NCBI GenBank assembly: GCA_963766715.1 | Contig: CAVYBH010000001.1 | Span: 32,001 to 96,000, forward strand | Length of the DNA: 64,000 nucleotides | Reading direction: 5' to 3' | DNA from: an uncultured delta proteobacterium | GTDB taxonomy: Bacteria > Myxococcota > Myxococcia > Myxococcales > Anaeromyxobacteraceae | In this document: one piece after another, positions 1 through 64,000 of the stretch | Layout: every line of letters starts with the position of its first letter | How positions within the stretch are numbered: position 1 is the stretch's first letter | Program-made: the position numbers and the translations under genes | Notes under the pieces: model-generated | Told to the model about the DNA's origin: nothing | The model's database searches: none | Seen by the model: only the letters and a program-made list of their open reading frames with translations

Positions 1-157
1 CAAGTTCGCCCAGGCGTCCAGCGAGGGTTGCCCGGTGTTCGGGTACGACCCCGATTCCAAGGGCGCCATGGACATCGAGTCCATGCAGCTCGAGGTGCTG
101 GGGCGGATCCGCGACGGGCTTGCCGCCCAGGCGAACGCAGCGAGGAGCGCGAGATGA
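1..157 (+). CDS. pomZ: 3' end of ParA/MinD-family ATPase (PomZ-like), partial
   Basis: Frame from base 2 reads KFAQASSEGCPVFGYDPDSKGAMDIE..., a typical ParA C-terminus; its stop overlaps the ATG of the pomX-like gene (ATGA). Confidence 0.7.
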   Translation, partial: KFAQASSEGCPVFGYDPDSKGAMDIESMQLEVLGRIRDGLAAQANAARSAR

Positions 158-1129
158 GAAAGGCCTTCGACGCCAACGTGCCGAAGCTGAAGCCCCGGCT
201 GCGCCCCACCGGCGTGGCCACCCTCGAGCCGGAGATGGAGGCGCCTCCGGTCGCGGAGGAGGCGGTCCCGGTCGCCGCAGAGGAAGCCGTCGCGACCCCG
301 GTCGAGGCCGAGCCCGTGCAGGCGCCGGCGCCGGTTGCCGTGCAGGCCCCGGCTGCCCCGATCTCCCGCATCGCCCGGGCCGCCGCCCGGGCCGCCGCCC
401 CCGCGGTGGCGCCCCCGGCTCCGGCGGCAGCCGCCGTCGCGCCCCCGGCCGCGTCCGGAGACCTCGCCGAGCGCAAGGAACGGCTCGAGAAGATCAAGCG
501 GAAGGTGGCCGAGGCGGCCCGGAGGGGAACGCCGGCCGTCGCGCCGCGCGAGCCTGCCCGCGCCGCGGAGAGCGCGCTCTCGCTGGTCGTCCGACCTCGA
601 CCGGCAGCTGGCCCGCTCCCGCGAGCTCGAGGAGGCGCTGCGCGCCGACCTGGCGACGGCCCGCACCGAGATGGCCCGCGCTGCCAGCGAGGCCGAGGGC
701 ACGCGCGAGCGGCTCGTCGCGCTCGAGAAGGAGCTCGAGGACCGGCGCGGCATGATGAACGAGATGCTCGCCGAGATGTCGGCCCTCGAGGAGGAGCGCG
801 ACCAGTCGGTGCGGCGCGCCCAGGCCCTCGCGGCGCTGGACGAGGAGCGGCAGAAGCTGGCCGACGAGCTGTCGCGACGCGGCGACGAGCTGGAGGCGGC
901 GCTGGCCGGCGCTCGCGCCGAGGCGGGCCGGCTCACGAGCGAGCTCGACGAGCGGACGGCCGACGGGGCGCGGCTGCGCGCCGGGCTCTCCGAGACGGTG
1001 AGGGAGCGCGATTCGCTGGCCCGCGAGCTGGCCGCCGTGCGGGGCGAGCGCGACGAGCTGCTCGAGGCCCGGCGCGCGCTCGAGAAGGTGTTCGAGGCGC
1101 TGTCGGCGGCGCGCTCCCGGCTGGGCTAG
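154..1129 (+). CDS. pomX: PomX-like cell division positioning protein (frameshift ~590)
   Basis: N-terminus MRKAFDANVPKLKPRLR (K13, R15), Ala/Pro-rich disordered region, then a long coiled coil in the second frame; follows a ParA ATPase. Confidence 0.75.
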
Positions 1130-2562
1130 GCCGTGCCGTGAGCATCCGGCGGCTTCGACCCGTCGGTGAGCGCGCCCAGCTTCTTCCGGGCGTCGTAGGC
1201 GGCCACCTTGTAGGTGTCGCCCAGCGTCGGGTAGTTGAAGACGGCCTCGATGAAGTAGCGGTAGGTGCCGCCCAGCGCCATCACCGCCGCGCCCATGTGG
1301 ACGAGCTCGGCGGCGTTGGGGCCGATGACGTGGATGCCCAGGACCTTGAGGCTCTCGGGGGAGACGAGCAGCTTCACCCAGCCCACCGCCTCGCCGATGA
1401 GGTTGGCGCGCGCGTTCTCGACGAAGCTTCCCTTGCCGACCACGTAGGGGATTCCCTTCGCCTGCAGCGACTCCTCGGTCTCGCCCACCGACGACAGCTC
1501 GGGGATGGTGTAGATGCCGGTGGGCAGCACCTCCCCGGAGAGCTGGGTGCGGAAGTCCTTGCCCTCGCAGGCGTAGGTCATGGCCACGCGCCCCTGCTCC
1601 ATGGACGTGGAGGCGAGGCCCGGGAAGCCGACCACGTCGCCGGCCGCGTAGATGTGGGGCACCGAGGTCTGGAAGTGCTCGTTCACCTTGAGGTAACCAC
1701 GCTCGTCGGCCTGAAGGCCGGCCAGCGGGAGGTCGAGCGAGTCGGTGTTGCCGATCCGGCCCGCGGCCACCAGCACCTTCTCGGCGACGAGGCGGGAGCC
1801 GTCGGACATGGTGACGAGCACGTCGTGGTCGCCCGGCTCGACCTTGGTGACCCGGGTCTTGTGCTTGAGCACCACGCCGAACTCGGTCCAGAGCCGCTCC
1901 AGCTCGTGGGACAGCTCGGCGTCGAGGAAGGGCATGACCCGTTCGCGAGAGTCGGCCATGGTGACGTGCACGCCCAGTGCGGCGAAGGCAGAGGTGTACT
2001 CCGAGCCGGCCACGCCGCCGCCCAGGACCGCCAGCGAGCGCGGCACCCGGTCGAGCATGAGGATCGAGTCGGAGTCGTAGACCCGGCTGTGGTCGATGGG
2101 GATGTGGGGCGGGTGGAAGGGGCGGGTGCCCGTGGCGACGAGGATGATGTCGGCCCGGATCTCCTGCGAGGAGCCGTCCGGCACCGAGACGCGCAGCGTG
2201 TGCGGGTCGAGGAAGCTGGCCGTGCCGCGGAAGGTCTCGATGGCGTACTGCGAGAAGCGGCCGCGGATGCGGGTGTGCTCGCGGGCGGTCACGAGTCCCC
2301 GGCGACCCATCAGGGCCGCGACGGTCATGGTCTCGGCCACCTGGAGGATGAACCCGTGGACGTCGCGACGCTTCGACTGCAGCAAGGCGAGGGCGGTTTC
2401 CCGCAGGGCCTTCGAGGGGATGGTGCCCGTGTTGGCGCAGGCGCCGCCCGGGACGGCTTCCTTCTCGATGACCGCGACCTTCTTCCCCAGGAACGCGGCG
2501 CGCGTGGCGCCCCGCTCGCCGGCAGGTCCGCTGCCGACGATGGCGACGTCGTAGTGGAGCAT
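1126..2562 (-). CDS. sthA: Soluble Si-specific NAD(P)+ transhydrogenase
   Basis: GSGPAG, GGACANTGTIPSK (single Cys, no redox disulfide), AGDVVGFPGLASTSMEQGR, FNYPTL. Confidence 0.88.
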   Translation of the reverse strand: MLHYDVAIVGSGPAGERGATRAAFLGKKVAVIEKEAVPGGACANTGTIPSKALRETALALLQSKRRDVHGFILQVAETMTVAALMGRRGLVTAREHTRIRGRFSQYAIETFRGTASFLDPHTLRVSVPDGSSQEIRADIILVATGTRPFHPPHIPIDHSRVYDSDSILMLDRVPRSLAVLGGGVAGSEYTSAFAALGVHVTMADSRERVMPFLDAELSHELERLWTEFGVVLKHKTRVTKVEPGDHDVLVTMSDGSRLVAEKVLVAAGRIGNTDSLDLPLAGLQADERGYLKVNEHFQTSVPHIYAAGDVVGFPGLASTSMEQGRVAMTYACEGKDFRTQLSGEVLPTGIYTIPELSSVGETEESLQAKGIPYVVGKGSFVENARANLIGEAVGWVKLLVSPESLKVLGIHVIGPNAAELVHMGAAVMALGGTYRYFIEAVFNYPTLGDTYKVAAYDARKKLGALTDGSKPPDAHGTA

Positions 2563-2612
2563 GGTGCGCTTATAATGCATGCCCCGCACCCGTCAGAGGA
2601 GTTTTCGAACCG

Positions 2613-3767
2613 TTGAAGAGCCCGCCCCGAAATCCTGCGCTCGACGCCATCCCGAAGAATCTCATGGTCGAGCTCGACGAGAAGAAGGCCGCGCTGCGCC
2701 GGGCCGGGCGGAAGCTGTACGACTTCGGGCTGGGCGATCCCCTCGAGCCGACGCCTCCCTTCCTGCGGGAGGCCCTTCGCGCGGCGGTCCCCGAGGTCTC
2801 GCAGTACCCCAGCCCGCTCGGGACGCCGGCCCTGCGGGGTGCCGCGGCCGCCTACCTGGCGCGCCGGTTCGGCGTAACGGTCGACCCCGACCGGCAGATC
2901 GTCCCGGCCACGGGCGCGAAGGAGTCGATCTTCCACCTGCCGCTGGCCTTCGCCGGCGGGCCGGGGGGGCGGCGCAAGGTGGTCATCCCCGATCCCGGGT
3001 ATCCCACCTACGAGGCCGGCGCCCGGATGGCCGGCCTGGAGCCGGTGAAGGTTCCCCTCCGTCCCGGGAAGGGCTTCCTCCTCGAGCCGGCCGACCTCCC
3101 GGCCTCCCTCCTCGACGAGACGCTCCTCTACTGGGTGAGCTATCCCCACAACCCCACCGGCGCGGTGGCGCCCCGGGCCTACCTGGAACGGGTGGGGCGG
3201 GCCGCGCTGGACCACGGGTTCATCGTGGCCTCCGACGAGTGCTACGCCGACATCTACTTCGAGGCGCCGCCCCTCTCCATGCTCCAGGTCCAGGTGGAGA
3301 ACGTGCTGGCCATCCACTCCTGCTCCAAGCGCAGCGGCATGACCGGCTACCGGAGCGGCTTCGTGGCCGGCGACGCCGACCTCGTCTCCCAGGTGAAGCG
3401 GATGCGCAGCCACCCGGGCGTGGCCTCCCCCGACTTCGTGTCGGCGGCGGCGGTGGCGGCCTGGAGCGACGACGCCCACGTGGCCGTGCGGCGCGAGACG
3501 TTCCGGAGGAAGCGCGACCGGCTGGTCCGGTTCCTCGCGGAGCACGGGCTCTCCGTCCAGGGCTCCGAGGCCACCCTGTATCTCTGGGTGAAGGTCCCGG
3601 AGGGATTCACCTCGGCGACCTACGCGTCGCGGCTCCTCGACGAGGCCATCGTGGTCTCGCCGGGGACGGCCTTCGGCGCGGCCGGGGAGGGCTTCGTGCG
3701 GGTGAGCCTGGTTCCGGACCTGCAGGACATCGAGGAGGCGATCGAGCGATGGCGAACGGTGCGGTGA
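2613..3767 (+). CDS. dapC: PLP-dependent succinyldiaminopimelate aminotransferase
   Basis: Class I/II motifs YPHNPTG, SDECY, SCSKRSGMTGYRSG; first gene of an operon with dapD and dapE. Confidence 0.85.
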   Translation: MKSPPRNPALDAIPKNLMVELDEKKAALRRAGRKLYDFGLGDPLEPTPPFLREALRAAVPEVSQYPSPLGTPALRGAAAAYLARRFGVTVDPDRQIVPATGAKESIFHLPLAFAGGPGGRRKVVIPDPGYPTYEAGARMAGLEPVKVPLRPGKGFLLEPADLPASLLDETLLYWVSYPHNPTGAVAPRAYLERVGRAALDHGFIVASDECYADIYFEAPPLSMLQVQVENVLAIHSCSKRSGMTGYRSGFVAGDADLVSQVKRMRSHPGVASPDFVSAAAVAAWSDDAHVAVRRETFRRKRDRLVRFLAEHGLSVQGSEATLYLWVKVPEGFTSATYASRLLDEAIVVSPGTAFGAAGEGFVRVSLVPDLQDIEEAIERWRTVR

Positions 3768-4588
3768 TGGCGGTGGAGGAGATCCGGAAGCGCGTCGAGG
3801 CGGCCTGGGCCGACCGGGCGAGGCTGTCCGATCCGGGGTTCCGGGACGCGGTGCTGGCCGCGGTGGCCGGGCTCGACCGGGGCGAGCTGCGGGTGGCGGA
3901 GAAGGTGGACGGGGAGTGGAAGGTGAACGCCTGGCTGATGCAGGCGGTGAACCTCTACTTCGCGGTCACCCCGATGGAGACCCACGACTACGGTCCGTTC
4001 CAGGTCCGCGACAAGATCCCGCTCAAGAAGGAGCTCGAGAAGGCGGGGATCCGCATCGTCCCGGGCGGCATCGTCCGCTACGGCGCGTACGTGGCGCCCG
4101 GCGCGGTGGTGCTTCCCGGCTTCGTGAACATCGGCGCGCGCGTGGGCAAGGGCACGATGGTCGACACCTGGGCCACGGTGGGCTCCTGCGCCCAGGTGGG
4201 CGAGAACGTGCACCTGGCCGGGGGCGTCGGGATCGGCGGCGTGCTCGAGCCGCCTGGAGCGCGCCCGAACATCATCGAGGACGACTGCTTCATCGGCAGC
4301 CGCTGCATCCTGGTCGAGGGCACGCTCGTCGAGGAGGGGTCGGTCCTGGGCGCGAACGTCGTCATCACCGGCTCCACGCCCATCATCGACGTGACCGGGC
4401 CGAAGGAGGTCGTGCTGAAGAAGCGGGTCCCGGCCCGATCGGTGGTGATCCCGGGCACGCGTCCCAAGCAGTACCCGGCCGGCACCTTCCAGATTCCCTG
4501 CGCCCTCATCGTGGGCCGCCGCAGCGAGGCCACCGACAAGAAGGTGTCGCTCAACGACGCCCTGCGGGAGTTCGAGGTCTCGGTGTGA
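3767..4588 (+). CDS. dapD: Tetrahydrodipicolinate N-succinyltransferase
   Basis: DKIPLK, VDTWATVGSCAQVG, GVGIGGVLEP, hexapeptide repeats. Confidence 0.95.
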   Translation: MAVEEIRKRVEAAWADRARLSDPGFRDAVLAAVAGLDRGELRVAEKVDGEWKVNAWLMQAVNLYFAVTPMETHDYGPFQVRDKIPLKKELEKAGIRIVPGGIVRYGAYVAPGAVVLPGFVNIGARVGKGTMVDTWATVGSCAQVGENVHLAGGVGIGGVLEPPGARPNIIEDDCFIGSRCILVEGTLVEEGSVLGANVVITGSTPIIDVTGPKEVVLKKRVPARSVVIPGTRPKQYPAGTFQIPCALIVGRRSEATDKKVSLNDALREFEVSV

Positions 4589-5673
4589 ACGCGCCGCTCG
4601 CCGAGGCGCTGGCGGCGCGCACGGAGGCGCTCTGCGCGGTCCGCTCGCCCATCGGCGAGGAGCGGGCGCTCTGCGACGAGCTCGAGGCCTGGGCGCGTGC
4701 GCGCTTCCCGGCGGTCCGGCGGGTGGAGAACTCGCTCGTGGTGATGGTCGATCCCCCGGGTCCGGCGGGCTCGACGCGGCCGCTGGTGGCGCTGTGCGGC
4801 CACCTCGACACCGTCCCGGTCCACCCCGGCGACGGGGGGCCGCCGCGGCGGGAGGCGGGGCGCATCGTCGCGCCGGGCTCGTCCGACATGAAGTCGGGCG
4901 TGGCCGTGGCCCTCGAGCTCGCCGAGCGGATCCCGCGCGAGGCCCGCTTCGCCGACCTGGCGCTCGTCCTCTACTCGCGCGAGGAGGGGCCGTTCCTCGA
5001 GAACGAGCTCGGGCCCGTCCTGGCGCAGGCGCCGGAGATCGCGCGGGCCGACCTCGCCATCTGCCTCGAGCCCACCGACGGGAAGCTGGCGCTGGGCTGC
5101 GTCGGCTCCCTCCACGCCACCGTGACCTTCGCCGGGCGCTCCGCACACTCGGCGCGTCCGTGGCAGGGGGAGAACGCCGTCCACCGCGCCGGAGCGCTGC
5201 TCGTGGAGCTCGCCGCGCGGGTCCCGCGGGAGGCGACCTCGGGAGGCCTGCCGTTCCGGGAGGTGCTCTCCGTCACGCGGATCGAGGGCGGGCGGGCGCG
5301 CAACGTCGTCCCGGATCGCTGCACCCTGAACCTGAACTTCCGCTTCGCTCCCGATCGCAGCGTGGAGGAGGCGGCGCGCGAGGTCGAGGAGCTGGCGCGG
5401 CGGCACGGGGCGGAGGTCGAGATCACCGACCGGTCCCCGGCCTGCCCCGCCTTCGTCGACCACCCGCTGGTGGCCCGGCTGCGCGATCGCGCCGGGCTCG
5501 AGGTGGAGCCCAAGCAGGCCTGGACCGACGTGGCCCGCCTGGCCGCGGCGGGGATCCCGGCGGTGAACTTCGGCCCGGGCGCCACCGCGCAGGCGCACCA
5601 GCGCGGCGAATGGGTCGAGGTCCAGGCCATCGAGCGGTCCTACCGGGCGCTGGAGCGGTTCCTCTCCCCCTGA
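4585..5673 (+). CDS. dapE: Succinyl-diaminopimelate desuccinylase (M20)
   Basis: GHLDTVP, SDMKSG, REEG, AHSARPW, WTDVAR, AH; GTG start overlaps the dapD stop. Confidence 0.9.
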   Translation: MNAPLAEALAARTEALCAVRSPIGEERALCDELEAWARARFPAVRRVENSLVVMVDPPGPAGSTRPLVALCGHLDTVPVHPGDGGPPRREAGRIVAPGSSDMKSGVAVALELAERIPREARFADLALVLYSREEGPFLENELGPVLAQAPEIARADLAICLEPTDGKLALGCVGSLHATVTFAGRSAHSARPWQGENAVHRAGALLVELAARVPREATSGGLPFREVLSVTRIEGGRARNVVPDRCTLNLNFRFAPDRSVEEAAREVEELARRHGAEVEITDRSPACPAFVDHPLVARLRDRAGLEVEPKQAWTDVARLAAAGIPAVNFGPGATAQAHQRGEWVEVQAIERSYRALERFLSP

Positions 5674-5695
5674 CGTGGCCTCCCGGCGGTTCGGC

Positions 5696-5740
5696 TTGAC
5701 GCCGCGCCGCGCCGCATTACATCGACGCATATCGATATGT
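5696..5740 (+). promoter_or_regulatory. Sigma70-like promoter with ArsR-type operator
   Basis: TTGACG at 5696 and TACATC at 5718; inverted repeat ATCGA-N6-TCGAT (5721-5736) directly before the ArsR start. Confidence 0.6.
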
Positions 5741-6084
5741 CGATGGATCGGGCGAACGACCGGCTGGTCAAGGTGGCGAAGGCGCTGGGGGACCCCACGC
5801 GCCTGGACCTGCTGCGGCGCATCGCCGCGGCGGGCGAGATCCGCTGCAAGGACCTGGTGGCGCTCTTCCCGGTGGCGCAGGCGACGGTCTCCCACCACCT
5901 CAAGATCCTCACCGATGCCGGCCTGATCGTGGCCCGGCGCGAGGGGCAGTTCGGCTACTACAGCCTTCGCGCGGGCGCGCTCGACGAGCACGTCGGCGCT
6001 GCTCGGCAAGACCTTCCGGGCCCGGCGCGGGCAGGGGGCGCAGTGAGCCCCGGAATGCGGAGCATGGAGCTCCGCGCAACGTGA
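5737..6084 (+). CDS. ArsR/SmtB family transcriptional regulator
   Basis: KALGDPTRL...QATVSHHLKIL..AGLI..RREG..YYSL; true stop may be 6046 if there is a C-terminal indel. Confidence 0.88.
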   Translation: MSMDRANDRLVKVAKALGDPTRLDLLRRIAAAGEIRCKDLVALFPVAQATVSHHLKILTDAGLIVARREGQFGYYSLRAGALDEHVGAARQDLPGPARAGGAVSPGMRSMELRAT

Positions 6085-6116
6085 ACGCAGTCCAACACAG
6101 ACAGGAGAAGTCAGAA

Positions 6117-6716
6117 ATGAACCGCACGACCCGCATCGCCGCGCTGGCCCTCGCCATCGCACCCGCCCTGGCCTTCGGCCAGGCCACCACCTGGAACGTC
6201 GACCCCGCCCACACCCGCGTCGGCTTCAGCGTGAAGCACCTCGTCATCTCCGACGTGAAGGGCGAGTTCTCGAAGGTCTCGGGCAAGGCCCAGCTCGACG
6301 AGTCGGACCTCTCGAAGTCGAGCGTCGAGATGACCATCGAGGTCGCCTCGGTCGACACCCGCGACGAGAAGCGCGACGCCCACCTCAAGTCGGCCGACTT
6401 CTTCGACGCCGCCAAGTTCCCCACCATCACCTTCAAGTCGACGAAGGTCGTGGCCGGCAAGGACGGCGCCGTCACCGTGACGGGCGACCTGACCATGCGC
6501 GGCGTGACCAAGCCGGTCACCCTCGAGGGCACGATCTCGAAGTCCATCGTCGACCCGTGGGGCCTCACCCGCCGCGGCGTCTCGTTCACCGGCAAGCTCG
6601 ACCGCAAGGAGTGGGGCGTGTCGTGGAGCAAGGTCACCGACGTCGGCGCGGTGGTGGGCGACGAGGTGAAGCTCGACATCCAGGCCGAGATCACCAAGGA
6701 CCAGCCGAAGAAGTAG
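6117..6716 (+). CDS. YceI family periplasmic lipid/polyisoprenoid-binding protein
   Basis: Signal peptide; VDPAHTRVGFSVKH, RDAHLKSADFFD, GDLTMRGVTKPV; RBS AGGAG. Confidence 0.92.
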   Translation: MNRTTRIAALALAIAPALAFGQATTWNVDPAHTRVGFSVKHLVISDVKGEFSKVSGKAQLDESDLSKSSVEMTIEVASVDTRDEKRDAHLKSADFFDAAKFPTITFKSTKVVAGKDGAVTVTGDLTMRGVTKPVTLEGTISKSIVDPWGLTRRGVSFTGKLDRKEWGVSWSKVTDVGAVVGDEVKLDIQAEITKDQPKK

Positions 6717-6733
6717 CGACGGCGGCCGCACCG

Positions 6734-6764
6734 TCCGCGCCGCGCCCTCCGGGGGCGGCACGGA
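6734..6764 (+). terminator. GC-rich hairpin after yceI (possible terminator)
   Basis: TCCGCGCCGCGCCC-TCCG-GGGGCGGCACGGA imperfect stem; no U-tract. Confidence 0.35.
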
Positions 6765-6787
6765 GGGCGGCGGGAAGAACGCGGCGG

Positions 6788-6804
6788 CGGGCACGGGGAA
6801 TGCT
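6788..6804 (+). promoter_or_regulatory. Putative sigma54 -24/-12 promoter of radC
   Basis: CGGGCACGGGGAATGCT: GG-N10-GC with GGCACG core, 16 nt upstream of the ATG. Confidence 0.5.
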
Positions 6805-6819
6805 CCGTTCCGCCGCCGC

Positions 6820-7490
6820 ATGCGTTTCGAGCACACGAAGGTCGATGGGCCGCGCGAGCGGCTGCTGGCGTCGGGGCCGGCTGCGCTCTCCGACGCCGAG
6901 CTGGTCGCGCTCATCCTGGGAACGGGGTCGGCGCGCCTCTCGGCCCGGGCGGCGGCGCTGGCGCTCGTCGAGCGCGCGTCCCTCCCCGAGCTCGCCTGGG
7001 CCTCGCCGGAGGAGCTCTCGGGCCGGCCGGGGCTGGGCCGGCGCGCGCGGCGGCGCTCGCCGCCGCGTTCGAGCTGGGGAGGCGCGGAGCCTGGTCGCCG
7101 CCCCGGCGAGGCGAGCGGATCCTGGAGCCGTCGCGGGTGGCCGAGCTCATGCGCCCGTCGGCGCACGCCGACCGCGAGTGCTTCCACGTGGTGCTGCTCG
7201 ACGTCCGCGGCCGGCTCCTCCGGGCCGAGCGGGTCGCCGAGGGCTCGCTCACCCAGTGCCCCGTCTCCCCGCGCGACGCGCTCCGCCCCGCGGTGCGGGA
7301 AGGGGCCCACGGGGTGATCTTCGTCCACAACCACCCGTCCGGCGACCCGTCGCCGAGCGCCGAGGACGCCGATCTCACCGAGCGGCTCCGCGCCGCCTCC
7401 GAGCTGGTGGGCGTGCTCGCCCGGGACCACGTGATCGTGGCCTCGGGCGGCTACTTCAGCTTCGTGGAGGCGGGGCGGTGGAGGAGGTGA
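6820..7490 (+). CDS. radC: RadC family JAB-domain protein (frameshift ~7045)
   Basis: PRERLL..GPAALSDAELVALILGTG in one frame; HNHPSGDPSPS.ED and DHVIV in the next. Confidence 0.88.
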
Positions 7491-7494
7491 GGCG

Positions 7495-7538
7495 TTGCCG
7501 GGCGGATGCCCGAGTATTACTCTTACCAGTAAGAGTAA
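7495..7538 (+). promoter_or_regulatory. Toxin-antitoxin promoter with palindromic operator
   Basis: TTGCCG-17bp-TACTCT; perfect inverted repeat TTACTCTTAC-CA-GTAAGAGTAA (7517-7538) over the -10. Confidence 0.75.
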
Positions 7539-7549
7539 AGGAGCCCGGC

Positions 7550-7786
7550 ATGCGCATCACCAGCAAGGGACAGGTGACCATTCCCCAGGAGATCCGCGAG
7601 AAGGCGGGACTGCTCCCCGGCACCGAGGTCGAGTTCACCTGCGAGGGGAAGGTCGTCCGCATCCGGCGCGCCCGGACGCCGGCGCGACCGGGGAGGGGAG
7701 CGGCGCTGGTGGCGCGACTCCGCGGGACCGCCACGGTCCGCATGAGCACCGACGAGATCATGGCGCTCACGCGTGGTGAAGAGTGA
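7550..7786 (+). CDS. vapB: AbrB/MazE/SpoVT-type antitoxin (VapB)
   Basis: MRITSKGQVTIPQEIRE...LPGTEVEF; RBS AAGGAG; overlaps the toxin start. Confidence 0.85.
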   Translation: MRITSKGQVTIPQEIREKAGLLPGTEVEFTCEGKVVRIRRARTPARPGRGAALVARLRGTATVRMSTDEIMALTRGEE

Positions 7787-8193
7787 CGGTCCTCGTCGAC
7801 AGCAACGTCCTCATCGACGTCGCGGGAGACGACCCGGTCTGGGGAGACTGGTCGCGCAGCGCGCTGGCGCGATGCGGGGACGCCGAGGTCCTGGTGGTGA
7901 ACCCGATCGTCTACGCCGAGGTCTCGGTGGCGTACGCCCGGGTCGAGGACGTCGAGAGGGTCCTCCCGCCGAGCGACTTCCGGCGGGAGCCGCTTCCCTG
8001 GGAGGCGGCCTTCCTGGCCGGGAAGACCTACCTGGAATACCGGAGCCGGGGAGGGCGGAGTCGCTCGCCTCTCCCCGACTTCTACATCGGCGCCCACGCG
8101 GCGGTGGCCGGCTACCGGCTGCTCACCCGGGACGCGGTTCGCTACCGGAGCTACTTCCCGCGGCTCGACGTCATCGCGCCGTCGGGAACGTGA
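7783..8193 (+). CDS. vapC: PIN-domain toxin (VapC)
   Basis: VLVDSNVLID, IVYAE, PDFYIGAHA, LLTRD acidic PIN residues. Confidence 0.9.
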   Translation: MTVLVDSNVLIDVAGDDPVWGDWSRSALARCGDAEVLVVNPIVYAEVSVAYARVEDVERVLPPSDFRREPLPWEAAFLAGKTYLEYRSRGGRSRSPLPDFYIGAHAAVAGYRLLTRDAVRYRSYFPRLDVIAPSGT

Positions 8194-8212
8194 ACGGGTC
8201 GCCGGCTTCGCC

Positions 8213-8692
8213 CTAGAACGGGATGTCGTCGGCGCTGCCGCCGCTGCCGCCACTCTCGTCGAACGGCGGTCCACCCGAGTCGTCGGGCCCGCTGGAGCCG
8301 CGCTGCCCGCCGCCTGCTCCACCGGCGCCACCCGCACCGCGAGCGCCACCTGCGCCGGCCGCGCCACCGCCCAGGAACCGGACCGAGTCGGCCACGACCT
8401 TCACGCGGGAGCGCTCCTGGCCCGACGTCTTGTCCTGCCACTTGTCGGTCTTGAGCCGCCCCTCGACGTAGACCTGCCGACCCTTGGCCAGGTACTCGCC
8501 GACCTGCTCGGCCTGCTTCCCCCAGACCTCGACGTCATGCCACTCGGTCTCTTCCTTCTTCTGGCCCGAGGCCTTGTCGGTCCAGCTGCGGGAGGTGGCG
8601 ATGCGCAGGTTGGCGACCGCCTGGCCGCCGGAGGTGTAGCGGACCTCGGGATCCTTCCCGAGGTTGCCGATCAGGATGACCTTGTTGACCAT
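8213..8692 (-). CDS. ssb: Single-stranded DNA-binding protein
   Basis: [20 protein letters not shown], Gly-rich tail, DDIPF terminus. Confidence 0.97.
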
Positions 8693-8782
8693 GGCGAAAC
8701 CCTTCCATTTCGTCGCCTGGCTGCGAGCGGAAAGTTCGAGCGGGACGATGCGAAACGCACCCTAGCAAGGCGATCTGACAGG

Positions 8783-9673
8783 TCAGGCCCCGTCGTACCG
8801 GATGTCGCCCGCCCCGGCGGGATCGTAGCCGGGGATCGCGGCGACCTCGGCGCGGAACCGCCCTCCCTGCGCCACCTCGCAGACCCGCACCACGTTGCGG
8901 TCGCCCAGGTCTCTCGCCCGGACGAGCAGGCCGTAGGCCTCGCGAGCCAGCGGAAGGAACCCCAGGCCGAGCGCGTGCGCCCAGGCACGGGACGCGACGC
9001 CCAGGTCCGCGTCTCCCCGGGCCACGGCGCACACCACCTCGAGGTGGGAGGCGCAGACCACGGCCCGGCCACCCACCTCGCGGGCGTCGAGGCCCGCGGC
9101 GGCCAGCGCCTCGTCCAGGTACTTCCGGACGCCGGCGGACGGGGGCCGCGAGGCGAGCCGGCCCTGCCCGAGGTCCTTCGCCCTGGGTGGACGCCCCTTC
9201 GCCACCAGCCCGATCTCGCGGGTGACCAGGTGGATGCGGGCGATCCGTTCCTCGCCGGCGTGGGTGGGAAAGCCCCCGGCGTGGCTTCCGGAGGCGAAGA
9301 CCGAGCCCTCGCCGAGCAGGCGGAATCCGGCTTCCTTGTCGGCCTGGACGAAGCCGATCACGGTCCCCGACTCGCGCAGGAGGCGGAGCAGGATCGCCAC
9401 CACCTGGTCGCCGTTCGCGGCGATGAGCGGCGGAGCGCCCTGCGACGCGGCGGTCCCCATCGATGTTGGACCTGGGGACGCCTCGGGCTCGACCTGGCGA
9501 GCGGCTCTTCCGGGCTTCGACCAGGAGAGCACTTCCGCCCTGTCGAACCGCCACTCGGAGCCCACGCGCCGGGCCGGGAGCCCCTTCTTCAGCAGCCGGT
9601 ACACGTGCTGCGGGTGGACCCGCAGGAGCTTCGCGACTTCCTCGGTCGTCAGCAGCGCGGGAGGGCTGGGCAT
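8783..9673 (-). CDS. Excisionase-type HTH + PBP-like (molybdate/tungstate-sensing) transcriptional regulator, TaoR-like architecture
   Basis: LLTTEEVAKLLRVHPQHVYRL...LPARRVGSEWRF N-terminus; C-terminal PBP-like SHLEV..AV..G.AD.G, LGL.FLPL..E.Y.L, GYD...G; divergent from modA. Confidence 0.75.
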   Translation of the reverse strand: MPSPPALLTTEEVAKLLRVHPQHVYRLLKKGLPARRVGSEWRFDRAEVLSWSKPGRAARQVEPEASPGPTSMGTAASQGAPPLIAANGDQVVAILLRLLRESGTVIGFVQADKEAGFRLLGEGSVFASGSHAGGFPTHAGEERIARIHLVTREIGLVAKGRPPRAKDLGQGRLASRPPSAGVRKYLDEALAAAGLDAREVGGRAVVCASHLEVVCAVARGDADLGVASRAWAHALGLGFLPLAREAYGLLVRARDLGDRNVVRVCEVAQGGRFRAEVAAIPGYDPAGAGDIRYDGA

Positions 9674-9751
9674 GGCCCCTGCATGATAGCGAACCCATGA
9701 GGAAGCTGATTCACGTAAACGGGGCTAGGCGTAGTTTGTTATGGTGTGTCA

Positions 9752-10586
9752 ATGCTTGACGATCGTGCTTGTCATTGCATCACGGTCGGGCGCCTGTCGC
9801 GCCGGGGGTGGCTCGTCTCGCTCCTCGCGCTGCTCCTCGCTCCGGCGTGGGCCGGGGCCGGCGAGACGCGCACCCTCTCCGTCGCAGCCGCCGCCAACCT
9901 GAAGCCCGCCCTCGACGAGATCAGCCGTCTCTTCGAGGCGAGGAACCCCGGCGTCGAGGTGAAGGCGACCTTCGGGGCCTCGGGAACCTTCTTCGCCCAG
10001 ATCGCGAACGGTGCGCCCTTCGACCTCTTCCTGTCCGCGGATTCGGAGTTTCCGGCCAAGGTGGTCGAGCAGGGGCTCGCCGACGGAAAGGCCTTCCCCT
10101 ACGCGTACGGAAAGCTGGTGGTCTGGGTCCCCAAGGACTCGAAGCTCGACCTGGACGCGAAGGGGCTCGCCGCCCTCGCCGATCCCTCGGTCCAGGAGAA
10201 TCGCCATCGCCAACCCGGACGTGGCCCCGTACGGGCGCGCCGCCCGGGCCGCCCTCGAGAAGGCCGGCGTCTACGAGCGCGTGAAGGCGCGCCTCGTGAT
10301 GGGCCAGAACGTGAACCAGGCGGCCCAGTTCGCGCAGTCGGGAAATGCGCAGGCCGCCTTCCTGCCGCTCTCGCTCGCCGGGACGCCGCCGCTCTCCATC
10401 GAGGGACGGGCATGGCTCGTGCCGCCGGCCACCTATCCCCGCGTCGAGCAGTCGGGCGTCGTCCTCCAGGGAACGAAGCATCCCGCCCTGGCAAGGGAAC
10501 TGGCCGCGTTCCTCACCGGGGACGCCGCGCGGCAGGTGTTCGCGCGCCACGGCTACGACCTGCCCGGGAATGGAGTGTCGAGATGA
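9752..10586 (+). CDS. modA: Molybdate ABC transporter substrate-binding protein (frameshift ~10198; start uncertain)
   Basis: VAAAANL, FGASG..FAQI.NGAPFDLFLSAD, IANP..APYGRAA, GQNVNQ. Confidence 0.88.
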
Positions 10587-11485
10587 AGCGGGTTCCCGCC
10601 GTGGCCGGGTTGCTGGCTGCTCTCGTGATGGCGCTTCCCGTCCGCGCGTCCACGGATGGCGACCCGGGCGCGACCCCGCACGCCGCCGAGCCTTCCGACC
10701 TGGGCATCCTCGACTTCTTCACGAACGGCTGGAGCCAGGACTGGGTGCACCGGCGCCGCGAGACGCGCGACATGGCGCTCCTCCGGGTCACGACCAACTT
10801 CCTCGAGCGGGAGTTCCGGTTCGACTACGCGTACACGAGCCTCCTCGGCAACGCCCGGTACACCGGGACGGACTTCGCCAGCTCGCTCATGGCCTACGCC
10901 GTGAACCGGCGGCTCATGCTGGAGATCATCGCGAACTACCAGTGGAACGTGCACCCGGGCGCGTCCCCGGTGAACGGCGCCGGCGGGGCGGCCCTCCTGC
11001 GATTCCAGCTCGTCGACACGGCCACGGCCTCCTATTCCACCCAGATCCGGGTGTCGGCGCCCAACCGGGGCATCGGACAGACCCAGACGACGTTCGGCTA
11101 CTACCTGGCCGGCTGGCAGGACGTGCGAGCCTGGATCCCGGCGCTCGGCCGCGTTGGCCTCTACTACTCCTTCGAGTACGACAACCTCCAGGGCCCGGCC
11201 GCCGCGGGCGCGACCAGGAACTCCATCTCCTACGATGTATCGGTCGCCCGGACCTTCACCGACGCCTCCACGCCGGTGGTGGGGGACCTCACCGCCTTCC
11301 TGGAACTCTACGGGACGACCCCTCTCGACGGTGCGAGCTCCGGGAAGACGGTGCTGAGCCTCACGCCGGGGGTCCGCTTCTGGTTCGTCCCGAAGAACTC
11401 GCTCTCCCTCGGCGTGGACCTGCCGGTGAGCCACTCCCCGCCGTATTCCGCTGCCTGGCGCGCGACGTACATCCTGAACTTCTGA
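10583..11485 (+). CDS. Exported hypothetical protein, probable outer-membrane beta-barrel
   Basis: Signal peptide, aromatic-rich alternating strands, C-terminal YILNF; ATGA-coupled to modA. Confidence 0.55.
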   Translation: MKRVPAVAGLLAALVMALPVRASTDGDPGATPHAAEPSDLGILDFFTNGWSQDWVHRRRETRDMALLRVTTNFLEREFRFDYAYTSLLGNARYTGTDFASSLMAYAVNRRLMLEIIANYQWNVHPGASPVNGAGGAALLRFQLVDTATASYSTQIRVSAPNRGIGQTQTTFGYYLAGWQDVRAWIPALGRVGLYYSFEYDNLQGPAAAGATRNSISYDVSVARTFTDASTPVVGDLTAFLELYGTTPLDGASSGKTVLSLTPGVRFWFVPKNSLSLGVDLPVSHSPPYSAAWRATYILNF

Positions 11486-11524
11486 CGTGGAGCGCGCGAC
11501 GCTGGGCGGCCGGTTCGGGAGCCG

Positions 11525-12490
11525 ATGGCCCGGGTTTCGCATATCTCTCTGCGCTTGGCCCTCCGACCCCACCTCGACGACGTCCGGAGCCGCGCCCGCG
11601 GCGCGTTCCTGGGCCTGGCCCTCGGCGACGCCCTGGGCGCGACCGTCGAGTTCATGCTCCCGGGCGAGATCCGGGCGGTCCACGGGGTCCACCGGGAGCT
11701 CACCGGTGGCGGCTGGCTGAAGCTCCGGCCCGGCTCCGTCACCGACGACACCCAGATGTCCATCTGGATGGGGCGGGCCATCGCCAACGGCGGGGGCTGG
11801 GACGCCCGGCGCGCCGCCGTGCACCTCGCCGCCTGGCTCCGGACCGGACCGGCCGACGTGGGGAACACCGTGCGCCGCGGGCTCCGCCGCTTCGTCGTCG
11901 ACGGAACGCTCGAGGGGGAGCCGAGCCCGGGCGACGCCGGCAACGGCGCGGCCATGCGCGTGCTGCCGGTGGCGCTCGCCACGCTGGCCGATCACCGGGC
12001 CATGTCCCGCACGGCCATCGAGCAGGGGCGCATCACCCACCACCACCCCCTCTCCGACGCCGCCTGCATCCACGTGGGCGAGCTCATCCACATGGCGTGC
12101 CTCGGCCTCGGGATGCCGAGGCTGCGCCGGGCCTCCGACGCCTTCGTGGCCGAGCACCCGGAGTTCGCCTTCTCGCCGTACCCTGGGCTCTCCGGCGGCT
12201 ACGTGGTCGAGACGGTCGCCACCGTCCTCCACTTCCTCCACGCGACGAGCAGCTTCGAGGAGACGCTCGTCGGGATCGTGAACCGAGGCGGCGACGCCGA
12301 CACCACCGGCGCCATCGCCGGCGCGATCGCCGGCGCCTACCACGGCCCGGAGGGGCTCCCCGGACGCTGGCTGAAGCGGCTCGATCCCGAGGTTCGCGAG
12401 GAGGCGGAGTGGCTCGGGGACCAGCTCGTGGCCCTCTCCCCGCTGGGACGGGGCGAGCCTCCCCACCTGACCCCGCGCGCCGGGGCCTAG
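11525..12490 (+). CDS. draG: ADP-ribosyl-[dinitrogenase reductase] glycohydrolase
   Basis: [58 protein letters not shown]; nif context. Confidence 0.92.
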
Positions 12491-13340
12491 GCGAGCAGCC
12501 GCTTCACCCGGATCTCGCCGCCGACCACCAGGTACTCGCCCTCTCCCCGGAGGATCAGCGCGGCAGCAGGTGGCCGGCGAAGAAGATCCGCGGCACCGCC
12601 AGCCGGGCCTCCAGGACCGCGTCGCCGAACTCCCAGGCGCGCTCCACGTCGTCGGTGAAGGAGCAGAGGTTGTTCAGCCGCAGCACCCACTCGCGGCGGC
12701 CCAGGGTCTCGACCACCTGGTGGTCCTCCAGCCGGTTCTGGCCGCGCCAGAGCGTGATCCAGCGCGCGCCGGGGAGACGCCGCGCGAGCTCGTACTGCGT
12801 GAAGGTGTAGACGAGGTCGAGCTGGGCGTCGATGGCGCTCGTCCAGGCGTGGCCCCGCGTGCGGTCGGCGACGTAGCGGGCCCAGGCCTCGCCGTCCGCG
12901 CCCGCCATCTGCTCCTGGTGAAAGGTGGGGGCGATGCCCATCCGGCTCTCCACCCAGCCCTTCAGGACCGCCCCCTCCACCGAGCTCGCGTCCACTCCCC
13001 AGCCCCGCAGGAACCGGACGTACCCGTTGCGAAGGCTTCGCCGCGCGCCGGGCGTCTCCTGGGCCTGCCACTGGTGGAGCTGGAAGCGGACGTTCATCCA
13101 GTCGTCGAACTTCCGGCCGCGCTCGTCCGGGTCCTCGGTGCGGTCGAGCACCTCGAACAGGAAGCGGTTCTCCTCCCGCACTCCCTGCAGGACGATGGGG
13201 CGCGGATCCTCGTCGAAATCGCGCGAGGCGATCACCCACGGCGGCAGGTTGCACCGGTTGAAGGAAGTCCGGTTCACGGGCTCCCGGGTGCTCGCCCGGC
13301 GTGCAGGCGCAAGGGCTTCGTTCCCGGGCGGAGTCGCCAT
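12487..13340 (-). CDS. draT: NAD+:dinitrogenase reductase ADP-ribosyltransferase (frameshift ~12555)
   Basis: [43 protein letters not shown]...[18 protein letters not shown]. Confidence 0.92.
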
Positions 13341-13407
13341 CTCCCCGCAACGGCTCGATCGAGGGTCACGTGTCGCGCAGTCTTTGCAAGACCGGTGCTC
13401 CGCGGAA

Positions 13408-13424
13408 CTGGCACCCGAATTGCT
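13408..13424 (+). promoter_or_regulatory. Sigma54 -24/-12 promoter of nifA
   Basis: CTGGCACCCGAATTGCT, near consensus TGGCAC-N5-TTGC. Confidence 0.8.
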
Positions 13425-13436
13425 CCACCCGATTGC

Positions 13437-14994
13437 ATGGATCCCCGGCGGGCCACCGTCGCCGTCGAGGCGCTCCACGACATCGGCCAGGTCCTCGCGC
13501 TCGCGACCGACCTGTCGAAGGCCTTCAACACGGTCCTGCAGATCCTCCGCTCGCACCTCGGGCTGGAGAACGGCACGGTCTCGCTCTTCGACCCGGTCAC
13601 CGGCGAGGTCTTCATCGAGGCCGCGCCGGAGATGCCCGACGAGGAGCGGATCCTCGGCCGGCTGCGGCCAGGGGAGGGGATCGTCGGACGGGTCTTCCAC
13701 ACAGGCCTGCCGGTGGCCATCCCCGATCTCGCCGACGAGCCCATCTTCCTCAACCGCACCGGGAGCTGGCGCGACGTGCGCGAGGACCCGCGCGCCCTCT
13801 ATGCCGTCCCGCTGCGCGAGGTGCGGTCGACGCTGGGCGTGCTCACCGCCGAGCGCCGGTGGGCGAACGGCACCTTCTCCTTCGACGCGGACCTGCGCGT
13901 CCTCACCACCGCGGCCTCCATGCTCGCGACCCGGGTCCGGCTGCACCGGGCGGAGAACCCGCTCGCCCGGGCCCGCACCGACTCCCCCGCGCTCCTGCCC
14001 GTGCGCGAGCGCTTCCGCGGCGTGGTGGGGACGAGCGCTCCCTGGCGGCAGGTCCTCGACGTGGTGGACCGGGTGGCCCAGAGCCGGGCCACGGTGCTGC
14101 TCCGGGGGGAGAGCGGCACGGGCAAGGAGGTGGTGGCCCGCGCCATCCACGAGAACGGATCCCGGGCCGGCCGGGCCTTCGTCGCCGTCAACTGCGCCGC
14201 GCTTCCCGAGTCCCTGCTCGAGAGCGAGCTCTTCGGCCACGAGCGAGGCGCCTTCACCGGCGCCGCCGCGGCGCGGCCGGGGCGGTTCGAGCTGGCCGAC
14301 GGCGGGACCATCTTCCTCGACGAGATCGGCGAGCTCCCGGTCGGCGCGCAGGTGAAGCTCCTGCGGGTCCTCCAGGAGCGGCAGTTCGAGCGGGTGGGCG
14401 GGCACCGCACGGTGACCGTGGACGTGCGGGTCGTGGCGGCGACCAACCGGGACCTGGAGGAGGCCGTCCGGAGCGGCTCCTTCCGGCTCGACCTGTACCA
14501 CCGCGTGCAGGTGGTCGAGATCGTCCTCCCTCCGCTCCGGGATCGGGCGGACGACGTGCCTCGCCTGGCCGAGGCCTTCCTCGCCGATCTCGCGGCCGAG
14601 CACGGGAGGCGGCTCATCCTCACCCGCGACGCCATGCTGGCCCTGCAGCGGCTCCAGTGGCCGGGGAACGTGCGCCAGCTGCGCAACGTGCTGGAGCGAC
14701 TCGTGGTCTCCCACGGCGACGGTCCCGTGTCGGCGTCGGACCTCGACTGGCTCGCACCCACCGTCGAGGCGGGCTGCCCGGTCGACGAGGTCGAGGCCGA
14801 CGTGCGCGAGCCTCCTCCCGCGGCGGCGGACCGTCGTCCCGGGACCGGCCGAGGCGTCGGAGCGCGACCGCGTCATCGAGGCGCTCGAGCGGGCCGGTCA
14901 CGTGCAGGCGCGCGCGGCGCGGCTGCTCGGCATGAGCGTGCGCCAGTTCCGGTACCGGGTGGCCAAGTTCGGCATCCAGGTGGAGAGATTCTGA
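13437..14994 (+). CDS. nifA: NifA-type GAF/AAA+/HTH sigma54 activator (frameshift ~14820-14850)
   Basis: N-terminal [29 protein letters not shown]; Fis-type HTH ([17 protein letters not shown]) in the shifted frame; lies upstream of nifH, which has a UAS. Confidence 0.82.
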
Positions 14995-15449
14995 TGGAGC
15001 CCCTCGCCGTCCGCCCCGCCGGAGCCGACGACCTCACCTCCATGGTGGCGTTGCTCGCGGAGCTGTTCGCGCTCGAGCCCGACTTCCGCGTCGATCCCGT
15101 CCGGCAGCGCCGCGGGCTCGCGCTCCTCCTCGAGGACCGGCTGCGGCGGGCGGCGCTCGTCGCGGTGCGCGGCGGCGCGGTGGTGGGCATGGTCACCGGC
15201 CAGCTCGTGGTCTCCACCGCCGAGGGGAGCGGGTCGGTGCTGGTCGAGGACCTGGTGGTGGCGGGGTCGGAGCGGAGGCGCGGAGTGGGGCGGGCGCTGC
15301 TCCGCGCCATCGAGTCTTGGGCCTCCTCGCGCGGGGCGTCCCGGCTCCAGCTCCTCGCCGACCGCGAGAACGGCGCGGCGCTCGGCTTCTACGAGCGGCT
15401 CGGCTGGACCGGCACGCGGCTCGTGTGCCTGCGGCGCGGCGGTCGGTAG
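14994..15449 (+). CDS. GNAT family N-acetyltransferase
   Basis: VEDLVV....[25 protein letters not shown] overlap with nifA. Confidence 0.85.
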
Positions 15450-15462
15450 TTCCTGCGTCGCC

Positions 15463-18014
<2,552 letters not shown>

Positions 18015-18027
18015 TCCGGAGGACGCC

Positions 18028-19498
18028 ATGGCCAACGACCTCGGCCTCACCGTCAAGCCCGTCACGACCACCACCCCCGAGGAGGAGGCGCGCGTCGCCG
18101 CCTGGATCGACACCCCGGAGTACCGGGAGAAGAACTTCGCCCGCCAGGCCCTGGTGATGAACCCGGCCCACGCCTGCCAGCCGCTCGGCGCCGAGCTCTG
18201 CGCCCACGGCTTCGAGGGGACGCTGCCCTTCGTCCACGGCTCGCAGGGCTGCGCCTCCTACTACCGCTCCACCCTCAACCGCCACTTCCGCGAGCCGGCC
18301 CCGGCCGTCTCCGACGCCATGACCGAGGACGGCGCGGTCTTCGGCGGCCAGAACAACCTGCACGAGGGGCTGGAGAACGCCGTGGCGCTCTACAAGCCGA
18401 AGATGATCGCGGTCTTCACCTCCTGCATGCCCGAGGTCATCGGCGACGACCTGACCGCCTTCATCAAGAACGCCCGCCAGAAGGGGCTCCTGCCCGAAGG
18501 ACCTGCCGACGCCCTACGCCAACACGCCCAGCTTCAACGGCTCGCACGTCACCGGCTACGACGCCATGCTGCTCGCCATCCTGCAGACCCTCACCGAGGG
18601 GAAGAAGGTGGAGGGGCGCTGCACCGGCAAGCTGAACTTCATCCCCGGCTTCGACGCCAACACCGGCAACTACCGGGAGTACAAGCGGATCTTCGAGGCC
18701 TTCGGCATCCCCTCCACCTTCCTGGCCGACATCTCCGAGACCTTCGACTCGCCGAACGACGGCACCTACCGGCTCTACCCGGGCGGCACGCCGCTCCTCG
18801 AGGCCGGCCGACTCCATCAACGGCAAGGCCACCCTGACGGTCGGCCCCTACGCCACCGCCAAGACCTTCGCCTGGATCAAGGAGAACTACGCCGGCAGCA
18901 CGCCTCGCTGCCCATGCCCATGGGCATCGCCAAGACCGACGCGTTCCTCCTGAAGCTCGCCGAGCTCTTCGACAGGCCGGTGCCGGACGTCCTCAAGGCC
19001 GAGCGCGGCCGCGCGGTGGACGCCATGACCGACGCCCAGCAGTACATGCACGGCAAGAAGTTCGCCGTGTACGGCGATCCCGACCAGCTGCTCGGCTACG
19101 TCTCCTTCCTGCTGGAGATGGGCGCCATGCCGCACCACGTCCTCTGCTCCAAGGGCTCGAAGAAGCTCGAGAAGGAGCTGCAGGCGCTGCTCGACGCCTC
19201 GCCCTACGGCAAGGGGGCGCAGGTCTGGATGAACCGGGACCTGTGGCACCTGCGCTCGCTGCTCATGACCGACCCGGTGGACGCCCTCATCGGCGACACC
19301 CACGGCAAGTTCGCCGCCCGCGACGCCAAAATCCCGCTCTTCCGCTTCGGCTTCCCCGTCTTCGACCGGGTCAACAAGCACCGCAGCCCCATCATCGGCT
19401 ACCAGGGCGCCATCAACATGCTCACCGAGATCTGCAACAAGTTCCTCGACATCAAGGACGAGACCTGCGAGGAGCGCTTCTTCGAGATGATGCGGTGA
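18028..19498 (+). CDS. nifK: Nitrogenase MoFe protein beta chain (several frameshifts)
   Basis: [42 protein letters not shown]. Confidence 0.95.
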
Positions 19499-19504
19499 GC
19501 GCCG

Positions 19505-22273
19505 ATGGCCAGGCCCGACTGCTACGACGCCCCGGAGTGCGACACCCCGGAGAAGGGGGCGCCGAAGTTCTGCAAGAAGTCGGAGCCCGGCGAGGGGACC
19601 GAGCGGAGCTGCGCCTTCGACGGCGCCCGCGTGGTGCTCATGCCCGTCACCGACGCCATCCACCTGGTGCACGGCCCCATCGCCTGCGCCGGCAACTCCT
19701 GGGACAACCGCGGCGCCCGCTCCTCCGGCTCGCAGCTCTACCGGCGCGGCTTCACCACCGAGATGCTGGAGAACGACGTCATCTTCGGCGGGCGAGAAGA
19801 AGCTCCACGCGGCCATCGTCGAGCTGGCCGCGCGCTACGCCGGCGAGGCCAAGGCCATCTTCGTCTACGCCACCTGCGTCACCGCCATGACCGGCGACGA
19901 CGTCGAGGCGGTCTGCAGCGCGGGCCGCCGGCGAGGTGGCCATCCCGGTCATCCCGGTCAACACGCCCGGCTTCATCGGCGACAAGAACATCGGCAACCG
20001 GCTGGCCGGCGAGATCCTGCTCGACCACGTCATCGGCACCGCCGAGCCGGCGCGCACCACCCCCTACGACGTGAACCTCATCGGCGAGTACAACATCGCC
20101 GGCGACCTGTGGGGCATGCTGCCGCTCTTCGAGCGGCTCGGCATCCGCATCCTCTCCTGCATCAGCGGCGACGCGCGGTTCGAGGACCTGCGCTGCGCCC
20201 ACCGGGCGCGGCTCAACGTCATCATCTGCTCGAAGAGCCTCACCAACCTGGCCCGGAAGATGCGGAAGCGCTACGGCATCCCGTACCTGGAGGAGTCGTT
20301 CTACGGGATGACCGACACCGCCAAGGCGCTGCGGGACATGGCGCGCGAGCTCGACCTGGCGAACGGCGGCGAGGGCGACACCACCATGCGGGACCGGGTG
20401 GAGGCGCTCGTCGCCGACGAGGAGGCGCGCTGCCGGGCCCGCATCGGCCCCTACCGGGCGCGGCTCGCCGGGAAGCGGGCCGTGCTCTTCACCGGCGGCG
20501 TGAAGACCTGGTCGATGGTCAACGCGCTGCGGGAGCTCGGCGTGGAGGTGCTGGCGGCCGGCACCCAGAACTCCACCCTCGAGGACTTCCACCGGATGAA
20601 GTCCCTCATGCACCAGGACGCCCGCATCATCGAGGACACCTCGACGGCGGGGCTCCTGGCGGTGATGCGGGAGAAGATGCCCGACCTCATGGTGGCCGGC
20701 GGCAAGACCAAGTTCCTGGCGCTCAAGACCCGCACCCCCTTCCTCGACATCAACCACGGGCGCTCCCACCCCTACGCCGGCTACGAGGGGATGGTCACCT
20801 TCGCCCGCCAGCTCGACCTGACCGTGAACAGCCCCATCTTCCCGGCCATGAACGCGCGGGCCCCGTGGGAGCTGCCGGCGGGAGAGCGCGAGGCGCGCCG
20901 GGCCGGCGGCCGCCGGCCACGCCGGCGCGCTTCCTGGCCGAGGACCTGCCGCCTCGCGGGTGAAGGTCCCGGCCAAGGCCGCCACCGTCAACCCCCAGAA
21001 GAACTCGCCGGCGCTGGGGGCCACGCTCGCCTACCTGGGCGTGGACCGGATGCTCGGCCTCCTGCACGGCGCGCAGGGCTGCTCGACCTTCATCCGGCTC
21101 CAGCTCTCCCGCCACTTCAAGGAGTCGGTGGCGCTCAACTCGACCGCCATGAGCGAGGACACCGCCATCTTCGGCGGCTGGAAGAACCTCAAGGCCGGCG
21201 TGGCCCGGGTGATCGAGAAGTTCCGGCCCGCGGTGGTCGGCGTCATGACCTCCGGGCCTCACCGAGACCATGGGCGACGACGTCCGGGGCGCCATCGCGC
21301 AGTTCCGGACCGAGCGCCCCGACCTCGACGGCCACCCCGGTGGTCTGGGCCTCCACGCCCGACTACTGCGGCTCGCTCCAGGAGGGGTACGCCGCCGCGG
21401 TGGAGGCGCTCCTCGAGACGCTCGCCGAGGGCGGCCCGACCATCCCCGCCAGGTCAACCTGCTCCCCGGCGCCCACCTCACCCCGGCCGACGTCGAGGAG
21501 CTGAAGGGGCTCGTCGAGGCCTTCGGCTTCCGGGTCCTCGCCATCCCCGACACCGCCAACGCCCTCGACGGCCACGTCGACGACGTGGTCTCGCCGCTCT
21601 CCACCGGCGGCGTGCCGGTGGACCGGCATCCGCCTGGCCGGGCGCAGCGCCGCCACCCTCTACGTGGGCGACTCGCTCGCACCGCGCCGCCCGGCGCGCT
21701 CGAGGAGCGGCACGGCGTCCCGGCCTTCGGCATGAACTCGGCCACCGGCCTCGCCGAGGTCGACCACCTGGTGGCCACGCTCGCCGCCCTCTCCGGCCGC
21801 CCGGTGCCGGAGGCGCTCCGCCGCTGGCGCAGCCGGCTCCTCGACGCCATGGTCGACAGCCACTACCAGTTCGGCGGCAAGAAGGTGGCCATCGCGCTCG
21901 AGGCCGACGCGCTCAAGGCGATGACCCGCTTCCTCGCCGGCATGGGCTGCGACGTCCGCTGGCGCTCGCCGCCACCCGCACCCGGGGGCTCGACGAGCTG
22001 CCCTGCGCCGGACGTCCGGGTGGGCGACCTCGAGGACCTGGAGGACGCGCGCCCGGGGCATGGACCTCCTGGTCGCCAACTCCAACGGCCGGCAGGCCGC
22101 CGCCGAGGCTGGGGGTGAAGGCCCACCTGCGGGCCGGCTACCCGGTCTTCGACCGGCTCGGCGCCCACGCCCGGGTCTGGGCCGGCTACCGGGGCACCCT
22201 GAACCTGGTCTTCGAGGTGGCGAACCTGTTCCAGGCGAACGCCACCGAGGCGCAGCGGCTGGCCCACAACTGA
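19505..22273 (+). CDS. nifEN: FeMo-cofactor scaffold NifE-NifN, probably one fused gene (multiple frameshifts)
   Basis: NifE: SCAFDGA, HGPIAC, TGGVKTWS. NifN: NPQKNSPALGA, HGAQGC, GYPVFDRLG. No RBS before the NifN half. Confidence 0.88.
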
Positions 22274-22289
22274 GAGGAAGGAGCCGGGC

Positions 22290-22677
22290 ATGCGGATGGC
22301 ATTCACGAGCAGCGACGGCCGGACCATCGACGAGCACTTCGGCATGGCCGGCCAGTTCCACATCTGGGAGGTCGGGCCCGGACGGGCCGAGCCGGTGGGA
22401 ACGGTGACGGCCATCACCACCTCCGACGACGAGGAGGACCGCATCTCGGCGCGGGCCAGCGCCATCGCCGGCTGCGCCATCGTCTACACGGTGCGCATCG
22501 GCGGCCCGGCCGCGGCGAAGCTCGTGGCCCGGCGCATCCACCCCATGAAGACCGGGGCCGAGGTGCCCATCGACGAGGTGGTCGGGAAGTTGCAGGAGGT
22601 GCTGCGAGGAAGGCCGCCGCCCTGGCTCCGCAAGGCCATGGACGCGGGGATCGGCGGCGGCGGAAGTCGTCGACTGA
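22290..22677 (+). CDS. nifX: Nitrogen fixation protein NifX (end approximate)
   Basis: [16 protein letters not shown]...[14 protein letters not shown]. Confidence 0.88.
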
Positions 22678-22713
22678 CAGTGCGGGTGCGTCCCGCAGGC
22701 GAGGAGACACACC

Positions 22714-22977
22714 ATGGCGTACATCACCGGACTCACCCGAGGCAGGCAGGAATGGACCCCGCGCTTCGTCCGCGCGGTCGACCCCGAGAAGTGCATCGGC
22801 TGTGGCCGCTGCATCAAGATCTGCGCCCACGACGTGCTGGCGCCGGCCGAGGTGGACGAGGAGGAGTCGGCCAAGATGTTCGCCGCCGTCGCCAACGCGG
22901 AGGCCTGCATCGGCTGCGAGGCCTGCGGCCGCACCTGCAAGAAGGACGCGTTCAGCTTCGAGCCGCTGCTCGCCTGA
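22714..22977 (+). CDS. nif-specific 2[4Fe-4S] ferredoxin (ferredoxin III/FdxB-like)
   Basis: WTPRFV..., [11 protein letters not shown] and [11 protein letters not shown]. Confidence 0.9.
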
Positions 22978-22988
22978 GGAGCGATGCC

Positions 22989-24437
22989 ATGACCGGCCTG
23001 CCCGTGGTCCGAGCATCCAACTGCACGTTCGGCCGCGGGTGCGGCGACGCCGGGAGCCCCGCGCGCCGCTCCCGCCCGACGTGGCGGCGCAGGTCGCGAG
23101 CCATCCCTGCTACAGCGAGGAGGCCCACCACCACTTCGCGCGCATGCACGTGGCGGTGGCCCCGGCGTGCAACATCCAGTGCAACTACTGCAACCGGAAG
23201 TACGACTGCGCGAACGAGAGCCGCCCCGGCGTGGTCTCGGAGCGGCTCCGTCCCGAGGACGCGGTCCGCAAGGTGCTGGCGGTGGCCGAGCAGGTGCCCG
23301 AGCTCTCGGTGGTGGGCATCGCCGGACCGGGCGACGCGCTCGCCAACGCCGAGGCCACCTTCGCCACGCTCGAGGGGGTCGCGCGGGCCGCGCCCGACCT
23401 CACCCTCTGCCTGTCGACGAACGGGCTCGCGCTGCCCGAGCACGTCGACCGGCTGGTGTCGCTCGGGGTCCGGCACGTGACGGTGACCGTCAACATGACC
23501 GACCCGGAGGTCGGCGAGCGGATCTACCCGTGGATCGTCCGGGACGGGCGGAAGGTCCGCGGGCGTCGAGGCCTCGCGCATCCTCTCCGAGCGGCAGCTC
23601 GAGGGCATCGCGCTCCTGCGGGCCCGGGGCGTCCTCGTGAAGGTGAACTCGGTCGTCATCCCCGGCGTGAACGACGCCCACCTGGCCGACGTCGCGCGGA
23701 CGGTCCGGGCGGCCGGGCGCCTTCCTCGTGAACCTGGTGCCCCTCATCTCCGCGCCGGAGCACGGGACCCACTTCGGCCTCACCGGCCAGCGCGGCCCGA
23801 CGCCGCGGAGCTCGAGGACGTGCAGCGGGCCTGCGAGCTCGACGCCCGGCTCATGCGCCACTGCCGGCAGTGCCGCGCCGACGCGGTGGGGCGGCTCGGC
23901 GAGGACCGCTTCGACTCCTTCACGCTCGCCCGGCTCCCCCCGGGCCCGGCCCGGGACGCGGGCGAAGCTCCGCGCCGAGCGGCGCGCCGCGGTGGAGCGG
24001 GTGCGGGCGGCGGCCGCCCGGGAGCGGGACGCGGCGCTCGTGTCGCCGCGAGGGTCGCGATGCCGGCCGCGCCGGCGGTCCGGGTGGCGGTGGCCACGAA
24101 GAGCGGCGGTCTGGTCGACCAGCACTTCGGCCACGCCCGGGAGTTCCTCGTCTACGACGTCTCGCCCGGCGGCGTGAAGCTCGTCGGCCGGCGCTCCGCC
24201 GAGACCTACTGCGCGGGCGGGGAGGGGGACGACGACGCGCTCGACGCGGTCCTGCGCGTCCCTCGCGGGCTGCGCGGCGGTCCTGGTGGCGAAGATCGGG
24301 CATTGCCCGCGCGGCCAGCTCGAGGCGGCCGGCATCGAGGCCTCCGAGGCGCAGGCCTTCCGCCCCATCGAGGCGGCGCTGCTCGAGTGGCTCCTCGCCC
24401 GCCAGGGGCACGGGGAGCGAGGGCGGTGGGCGCGTGA
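22989..24437 (+). CDS. nifB: Radical SAM FeMo-co biosynthesis protein NifB with C-terminal NifX-like domain (multiple frameshifts)
   Basis: [35 protein letters not shown]-terminal VDQHFGHA domain. Confidence 0.93.
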
Positions 24438-24741
24438 AGGTCCTCCCGCTGCCGGAGCTCGGCGCGGCGGAGCGGGCCGAGGACTTCTTCGAGGCGCTCG
24501 GCGTCTCCTACGACCGGCGCGTCGTCGAGGCCCACCGCACCCAGATCCTCCGCCTCTTCCACGTGGCCGTCGCGGCGCTCGAGGCGTCCGCGCCCTTCCT
24601 GGGCGAGGCCGGGCTCCGGGCCGCCCTCGGGGCCGCGCTGCGCGACGCGCACGACGCCGTCGTGGCCGGGGTCCGGGCGCCGTCCTCCACGCCGATGGCG
24701 GCAGGTGGTCCAGCTCCGGCGAGGCGCGCAGGGGCTGCTAG
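24434..24741 (+). CDS. nifW: NifW-like nitrogenase-stabilising protein (end uncertain)
   Basis: AEDFFEALGVSYDRRVV..HR.QIL..F; GTG overlaps the nifB stop. Confidence 0.7.
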
Positions 24742-26786
24742 ACGCTCTAGGGGCGCCGCGACGGGGGCGCGCAGGAGCGTGCCGATGTCCGCGGCCCGCC
24801 TCGCGTCCGGGCCGCCGGCTTCCCCTTCCTTGGTGAGCGGCGACGCCACCGCGACGCGCCTCGGGCCTGCGCCGCCCGCCGAGAGCGCGAGCGAGCGGGC
24901 CGCGGCGCGCGCGGACGCCTCCGGGGCCTCGAGGAGCGCCGCCGCCGTCTCCTCGGGCGCCGCCGCGGCGACCTCGCTCCACACGCCGGCCAGCTCCGAC
25001 TCCATCCCGGCCGCGGAGAGGTCGGCCAGCCGGACGATCGCCTCGATCACGCCCTCGGCGGCGAGGTCGGAGAGGGAGGTCACCACCGGCCACTCCGGCG
25101 GCGCGACCGCCGCGGCGCGGAGCCGCGCCAGGACCACCGGGGAGGGCGTCACGGCGTCGAGGAAGACGCGCCGGGCCCCGTCTCCGTCGGGGTCGGAGAG
25201 GTAGACGGCCTCGGCGGCGGCGAGCCGGACCGCCGGATCCTCCTCGAGGCGGGCCGCCGAGCGGAGGAAGGCCGAGGTTCCGCGCGTCGGCCGCCTGGCC
25301 GAGCCGGTAGTAGGAGGCGATCCGCGCGTCCGTCCCGTCGTCGCGCGGGCGCGACCGCGGCGAGCGCGGGGGGACGGGGCTGCGCGTCCCCTGCCGCGAG
25401 CAGCGCCCCCAGCTCGTCGACGGCGCGGACGGTCTGGACCCGCCCGTGGTGATCGTTCACCAGGACGGCGAAGGCGAGGCGCTCCCCGCCCGACGACTCG
25501 ACGTAGCCGCAGAGGCTCGTCACGCCCTGGAGCGTCCCGGTCTTGGCGCGGAGGCGGCCCGCCGCCGCCGTTCCCTCCATGCGCCAGCGGATGGTCCCGT
25601 CGCGTCCGGCCACGGGCAGGGCCGAGACGAACTCGGAGGCGAGCGGGAAGCGGCGCCACATCTCCTCGAGCAGCTGCACGGTCTGGCGCGCGCTGAAGCG
25701 GTTCGCGTCGTTCAGCCCCGAGCCGTTCCGCATGAGGTAGGAGCCCCGCGGGATCCCGGCGGCGGCCAGGAAGTCCTCCACGGCCGCGACTCCCTTCGGC
25801 CAGCTCCCCGGGGCGCCGCGGGCCTCGGCGCCCAGCGTCTTCAGGATCTGCTCGGCCACGAAGTTGTTCGAGTGCTTCTGGAGGCGGCGGACCACGAGCG
25901 AGAGCGGCTCCGACTCCGAGACGAGCAGGAGCGTCGCGCCCTCCGGCACCGGGCCTCGCCGGACCGGGCCGGTCACCTTCACCCCGCGCTGCTCGAGGAG
26001 CCGGCGCAGGGTGGAGCCGAAGTGCAGGGGCGGATCGTCCACGCGCCGCCAGAGGACCTGGCTCCGCCCGCCGACCGGGACCTGCCCGGTCACCACCACC
26101 CGCTGGTGTCCGTTCGATCCGGGGCGGGAGCTGACCTTCACGCGCCGCTTGGCGCGCGGCCCCACCGTGACGGCCCGGTTCTCCAGCTCGACGAAGTCGC
26201 CGGGCGGCTCGGTGCGCACGAGCGCGGGCGCGCCCGCCTTGGCCCCGGGCGAGACGCGGACCGCGACGGTGTTGAAGTCGAGCGACACGGCGCCGGCCGG
26301 GGCCAGGTAGGCGCGATCTCCCTCCTCCTGGTCGAAGCCGGGCCCTTCCCGCACGGCGTCGAAGAAGGAGTCGTCCACCACCACGTCGCGCGACCCGCGC
26401 GAGCCCCAGCCCGGCGAGCTCGCCCGCCACGGACCAGAGCCGCTCGGCGACGAAGGTGGGGTCGCCCTTGCCGCGCACGTAGAGGGTCCTCGCCCCGTTC
26501 GGCGCCGGGGCCGGTGAAGAACTCGGTCTCGAAGCGGTACTCGGGGCCCAGCCGGCCGAGCGCCGCGGCGGCCGTGAAGAGCTTCACGTTGGAGGCCGGG
26601 TTCAGGAGCTCGTCGGGCGCCCGGGAGAAGATCACCTCGCCGGTGTCGAGCGACTTCACGAGCACGCCCACGCGCGCCCCCGCGAGGGCAGGGGACGACG
26701 GTGGCCGCCGAGAGCGCCGCGCGCAGCCCGGCGTGGGGCGAGGCGGCGACGAGGAGGGCGGCGGCGGCGATGGTGAAGGAGGGCAA
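24740..26786 (-). CDS. dacB: D-alanyl-D-alanine carboxypeptidase/endopeptidase (PBP4, S13) with C-terminal HEAT-like extension (frameshifts; 3' end approximate)
   Basis: PASNVK (SxxK), SNN, NGSGL, KTGT motifs across three frames. Confidence 0.85.
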
Positions 26787-26865
26787 GGGCTCGGGTCCCG
26801 ACGGACTCCCGCGATCCTACGCCAGCCGCCGGCCGGGCGCGAGATGCGGAGCCGGCGAAAACCCT

Positions 26866-26919
26866 TTGACGGGCCCGGCCCGGTCCGGTACCTTGTCAAT
26901 AATGAGAATCGTTCTCAAT
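26866..26919 (+). promoter_or_regulatory. Sigma70-like promoter with Fur-family box
   Basis: TTGACG-17bp-TACCTT; AATAATGAGAATCGTTCTC (26898-26916) matches 15 of 19 positions of GATAATGATAATCATTATC. Confidence 0.7.
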
Positions 26920-27823
26920 ATACTTCCGGGAGGGACCTCCCCGGGGTCCCGGGCCCCGGCGCTCCTCCTCCTGCGTCCTCCTGGCGGCCCCGGCGGCATC
27001 CCGGGCAGACGAGGCGCTCCTCCCCGGCTGGCGGTGGAGCAGCGGCTCGACGAGCCGGCGGAGGGGGCGCCGGTCGAGCACGGCAAGGCCTTCACCGGAG
27101 ACGCCACGCCCATCGAGCCGGGGCACGTCGAGGTCGAGCTGGCCTACGCCCCCACCTGGTGGGCCACCGCCGGCGCCGTGGACCGGCAGGCAGGCGAGCA
27201 GCACCCCGTCGCCGCCGCGGTGGGCGTCGGGCTCCTCCGCGACGTCGATGCGCGCCTGGTGCTGGGCTGGTCCATGGTCCATGCCACGCCCGGCCTCCCG
27301 GGTGCGCCCGTGCACGGGCAGGGGCTCACCGACACCACCGTGGCGGTGCGCTGGCGATTCCTCTCCCTCCCCGGCCCCCAGGTCGACCTCGCGGTGAGCG
27401 CCGCCGTGACCCTGCCCACCGGCAGCCGGGCCACGCCGGACCGGCTGGGCACGAGCGCCGAGAGGTGGAGCGCGGGCGGAGCGCTGCTCGCCTCCGGCGA
27501 CTGGGGGCGCCTCACGGCGGGGGCCGAGCTCGGGTTCAGCGCACCGGTCGGCGCCAGCGGCTCGAACGACGTCGGGCTCCTCGTCTGCAACGCGCGCGGT
27601 GGGCTACCAGGTGCTGCCGTGGCTGCAGCCCGAGGTCGAGCTCAACTACCAGCACGAGCTGGAGCTGGGCGAGGAGCGGGACGAGCGGGTCCTCTGGGCC
27701 ACCGCGGCGCTGGTCGTTCCCCTCGACCGCGTGCGCCTCGTGGTCGGCGGCCGGATCCCGATCTGGGCGCGGGACACCGCCGCCGGGCCGATGATGACGG
27801 CGGCGGTCAAGCTCGCCTTCTGA
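26902..27823 (+). CDS. Hypothetical outer-membrane beta-barrel/transporter (frameshifts)
   Basis: DATPIEPGHVEVE, GLTDTTVAVRWRF, LPTG, amphipathic strands, C-terminal VKLAF. Confidence 0.55.
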
Positions 27824-29697
27824 TCGCCTCGCGGACACGCGCGGCGCGGGCGAGCCGCTCCGCCGACAGCCGCAGCAGGTCGCGCCGGTCGCGCGCCACC
27901 GCCGCCGCCGACATCCCGAGGGCCGCGCCCGCCAGGCGGTCGAGCTCCCGCTGGGCCGGCCGGTCGAGCATGGCCGCGAGATCCGTGGTCACCGGATCGC
28001 GGCCCAGCGCCGCGTGGAGGCGGCGCAGCGCGGGGAGCAAGGGGCGGAGCGAGGCGGCGTCGGGAAACGGCGCGGCCGCCAGCACGCCACAGTCGATGTC
28101 GGCGATGGCCTGCGCGCCGGTCAGCTGCCGCGCGCCGCGCTCCACCGCGATGCGGATGGGGGTCGAGGAGAGGAGCAGCGCGAGCAGCCACGGCTCGACG
28201 CCGCGCGGGAAGAGGGCGTGCCACTTCTTGTCCTCGAGGAGCCCGTCGACGTTGTGGAAGGCGAAGGCCCGCGTGCCCACCTTGGCCGGGTAGAGGACGG
28301 GAGCGGGTGCACGCCCCGGCGACACGCGCCACCAGGTCCCGCGAGAGGCGCACGTCGGCCTCAGGTCCACGCCGAGCGACACTCCGGCCCGGAGGTAGGC
28401 CCGGGCCGCCGGCGACGGTTCCTCCGGCCGGAAGAGGACCCGGACCGGGCGTCCGACCTCGGGCGCGATGGCGTCGCGCAGGCCCGCCAGCAGCGGGGCG
28501 ACGTCGCCGGGCGAGAGCCGGACCTCCCCGCAGAGCGCGCTCCGGTAGCGGCCGCCTCCGAGCGGCCGAAGGTGGAAGAAGCCGTTCGCGCCGGTCTTCA
28601 TGCCGAAGCGGACCTCGCAGACGTCGCCGACCCGGAGGCCGGAGGCAGGCGCTCGCGGAGGGACGTCGCGCCAGCCGGACCCGCCGCCCGCCGCGCCCGG
28701 CGGCGAGCGCGGCGAGCTCCGCGGGCGTGAGCGCTCCGAGCGCCACCGTGGCCTCCGCGGCCGGGGCGTCCGGCCCTCCCAGGACCCAGACCGCCAGCGA
28801 GGTCTCCACCGAGGCCGCGAAGCTCCCCTCGACGGTCGAGCGGAGCGAGAGCGCGAAGCCGCCCCGGGCCCGGGCGTCGTCCCGCAGCGGCGCGGCCGAG
28901 CGGGAGGTGGCGAGCGCGCGCGGAAGCACGAGACCGCAGGCCGGGGCGTGGCGGAGCGCGAGCTGGACCAGGTGGGCCGAGAGGTCGGCCTGCCGGGAGA
29001 GGCCGCTCCGGCCGGCGGCCCGCGCCTTCCAGGCGGCGGGCAGGGCCTCGTGGCGGAGGAAGGGCGGGTTCATGAGCAGCAGGTCGCAGGCGGGCCATTC
29101 GACGGCCAGCGCGTCGCCGCGCCGGACCTCCGCGTCGGCCCCGAGGAGGCCCAGGCGCAGCGAGGCGGCGCGGGTGGCGAGGGGAGAGAGGTCGAGGCCC
29201 AGGAGCCGGAGGCGCGCGCCGGCCCGGGACGCCAGCAGCTCCGCCGCGGCGAGCAGCGAGCCGCCGCCGCAGGCCGGGTCGAGCACGCGCAGTCCGTCGA
29301 GCGCCGACCGGAGCGACGGGGGCGGGGCGGTCTTCCCGAGGAGCGCGGCCACCCCCGCCGGCAAGGCCGGGCCGCCTCGCCGGGCCGCCGCCGCCGCCAG
29401 CGCGAAGGCGGCCAGCACGCGCCCCTCCTCGCCGCCCGTGAACACCGCCCCGCGAGCGCCGCGGAGCGCCCGGGCGAGCAGCGCCTCGAGCAATCGCCCG
29501 TCGACCGCGCCGGGGAGCGGCGCCCGCTCGGAGGCGAAGGGGATCCCGGCCAGCGTGGACGACGCCCTCCGCGGAGGTGCGTGGCCGCCTCCTCCAGGGC
29601 GCGCCGGGAGGGAAGCGCGCCGAGACGCAGGAGCGCGGCCGCCGTGGCGGCGTCGACGTCGGACGACCTCGCGGCGGATGGGGCCAGGCGACGCCAT
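27807..29697 (-). CDS. N6-adenine DNA methyltransferase (gamma-class motif order; frameshift ~28640; start uncertain)
   Basis: GAVFT, VLDPACGGG (motif I), GDAL, MNPPF (motif IV), DL; C-terminal FGMKTGANGFF TRD-like region. Confidence 0.75.
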
Positions 29698-29798
29698 TCT
29701 ACGTCACGGCGCGGGCCGGGCCGCTATCGGCCGTCATCGCGCGGAACTGGCGAGGCCGGCCGGGGAGGATAGGATTCGCGCAGAACCGGGAGAGACGC

Positions 29799-30065
29799 AT
29801 GACGCATTCCGACGAGCGCGTGGCATCCGAGATGGGGCGCGCCCTCATGGCCATCTATCGGGCCGGGCTCCAGGTCCGGGTGTGGCCCGACGCGCTCCAC
29901 GGACGCGCCGGGGCGCGCATCGTCACCGGCCCCACCGCGCGCCGCCGTCGCGCCGGCTCCCCCCGGTCGGCCACCGGCAGCGGCGACTCCCCGCTCGCCG
30001 CCATCTACGCCGCCGTGCACCGCCTGAACGAGCGCACCGGCGCCGTGGTGGTGCGGCTGGAGTAG
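29799..30065 (+). CDS. Small hypothetical protein
   Basis: 88 aa ORF with GC3-biased codons, RBS GGAGA. Confidence 0.55.
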   Translation: MTHSDERVASEMGRALMAIYRAGLQVRVWPDALHGRAGARIVTGPTARRRRAGSPRSATGSGDSPLAAIYAAVHRLNERTGAVVVRLE

Positions 30066-30066
30066 T

Positions 30067-30348
30067 TCAGGTGAAGAGGGCGTCGAGCTTTCGCTCGATG
30101 TCCTCCTCGACCCGCGCACGCATCGAGCCGGGGACGAGCATCGGGTACTTCATCTCCACCACGACCTCGCTCGACTTCACGGCGAACGTGCCGGTGATGC
30201 CCATCTTCGAGACCTTGCCGGAGCGGAGCGCGTCGTCCTTGCGGTAGTCGAGCGACAGCTTCTCGGCGATCGCCGACATCATCTCGTGCACCTTCTGGTA
30301 GATCTCGTCGTCCTTGCGCCCCGTGAACTTTCGGGTGATGCGGGCCAT
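30067..30348 (-). CDS. Small protein, polyhydroxyalkanoate-system (PHA_gran_rgn)-like
   Basis: 93 aa MARITRKF...VEEDIERKLDALFT; RBS AAGGAG; family call from fold-like pattern only. Confidence 0.55.
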   Translation of the reverse strand: MARITRKFTGRKDDEIYQKVHEMMSAIAEKLSLDYRKDDALRSGKVSKMGITGTFAVKSSEVVVEMKYPMLVPGSMRARVEEDIERKLDALFT

Positions 30349-31077
30349 CACTTCTCCTTCCGTGAACGGTGGTAGCGGGTGGGATCGGGGACGCCGGCCT
30401 CCTCGAAGCCCCGGCGCCGCAGGTGGCAGGCGTCGCAGCGGCCGCAGGCCCGCCCCCGGACCGGGTCGTAGCAGGTCTGCGTGATGCCGTACGGCACGCC
30501 CAGGCGCGTCCCCAGCCGGACGATGCCCTTCTTGGAGAGCCGCAGGAGCGGCGCGTGGATGCGCAGCCGGCCGCCCTCGACGCCGGCCCGGGTGGCCACG
30601 CGGGCCAGCCGCTCGAAGGCGCGCAGGAAGGGCGGGCGGCAGTCGGGGTAGCCGGAGTAGTCCACGGCGTTCACGCCCAGGAAGATGTCGTCCGCCCCCA
30701 GCACCTCGGCCCAGGCGAGCGCGAGCGAGAGCATGACCGTGTTGCGGGCCGGGACGTAGGTGACCGGGATGCCGGTCCCCATCTCGGCCTCGGCCCGGTC
30801 CTTGGGCACCGGCGATGGCGCCGTCGGTGAGGGCCGACCCGCCGAAGAGGGAGAGGTTCACCCGGGCCACGCGATGGCTCGCCGCGCCCAGCGCCCGGGC
30901 CACCCGGCGGGCCGCGGCCAGCTCGCCGCGGTGGCGCTGGCCGTAGTCGACCGACAGGCAATGGGCCTCGAACCCCTCGTCCCGGGCGACGGCGAGCACC
31001 GTGGAGGAATCGAGGCCGCCGGAGAGGAGGACGACGGCGCGGCGGGGCCGGGCCCGGGATCGCTTGCGGGTCGCCAT
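30348..31077 (-). CDS. queC: 7-cyano-7-deazaguanine synthase (frameshift ~30810)
   Basis: [31 protein letters not shown]....CGRCDAC. Confidence 0.93.
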
Positions 31078-31086
31078 CGGGGGAGC

Positions 31087-31686
31087 CTAACGGCTTCCGA
31101 CCACCGTCGCCGCCAGGTCGTAGGAGTAGGTGCAGGTCTGCTGGCAGTTGCAGAGCTGGGCCGGGTCGGTTCCGGGGGGCGGATTCACCGTGTTGACGAG
31201 GCTCCCGGTGAGCCCGGAGTACCCGCCGCCCGGGATTGGCGTGAGGTCCGCCTGGATCCGCTGCTCGAGCAGCACCTGGCAGGAGCAGTTCGAGGACGGG
31301 GAGTCGGGCGGGCAGCCGCACTTCGCGGCGGCGGCCGCCTCGGCGCTCGGGCAGGTGCAGCCGCCCACCTGCACGGTGAAGACCGACGCCACGTCGATGC
31401 TCACGCCCGAGTACGTTCCCGCGTTGGGCAGCGCGTGCGGCCGGTCCACGCAGAGGAGCGCGTCGTTGCTCCCGGGGAGGAAGCTGACGGTGCCCGGGAA
31501 GGAGATGGGGCTGCTCGCCTGGCCGCCGGGCCCGGCGAAGAAGCAATCCGTCTGGAGGTAGACCCGCTCGGCGACGAAGTCGAACGTTCCCTGCCGGTCG
31601 GCCGGACACGCGATCGGGCTGGGAACGGCGTAGACCTCGCAGCCGCAGAGCAGGAGCGCGGTGACGACGGCGGCGGGAAGCCTCAC
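31087..31686 (-). CDS. Cys-rich putative lipoprotein
   Basis: Signal peptide ending LLCG-C; 14 Cys in ~199 aa. Confidence 0.6.
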   Translation of the reverse strand: MRLPAAVVTALLLCGCEVYAVPSPIACPADRQGTFDFVAERVYLQTDCFFAGPGGQASSPISFPGTVSFLPGSNDALLCVDRPHALPNAGTYSGVSIDVASVFTVQVGGCTCPSAEAAAAAKCGCPPDSPSSNCSCQVLLEQRIQADLTPIPGGGYSGLTGSLVNTVNPPPGTDPAQLCNCQQTCTYSYDLAATVVGSR

Positions 31687-34600
31687 GGCCACCCCAGCAG
31701 CATACCGCGGAGATCGAGGAATCGATCCGAGAGCGCGAAGCGGGACAGGTCGGCGAGGTCCGGCCGCTCGAGCGTCGCGGCCGCCTCGGCCACCACGCCC
31801 GGGCGCTGGAGGCGGGCGAGCGCGACGAGGGCTCCGTGCAGGTCGCCGGCGTGGAGAAGCGCCACCCGGCTGGCCGTCCACTCGACGGAGCGGGCGAGCT
31901 CGAGCGGATCGAGCGCGCCCAGCTCGGCGGCGCTCCCCGGCCCGAGCTCGGCCAGGTAGTCGCGCATCGACGGCGGGACCGCGCGATCGAGCGCGTCCAG
32001 GAAGGCCCCGGCCCGTTCCGGCGGCAGCGCGCGGGAGGACGGGTTGCCCCCGGCAAAGCGGGCGGCGAGCTCGCAGAGGATGAGGACGTCTCGCGGGGCG
32101 AACTTCCCGAGAAGGGCCCAGCCGGCCATCGCCAGGGCGGAGGAGCGGGCCGCCAGGAAGGCGATCGCCCCCGGGGCCATCGAGGCGACGTCGGCGGCCA
32201 GCACCAGGGAGGGAGGCCGGGTGTTCTCGAGGGCCGCGTACAGCCCCGGACGCCGGCCGCAGAAGAGGGCCAGCGGACGCCCGGAGAGGGCGCGGGTCGC
32301 CGAGTCCAGCGCGCCGTGCAGGGCCGGGGCGGCCGCCGGCGCGACCCGGTCGGCAGGCCCGACGCCGAAGCGCGCCAGGTCGACCGGGAAGAGGGGCTCC
32401 AGGTACGGGGAGAGCAGGGAGAGCAGCCGGGCGGTCGGGCCGTCGGCGCCGGGGCAGCGCGATCTGCGAACGGACCGCGGAGTCGATGCCGAAGGCGAGG
32501 TCGAGCGGGCGCGGGGCCGGACCGATGCGCTGGGCGAACCGGGCCAGGCCGTCGGCGATGGCGCCCCGCTCGGCGCGCTGCACCCGCTCCCTGGCGTCGG
32601 GCTCGCCGGCGGCGAGCTCGCGAGAGAGGATCGCCACGGCCCGGGCAGCCCGGACGTCGGACGGGTGGTCCCGCAGCGAGGCGAGGTGGCTCGCGGCCAG
32701 CTCGAGGGCCTGGCCGCGCCGGCTGGCCCGGAGGCTCGAGAGTGCCGCCGCGGTGGCGGGGTCCTCCGGGTCGAGCGCGGAGGCCTTCTCGAGCAGGGAC
32801 GCGGCGCGGTCGGCGTCGGAGAGGCGAGCCACCGGCGAAGTCGGCGAGCTCCCGGTAGCGGCTCGGCGGCGGCAGCGGGGTCGGTGGGTGCGATCGCGTC
32901 GGCGTAGGCCTCCCCGAGAGAGACCGCCTCCTCGGTGTGGCCGAGCTTCTCCGCCACCCGGGCGAGGCCGATCGTCAGCTCGAGGTGGTCGGGGTCGATC
33001 TCCCGGGCCAGCTTGAGGCGCGCGTAGGCGGCGCCCAGCTCGCCCGAGTCGGCCAGCGCGCGAGCCGAGGCGAGCAGCGGCCGGAGCAGGTCGGCGATGC
33101 TGGGACCCTTCTCCGCGTCGGCCTCCGCTGCGGGCCCGGCGGGGCCGGGAACGGGGGGCGCGTCGCCGGCGCCCGCGCGCGGGCGCTCGGCCCGCGACAG
33201 GAGCGCGGACGCGCGCAGGTCCTCGCCGGCAAGCGCCAGCGCCGAGGCCGCGCGCGCGACCAGCGCCGCCACCTGGGGATCGTCGCCGCCTCCCTCGTCG
33301 AGCCGGAGGACGGCCAGGCTCTCGAGCAGCACGACGGCGTCGTCGCCCCGATCGTCGAGCGACGCGGCCACCTGGACCCCCGTCTCGAGCGAGCGGCGCC
33401 GGTCGATCGGACGCCCCTGGGAGGCGGCGAGCTCGGCGGCGCGACGGGCGGCCGCGAGCGCACCCGGGAGGTCGCCCTCGGCGGCGCGCGCCTCGGCGAG
33501 GCCGGCGACGGCGGCCGCGTCGGCCGGGTCGGCGGCCAGGCAGGACTCGTAGGCGCGGGCAGCAGGCCCCGGGCGGCCGGCGGAGAAGAGGAGGTCGGCG
33601 CGGGTGCGGTGGCAGGCTGCCGCCTCGGCCGGCACCTCGGCGGCGCGCAGGGACAGGATGGCGTCGGTGGCGTCGACGTCCCCCGAGGCATCGGCCAGCG
33701 CGCTCCGGAAGGCGTTCTCGTCGACGGGCCAGGCCACGAACGTGGCGCGCGTGGCCTCGCGGAGCCCGGTCGGCGTCGCCCGCCTCCGCGAAGGCGGCGG
33801 CGGCCTCCCGGAGGTGTCCTGCGCGAACCGGGCCGGGTGGCGTCTCGTCGGCGATGGCGAGGAAGGCCTCGGCCCTGGCCAGCGGATCGGCGCCCAGGGC
33901 CTTGCCGACGCGCGCGGGCCGCCGCGCCGTCGAACGGATCGGAGCGGCAGAGGGCGAGCAGGTACGGTGCGCTCTCTTCCCCGCGCCCCAGCGCGGAGAG
34001 GCGCGCCGCCGCCTCGAGGAGCGGGGCACGCCCCGGCGGCGGCTCCGCCAGGACGGCGAGCAGCGCCGGGACCGCGAGCGCGCGGGTGGCGCTCGTCCTC
34101 GGCGTCGGTGAGCACCTCGGCGGCGCGCAGCCGCAGGCGGGCCCGCGCGTCGGGGTCGGGCTCGCGGGCCGAGCGGTCGAGCAGCGTGCGCCCCAGCTCG
34201 GCGAAGCGCCCGGTGGTGGCGAGGAGCCGGTCGAGCTCGGACTCGGCCGACGGGTCGCCGGGAGCGGCGTCGAGCGCGTCCCGGAGCGCCCGGAGCGCGC
34301 CAGGGGAATCCGCCAGGGGGCCGCGCAGGACCCGGGAGAGCGCCACGAGCGCCTCGGCGCGCGCCGGGCCCTCGGTCCGTCCGGCTCGGGCGGCGAGGAC
34401 CTCCGCGAGCAAGGGGGCTCCCGAGTCGCCGCGGGTCAGCGCGATCGACTCCAGCTCGCCCCACGCGCCGGCGTCGCCGGGGTCGCGCGCAGAGGGCGCG
34501 ACGGAGGACCTGCTCGGCCGAGGGCGCGTCGCCGGTGTCGAGGAGCGCACGGGCCGCCCGGCGTGCCAGCGCGCTCGCGCGTGCGAGGTCGCCGCGCGCG

Positions 34601-36487
34601 GCGGCCGCCGACTCGAGCGCCTCGAGAGCGGAGAGGGCGCGCTCCGGGTGGCCGGCCCGCTGCGCCAGGTCGGCCGCTTCCTCGCGGAGCGCGGCGGCGC
34701 CTGCGGAGTCGCCGGCCGCGTCGAGCGCAGGGGCCGACCGCGAGCAGGGCGGCGAGGAGATCCTCGGCCGACGCGCCGTCCGCGCCCGGAGCGGCGAGAG
34801 AGGCGCGCGCGGAGGCCAGGCGGGCCAGCGCCACCTCGAGCTCTGCGGCCGGCAGGCCGGCGGCTGCCTCCTGCGCCCGGCGAAGCAGGTCCCGCTCCCG
34901 CGCCGGGTCGCGGGCCTCGGAGCGGGCCGCGGCGGCCGCGCGGGACAGGAGCCGGGCCCGGCGACGGCGGGAGCGCAGCCGGTCGGCGTCGCCGGCGAGC
35001 CGCTCCAGCGCGCGGGCCCGGTCGGGATCGACGCGGAACCGCCACTCGACGATCTCGGCGTCGTGAGGGCGCAGCTCGAGGAGCCGGTCGAGCGAGCTCA
35101 AGGCGAGGGCGTGGTGACCGGCCTCCTCCGCCAGCTCGGCGAGCGCCGCCAGGCGATCGGCCTCCACGGCGGGGTCGAGGCGGGTCTCGCCCGGGGCGAG
35201 CAGCGCCTCGTGCAGCGCGAGCGCCTCCCGGACCGAGCCTCCGGCGTGGAGGAGCTCGGCGAGCATCTGGCCGGCGAAGTGGAGGTCGCCCGACCGCTCG
35301 TGCGCCCGCCGGGCCGCCCGGAGCGCGGTGGCGAGGTCGCCCTGCTCGCGGGCCCGCTCCGCGGCATCGCGGAAGGCCGTCGCGGCGGCGACCGCCTCCG
35401 TGCAGCGGCCGGCGAAGGTCTCGAGCGGCTCGCCCCAGGGGAGGGTCGACACGGGCGGCGGCGCGCCTCGCCGGAGCGCCACGTGCTCGTCGGCCAGCGC
35501 GCGGTCGGGAGGCAGGCGGGAGAGCGCCTCGGTGAAGGCGGTGTCGGCCTCGGGGAACCGGCGGGCCGTGGCGAGCAGGCGGGCCCGATCGAGCAGCCGG
35601 GAGCCGGCGCCGGCGGGATCCAGGACGGCGACGCGGTCGAGGAGATCGACCACCGCCGGGACGTCTCCCGCGCGGCGGGCGATGGCGAGGCAGGCCTCGG
35701 TGGCCGCGAGGTCGCGGGGTGCGAGCGTCCGGGCCTCCTCGGCGTGGACGCGCGCCGACGCGGCGTCCTCGGCGGCGAGCTCCAGCTCCGAGAGGCGGAG
35801 CAGCAGCGCGGGGCGCTGGCCGGTGGGTGCGGCCGGGATGAGCCCGGCGAGCGCACGCCGCTCGGCGGCAGGATCGGCGTGCTCGCGGGCGATGCCGACG
35901 AGCGCCGCCCAGGCGTCGCGGGCCTCGTCCCGCCCCAGGCCGAGCTCGAGCGCGGTGCGGAGCGCCGCCTCGCCCTCGACCGGGAGGCCGGAGACGAGCG
36001 CGGCCTGTCCGGCCAGCGCGAACCGCAGCGGCGCGTCCGGGTCGCCGCGCCTCCGCGCGTCCTCGGCGGCCTCGAGCAGTTCCAGCGCCTCGGCGCCGGG
36101 GCGCTGCCAGAGGGCGCGGCGTGCGGCTCCGTCGCCGCGAACCGCGTGGCGGAGCCCCGAGAGATCCGGAGCGGGCCATCCCAGGGGCAACAGCGCGGCG
36201 CCCACGAGCGACTCGAGCGCGTCGGGCCCGGGCAGCGCCTGGTCCGGGCCCGCGCCCACCTCGAGGCGCAGGAGCGAGCAGGGCAGCGGCCGGAACTGCG
36301 AGGTGCCGCCGCCCGCGTCGAAGGCCGCCGGGGCGCCGTGGACCTCCATCTCCAGGTCGACGGCGACGAGCCCGTTCGGGAGCGTCGCCTTCGTCAGGCC
36401 GACGCGAACTCGCCCGCGCGCGAGCCGGAGCTCGAGGCGGGCGGTGCGGGGGGCATGGCCCCGATCGGGTATGGAGGTCTCCGGCAC
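31683..36487 (-). CDS. Very large TPR/alpha-solenoid protein (multiple frameshifts)
   Basis: Ala/Arg/Leu-rich helical repeats with A..LDP.D turns, pieced together from several frames. Confidence 0.65.
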
Positions 36488-36534
36488 GGAGGCGGAATCC
36501 TATCGTGGATCGCGCCAGCGCGGGGAGCCGCTCG

Positions 36535-39742
<3,208 letters not shown>

Positions 39743-39970
39743 CTGGGGGCGAATCCTCGGCAAGTCGAAAAAAGCCGACCTTTTCAGGAGGATAGGGTCA
39801 GTGGTGCGGGGGTGCAAGGAGATCGTCCTCCGGATCGCGGGGCGGGCCTTCGAGGTGGATGGGTAACGGGTCCGGAGGAAGGGCCATTCCCCTCCGCGAG
39901 CGCGTACCCGAAGGGCCCGATGCCTTCGCCGCGGTGGCGCCTCCGGTCCCCCGACAGTACAGTGCCGCGC

Positions 39971-41338
39971 ATGTCGCTCGACCGGAGCATCACCGAGAGC
40001 CCCCCGGTGCGAGGCGTGGCCGACCTCGTCGCCTGGTTCCGCGAGCGCGAGCATCCCGTCGGCACCTGGAAGGTGGGCATCGAGTACGAGACCCTGCCCC
40101 AGGTGGCGGGGACCCTCGATCCGGTGCCGTACGAGGGTCCGCGGGGCATCGAGGCCGTGCTGCGCGCCTATTCCCGCTGGGGCTACGTGCCCTTCGAGGA
40201 GAACGGGCGAGCCATCGCCGCGCAGAAGGGCGGGCTGACCGTCTCCATCGAGCCCGGAGGCCAGGTCGAGCTGTCCGGGCGCCCGTTCCAGGACGTCCAC
40301 GCCGTCGCCGAGGAGCTGGACCGGCACCTGGAGATCGGCCGGGCCATCGGCTCGGAGCTGGGGATCGAGTTCCTGGCGAGCGGCTACCGCCCGTGGGGAT
40401 CGCCGGCGACGGCCCGCTGGGTCCCGAAGGAGCGGTACGCCGTGATGAGGCCGTTCCTCGCCGCCCGGGGGCGGCTGGGGCCGGACATGATGTCCATGAC
40501 CGCGTCGGCGCAGGCCTCCTTCGACTTCGCCAGCGAGCGGGACGCGGCGGAGAAGCTGCGGGTCGCGCTCGCCGCCCAGCCGGCCATCGTGGCGCTGTGC
40601 GCCAACTCGCCGGTGGTGGCCGGCGCCGAGTCGGGCTGGCAGAGCTACCGGACCGAGGTCTGGAACCACACCGACCCGGCCCGCTGCGGGATCCTGCCCT
40701 TCGCCTTCGAGCCCGGCTTCGAGGAGGACGCCTACCGGCGCTACGTCGAGTGGATCCTCGACGTGCCCATGGTCTTCCTGCGGCGCGGGGGCCGGTACCT
40801 GGACACCCGCGGCTTCACCTTCCGCCGCTACCTGGCCGAGGGGCTCGAGGGACACCACGCCACGCTCGCCGACTGGGAGGACCAGCTCTCGGTGGTCTTC
40901 CCCGAGGTGCGCATGAAGGGGGTCATCGAGGTCCGGGGGTCGGACGCGGTTCCTCCACCCATGGTGAAGGGGCTGGCCGCCTTCTGGAAGGGGCTGCTCT
41001 ACTCCCGGGAGTCGCGCGACTGGGCCTGGGACCTGGTCCGCCGCTACCCGCTCGAGACCCGCCGCGCGCTGCGCGACGCCGCCGGACGCGAGGGGCTGCG
41101 GGCGCGCGCGCCGGACGGGCGCACGCTCGCCGAGCTCGCGACCGACCTGCTCGAGGCGGCCTCGCTGGGCCTGTGCCGGCAAGGGGCCTGCGGGCAGAAG
41201 GGCGACGACGAGCGCGTCTGGCTCGAGCCCCTCCTCGAGCGGGCGCGCGCGGCGCGGAGCCCGGCCGACGACGCGCTCGAGGCCTTCCGCCGCGGCGGGG
41301 ACGCGGCGCTCTCCGCCCAGCTGCGCATCGCCGGCTAG
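39971..41338 (+). CDS. gshA: Glutamate--cysteine ligase (GCS2, plant/alphaproteobacterial type)
   Basis: GIEYE, SIEPGGQVELSG, PKERY, ANSP, FPEVR.K..IEVRGSD. Confidence 0.88.
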   Translation: MSLDRSITESPPVRGVADLVAWFREREHPVGTWKVGIEYETLPQVAGTLDPVPYEGPRGIEAVLRAYSRWGYVPFEENGRAIAAQKGGLTVSIEPGGQVELSGRPFQDVHAVAEELDRHLEIGRAIGSELGIEFLASGYRPWGSPATARWVPKERYAVMRPFLAARGRLGPDMMSMTASAQASFDFASERDAAEKLRVALAAQPAIVALCANSPVVAGAESGWQSYRTEVWNHTDPARCGILPFAFEPGFEEDAYRRYVEWILDVPMVFLRRGGRYLDTRGFTFRRYLAEGLEGHHATLADWEDQLSVVFPEVRMKGVIEVRGSDAVPPPMVKGLAAFWKGLLYSRESRDWAWDLVRRYPLETRRALRDAAGREGLRARAPDGRTLAELATDLLEAASLGLCRQGACGQKGDDERVWLEPLLERARAARSPADDALEAFRRGGDAALSAQLRIAG

Positions 41339-41447
41339 GTCCGCCCGTGACCGGTGGAAAACGTCCGGGTTCGCGTGGGAAGATGGCCCGTCTGAGAGGC
41401 CAGCCCCCAAAGAAGGGACCGGGAGCCGCCCGGCGTCCTCGCTCGCC

Positions 41448-43499
41448 GTGCCGCGCGCGGGGCCGCTCGGCGAGATCGGCGCCGACGCGCCCTTCGGCAT
41501 CGTCGTCGCCGACGACGCCCTCCGCTGCACCTCCGCCAACGCCACCTTCGCCTCCCTGGTCGGCGCCGACCTGGCGACGACCGAGGGTCGCGCGCTCGCC
41601 GACCTGCTCCCGGGGGCCTCCCCGGCGCTGCTCGAGGCGGCGCGCGGGGTGCTCGCCGACGGAAGGCCCCGGTTCCGCATCCCGGTGGTCCTGGAGGTAT
41701 CCGGGCAGACGCGCCGCGCCGACTTCACGCTCTACCGGACCGACGCGGCGGCCGACGGACCCCGGGTGGTCGGGCTGGCCCGGGACCTCGGCGCCCTGCC
41801 GGAGGCCGGCCAGGCCGAGCGATCGGCCCGGCTGCGCCCCGAGGCGGTGGCCGAGCGGCTGGCCAAGCTGCAGGAGGTCACGGCCGCGCTCTCGGCGGCG
41901 GTGACCGAGGAGGAGGTCGCGCGAGCGGTCCTGGGCACCGGCCTCCACGTGCTCGGCGCCAGCGGCGGGAGCCTCTGCTTCCCGGAGGCTGGCGTCCTGG
42001 AGGTGACCCACTCGGCCGGCTCGATGGACTCCGGAGGGGAGGGGGGCACGCCCGGCGCGCTCCGTGCGCCTCTCGAGGAGGCCTTCCTCCGCGAGGAGCC
42101 GGTCTGGATCGCCTCCTCGGCGGAGCTGCGAAACCGGTACCCGGCGCTGGTTCCGGCCGGGGCCACGGTGGGCGACGCCTCCTGGGCCGCGCTGCCGCTC
42201 CGGGTCCGGGGACGGCCCATCGGCGCGCTCGGGATCGGCTTCGCCGGCGCCCACCGGTTCGACGAGGAGGAGCGGGGCTTCCTCGAGGCGCTGGCCCACC
42301 AGTGCGCCCAGGCCATCGACCGCGCCCGGCTCTACGAGACGCAGCGGGAGCTCCGCGCCCAGGCCGAGGACGCGGCCGAGACCCGGGACCTCCTGGTCCG
42401 GGAGCTGCGCCGGACGCTCCGCGAGCGCGACGAGTCGGCCGCCCTCCTCGACGCACTGTTCGTGAATGCCCCGGTGGGGATGGCGCTCCTCGACCGGGAC
42501 ATGCGCTACGTGCGCATGAACGACTGCCTGGCCGCGCTGCACGAGGCGCCGGCCCAGACGCTGCTCGGCCGCACGCTCTGGGAGGTGCTGCCGCCCATCG
42601 CGCGGGACGACCTGATCCGCGACTTCCAGAAGGTCGTGGACGGGGTCCTCTCGCTCGTCGAGCGCACCGTGACCGCGCCTCCCCGGGTGCCGGGCGACCG
42701 GCAGCGGACCTTCGTCATCACCTGGTACCCCGTGAGCGTGGCCGGGCGGCTCATCGGGGTCGGCTCGCTCGTGCAGGAGGTGACCGAGCAGCGCGTCGCC
42801 GACGAGTCCCGCCGCCACCTGCTGGGCGTGGTCGGGCACGACCTGCGCAGCCCGCTCATGGCCATCACCGCCTCGGCCGAGCTCCTGCAGGCCGGGCCGC
42901 TCGACGACCGGGCCGCGCGATCGGTGGGGCGCATCCTCCGGGCCTCCGGGCGCATCGACGGCATCATCCGGGCGCTCGTCGACTACACGCTGGTCCAGGG
43001 CGGGCCGGGCGTCTCCTTGCAGTCCCGCCGGCTCGACCTGTCGGCGCTGGCTCGATCGGTGGCCGAGGAGTGCGAGGCGGCCCACGCCGGCCGCGAGGTC
43101 CGGGTCACGGCGCCGGAGCCGATCCAGGGGGAGTGGGACGGGGACCGGATCGGGCAGGCGATCGCCAACCTGGTCAACAACGCGCTCCAGTACAGCCCGG
43201 ACGGCACGCCGGTCGAGGTGGCCTGCTGGGCCGAGGCCGCGGAGGCGCTGGTCGAGATCACGAACGCCGGCGCGCCCATCCCGGCCGAGCTCGTGCCGCA
43301 TCTCTTCGAGCCCTTCCGGCGCGGCACCGACGAGCGCACCCAGCGGCGCAAGGGGCTCGGTCTCGGGCTCTACATCGCGGTCCAGATCGCCGCCGCGCAC
43401 GGCGGCACGATCCGGGTGCGGTCCGACGAGTCCCGCGGCACCAGCTTCACGGTGCGGCTGCCGCGCGCGCTCAGCCGTGCGAGTGGCCGAACGCCCTGA
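41448..43499 (+). CDS. PAS-GAF-PAS sensor histidine kinase
   Basis: GHDLRSPL H-box, NL..NALQY, LFEPF, GLGLGL. Confidence 0.9.
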   Translation: MPRAGPLGEIGADAPFGIVVADDALRCTSANATFASLVGADLATTEGRALADLLPGASPALLEAARGVLADGRPRFRIPVVLEVSGQTRRADFTLYRTDAAADGPRVVGLARDLGALPEAGQAERSARLRPEAVAERLAKLQEVTAALSAAVTEEEVARAVLGTGLHVLGASGGSLCFPEAGVLEVTHSAGSMDSGGEGGTPGALRAPLEEAFLREEPVWIASSAELRNRYPALVPAGATVGDASWAALPLRVRGRPIGALGIGFAGAHRFDEEERGFLEALAHQCAQAIDRARLYETQRELRAQAEDAAETRDLLVRELRRTLRERDESAALLDALFVNAPVGMALLDRDMRYVRMNDCLAALHEAPAQTLLGRTLWEVLPPIARDDLIRDFQKVVDGVLSLVERTVTAPPRVPGDRQRTFVITWYPVSVAGRLIGVGSLVQEVTEQRVADESRRHLLGVVGHDLRSPLMAITASAELLQAGPLDDRAARSVGRILRASGRIDGIIRALVDYTLVQGGPGVSLQSRRLDLSALARSVAEECEAAHAGREVRVTAPEPIQGEWDGDRIGQAIANLVNNALQYSPDGTPVEVACWAEAAEALVEITNAGAPIPAELVPHLFEPFRRGTDERTQRRKGLGLGLYIAVQIAAAHGGTIRVRSDESRGTSFTVRLPRALSRASGRTP

Positions 43500-44295
43500 G
43501 CGCCCACATGGCGGCCAGGCCGCCCAGGAGCGCCAGCGAGATCTTCCAGCGATTCCCCCCGCGGCGGTGCAGGTCGGGGAGGATGTCGGAGAGCGAGAGC
43601 TGCAGGAAGGAGCCGGCGCTCGCGGCCAGCGCGACGGCGGTGAACCGCTGGACGTGGACCACCCGGTCGAGGACCACGAAGATGAGCGCGCCGAGCGGGA
43701 CCATGAGCGCGAAGCTGGCGTTCAGGAGCAGCGCCTGGCGGCGGCCGTAGCCCTCGGCGCGCAGGATGGCGGTGAGCGAGACCGACGACGGGATCTTGTG
43801 CGCCAGGATGGCCACGAAGACGAGCAGCCCCAGCGCCGGGTCGCTCTGCGCGGCGCCCAGGGCGAAGCCGTCGACCAGCGTGTGGAGCGAGAGCCCCACG
43901 AACGCGGCCAGCCCGAGGGTGTGGACGTCGCAGCCGGTGGCCTCGTGGGCGTGGTCGTGGCCGGCGTGCTCGCGGACGCCATGGGGCGGCGGGGCCGGGT
44001 GGCCGAGCAGCCGGTCGGACGGCCCCGGCTCGGCGCAGACGTGGACCAGGACGAAGCGCTCGAGCAGGAAGAGGAAGAGGAACCCGGCCACCGTCCACGG
44101 GATGACGTCGGGACCGCCCAGGTGGACCGCCTCCGGGAGCATGTGGAAGAAGGCGGCGCCGAGCATGACGCCGGCCGAGAAGGAGAGCAGGGCGTCGTTG
44201 CGGGCGCGCCGCCCGATGAGCGGGAGCGCGCCCCCGGCCAGGGAACCGGCCAGGATGGCGCCCGAGTAGGCGGCGAGCGTCAGGGACTCGGTCAC
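43471..44295 (-). CDS. ZIP family metal transporter
   Basis: FSAGVML...HMLPEA, His-rich loop, HTLVDG, AHKIP. Confidence 0.88.
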   Translation of the reverse strand: MTESLTLAAYSGAILAGSLAGGALPLIGRRARNDALLSFSAGVMLGAAFFHMLPEAVHLGGPDVIPWTVAGFLFLFLLERFVLVHVCAEPGPSDRLLGHPAPPPHGVREHAGHDHAHEATGCDVHTLGLAAFVGLSLHTLVDGFALGAAQSDPALGLLVFVAILAHKIPSSVSLTAILRAEGYGRRQALLLNASFALMVPLGALIFVVLDRVVHVQRFTAVALAASAGSFLQLSLSDILPDLHRRGGNRWKISLALLGGLAAMWALRAFGHSHG

Positions 44296-44302
44296 GGGTG
44301 GC

Positions 44303-45349
44303 TCACTCGGAGATGGCCTCTCGGGCTGCGAGGGACGGGTCGAACTCGAACGGGGCGCCGGGCGGGAAGTGGCGGGCGAGCAGCGCCTGGACGCCCGGGG
44401 AATCGGCAGCGGCGACGGCGTCCCGGCGGAAGTGGACGCCGCCCTTCAGACCGCGGGTGTACCAGAGCAGGTGCTTGCGGAGCTCCCGGACGGCGTGCGA
44501 CTCCGACGCGGCCGGATCCTCCCCGTCGTGGAGCCGGATCCGGTGCTCGATCTGGAGCCGGACGTGGCGCATGACGACGTCGATCCACTCCTCGCGCGAG
44601 GGGGAGCCAGGCATCGCCTCTCCCCGCTCGGCGGCCCGCAGGTCGCGGAAGATCCAGGGATTGCCGCAGGCGCCGCGGGCCACGAGCACCGCGTCGCAGC
44701 CGGTCTCGGCGCGCATGCGCAGCGCGTCCGAGGCCGACCAGACGTCGCCCGAGCCCAGCACCGGGATGGAGATCGCCTCCTTCACGGCGCGGATGAGCGA
44801 CCAGTCGGCGCGACCGGCGTAGCCCTGCGAGCGGGTGCGCCCGTGGAGGGCCACCGCGGAGGCGCCACCGGCCTCGGCGGCGCGCGCGACGTCGACGCAG
44901 TTCACCGTCGAGTCGTCCCAGCCGGCCCGGATCTTGATGGTGACCGGGACGCCCACCGCGCGGGTCACCTCGCGGACCGCGGCCTCGACCGCGGCCGGCT
45001 CCCGGGCCAGCGCCGCTCCCGCGCCGGTGCCACAGACCTTCCGGACCGGGCAGGCCATGTTGATGTCGACGATGCCGGCGCCGGCCGCCACCGCCGCCGC
45101 CGCGCCCCGGGCCAGCACGTCCGCCTCGGCCGCGAAGATCTGCACGGCGAAGGGCACCTCGGCCGGGTCGCGATCGAGGTAGGAGAGCGTCTGTGACGTT
45201 CCGTGAATGAGGCCGTGGGCGCTCACCATCTCGGTGTACGCGAAGGCCGCCCCCATGTCCCGGCAGATGGCGCGGAACGGGCGGTCGGAGACGCCGGCGA
45301 GCGGCGCCAGGAAGAAGCGTCCGGAGAAGGTATGGGAGCCGATGTGCAT
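44303..45349 (-). CDS. dusB: tRNA-dihydrouridine synthase B
   Basis: LAPLAGVSD, TEMVS, DINMACP, KIRAGW, HGRT, GNPWIF. Confidence 0.9.
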   Translation of the reverse strand: MHIGSHTFSGRFFLAPLAGVSDRPFRAICRDMGAAFAYTEMVSAHGLIHGTSQTLSYLDRDPAEVPFAVQIFAAEADVLARGAAAAVAAGAGIVDINMACPVRKVCGTGAGAALAREPAAVEAAVREVTRAVGVPVTIKIRAGWDDSTVNCVDVARAAEAGGASAVALHGRTRSQGYAGRADWSLIRAVKEAISIPVLGSGDVWSASDALRMRAETGCDAVLVARGACGNPWIFRDLRAAERGEAMPGSPSREEWIDVVMRHVRLQIEHRIRLHDGEDPAASESHAVRELRKHLLWYTRGLKGGVHFRRDAVAAADSPGVQALLARHFPPGAPFEFDPSLAAREAISE

Positions 45350-45456
45350 CGGGGGCCGCCGGGGAGGCGGGAACGCCTCCTCCTAGCACGAAGGGAGCGC
45401 CGCCGCACGGCGCCCCGGGCGCGCCCGGCGGGGGCGTGCTAGATCCTCGGGCCCGG

Positions 45457-46918
45457 ATGTCTCCCGCGGTCGCCATCGCCGCCCTCGCCCTCGCCGCCGC
45501 GGCGCCCCGCCACGTCACGATCGTCTACCTCGCCGACCTCTCCGGCTGGCTCGAGCCCTGCGGGTGCAGCGCCAACCAGCGGGGCGGCCTGGCCCGCGCG
45601 GCCGAGGCCGTCGCCCGGATCCGCGCCGGGAACCCGGACACCGTCCTCGTCGCCGGCGGGGACCTGCTCTTCGAGGGCCCGCTCGATCCGGAGCGGGAGC
45701 GCCAGGACCTGGCCCGGGCCCGGGTCGTCGCCGAGGCCCTCCGCATGATGGGGCTCGCCGCCACCTTCCCCGGGGAACGGGATCTCGTGGCCGGGGAGCC
45801 CTTCGCGAAGGCCACCGGCCTTCCGTTCACCCGGAGCAAGCGGATCGGCCCGGTCGGGCTTCGGCGCGCTCGGCTCGGTCCCGCAGGCTCCCTTCCGCGT
45901 GGCCGTGGTCCACGAGGGCGGGAGCCGGCTCGGCGTGGAGCGGGCGGCCGAGGCGCGGAGGCAGGGGGTCGACCTCGTGCTCGCCGCCCACCGGGAGGGG
46001 CTGCTCGACGACGACGCCAACCGCGCGGTCCTCGACGCGCCCGTGCCCGTCGTGCAGGTCCAGGGGCGGGGGCAGTCGCTGGCGCGGATCGACGTGTTCC
46101 TCACCGGCGATCGCTCGAAGGGGTTCGCCATCCTCCCCGGCGCCTCCGAGCGGGCCGAGGAGCTCGACCTCCTTTCGGCCCGCCGCGGCGAGTACGCCCG
46201 GCGCCGGGCCGCCGCGCTGGCCTCGGGCAACGACGCGCTCGCCGCCGCCCTCGCGGCCAAGGCGTCCGAGCTGGAGGAGCGCGAGCTCGCGCTGCGGGCC
46301 ACGCCGCTCCCCGTCCCTCCCACCGACCGGCCCTCCATCCAGGTGAGCTTCGTCCCGCTCACCGACGACCTGCCCGAGGACAAGAAGGTCCGCGCCCTGC
46401 TCACCCGTCACTACGGCGAGGTGGCGCGCCTGAACCTGGCCGCGGCCAAGGCGCGGGGGAAGCCGTGCCCCGACGTCGCCAGCGCCGTCCCGTCCTTCGT
46501 CGGCGTCGACGAGGTGCCCCGGGGCGGAACCCGCGACTGCAAGGGATGCCACCCGGCCGCGTTCGCCTCCTGGGAGAAGACCCGCCACGCGGGCGCCTAC
46601 GAGACGCTGGTGAAGGGAAGCCGGCAGTTCGACCTCGACTGCGTCTCCTGCCACGTCACGGGCTGGAAGCTGCCGGGGGGGCCGTGCGACGTGGCCTCCA
46701 CCGAGGGGCGCCGCGGCGTGCAATGCGAGGCGTGCCACGGACCGGCGAGCCTCCACGCGGTCGACCCGCCCGGACACATCGTCCGGGACCCGGCCCCGGC
46801 CACCTGCACCGCGTGTCACACACCGGACCACAGCACCGGCTTCGAGCCCACCAGCTTCCGGAAAAGGGTGCTCGGGCCCGGGCACGGGGAGTCCGGGGCG
46901 ACCCAAACCCTCCCCTGA
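45457..46918 (+). CDS. UshA/5'-nucleotidase-like N-domain fused to a tetraheme c554-like cytochrome (frameshift ~45858)
   Basis: GWLEPCGC...GGLAR, GD; CKGCH, CVSCH, CEACH, CTACH. Confidence 0.8.
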
Positions 46919-46983
46919 CCTTCCGGGCCGGGCCAACTCCGGTTAACATCGGCCAGACCCTGTACCCTCTTTCCGGGACACGC

Positions 46984-48724
46984 ATGCCGATGAGCAGGAC
47001 CCGCTTCCTGATCGCGCTCGTCGCGGTCGCCTTCGCCGCGCAGGCCCGAGCCGCCGAGACCTCGGCGGGTGGGGACCCTGCCGCCCCTGCCCTGGCCGAG
47101 CCGGTGGCCGCTCCGTCCGCGCCCGCCGAGCCGCGGCCGGGCTGCCGCCGACGCCGGGGACGCGCCGGAGGTCGAGAAGGAGCTGGAGGCGCAGTCGGCC
47201 GAGATCGACGAGGTCCGCCTGGCCGAGGAGAAGGCCGCGCTCGTGCCGCTGGCCCACCCCGAGGACAGCGCCGCCCGCGAGGCGATCCGGCTCGGCACCG
47301 AGTCGCCCATTCGCCAGCGGCTGGACCGCGCGCTCTCCCGCGACACCGCCCCCCTTCCCGACGAGGACGCCGGCTCGATCGCGATGCTGCCGGAGGTCGG
47401 GCACGACCTGCGCCGGCTCCAGGCCGAGTACGACATCCCGATCGACATGAACGAGGCGGTGGTCTCCTACGTCCGCTTCTTCCAGACGCCGGTGGTGCGA
47501 AAGCACTTCGTGAAGTGGCTGGGCCGGCTCCCCCGGTACCAGGAGCGCTACCGCGCCATCCTGCGCGAGGCCGGGCTCCCCGAGGACACCATCTTCCTCG
47601 CCATGATCGAGAGCGGGTTCGCGAACCTGGCCTACTCCCGCGCCAAGGCCGCGGGCCCGTGGCAGTTCATGCCCGCCACCGGCAAGCGCATGGGGCTCGC
47701 CCAGGACTTCTGGGTGGACGAGCGGCGCGACCCGGAGAAGTCCGCCCGCGCCGCCGCGGCCTACCTGAAAGCGCTCTACGCCGAGTTCGGCGACTGGCGC
47801 CTGGCCTGGGCCGGCTACAACGCCGGCGAGGGGAAGATCGAGAAGGCCAAGAAGAAGGGGCAGCTCGACTTCTGGACCATGGCGCGCGGCAAGATCCTGA
47901 AGCGCGAGACCAAGGGCTACGTGCCCAAGCTCATGGCGGCGGCCATCATCTCCAAGCACCCGGAGGCCTTCGGGTTCCGCAAGGAGGAGATCGAGGCCGA
48001 GGCCTGGACCGCGTACGAGCGGGTGAACGTGCCCCACGCCGTCGAGCTCGAGGCCGTCGCCCGCGCCGCCGAGCTGACGCCGAAGGAGATCCACGACCTC
48101 AACCCGGAGCTGCGCCGGAGCTGCACGCCGCCGCGCGGCTACGACGTGAAGCTCCCCGTGGGCACGGCGGAGGCCTTCGCGAAGAACTGGCCGTCGATCG
48201 GTCCCACCGCCGCCCTCGGCTTCGCCCATCACACGGTGGTGAAGGGGGAGGGGGTCGCGGCCGTCGCCGCCGCCTACGGCGTCCCGTCCTCCACCATCAT
48301 CCAGATGAACGGGCTCAAGGCGGGCAAGCGCGTGAAGCCCGGCACCGAGCTCGTCATCCCGCTCACCGCCATGGCCCGCCGCTCCGGCGCGCCCGCCAGC
48401 GAGGCGGTCGCGCGGGCCCGCATCGGCGAGCTCCAGAAGAAGAACCCGGCGCTCGTCGAGAAGGAGCCCGCAGCGGCCCGCCCGGTCGCGCGGGCGCCGT
48501 CGGCGAAGCCCGGGCCCGTCGACGCGAACGGGCGCTCCACCGTCCAGGTCCAGGCCGGCGACTCGCTCTGGACCATCTCCCAGCGGCTCGGGGTGGCGCT
48601 CCAGGACCTCTGCGACTGGAACGGCATCAAGAACCCGCGCCGGCACAAGCTGCAGATCGGCAAGGAGCTGGTCGTGTACCCGCGCCAGCCCCAGCCGTCC
48701 GTCCGGGCCGCCGCCGCGGGCTGA
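46984..48724 (+). CDS. Lytic transglycosylase with LysM domains (MltD-like; frameshift ~47130)
   Basis: IESG, A.GPWQFM, YNAG, ET..YVPK, two LysM domains. Confidence 0.88.
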
Positions 48725-48882
48725 ATCGAACGCGCCGCGGCTGGATTTTTCCGAGGAAGATCGTGTATGGGGAGACGCCCCGATTGGGTTCTCGGGCGGA
48801 GATTCGCACGTCCGTGAATCCCGGCAGGGGCGAAGCCGTCCAAGCGAGCACAGCAGCACCCCCTCCACGAAAGGAAGTCCCG

Positions 48883-49140
48883 ATGAAGCGTATCGTTGCC
48901 GCCCTCTTCGTCCTCGCCTTCGCCACCACCGCCTCGGCCGACGCGGCCGCCACCTACGCCGCCAAGTGCAAGATGTGCCACGGCGCAGCCGGCGAGGGCA
49001 GCGGCATGGCCAAGGCCCCGATCAAGGGCATGGCCGCCGACAAGGTCCTCAAGGCCATCAACGAGGGCGCCGGCAAGATGAAGCCGGTCAAGATCGACGA
49101 CGCCGCCGACGTGGCGAAGTTCGTCGCCGGGCTGAAGTAG
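48883..49140 (+). CDS. Small monoheme class I cytochrome c
   Basis: Signal peptide, CKMCH, distal Met (GKMKP); RBS AAGGA. Confidence 0.88.
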   Translation: MKRIVAALFVLAFATTASADAAATYAAKCKMCHGAAGEGSGMAKAPIKGMAADKVLKAINEGAGKMKPVKIDDAADVAKFVAGLK

Positions 49141-49160
49141 TCGACCCGGCCGTTCGGCAT

Positions 49161-49198
49161 CGGGCCGCGGGGCGCTCGCCTCGCGGCCCGTCCATTTT
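49161..49198 (+). terminator. Intrinsic terminator-like hairpin between convergent genes
   Basis: CGGGCCGCGGGGC-GCTC-GCCTCGCGGCCCG followed by TCCATTTT. Confidence 0.6.
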
Positions 49199-49222
49199 CG
49201 GGGCCCGGAGGCGGGCGGCGCC

Positions 49223-50509
49223 TCAGGAGATGGTTCGGGCCGGATCGACCCGCGCGGCCAGCGCGGCGGGGGCCAGCGCCCCCACCACCGCCGCCGCGAC
49301 CGAGACGCCGACGCCCAGCGCGAAGAGCCAGGGCGGGAAGAGGAAGAAGGTCTCGGGCCGGAACGGGAAGTCGGGCAGGAGCCGGAGCGCGGCCGCGTCC
49401 GCCCCGCGCGCCGCCAGCCAGGCCAGCAGGACCCCGAGGACGCCGCCGGCCAGGCCGACGAGCGCCGCCTCGGCGAGCACCAGGGCCCGCACGTCCCCCG
49501 CCGTCGCGCCGACCGACTGTAATATTGCGATGTCCCGGATGCGGGCCCGGACGCTCGCCGAGAGCGACTGGGCGATGGCGAGCGCCGCGAGCGCCGTCAT
49601 GAGGAGCGCGAGGAGCGCCAGCGCCCCGGCGGTCACCGTGATGGCGAGCCCCACCCGCTCGGCGATGGCCCGCTCTCCCTCGTCGACCGCGAAGCCCATG
49701 CGCCGCACCGCCTCGGCCACGCCCGGCACGTCGTCCGGCCGGCGGGTCTCGAGCACCACCGAGCTGTAGCCGGTGTCCGGCTTGCCGTACTCCTGGTGAA
49801 GCCGGCGGACCGTCTCCACGGGCACGGCCAGCGAGTAGAGCGGGACCCGGTCGGAGAGTCCGGCCAGGGCCAGCCGCGCGTCGTACACCTTGTCCTCGGT
49901 CTTCAGCGGGATGATCGAGAAGCCCACCTGGACCGGGATCTGGAGCCCGACCAGGTCGAGCCCCGGGGGCAGCCGGCGGAGGTTCCACGCCGGGGCGATG
50001 GTCTTGTTGTAGACCTCGAGGAGGCGCCGCGAGGCGAGCACCGGGATGGCCTGGCCGGGCGCGGGATCGCGGAAGTCCCGCCCCGCGGGGAGATCGCCGG
50101 CCACGAGCCCCTCGTCCACGCCCACCACCGGGACCTGGACGGTGAAGCCGGTGGGCCAGTTCATCCGGACGCCCTCGGGCGCCCGGCTCGCGGCGATGGG
50201 GACGCGCAGGGCGAGCCGCCTCCAGGCCCCCTGGACGCCGGGAAGCTCGCGCAGGCGGGCCACCGCCGCGTCGTCCAGCGCGCCGCCGCCCAGCGCCGCG
50301 CCGAGCGAGACCGCGCCCGGCACCACCTCGACGAGGCGGGCGTCGCCGGGGAACATCAGCCGCGCCCCCTGGCCGACGCCCAGGCCGAGGGCGACGAAGA
50401 AGACGAGCGCCGCGGCGCCCACGCAGGCCGCGGCCGTGTTCACGGCCGTGCCGCGCCGGTCGGACCGGAGGTTCAGGGAGGCCAGGTGGACGAGCGAGCG
50501 GACCCTCAC
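49223..50509 (-). CDS. ABC transporter permease (MacB/FtsX-like)
   Basis: One N-terminal TM, periplasmic domain, R.RDIAILQSVGA, A.RVDP terminus. Confidence 0.85.
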   Translation of the reverse strand: MRVRSLVHLASLNLRSDRRGTAVNTAAACVGAAALVFFVALGLGVGQGARLMFPGDARLVEVVPGAVSLGAALGGGALDDAAVARLRELPGVQGAWRRLALRVPIAASRAPEGVRMNWPTGFTVQVPVVGVDEGLVAGDLPAGRDFRDPAPGQAIPVLASRRLLEVYNKTIAPAWNLRRLPPGLDLVGLQIPVQVGFSIIPLKTEDKVYDARLALAGLSDRVPLYSLAVPVETVRRLHQEYGKPDTGYSSVVLETRRPDDVPGVAEAVRRMGFAVDEGERAIAERVGLAITVTAGALALLALLMTALAALAIAQSLSASVRARIRDIAILQSVGATAGDVRALVLAEAALVGLAGGVLGVLLAWLAARGADAAALRLLPDFPFRPETFFLFPPWLFALGVGVSVAAAVVGALAPAALAARVDPARTIS

Positions 50510-51180
50510 CGCAGCCTCCCGTCCTCGAGGTGGAGGACCCGCCCGGCGGCGGCGGAGACCCGCTCCTCGTGCGTGACCACGAGGACGGTCACGCCGTCCT
50601 GCTGCATGCCGGTGAAGAGCTGGATCACCGCCTCGCCGCTGCGGGCGTCGAGGTTGCCGGTGGGCTCGTCGGCGAGCAGCACGGCCGGGCGCGAGAGGAG
50701 GGCGCGCGCGATGGCGACCCGCTGGCGCTCCCCGCCGGAGAGCCGGCCGGGAAGCCGGGCCGCCTTGTCGGCGAGGCCGACCCGGTCGAGCGCCTCGATG
50801 GCGCGAGCCCGCAGCTTCGGCAGCGGAAGCGACGCCACGCCCGGCGGGCGGAAGAGGCCGGGGAGGAGCACGTTCTCCACCGCGGGAAGCGCGGGGAGGA
50901 GGTTGAAGGACTGGAAGACGAAGCCCACCGACTCGTTGCGGAAGGCCGCACGCTCCCGGGCGCCGAGGTCGCGCAGGTTCCGGCCCGCCACCACCGCGTC
51001 CCCCTCGAAATCGGCGTCGAGGCCGCCGGCGACGTAGAGCAGCGTGGACTTGCCCGAGCCGGACGCGCCGACGACGGCGGTGAACTCGCCGCGGGCCACC
51101 TCCAGGTCGAGGTCGCGCAGCACCTCCACCTCGCGCTCCCCGTCGCGGAAGTGCTTGCGGATGTGGCGAAGCGAGATCAC
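50506..51180 (-). CDS. ABC transporter ATP-binding protein (LolD/MacB-like)
   Basis: GASGSGKS, LSGGERQR, LADEPTGNLD, VTH. Confidence 0.92.
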   Translation of the reverse strand: MISLRHIRKHFRDGEREVEVLRDLDLEVARGEFTAVVGASGSGKSTLLYVAGGLDADFEGDAVVAGRNLRDLGARERAAFRNESVGFVFQSFNLLPALPAVENVLLPGLFRPPGVASLPLPKLRARAIEALDRVGLADKAARLPGRLSGGERQRVAIARALLSRPAVLLADEPTGNLDARSGEAVIQLFTGMQQDGVTVLVVTHEERVSAAAGRVLHLEDGRLR

Positions 51181-52793
51181 GGCCGGGGCTGAGGGGCGCT
51201 TCGGCCGTCCACGTCCAGGTCGAGGATGGCCGCCCCGGGCGCGAGGTCGAGCCGCAGCGAGATGGCCGCGAGCGAGCCGGCGGGCTCGAGGTAGCGGCTC
51301 ACCAGCGACCGCATCACCACGGCGTTCGGCCCGGTGCCGTACGCCTCCTCCGGCAGGGCCTCGACCGACCGGGCCAGGTGATCGACGTCGAGCACGACGC
51401 CACCGAGGCCGGTCGAGAGCGCCCGCTTCGCCGCCGGCGACGGGGGATCGAAGCCCGGGGCGCCGGCGGAGGCCCGCGCCTCCAGCGCGGCGAGGCGGGG
51501 CGCCCCTCCGGCCACGAGCAGGCGGTCTCCGGCGAGCGAGAGCCCGAGCTGGGCCTTCCCCCAGGAGAGCGTCCAGCCGGTGGGCGCGGCGGCCGGGCCT
51601 CGCGGCGCGGCCTGGAGGCCGAGGCGGCGGCCGGCCTTCTGGAGACGGGCGAGGAAGGCGCGGAGCACGGCGGGGTCCCGGACCGGGAGCGCGGCGTCGA
51701 GCTGGACGAAGGAGAAGGGGTCGCTTCGCCGGAGGTCGAAGCGCGGGGAGGAGAAGTCGGTGACCGTGAAGGTGGGCGCGAGCGCGAGGGAGACGGCCGC
51801 GCCGGGACCGAAGGCGGGCGAGAGGTCGCGAACGGGGTCGAGCTGGTTCGCCGCGAAGGCCTTCTTCACGTCGGGCGGGTACCAGGGCTCGAGCCGCCGG
51901 GCGGCCTCGGCGGGATCGCCGGCCCAGCGCAGCACCAGCGCCGCCTCGGGCGGGAGCAGCGCCACCGAGCCCTCCGTCGCGGGCCGGCGACGCCGCCGAG
52001 CGCCTTCCACCAGGCCTCCCGCTCCGGGGAGAGGAGCAGCGCGAGGCGGATCCCCAGCTGGGTCGCCTCGGCCCGGACCCCGAGCGCGACGCCGTCGCGG
52101 GCCGGGCGCAGGTCGCCGAGCGCCGCCGAGCCCGCCGGCGCGAGGACCGACACGAGCCAGCCCGGGCCGAGGGCCGACGAGCGCCCGCGCCGCGGCCGGG
52201 CTCTTCCAGAGGGAGCTCGGCCTCGGGGAGGACGGCGGCGCCGGCGACCGCCTCCGGCGCGTCCGGACCCGAGGCGAGGAGCACGTGCGGCCCCACCGCA
52301 TGCGTAGGCGAGCGCCGAGGGGCCCTGGGTCTCCCGGCGGAAGCTCACCACGTCGACCCCGCGGACCTTGGCGGTCAAGCGCTGGGAGGCGCCCATCCGA
52401 TCGCGGGCCAGCCGGGCCACGGTGGCGTCGAGCTTCGCGAGGTCGAGGACGGGGAGGACCAGCACGGGCGGGCGCCCGGGACCCCCGGCCGCGGCGGCGG
52501 CGCCGGCCGGGTCGACGCCGGCCTGCTCGAGCCCGCTGAGGGTCGAGGGGGTCGAAGCCCAGCTGGGACTTCACCGCCGAATGCGCCTCGGCGAGCTGGG
52601 CGGCCTGGGGCGCCTGCGCGATGGTGCGGTAGAGTGCGCCCGCCTGCCGGGCCGCCGTGCCCAGGGCAGGCACGAGCACCGCGATCGGTGCGTCGGCGGG
52701 AACATAGCGTTCGGGCGGAGGGTACTCGCGCTTGCGGCCGCAGGCCGAGGCGAGGAGCAGCGAGCACAGCGCGACGGCCAGGGCACGACGCAT
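51177..52793 (-). CDS. Hypothetical lipoprotein (frameshifts)
   Basis: Lipobox LASA-C; GC3-biased frames continue up to the ABC ATPase start. Confidence 0.6.
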   Translation of the reverse strand: MRRALAVALCSLLLASACGRKREYPPPERYVPADAPIAVLVPALGTAARQAGALYRTIAQAPQAAQLAEAHSAVKSQLGFDPLDPQRARAGRRRPGRRRRRGRGSRAPARAGPPRPRPREARRHRGPAGPRSDGRLPALDRQGPRGRRGELPPGDPGPLGARLRMRWGRTCSSPRVRTRRRRSPAPPSSPRPSSLWKSPAAARALVGPRPGLARVGPRAGGLGGARRPAPGPRRRRARGPGRGDPAGDPPRAAPLPGAGGLVEGARRRRRPATEGSVALLPPEAALVLRWAGDPAEAARRLEPWYPPDVKKAFAANQLDPVRDLSPAFGPGAAVSLALAPTFTVTDFSSPRFDLRRSDPFSFVQLDAALPVRDPAVLRAFLARLQKAGRRLGLQAAPRGPAAAPTGWTLSWGKAQLGLSLAGDRLLVAGGAPRLAALEARASAGAPGFDPPSPAAKRALSTGLGGVVLDVDHLARSVEALPEEAYGTGPNAVVMRSLVSRYLEPAGSLAAISLRLDLAPGAAILDLDVDGRSAPQPRP

Positions 52794-52836
52794 GGGCCGC
52801 CATTATCACCGAAAAACGGCGAGGGACCTCGAGAGG

Positions 52837-53454
52837 ATGATCTTTTCGGACGGAGACGAAGCCCCCATCGCGCTCGACCTGCATCCCGACTGGGACGGGA
52901 CGCTCGGTCCACCGGCCCGGAACCTCGAGCTGGAGATCGGGTCCGGGCACGGAGGCTACGCGCTCGCCTTCGGGGCGCGACACCCGGATCGGGTGCTGGT
53001 GGCGGTCGAGCAGCGGAAGAAGTTCGCCGCCGACCTCGAGGACCGCGCCCGCCGGCGCAAGCTCGGGAACCTGGTCGTCCTGACCGGCGACGCCCGCCTG
53101 CTCGCACCCCGGATCTTCCGGGAGGGATCGCTCGCCGCGGTCCACGTCCACTTCCCCGACCCGTGGTGGAAGCGGAAGCACGAGCGGAGGCGCCTCGTCG
53201 ACGACGGCATGTCGACGCTTCTGCTCCGGCTCCTGCGCCCGGGCGGCCTCCTCGACTTCCGGACCGACGTGGAGCGCTACGCCCGGGACGCGGTCGTCCG
53301 GCTCGAGGAGGCGGGGTTCGAGAACGCGCTCGGGTCCGGCCGCTTCGCCGAGCGGGACGCCGACGAGATCCCCTCCACGCGCGAGAAGCGCTACCTCGCC
53401 ACCGGCCAGCCGGTCTGGCGCCTCCGCATGCTGCGCCCCCGGGAGATCCGATGA
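52837..53454 (+). CDS. trmB: tRNA (guanine-N7)-methyltransferase (alternative start 52792)
   Basis: LEIGSG.G, FPDPW.KRKH..RR, TD. Confidence 0.88.
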   Translation: MIFSDGDEAPIALDLHPDWDGTLGPPARNLELEIGSGHGGYALAFGARHPDRVLVAVEQRKKFAADLEDRARRRKLGNLVVLTGDARLLAPRIFREGSLAAVHVHFPDPWWKRKHERRRLVDDGMSTLLLRLLRPGGLLDFRTDVERYARDAVVRLEEAGFENALGSGRFAERDADEIPSTREKRYLATGQPVWRLRMLRPREIR

Positions 53455-53859
53455 CCCAGCGCCTTGCCGCCGTCCTGCTGGCCTCCGCCCTGGCCGGGCT
53501 GCTGCCGGCCTGCCAGCGCGACCTGCCCCCCGACGCGACCTACCGGGCGCTCGTCCGCGCCGTGGCCGAGCGCGACGAGTCGGCGGCCTGGAACCTGCTC
53601 TCCTCGGCCACGCAGAAGCGGCTCGAGGAGAAGGCCCGGGTGGCGGCCGCGGCGGCGCCCGGCGTGGTGCCGGCGAGCGCCCGCGCGATGCTCGTCGGGC
53701 GACGCCTCCCTGTCCGTCCGTCCGCCCTCCGCGATCAGCGTGGTCGGCGGCTCGGCGGACCGGACCGTGCTCCGCGTGGAGGCGCCCGGGAGCGCCCCCC
53801 GCGACGTGGTCCTGGTCCGCGAGGGCGGCGCCTGGCGCGTGGCCCTGCCGGCGCAGTAG
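53451..53859 (+). CDS. Hypothetical lipoprotein (frameshift ~53700)
   Basis: Lipobox LPA-C; ends REGGAWRV. Confidence 0.55.
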
Positions 53860-53887
53860 CCGGAAGCCGGTACCCTCTGTTATCTAA

Positions 53888-56597
<2,710 letters not shown>

Positions 56598-56909
56598 AGG
56601 GTCGTGCGGCCTCGCGCGGGTGCGGAGTCCGCGTCACCCCGTGTGGCCTCGTCGCTGGGGGCGCTCGGTCCTCGCTCCGCGGGGGGCCCGGGGTCGCGGT
56701 GAACGATCGACGCATCCGCCTCGGGGCCGCGACGACCGTGGACCTCGAGGAGGTCGCTGCGGATGCGCCCCGCGCCGAGGCCCCCTGGGTGGAGGAAGAA
56801 CCGCCCCCTCGTGTGGCCACCGGCAGCGAAGGTCGCCGAGTAGCGAGGTTCGGTTCGACGGCGCCGCGGGATCCGGCCGCGCCGGCGACGGCGTCACCTT
56901 CCTTGCGCA

Positions 56910-57058
56910 GCCGGCCGGCCGTCGACGCGCGCAGAAACGCCTCCGCAGGGGCGACGAGCCTCGCGAGCGCCCGCGAACGCGGTGCCTCGTCGCCATTCAC
57001 TCCAAGCAAACCCGCGCCCGAGGACCAGCGTTTCGGAGAGCGCCGACGGCCGGCCGGC
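56910..57058. repeat. 31-bp imperfect inverted repeat enclosing a nested hairpin
   Basis: Arms 56910-56940 and 57028-57058 pair at 27 of 31 positions; inner GGCGACGAG/CTCGTCGCC stem. Confidence 0.75.
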
Positions 57059-57219
57059 GGCCTCCAGAGCCTGCCGATCTCCTCCGACGCGGTCCCGATC
57101 GACGTCGACCTCGAAAAGATTCGGAGCGGATGTCAAGCCCCGCACTCGTGTTGGCGCGCTGCGTCGCTTCCTCGCCCGTTGACCGCGCCTCGCCGCCGCA
57201 CCTACGATGCGCCGGAGAG

Positions 57220-57594
57220 GTGAGGCCCCTGACGATCACGGTGCGAACGGCTCGACGCGAGACCCCGGTCATCGAACTGGCGCGGGTTCGCGACGAGCGT
57301 CGTCTGGTGGACTACCAGCGGCGCACGCGCCAGGTGCAGGACGCGAACAAGCGGGCGCTGGCGCGTCTCTTCCAGTCCGGCGTGATCTACTCCCGCGCCG
57401 GCTCCCGGCTGGCCCGCGACCTGCTGCTCGCCCACCAGCACCTGCTCAAGGTGGCCGATCTCCTGTCGCGGCTCGGCGAGATGGATTCGCCGGAGCGCTT
57501 CGACGCCGAGGCCGTCTACGACGAGGTCCACGCGCTGCTCTCGCGGACCACCGCCCTGTCCGCGCGCTCCGACGGGATCCTGGCGCGGAAGTAG
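57220..57594 (+). CDS. Hypothetical helical protein (start uncertain)
   Basis: GC3-biased ORF (VIELARVR...LLAHQHLLK); upstream TTGACC-18bp-TACGAT. Confidence 0.6.
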   Translation: MRPLTITVRTARRETPVIELARVRDERRLVDYQRRTRQVQDANKRALARLFQSGVIYSRAGSRLARDLLLAHQHLLKVADLLSRLGEMDSPERFDAEAVYDEVHALLSRTTALSARSDGILARK

Positions 57595-57600
57595 CGGCGC

Positions 57601-58359
57601 TCAGGGCTCGAGGCGGGGCCCTTCCTCGACAATCACCGAGCGCGGGAAGTTGCCGTAGTTCTCCAGGCACTCCCGTGCGGTGCCGCGGACCCAGATGCTG
57701 ACCGTGTGGTGGCCGGCGCCGGTGCGACCGAAGAGCGTGGAGACCGTCACCGGCGAGGAGCCGCCGGTGCTGCTCGGCGGGACGTAGACCACCGCGCGGC
57801 CGCCGCCGCCGTCCCGGTCGGTGTCCGGCTTGCCGTCCACGCGGATCTGGAAGTCGCAGAAGGTGCCCGGCTCGCCCATGGCGTCGACGTGGGTGTTCCA
57901 GCTGAGGAGCACGGTCGAGGTGGCCGAGTTCTTGGTGAAGATGCCGAGGTCGCGCAGGGGGACGTAGCGCGCGGTCACCGAGGAGGTGTCGCTCCCGTCG
58001 GTGTACTCGATGCGCCGGCGGGGCGCGGCCACGTCGGCGACGCGGGTCTCGAGGGTGGACATGCGCTGCTGGGTCTGGCCGTCCTGCTCCACGACCTGGG
58101 TCTTCACCTCGCCGAGCTGCGCCTGCTGCACGAGCGCGGCTCCCTGCAGCGAGGCCTGGGTGCTCTCGACCTGCTTCACCTTCTGGGAGAGCTCCCGCAG
58201 CGCGGCCTCGACGTCGGTGGACTTGAGGTCCGTCCCCTCCGGCGCGAACTGGAGCTGGCGGGCCTGGCGGGGGGCGGAGCCCAGGAACCAGGCGGTCGCG
58301 GGAACGGCGATGGCGGCCCCGAGCGCGAGCCAGGCGAGGATGGTGAGCTTCGCTTTCAT
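57601..58359 (-). CDS. Hypothetical membrane-anchored protein (coiled coil plus beta domain)
   Basis: N-terminal TM, Gln-rich coiled coil, beta-rich C-terminal domain with two Cys. Confidence 0.7.
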   Translation of the reverse strand: MKAKLTILAWLALGAAIAVPATAWFLGSAPRQARQLQFAPEGTDLKSTDVEAALRELSQKVKQVESTQASLQGAALVQQAQLGEVKTQVVEQDGQTQQRMSTLETRVADVAAPRRRIEYTDGSDTSSVTARYVPLRDLGIFTKNSATSTVLLSWNTHVDAMGEPGTFCDFQIRVDGKPDTDRDGGGGRAVVYVPPSSTGGSSPVTVSTLFGRTGAGHHTVSIWVRGTARECLENYGNFPRSVIVEEGPRLEP

Positions 58360-58414
58360 GGTCCGGGCGCGGATTGGAGCACAGGCCCCGGCCGGGAGTC
58401 GAGCCCCGATGGGA

Positions 58415-59404
58415 TCACTTGCCGGCCGGCGCCCGCCCGGCCTGCTCGATCCGCGACAGGACGGCCGGATCCGCGGGAAGGAGCCCCGAGGCCGGGAGCC
58501 GGGGGACGAGGGTCCGCCAGGCCGGATCGAGCGCGTAGGCGCGGGCGAAGAGGGGGAGCGAGCGGTCGACCTGCCCGGCCATGGCGAGGGCGGCCGCGTA
58601 CCAGAACACCACCTCCGCGCTGTCGGGGAGGAGCTTCATGGCCTCCCCGTACTCCCGCTCGGCCGCCGGGACGTCGTTCTTCTCCACGGCCAGGTCGCCG
58701 GCGTTCATGTGCCGGTAGGCGCGGGCCACGTGGAGGAGGCGGCGCAGCTCCTCGAGCGGCCGAGGGTGGTCCTCCACGCGCAGGTCGAAGATCCGGTCGG
58801 CCCAGGGGCGGCCGCTCCGGGCGCCGGGCACGACCACGATGGCGGCCGACTGCTGGCCGCGGATGTCGCCCCCCACCGCCTGCGCGGCCTCGAGCGCCGC
58901 GAGCATGCGCTCGGCCAGGTCGCCCTTCGCGGTCTCGAAGGCCCTGGCCATGGCGGGCCAGACCTTGTCGTTCGCCATGAGGTTCGCCTGGACCGAGTAC
59001 CCCTTGCCCACGTGCTGGCCGGCGGCCTGGATGTCCTTCCTCCCGGTGTGCGCGGCCACGCGCCCCTGCGCGTCGACCATGGCCACCTGCCGGACCTCCC
59101 GCTCCGGGTCGGCGGCGAGGAGGCCGGCGAGCGCGTCGGGGGCGCTGCGCCCGGCCCGCATCAGGTCCAGGCCGAGAGGCCCGTAGCTCGGATCCACGAA
59201 GGACTGGGTGGCGATGGCGCCCACGCCGGCCTCGGCCCAGGGAACGGTCGAGCCGACCGAGAACCAGTGGGACTGCACGGCCACGCCCATCTCGCCGGTG
59301 GCCGGATCGTGGGCCACGATGGAGTAGGTGTGGACGGGGCGGCGCGGCGTCTCGGGAGCGGCGGCGGCGGCCAGGGCGGCGAGCGCGATCGGTGCGAGGA
59401 GCAT
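58415..59404 (-). CDS. DUF1028 Ntn-hydrolase-like protein with C-terminal TPR
   Basis: HTYSIVA.D..TG.MGVAVQS, GGD.RG.QSAA, DLRVEDH. Confidence 0.85.
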   Translation of the reverse strand: MLLAPIALAALAAAAAPETPRRPVHTYSIVAHDPATGEMGVAVQSHWFSVGSTVPWAEAGVGAIATQSFVDPSYGPLGLDLMRAGRSAPDALAGLLAADPEREVRQVAMVDAQGRVAAHTGRKDIQAAGQHVGKGYSVQANLMANDKVWPAMARAFETAKGDLAERMLAALEAAQAVGGDIRGQQSAAIVVVPGARSGRPWADRIFDLRVEDHPRPLEELRRLLHVARAYRHMNAGDLAVEKNDVPAAEREYGEAMKLLPDSAEVVFWYAAALAMAGQVDRSLPLFARAYALDPAWRTLVPRLPASGLLPADPAVLSRIEQAGRAPAGK

Positions 59405-59430
59405 GGCCGGAGTGTATACCGGGGAGCGCC

Positions 59431-60060
59431 ATGCCCCACGACCGCTCCGCCGCCTGGGCCCTCCTCGCCGAGTTCACGCCGTCCCAGCCGCTGCGCCGTC
59501 ACGCGCTGTCGGTGGAGGCCACCATGCGGGAGCTGGCCCGGAGCCGCGGCGTGTCCGACCCGGCCGAGGTCGAGACCTGGGGCGTGGTCGGCCTGCTGCA
59601 CGACTTCGACTACGAGCGGTTCCCGACCGAGGCGGACCACGTCTGGCGCGGGATGGAGATCCTCCGGGAGCGGGGCTGGCCGGAGCCGGTGATCCGCGCC
59701 GTGGGCGCCCACGCCTTCTACACCGGCATCGAGCGGGTCGCGCCCGTCGAGAAGGCCATCCTGGCCGCCGACGAGCTCTCCGGGTTCGTGGGCGCGTGCG
59801 CGCTCGTCCGCCCCTCGAAGCGCATCGCCGACGTGCCCGTGGAGTCGGTGGTGAAGAGGATGAAGGAGAAGGCCTTCGCCCGCTCGGTGGACCGCGGCTA
59901 CATCACGCGCGGCGCCGAGGAATGGGGGACGCCGCTTCCCGAGCTGGTGGCGCTCGTCCTGCGCGCGCAGGTGGCCATCGCGGCGACGCTCGGGCTCGAC
60001 GGCTCGCCCGCGGCCGATCTCCCGGACTCGCCCGTCCCGCCGGTCCCGCCGGCCCCGTAG
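59431..60060 (+). CDS. HD/HDIG-domain phosphohydrolase
   Basis: LRRH...VE, GLLHDFDYE, DELSG, F.RSVDR. Confidence 0.85.
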   Translation: MPHDRSAAWALLAEFTPSQPLRRHALSVEATMRELARSRGVSDPAEVETWGVVGLLHDFDYERFPTEADHVWRGMEILRERGWPEPVIRAVGAHAFYTGIERVAPVEKAILAADELSGFVGACALVRPSKRIADVPVESVVKRMKEKAFARSVDRGYITRGAEEWGTPLPELVALVLRAQVAIAATLGLDGSPAADLPDSPVPPVPPAP

Positions 60061-60152
60061 GATCCGGGAGCACGCGCATCCGGGGACTGCACCTCGGGGA
60101 GCGCCCCCGCGGCGGCACGGGCCAGCCGGCGGGGAAGGCGAACCGGGAACGG

Positions 60153-61415
60153 CTACCCGTCCTTCGCCTGCCCACCCCGTCGCAGGAACGCCGGGATGTC
60201 GTACTGGTCGTCCTCGCCGGGCGTGTACGGCCCGACGTCGCGGGAGGCGCGGACCGGGGCGGTGCGGGGGCGAGGCGCCGGAGCCGGCTCCTCGGGCGGC
60301 GCCACCGCGCGCGACGGCGCCGGGCGGGCCGGCATCGAGCGAGGCTCCGCGGCGGTGCGCGCTGCGGGGGGAGCGGGGGAGGGGCTTCCCGGCGCGCGGC
60401 CACCACCGAGCACCGGCAGGGCCGCCTGGCGGGGGATGCCGCCGCGGGGGCGCGCGCCCTCGGCCTTGGCGAAGCCGGTGGCGATGACGGTGATCTTCAC
60501 CTCGCCGTCCATCCGCTCGTCGACGACCGAGCCGAAGATGATGTTGGCGTCGGGATCGGCGGCGGCCTGGGCCATCGACACGGCCTCGTCGACCTCGTGG
60601 AGCGTCAGCGAGGCGCCGCCGGTGATGTTCACCAGCAGTCCCATGGCGCCGTCGAGGGTGACGTCCTCGAGGAGCGGGGAGCTGATGGCGGCCTGCATGG
60701 CCTCGGTGGCGCGGTTCGGCCCGGAGGAGCGTCCCGTTCCCATGAGCGCCATGCCCTGCTCGGCCATGATGGTGCGCACGTCGGCGAAGTCGACGTTGAC
60801 GAGGCCGTGCACGGTGATCAGGTCGGAGATGCCCTGGACCGCGTGGAGCAGCACCTCGTCGGCCCGCTTGAAGGCGTCGGCGAGCGACATGCTCTCGCCG
60901 GCCACGGAGAGCAGCCGCTGGTTGGGGATGACGATGAGCGTGTCCACCGCCGCCCGCAGCTCCTCGATGCCGGCCTCGGCCTGCTTGCGGCGGCGGTTGC
61001 CCTCGAAGAGGAAGGGCTTCGTCACCACGCCCACGGTGAGCGCGCCGGCCTGCTTGGCGATGTCGGCGATGATCGGGGCGCCGCCGGTGCCGGTGCCGCC
61101 CCCCATGCCGGCGGTGACGAACACCATGTCGGCCCCGGCGAGGACCTCGGCGATGGCGTCCTTCACCTCGAGCGCGGAGTCGCGGCCGCGGTCGGGGTTG
61201 GCCCCGGCGCCCAGGCCCCGGGAGACGCTCTTGCCCAGCTGGAGCTTGGTGTGCGCCTTGTTGGCGGCGAGCGCCTGCACGTCGGTGTTGGCGGCGATGA
61301 ACTCCACGCCCTCCAGCCGTCCGGCCACCATGGTGTTGATGGCGTTGCCTCCGCCACCCCCCACGCCGATGACCTTGATCTTCGCGGCCGTTTCCTTGCT
61401 GTCGAAGTCGATCAT
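60153..61415 (-). CDS. ftsZ: Cell division protein FtsZ
   Basis: [31 protein letters not shown]. Confidence 0.98.
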
Positions 61416-61432
61416 GTCGGGTCCCCTGGGGG

Positions 61433-62662
61433 CTAGAAGATCTCGCCCAGCCATTCCTTCATCCGGTTCTTGACCTTGCGGTAGACGTTCTCCTCGCGGA
61501 TCTTGAAGTACGGGCTGCCCGCTCCCTGCTGGGCGCCGTAGATCACCAGTCCGACCGCGGTGGCGTACATCGGGCTCTTCACCACGTCGACGAGGCCGCC
61601 GATGCCCCGGGGCATCCCCCGGCGGACCGGCACGCCGAGGACCTCCTCGGCCATCTCGGTCATCCCGGCGAGCAGGGTGGACCCGCCGGTGATCACCACG
61701 CCGGAGGCGATGCCCTCCTCGACGCCGCACTTCTGGATCTCGTGCTGGACCAGCATGAAGATCTCCTCCACGCGAGGCTCGATGATCTCGGCGACGATCT
61801 GCCGGGAGAGCACGCGGGGCTGGCCGCCGCCGACGCTGGGGACCTCGATGGTCTCGCCGCGGTCGACCATGTTCGCCATGGCGCAGCCGTAGGCCTTCTT
61901 GATGCGCTCGGCCTCGTGGGTGGGCGTGCGCAGCCCGACGGCCACGTCGTTCGTGAGGTGGTTGCCGCCCAGCGCCAGCACCGCCGTGTGGCTGATGGCG
62001 CCGTTCGTGAAGATGGCGATGTCGGTGGTGCCGCCGCCGATGTCCACCAGGCAGACGCCCAGCTCCTTCTCGTCGTCGGACAGGGTGGCGAGCGAGCTGG
62101 CCAGCGGCTGCAGCACGATGTCGGCCACGTTGAGGCCGGTGCGCTGCGCGCACTTGACGATGTTCTGCGCCGAGGAGACCGCGCCGGTCACGATGAGCGC
62201 CTTCGCCTCCAGGCGGACGCCGCTCATGCCCACCGGCTCCCGGACCCCGTCCTGGTCGTCGACGAGGAACTCCTGGGGCAGGACGTGGATGACCTCGCGG
62301 TCGAGCGGGATGGCCACGGCCTTGGCCTGGTCGATCACGCGATCCACGTCCGACTGCCGGACCTCCTTCTCCTTGATGGCCACCACCCCGTGCGAGGGGA
62401 AGGCCTTCACGTGGCCGCCGGCGATGCCGGTGTAGACCGTGGTGATCTCGCACCCGGCCATGTGCTCGGCCTCCTCGATGGCCCGCTTGATCGAGGCGAC
62501 CGTGGCGTCGATGTTGACCACCACGCCCTTCCGCAGCCCCTTGGAAGGGTGCGTCCCGATGCCGATGATGTCGATGCCCTCGTCGGTGACCTCGCCGACG
62601 ATTGCGCAGATCTTGGTGGTCCCGATGTCGAGACCGACCAGGATGTCCCCAGTCTTCGCCAT
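61433..62662 (-). CDS. ftsA: Cell division protein FtsA
   Basis: [18 protein letters not shown]-terminal amphipathic KEWLGEIF. Confidence 0.98.
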
Positions 62663-62665
62663 GTC

Positions 62666-63640
62666 CTACCTCCTAGCGAGTGGCGCATCGCGCCCACGCC
62701 GCCGACCCGGGCCCTCTCGGACCCCTTCCACCCTCGCCGGAGCGGGCCTCCCGCCCGCACCGTCCTGCACGCCGCCCGCGCCCGACAGCCGGACTGCCAC
62801 CCGATCCGGGTGGTTCCGATCGTCGAGGTGAATCACCTCGGCCTTGCGACCCTCGGCGCGGAGCGCCTCGAGAACGCGATGCAGCCGGCCGAGCTTCTGC
62901 GGCAGGTCCCCCTGACCGAGGCGGACCTGCGTTCCCTCGTCGCCGACGTAGAGGGTGACCCCCCAGTCGTCGTCGAGGTGAATCTCCTGGACGGGCGCGA
63001 GCGGGACGAGCCCCTCGCGCGCGTACTCGTCGAGCAGGGCCAGCGCCCCGCGCAGCCGCGCCTCGACCACCGCGCGCCGCTGGGAGTAGTCGTCCCGCCC
63101 GAAGCCGGTCACGACCGGCAGGTCCAGCCCGTCGCCGGCGGCGGCGCGCTTGAAGACCTGCGCGTCGCGGTCGACGAGGTAGGTGCCGCCCAGGTCGACG
63201 AGCGCGCGGGGCTCCCGCTCGGTGACGGTGATCTCGAGGGCCGGGGGAAGCCGCCGCCGGACGACCGCGGTGGCCACCCAGGGGTGCCGGGACGCGGCCC
63301 GCTCCACCGCGTCGACGTCGGCCGCGAGCAGGTTGTCGCCCGGCTTCACCGGCGAGAGGGCCTCGATCTCCGACGCGGCGGCGCGCGAGGCGCCGACCAC
63401 CCGGATCGAGGCGATGCGCAGCGCTTCACCCTTGGTGACGTAGCCCCAGCCGGTGATCACGGCGGCGCCGAGTCCGACGGCGCCGAGGCCCCACAGCGCC
63501 GCGAGCGTGAGCCCATGGCGAAGGGCTCCCGGAGGGGCCTTGGGCCCCGGGTCCACACGTCGCCTGTTGCGCGCCCGCGCCACCGCCACCGCCTCCCTGC
63601 CCCCAGCCCGACCACGCCGCTTGCGGGCGGTATCGCCCAA
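62666..63640 (-). CDS. ftsQ: Cell division protein FtsQ/DivIB
   Basis: TM followed by POTRA (HPWV..A.V.RRLP..L.I...ER), LPVVTG; upstream of ftsA. Confidence 0.85.
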
Positions 63641-63758
63641 CTCGGCAGAATGCCCGAGCGGGCAATCCTGTCCAGTAATTTCAAGGTCCCACGGGGGCGG
63701 GACGATGTCAGACCCCCCGCTTGGGGCTGGCCGGGACGAGGGCCCGCGGGTGCGGCGC

Positions 63759-64000
63759 TCAGGCCTTCAGCGAGGCGCCCTCGAGCAGCCTCTCGCAGAG
63801 GTCCGGGAAGGTGATGCCCTTGCCCGCCGCAATCTTCGGGACGAGCGAGGTCCCGGTCATGCCGGGCAGGGTGTTCACCTCGAGGATGAAGGGGGTCCCG
63901 TCGGCGGCCACGATGAAGTCGACGCGGGCCGCGCCGGCGCAGCCGAGCGCGCGATAGGCCGTCCCGGCGTCCGTGCAGACCCGCCCGGTGACCTCCGGCG
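63759..64000 (-). CDS. ddl: D-alanine--D-alanine ligase, 3' part
   Basis: RVDFI....[22 protein letters not shown]. Confidence 0.92.

Follow-up and report, generated by a model that had tools for sequence, protein, structure and literature searches.

The locus examined here raises the question of why a gene for a putative outer-membrane barrel should follow modA at the head of a nif island. Three genes, for a regulator, ModA and a 300-aa barrel protein, are present at 8783..11485 of the window (the whole 64,000 nt stretch of DNA that was analyzed), and a preliminary description had taken them for a candidate molybdate capture module dedicated to nitrogenase. We argue that the barrel family is probably a route of entry for molybdenum, since in several bacterial groups from soils and sediments it sits with Mo-uptake genes and Mo-sensing switches; the route would not be one reserved for nitrogen fixation.

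Gene arrangement at the start of the nif island

The features of the locus are as follows (positions in the window).

8772..8781, unstranded: 10-mer forming the left boundary of the variable ssb/draG slot (comparison with G064, G063, G058 and G056)
8783..9673, minus strand: transcription regulator, 296 aa, HTH_17 and PBP_like domains (PF12728, E 7e-13; PF12727, E 4e-27)
9668..9683, plus strand: weak sigma54-like -24/-12 site (3 mismatches), overlapping the regulator start and facing modA
9674..9790, unstranded: promoter region shared by regulator and modA, aligning collinearly with its counterpart between the two genes in G058
9746..10198, plus strand: 5' half of modA (TIGR01256 positions 1-87, above cut-off)
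10199..10586, plus strand: 3' half of modA, in another frame (TIGR01256 positions 98-217, above cut-off)
10583..11485, plus strand: barrel protein P0001, 300 aa, with a conserved N-terminal segment (AlphaFold2 model, 12 strands)
11526..11541, plus strand: sigma54-like element of draG (2 mismatches), marking the right edge of the slot and conserved in position in G058, G063 and G064
11525..16514, unstranded as a whole: start of the nif island, with draG (plus), draT (minus), nifA (plus, frame-shifted), a GNAT gene (plus) and nifH (plus) (TIGR02662 above cut-off, PF07357)

The layout agrees with that first described. The regulator, with both domains above the Pfam cut-off, is divergent from modA, modA and the barrel gene are coupled by an ATGA overlap at 10583-10586, and the trio lies directly 5' of draG-draT-nifA-nifH. 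The identity of modA also holds, as both halves score above the 62.5-bit cut-off of TIGR01256, and the 5' half is 83–84% identical to the copies of G058. The two halves are in different frames, so that the reading frame is not intact in the assembly, a +1 frameshift that the preliminary description had not recorded. Alignment with six of six intact relatives places one uncompensated extra base at 10194-10200, and the start codon is uncertain (GTG at 9746, ATG at 9752, or one further downstream). A 579-codon ORF, in which the 5' half of modA runs in frame into the barrel gene, is a by-product of this base, and a ModA-barrel fusion was rejected. Close homologues of the barrel are all free-standing proteins of about 300 aa in a length-limited search, and no fusion was found among the 673–2000 aa proteins searched, which is weak evidence. 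The genes nifA, nifD, nifK, nifEN, nifB and radC are likewise frame-shifted compared to relatives (nifA, nifB and their neighbors were identified by Pfam; the names nifD, nifK and nifEN follow from position and length), and the modA frameshift is probably an assembly error like these. Among public sequencing runs consulted on the frameshift, no RNA run was listed and the best share was 0.45; the contigs obtained from them were of mixed strains. A scan of 8600-11700 for sigma70 promoters and terminators found nothing.

As noted earlier, modB and modC do not follow modA, a departure from the canonical modABC operon; among relatives, modB comes after modA in 16 of 20 regulator-modA loci. The supposition that ModBC is encoded elsewhere proved correct, since modBC stands alone on another contig (G000:C2:199319-201084) with no modA before it. 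The copy beside the barrel gene is the only modA found in the source genome, which is 84.6% complete. The same split is common to two nifH-negative members of the genus and is described for Anabaena variabilis (PMC4284476), and so is not new. Compared to the ModABC and ModE system, the source genome has ModA, ModB and ModC-like genes, and a ModE box is present at some barrel homologues, but the source locus adds an outer-membrane component and its regulator is of the HTH_17-PBP type rather than ModE.

Homologues of the regulator occur in 31 of 92 genomes of the family, and 20 of the 29 loci retrieved have them transcribed away from modA; within the source genome it is the only PF12727 match above cut-off, and a PDB sequence search gave 0 matches. 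The label TaoR-like is apt for the HTH_17 and PBP_like architecture (as defined in PMC11980592) and goes no further than architecture. According to two sources (PMC11980592, PMC12327845), TaoR (Rajeev et al. 2019) is a tungstate-responsive regulator. The present regulator likewise adjoins Mo/W transport genes, whereas PF01314 (aldehyde:ferredoxin oxidoreductase) was not found in the 84.6% of the source genome that is covered. The shared promoter region carries a degenerate repeat phased at roughly 10 bp. The direct-repeat profile of the family scores -4.3 bits there, with no match at 3 mismatches, and we infer an operator in 9674..9790 solely from its positional conservation.

The barrel protein and its fold

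The protein had been described as exported, rich in aromatic residues, about 300 aa long and ending in Phe, and all of this is borne out. By eye, its N-terminus resembles a signal peptide (MKRV...VRA), F, W and Y make up 36 of 300 residues, and the terminal Phe recurs in 119 of 121 homologues (273 homologues were found). The mature protein would have 278 residues, and AlphaFold2 predicts a 12-stranded barrel (pLDDT 91.8), in line with the outer-membrane beta-barrel proposed at first. The best fold matches are FapF, the amyloid secretion channel of Pseudomonas (PDB 5O65; Z 21.9, rmsd 2.5, 221 aligned residues), and Pput2725 of COG4313 (4RL8; Z 21.1, rmsd 2.8, 221 aligned residues).

No Pfam or NCBIfam family matches the barrel, a PDB search with its profile gave 0 matches, and none of 71 aligned close members exceeds the gathering score of PF13557. 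Six of the 47 more distant profile matches scanned do pass the PF13557 cut-off, which ties the barrel to COG4313/PF13557 by transitive sequence similarity. Distant clusters occur in Verrucomicrobiota and Planctomycetota. With members of that group (Pput2725, SphA, TcpY) it shares 12 strands, about 280 mature residues and a segment before strand 1 (PMC4493636), its 278 residues falling within the 270–320 aa range of the group. It differs in being only 8% identical to 4RL8, in the replacement of the GD and PTG motifs, and in having Mo/W genes as neighbors instead of genes for aromatic catabolism. FapF is 10% identical, and the barrel, unlike FapF, has an import-type context: no fap families were found among 153 neighboring ORFs scanned, and the neighbors in the window are modA and draG. 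A profile comparison with the G054 barrel described below and with a second Acidobacterial barrel detected no similarity. The best explanation is that, within the COG4313/SphA/FapF superfamily, the barrel represents a branch with no name and a patchy distribution, recruited to the molybdate/tungstate regulon.

In the N-terminal segment, residues 61-75 are near-invariant among homologues and align with FapF from residue 61 and with 4RL8 from residue 67. Inward-facing positions are rich in Ser, Thr, Asn and Gln, and include four near-invariant Arg (R79, R140, R265, R293) and the invariant aromatics W178, Y194, F239 and W267. By strand parity the lumen is polar and not net basic (D+E 9.5, R+K 5.2). 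The F-G-D and P-T/S-G motifs of PF13557-positive relatives appear as G-A-G-G and A-P-N in the barrel family. In Pput2725 the conserved loop cluster comprises Asp92, Thr94 and Pro119-Thr120-Gly121, and the replaced motifs would map to this numbering and to the lateral patch. A complex of barrel and ModA, predicted with alignments and no controls for the two proteins native to locus L010, scored 0.00, which is evidence neither way.

Molybdenum genes and operators at barrel loci

When only loci with 600 bp or more of upstream sequence are counted, the barrel gene has a Mo/W gene no farther than 4 kb away in 24 of 31 loci from genomes and 35 of 45 from metagenomes, where chance would give about 1% (0.96% of the source genome lies within 4 kb of a Mo/W gene), so the linkage anticipated by the preliminary description is found. 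The loci are partly redundant and related, and a few assignments as Mo genes have weak support (31% identity at L129; 34–43% for four matches to the ModE HTH only). Partners depend on lineage and include the HTH-PBP regulator, HTH-TOBE with modABC, modE with modABC, mop, modD and tupAB-like genes. The barrel gene is first in the mod operon at L089 and L112, and follows modA at L135. ModA is found in 32 of 32 barrel genomes. Three types of Mo sensor thus accompany the family (ModE, HTH-TOBE and the TaoR-like HTH-PBP), and they are interleaved on the barrel tree. This is a quick tree with SH-aLRT support only and long branches (L036, L138, L133, L031), used solely for the interleaving; its 114 loci gave 103 sequences, including that of the window, and 72 at 90% identity, after rows shorter than 230 aa, with stops or more than 90% identical were dropped.

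Motifs also recur upstream of barrel genes. Of 92 such genes, 7 are preceded by the Escherichia coli ModE consensus (PMC545781; match at 4 or fewer mismatches), once perfectly (background 0.33%), and 20 by a TATACG-N4-CATACG repeat (background 1.2%). L035 and L128 are homologues of the ModE type, with a box at L128. The TATACG pattern is weakened by its derivation from the sequences on which it was counted. The HTH-PBP group is marked by a GGTAACAATA-type 10-bp repeat, seen in 13 of 70 outside the training set (background 1.0%); palindrome enumeration in this group gave no shared inverted repeat, the signal being a direct repeat. Two genome and eight metagenome loci have a motif without a nearby mod gene, while 5 of 31 genome and 6 of 45 metagenome informative loci have neither. 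Three genome loci (L009, L012, L013) adjoin pst genes. A phosphate channel is not favored, as L012 and L013 retain the HTH-TOBE-group repeat (2 mismatches), which indicates rearrangement there; this account does not cover L009. The barrel gene occurs in 7 of 92 genomes of the family, in no fewer than 10 of 301 genomes of the phylum and in 2 of 133 Holophagaceae, and with so patchy a distribution is dispensable. Among records with titles, no carrier was a cultured organism. The molybdenum link is strong and survives changes of phylum (Myxococcota, Acidobacteriota, Pseudomonadota), of regulator (three types) and of gene order (many).

On this basis we consider it reasonably probable that the barrel is a diffusion channel of the Mo regulon for molybdate and tungstate, feeding ModABC. 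The regulator would sense Mo or W and control the divergent modA-barrel transcript, perhaps repressing it at plentiful Mo by analogy with ModE. The barrel, whose fold is predicted with high confidence, would insert in the outer membrane, where its N-terminal segment may narrow the polar lumen through which the anions diffuse to the periplasm. There ModA, by its established function, would bind the anion and so maintain the gradient, handing it to the ModBC of the other contig, whose gene location is clear and whose pairing with this ModA is presumed. The module would then serve all Mo enzymes of the cell. Both substrate and regulation of the barrel are inferred. A more specific version takes the barrel for a dedicated molybdate/tungstate channel whose conserved plug and lumen are selective for the tetrahedral oxyanion, and which was rewired to three Mo sensors while moving between soil and peat bacteria; it is tentative and falls somewhat short of probable.

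PhoE and OprP/OprO are porins of the phosphate regulon, larger and trimeric, with basic residues lining the pore. The barrel is like them in being a channel that is controlled together with the uptake of an oxyanion in short supply and acts ahead of the binding protein of an ABC importer, and unlike them in its 12 strands, plug-like segment and lumen that is not net basic. The excess of acidic over basic residues in the lumen, which is unlike a simple basic ladder for anions, counts against a Mo channel, as do the dispensability of the gene and the loci with neither a Mo gene nor a motif. So does the closest solved channel, Pput2725, whose pore is closed for the most part and was considered unlikely to admit hydrophilic solutes (PMC4493636).

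Competing readings and significance

The same lumen, with its invariant aromatics, suits a Mo-regulated barrel that admits an organic carrier or a piece of cofactor, such as Mo complexed by catechols or humic matter, a molybdophore, or a precursor of pterin or Moco. The characterized COG4313 members TcpY and SphA import amphipathic or aromatic compounds, and all the regulon evidence is accommodated equally well. We nevertheless regard this as unlikely: genes for chelator synthesis or TonB do not recur in the 153 neighboring ORFs (one TonB receptor, L028), the recurrent partners ModA, Mop/TOBE and TupA-like proteins bind free anions, and the GD/PTG motifs of the relatives are replaced.

More improbable is a module dedicated to nitrogenase supply and switched on with nif by NifA and sigma54. 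The ssb/draG slot does hold modA in three of five nifH-positive members of the genus (the source genome G000, and G056 and G058, where modA is alone), before draG. Scored against a sigma54 -24/-12 consensus, sites with 3, 2 and 2 mismatches, respectively, precede these genes, and none precedes the same-slot modA of the nifH-negative G054 and G059. By these sites, some relatives may have a modA at this slot that is coupled to nif. An 18-nt remnant in the G058 slot resembles the 5' end of the regulator gene (16/18; 15 of 2000 shuffles were equally good), so an ancestor common to both genomes may once have had the trio at this place. In G063 the slot is a short spacer, and in G064 the 10-mer of the left boundary runs straight into the draG promoter element; as that element is kept in G058, G063 and G064, draG need not depend on the modA promoter. 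For the barrel, the claim of dedication fails. None of the 114 homologous loci (34 genome, 80 metagenome) has nifH, draG or draT beside it, nifH is carried by 7 of 32 barrel genomes, and within the genus the four other nifH genomes lack the barrel while the sole other barrel genome lacks nifH. The slot modA is itself present in two genomes without nifH, and the only modA found in the source genome occurs alongside 10 molybdopterin-oxidoreductase matches. The sigma54-like site of the window is at chance level, 3-mismatch sites occurring 334 times in 829 kb and not being significant alone; such a site is also seen at the non-nif regulator locus of G058, and no NifA upstream site was found near modA. 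That the trio comes first in the nif island is a matter of local gene order in this genus.

The match to a secretion channel could point outward, to FapF-like secretion of a Mo-scavenging peptide or to help for an RND pump removing W, Mo or other metals. Of 34 genome loci, 16 have an AcrB-type gene cluster no more than 6 kb away (with a confirmed match to Pfam ACR_tran at L008, L014, L029, L032 and L039), but RND genes directly after the barrel are on the opposite strand, none is among the 40 window ORFs scanned, and a small secreted substrate was not seen to recur. The barrel gene has promoters and operons in common with importer genes instead, and ModE acts as a repressor of uptake genes; an outward role is accordingly rated slightly lower still. 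Least credible is an unrelated channel whose company with mod genes is accidental or merely inherited: the loci are related and COG4313-type barrels are common passengers, as with the different PF13557 barrel behind a Fur-like palindrome after the same-slot modA of G054, but the breadth of the link across phyla, sensors and gene orders, and the operators that remain before the barrel where no mod gene is near, largely refute it.

The preferred reading, a channel of the Mo regulon, bears on a step before the inner membrane, where ModABC acts. No Mo-specific porin and no named, dedicated molybdate route across the outer membrane were found in the literature searched, and specialist regulon studies or RegPrecise-type tables may already list such a barrel. 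The modBC split and the nif neighborhood, being ordinary or local, add little. What the family offers is a compact, well-folded and unannotated barrel with independent genomic and operator evidence for control by Mo, which makes the question of outer-membrane molybdate passage testable. If the reading is true, the COG4313 superfamily would widen from hydrophobic cargo to a metal oxyanion. On the more specific and less probable version, a fold so far linked to hydrophobic uptake and amyloid export would gain a selective role with molybdate and tungstate. The family would then provide a structural test of how a pore discriminates molybdate from sulfate and phosphate, and outer-membrane entry would limit Mo acquisition in Mo-poor habitats, including for diazotrophs of the Myxococcota.

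Gene arrangement and reading frames

In the source assembly (G000; 4.2 Mb, 72% GC, 84.6% complete), a variable slot between ssb and draG holds the three genes that the preliminary description had read as a candidate nitrogenase-dedicated molybdate capture module. The trio itself is real, with the regulator divergent from modA and the barrel gene coupled to modA. Features of this region are:

8783-9673, minus strand: regulator with HTH_17 and PBP_like domains (HTH-PBP regulator)
to 10586, plus strand: modA, divergent from the regulator
10583-11485, plus strand: barrel gene, 300 aa, its ATG overlapping the end of modA in ATGA
6841-7487: radC, frame-shifted relative to intact relatives
13437-24405: nifA, nifD, nifK, the long nifE-N gene and nifB, each with at least one frameshift relative to the intact copies of the related genomes G058 and G063

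The barrel protein has a signal-like N-terminus, aromatic residues at 36 of 300 positions and a terminal Phe, and matched no family in Pfam or NCBIfam. Its gene is followed 3' by draG, draT, nifA and nifH. The ATG at 11525 falls within a conserved sigma54-like element (11526-11541), so the true start of draG is probably further downstream. A MazE/AbrB antitoxin and PIN-domain gene pair (7550-8193) adjoins ssb, and is found in G058 and G063 but not in G064, a third relative.

As described earlier, modA is present and divergent, but its reading frame is broken in the assembly: one surplus base at 10194-10200, relative to 6/6 intact relatives, shifts the frame and yields a spurious modA-barrel ORF of 579 codons. 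Since seven genes in or beside the nif region, modA included, are frame-shifted alike, the modA frameshift is very likely an assembly error, and indel error across the contig is the most likely source of those in the nif region and radC.

Predicted fold and family of the barrel protein

An AlphaFold2 model built on an alignment of 71 sequences (pLDDT 91.8, pTM 0.83) has 12 strands beyond residue 76, which supports the proposed outer-membrane barrel. The top structural match was FapF, first in both Foldseek and VIA-align (Z 21.9, rmsd 2.5, 221 aligned), with which the COG4313 channel 4RL8 ties in VIA-align (Z 21.1, rmsd 2.8, 221 aligned); autotransporters and KdgM/NanC ranked below these two. 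The Atlas lead was a cluster that is 15% PF13557. When 1.84 billion representatives were searched with a profile, 217 proteins were returned, and the PF13557 cut-off was passed by 6 of the 47 mostly full-length hits scanned, against none of the 71 close members. Given these distant hits and the structural matches, the family forms a branch of its own within the COG4313/FapF superfamily and is not a PF13557 member.

Related proteins vary in form. P0133 (651 aa) extends about 350 residues beyond its family barrel, and likewise ends in Phe. Many loci with the HTH-TOBE type of putative Mo sensor carry a second unannotated, Phe-ending protein of ~288 aa, tail-end beside the barrel (L007:6857-7723; also L008, L015, L021, L073, L084, L085, L088 and L093), which Atlas tied to clusters with 13-14% PF13557 and which is possibly another barrel under the same Mo control. 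In the related genome G054, the gene that comes after modA at this ssb slot encodes a different barrel, a true PF13557 member (L203:520-1392); ahead of that gene lies a perfect ATGAGAATCATTCTCA-type palindrome resembling a Fur box.

Assigned by strand parity from the alignment rather than from coordinates, the lumen would be polar and Ser/Thr-rich, with near-invariant R79, R140, R265 and R293; because acidic positions (E77, D81, E114, D180, E241 and D279) accompany these four arginines, the predicted lumen is not net basic. Residues 61-75, ahead of strand 1, are near-invariant. A free oxyanion is the somewhat favored cargo, and the main caution is Pput2725 (4RL8), whose N-terminus occludes the lumen and which was judged ill suited to passing hydrophilic solutes (PMC4493636). 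That the barrel instead admits an organic Mo carrier or pterin is rather unlikely.

Nitrogenase and the ssb-draG slot

In the window, nif genes follow the trio. Its supposed dedication to nitrogenase is not supported: nifH, draG and draT were absent from all 114 homologous barrel loci, and nifA-query hits there were partial, over the common sigma54-activator domain. Among barrel genomes, nifH was found in only 7/32 and ModA in 32/32, a count that leaves out L031 and L039 as second loci of genomes already counted. Within the genus, the barrel is missing from the other four genomes with nifH, and the one further genome that has the barrel is nifH-negative. A nif-dedicated module is improbable.

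G063 and G064 have an empty slot, and in G056 and G058 modA is its sole occupant. A short remnant resembling the 5' end of the regulator persists in the G058 slot, and the first 16 bases of modA remain ahead of the barrel at the homologous locus L006; both suggest that a regulator-modA-barrel unit existed earlier and lost parts by deletion. Sigma54-like sites, called against the sigma54 consensus, precede the slot modA with 2 mismatches in G056 and G058 and with 3 (chance level) in the window; none precedes it in two nif-negative genomes. Coupling to nif is thus possible for the modA of this slot, but the barrel belongs to the Mo regulon in general. The source assembly has 10 molybdopterin-oxidoreductase matches, whose products would also need Mo, and, at 84.6% completeness, no match to AFOR.

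Molybdenum and tungsten genes, candidate operators and proposed transport

Scanning by pattern yielded 34 loci from genomes and, from metagenomes, the best 80 of 92. Where 600 bp or more of upstream sequence was available, a Mo/W gene lay within 4 kb of the barrel at 24/31 genome and 35/45 metagenome loci (26/31 and 39/45 with operator motifs added); only 0.96% of G000 lies as close to such a gene. The proposed Mo link of the barrel is supported. The loci are non-independent, 103 sequences reducing to 72 at 90% identity (49 Mo-labelled and 23 unlabelled, many of the latter on short contigs), and regulator types are interleaved over several well-supported clades of a quick tree. Among Myxococcota, the barrel either diverges from the HTH-PBP regulator or sits with mop, modD and modABC. 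Its divergent partner is HTH-TOBE-modABC in Thermoanaerobaculia and modE-modABC in Geothrix. Genes resembling tupAB adjoin it in one alphaproteobacterium, and in other arrangements it heads the mod operon or comes after modA. Exceptions despite long flanks include L009, L028, L031, L036, L039, L076, L077, L092 and L106. We are highly confident that the barrel belongs to a Mo/W regulon. An AcrB-type cluster is a second frequent neighbor (16/34 genome loci); a role in export or efflux is nonetheless very doubtful, and chance linkage to mod genes is barely credible.

Several other arrangements were seen. The barrel is tandemly duplicated next to pstS at L009:4861-6819, and a TrmO_N-domain gene recurs within mod clusters alongside mop and modD (QRPTase-like; L016:3548-4216, L022:4010-4855, L173:3784-4533). 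A one-strand string of barrel, mop and a small Oxidored_molyb gene (PF00174-like, ~160 aa) occurs at L014:6842-7565 and in L020, L025 and L026. No description of a Mo-specific porin or of this barrel family was found in the literature searched; outside it, Rajeev 2019 (on TaoR), Studholme and Pau 2003, and Demtroder 2019 may list outer-membrane genes in these regulons.

The E. coli ModE consensus (PMC545781) occurs with 0-4 mismatches upstream of 7/92 barrel genes (L035, L037, L121, L126, L127, L128, which is perfect, and L139) and in 0.33% of random segments. These matches are the cleanest independent evidence, because the pattern was taken from outside these sequences. The direct repeat TATACG-N4-CATACG, derived from the same sequences on which it was counted, is present in 20/92, chiefly in the HTH-TOBE group (background 1.2%). 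In Thermoanaerobaculia, modABC begins with a compact HTH_17 + TOBE regulator (L007:5320-5727 and relatives). This repeat is conserved in the shared promoter, and regulator and repeat are a candidate Mo-sensor/operator pair.

For the HTH-PBP group, a Gibbs search of 22 promoters returned the 10-bp repeat GGTAACAATA-GGNAACAT, which scores in 13/70 other barrel promoters against a background of 1.0%; some of these nearly duplicate training rows. It also scores in many of the regulator/modA promoters found in Anaeromyxobacteraceae. There, GGTAACAATA-type direct repeats lie between the HTH-PBP regulator and modA (L143-L172 promoters), the complete genomes G001, G002 and G006 being among the carriers, and are a candidate operator for the TaoR-like branch. 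The window's own regulator/modA promoter does not score; it is collinear with that of G058 and keeps only phased TGC cores, so the case for the adjacent regulator controlling this copy comes from synteny, this regulator being divergent from modA in 20/29 family loci.

No modA other than the window copy was found in G000. ModBC had been expected in trans, and contig C2 indeed carries modB, which passes the TIGR02141 cut-off, and a modC-like gene, which scores 274.7 bits with its best family, TIGR02142 (cut-off 285); the two lie behind a histidine kinase, without modA. G056 keeps kinase-modA-modB-modC at the equivalent place, so the operon copy of modA was probably lost in G000. Orphan modBC, with modA beside ssb, is also found in G054 and G059, both of which lack nifH, and a modA/modBC split is described in Anabaena variabilis (PMC4284476). 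In G000, the HTH-PBP regulator would sense Mo or W, with induction under Mo shortage; molybdate or tungstate would diffuse through the barrel, and ModA would capture the anion and deliver it to the ModBC encoded on C2.
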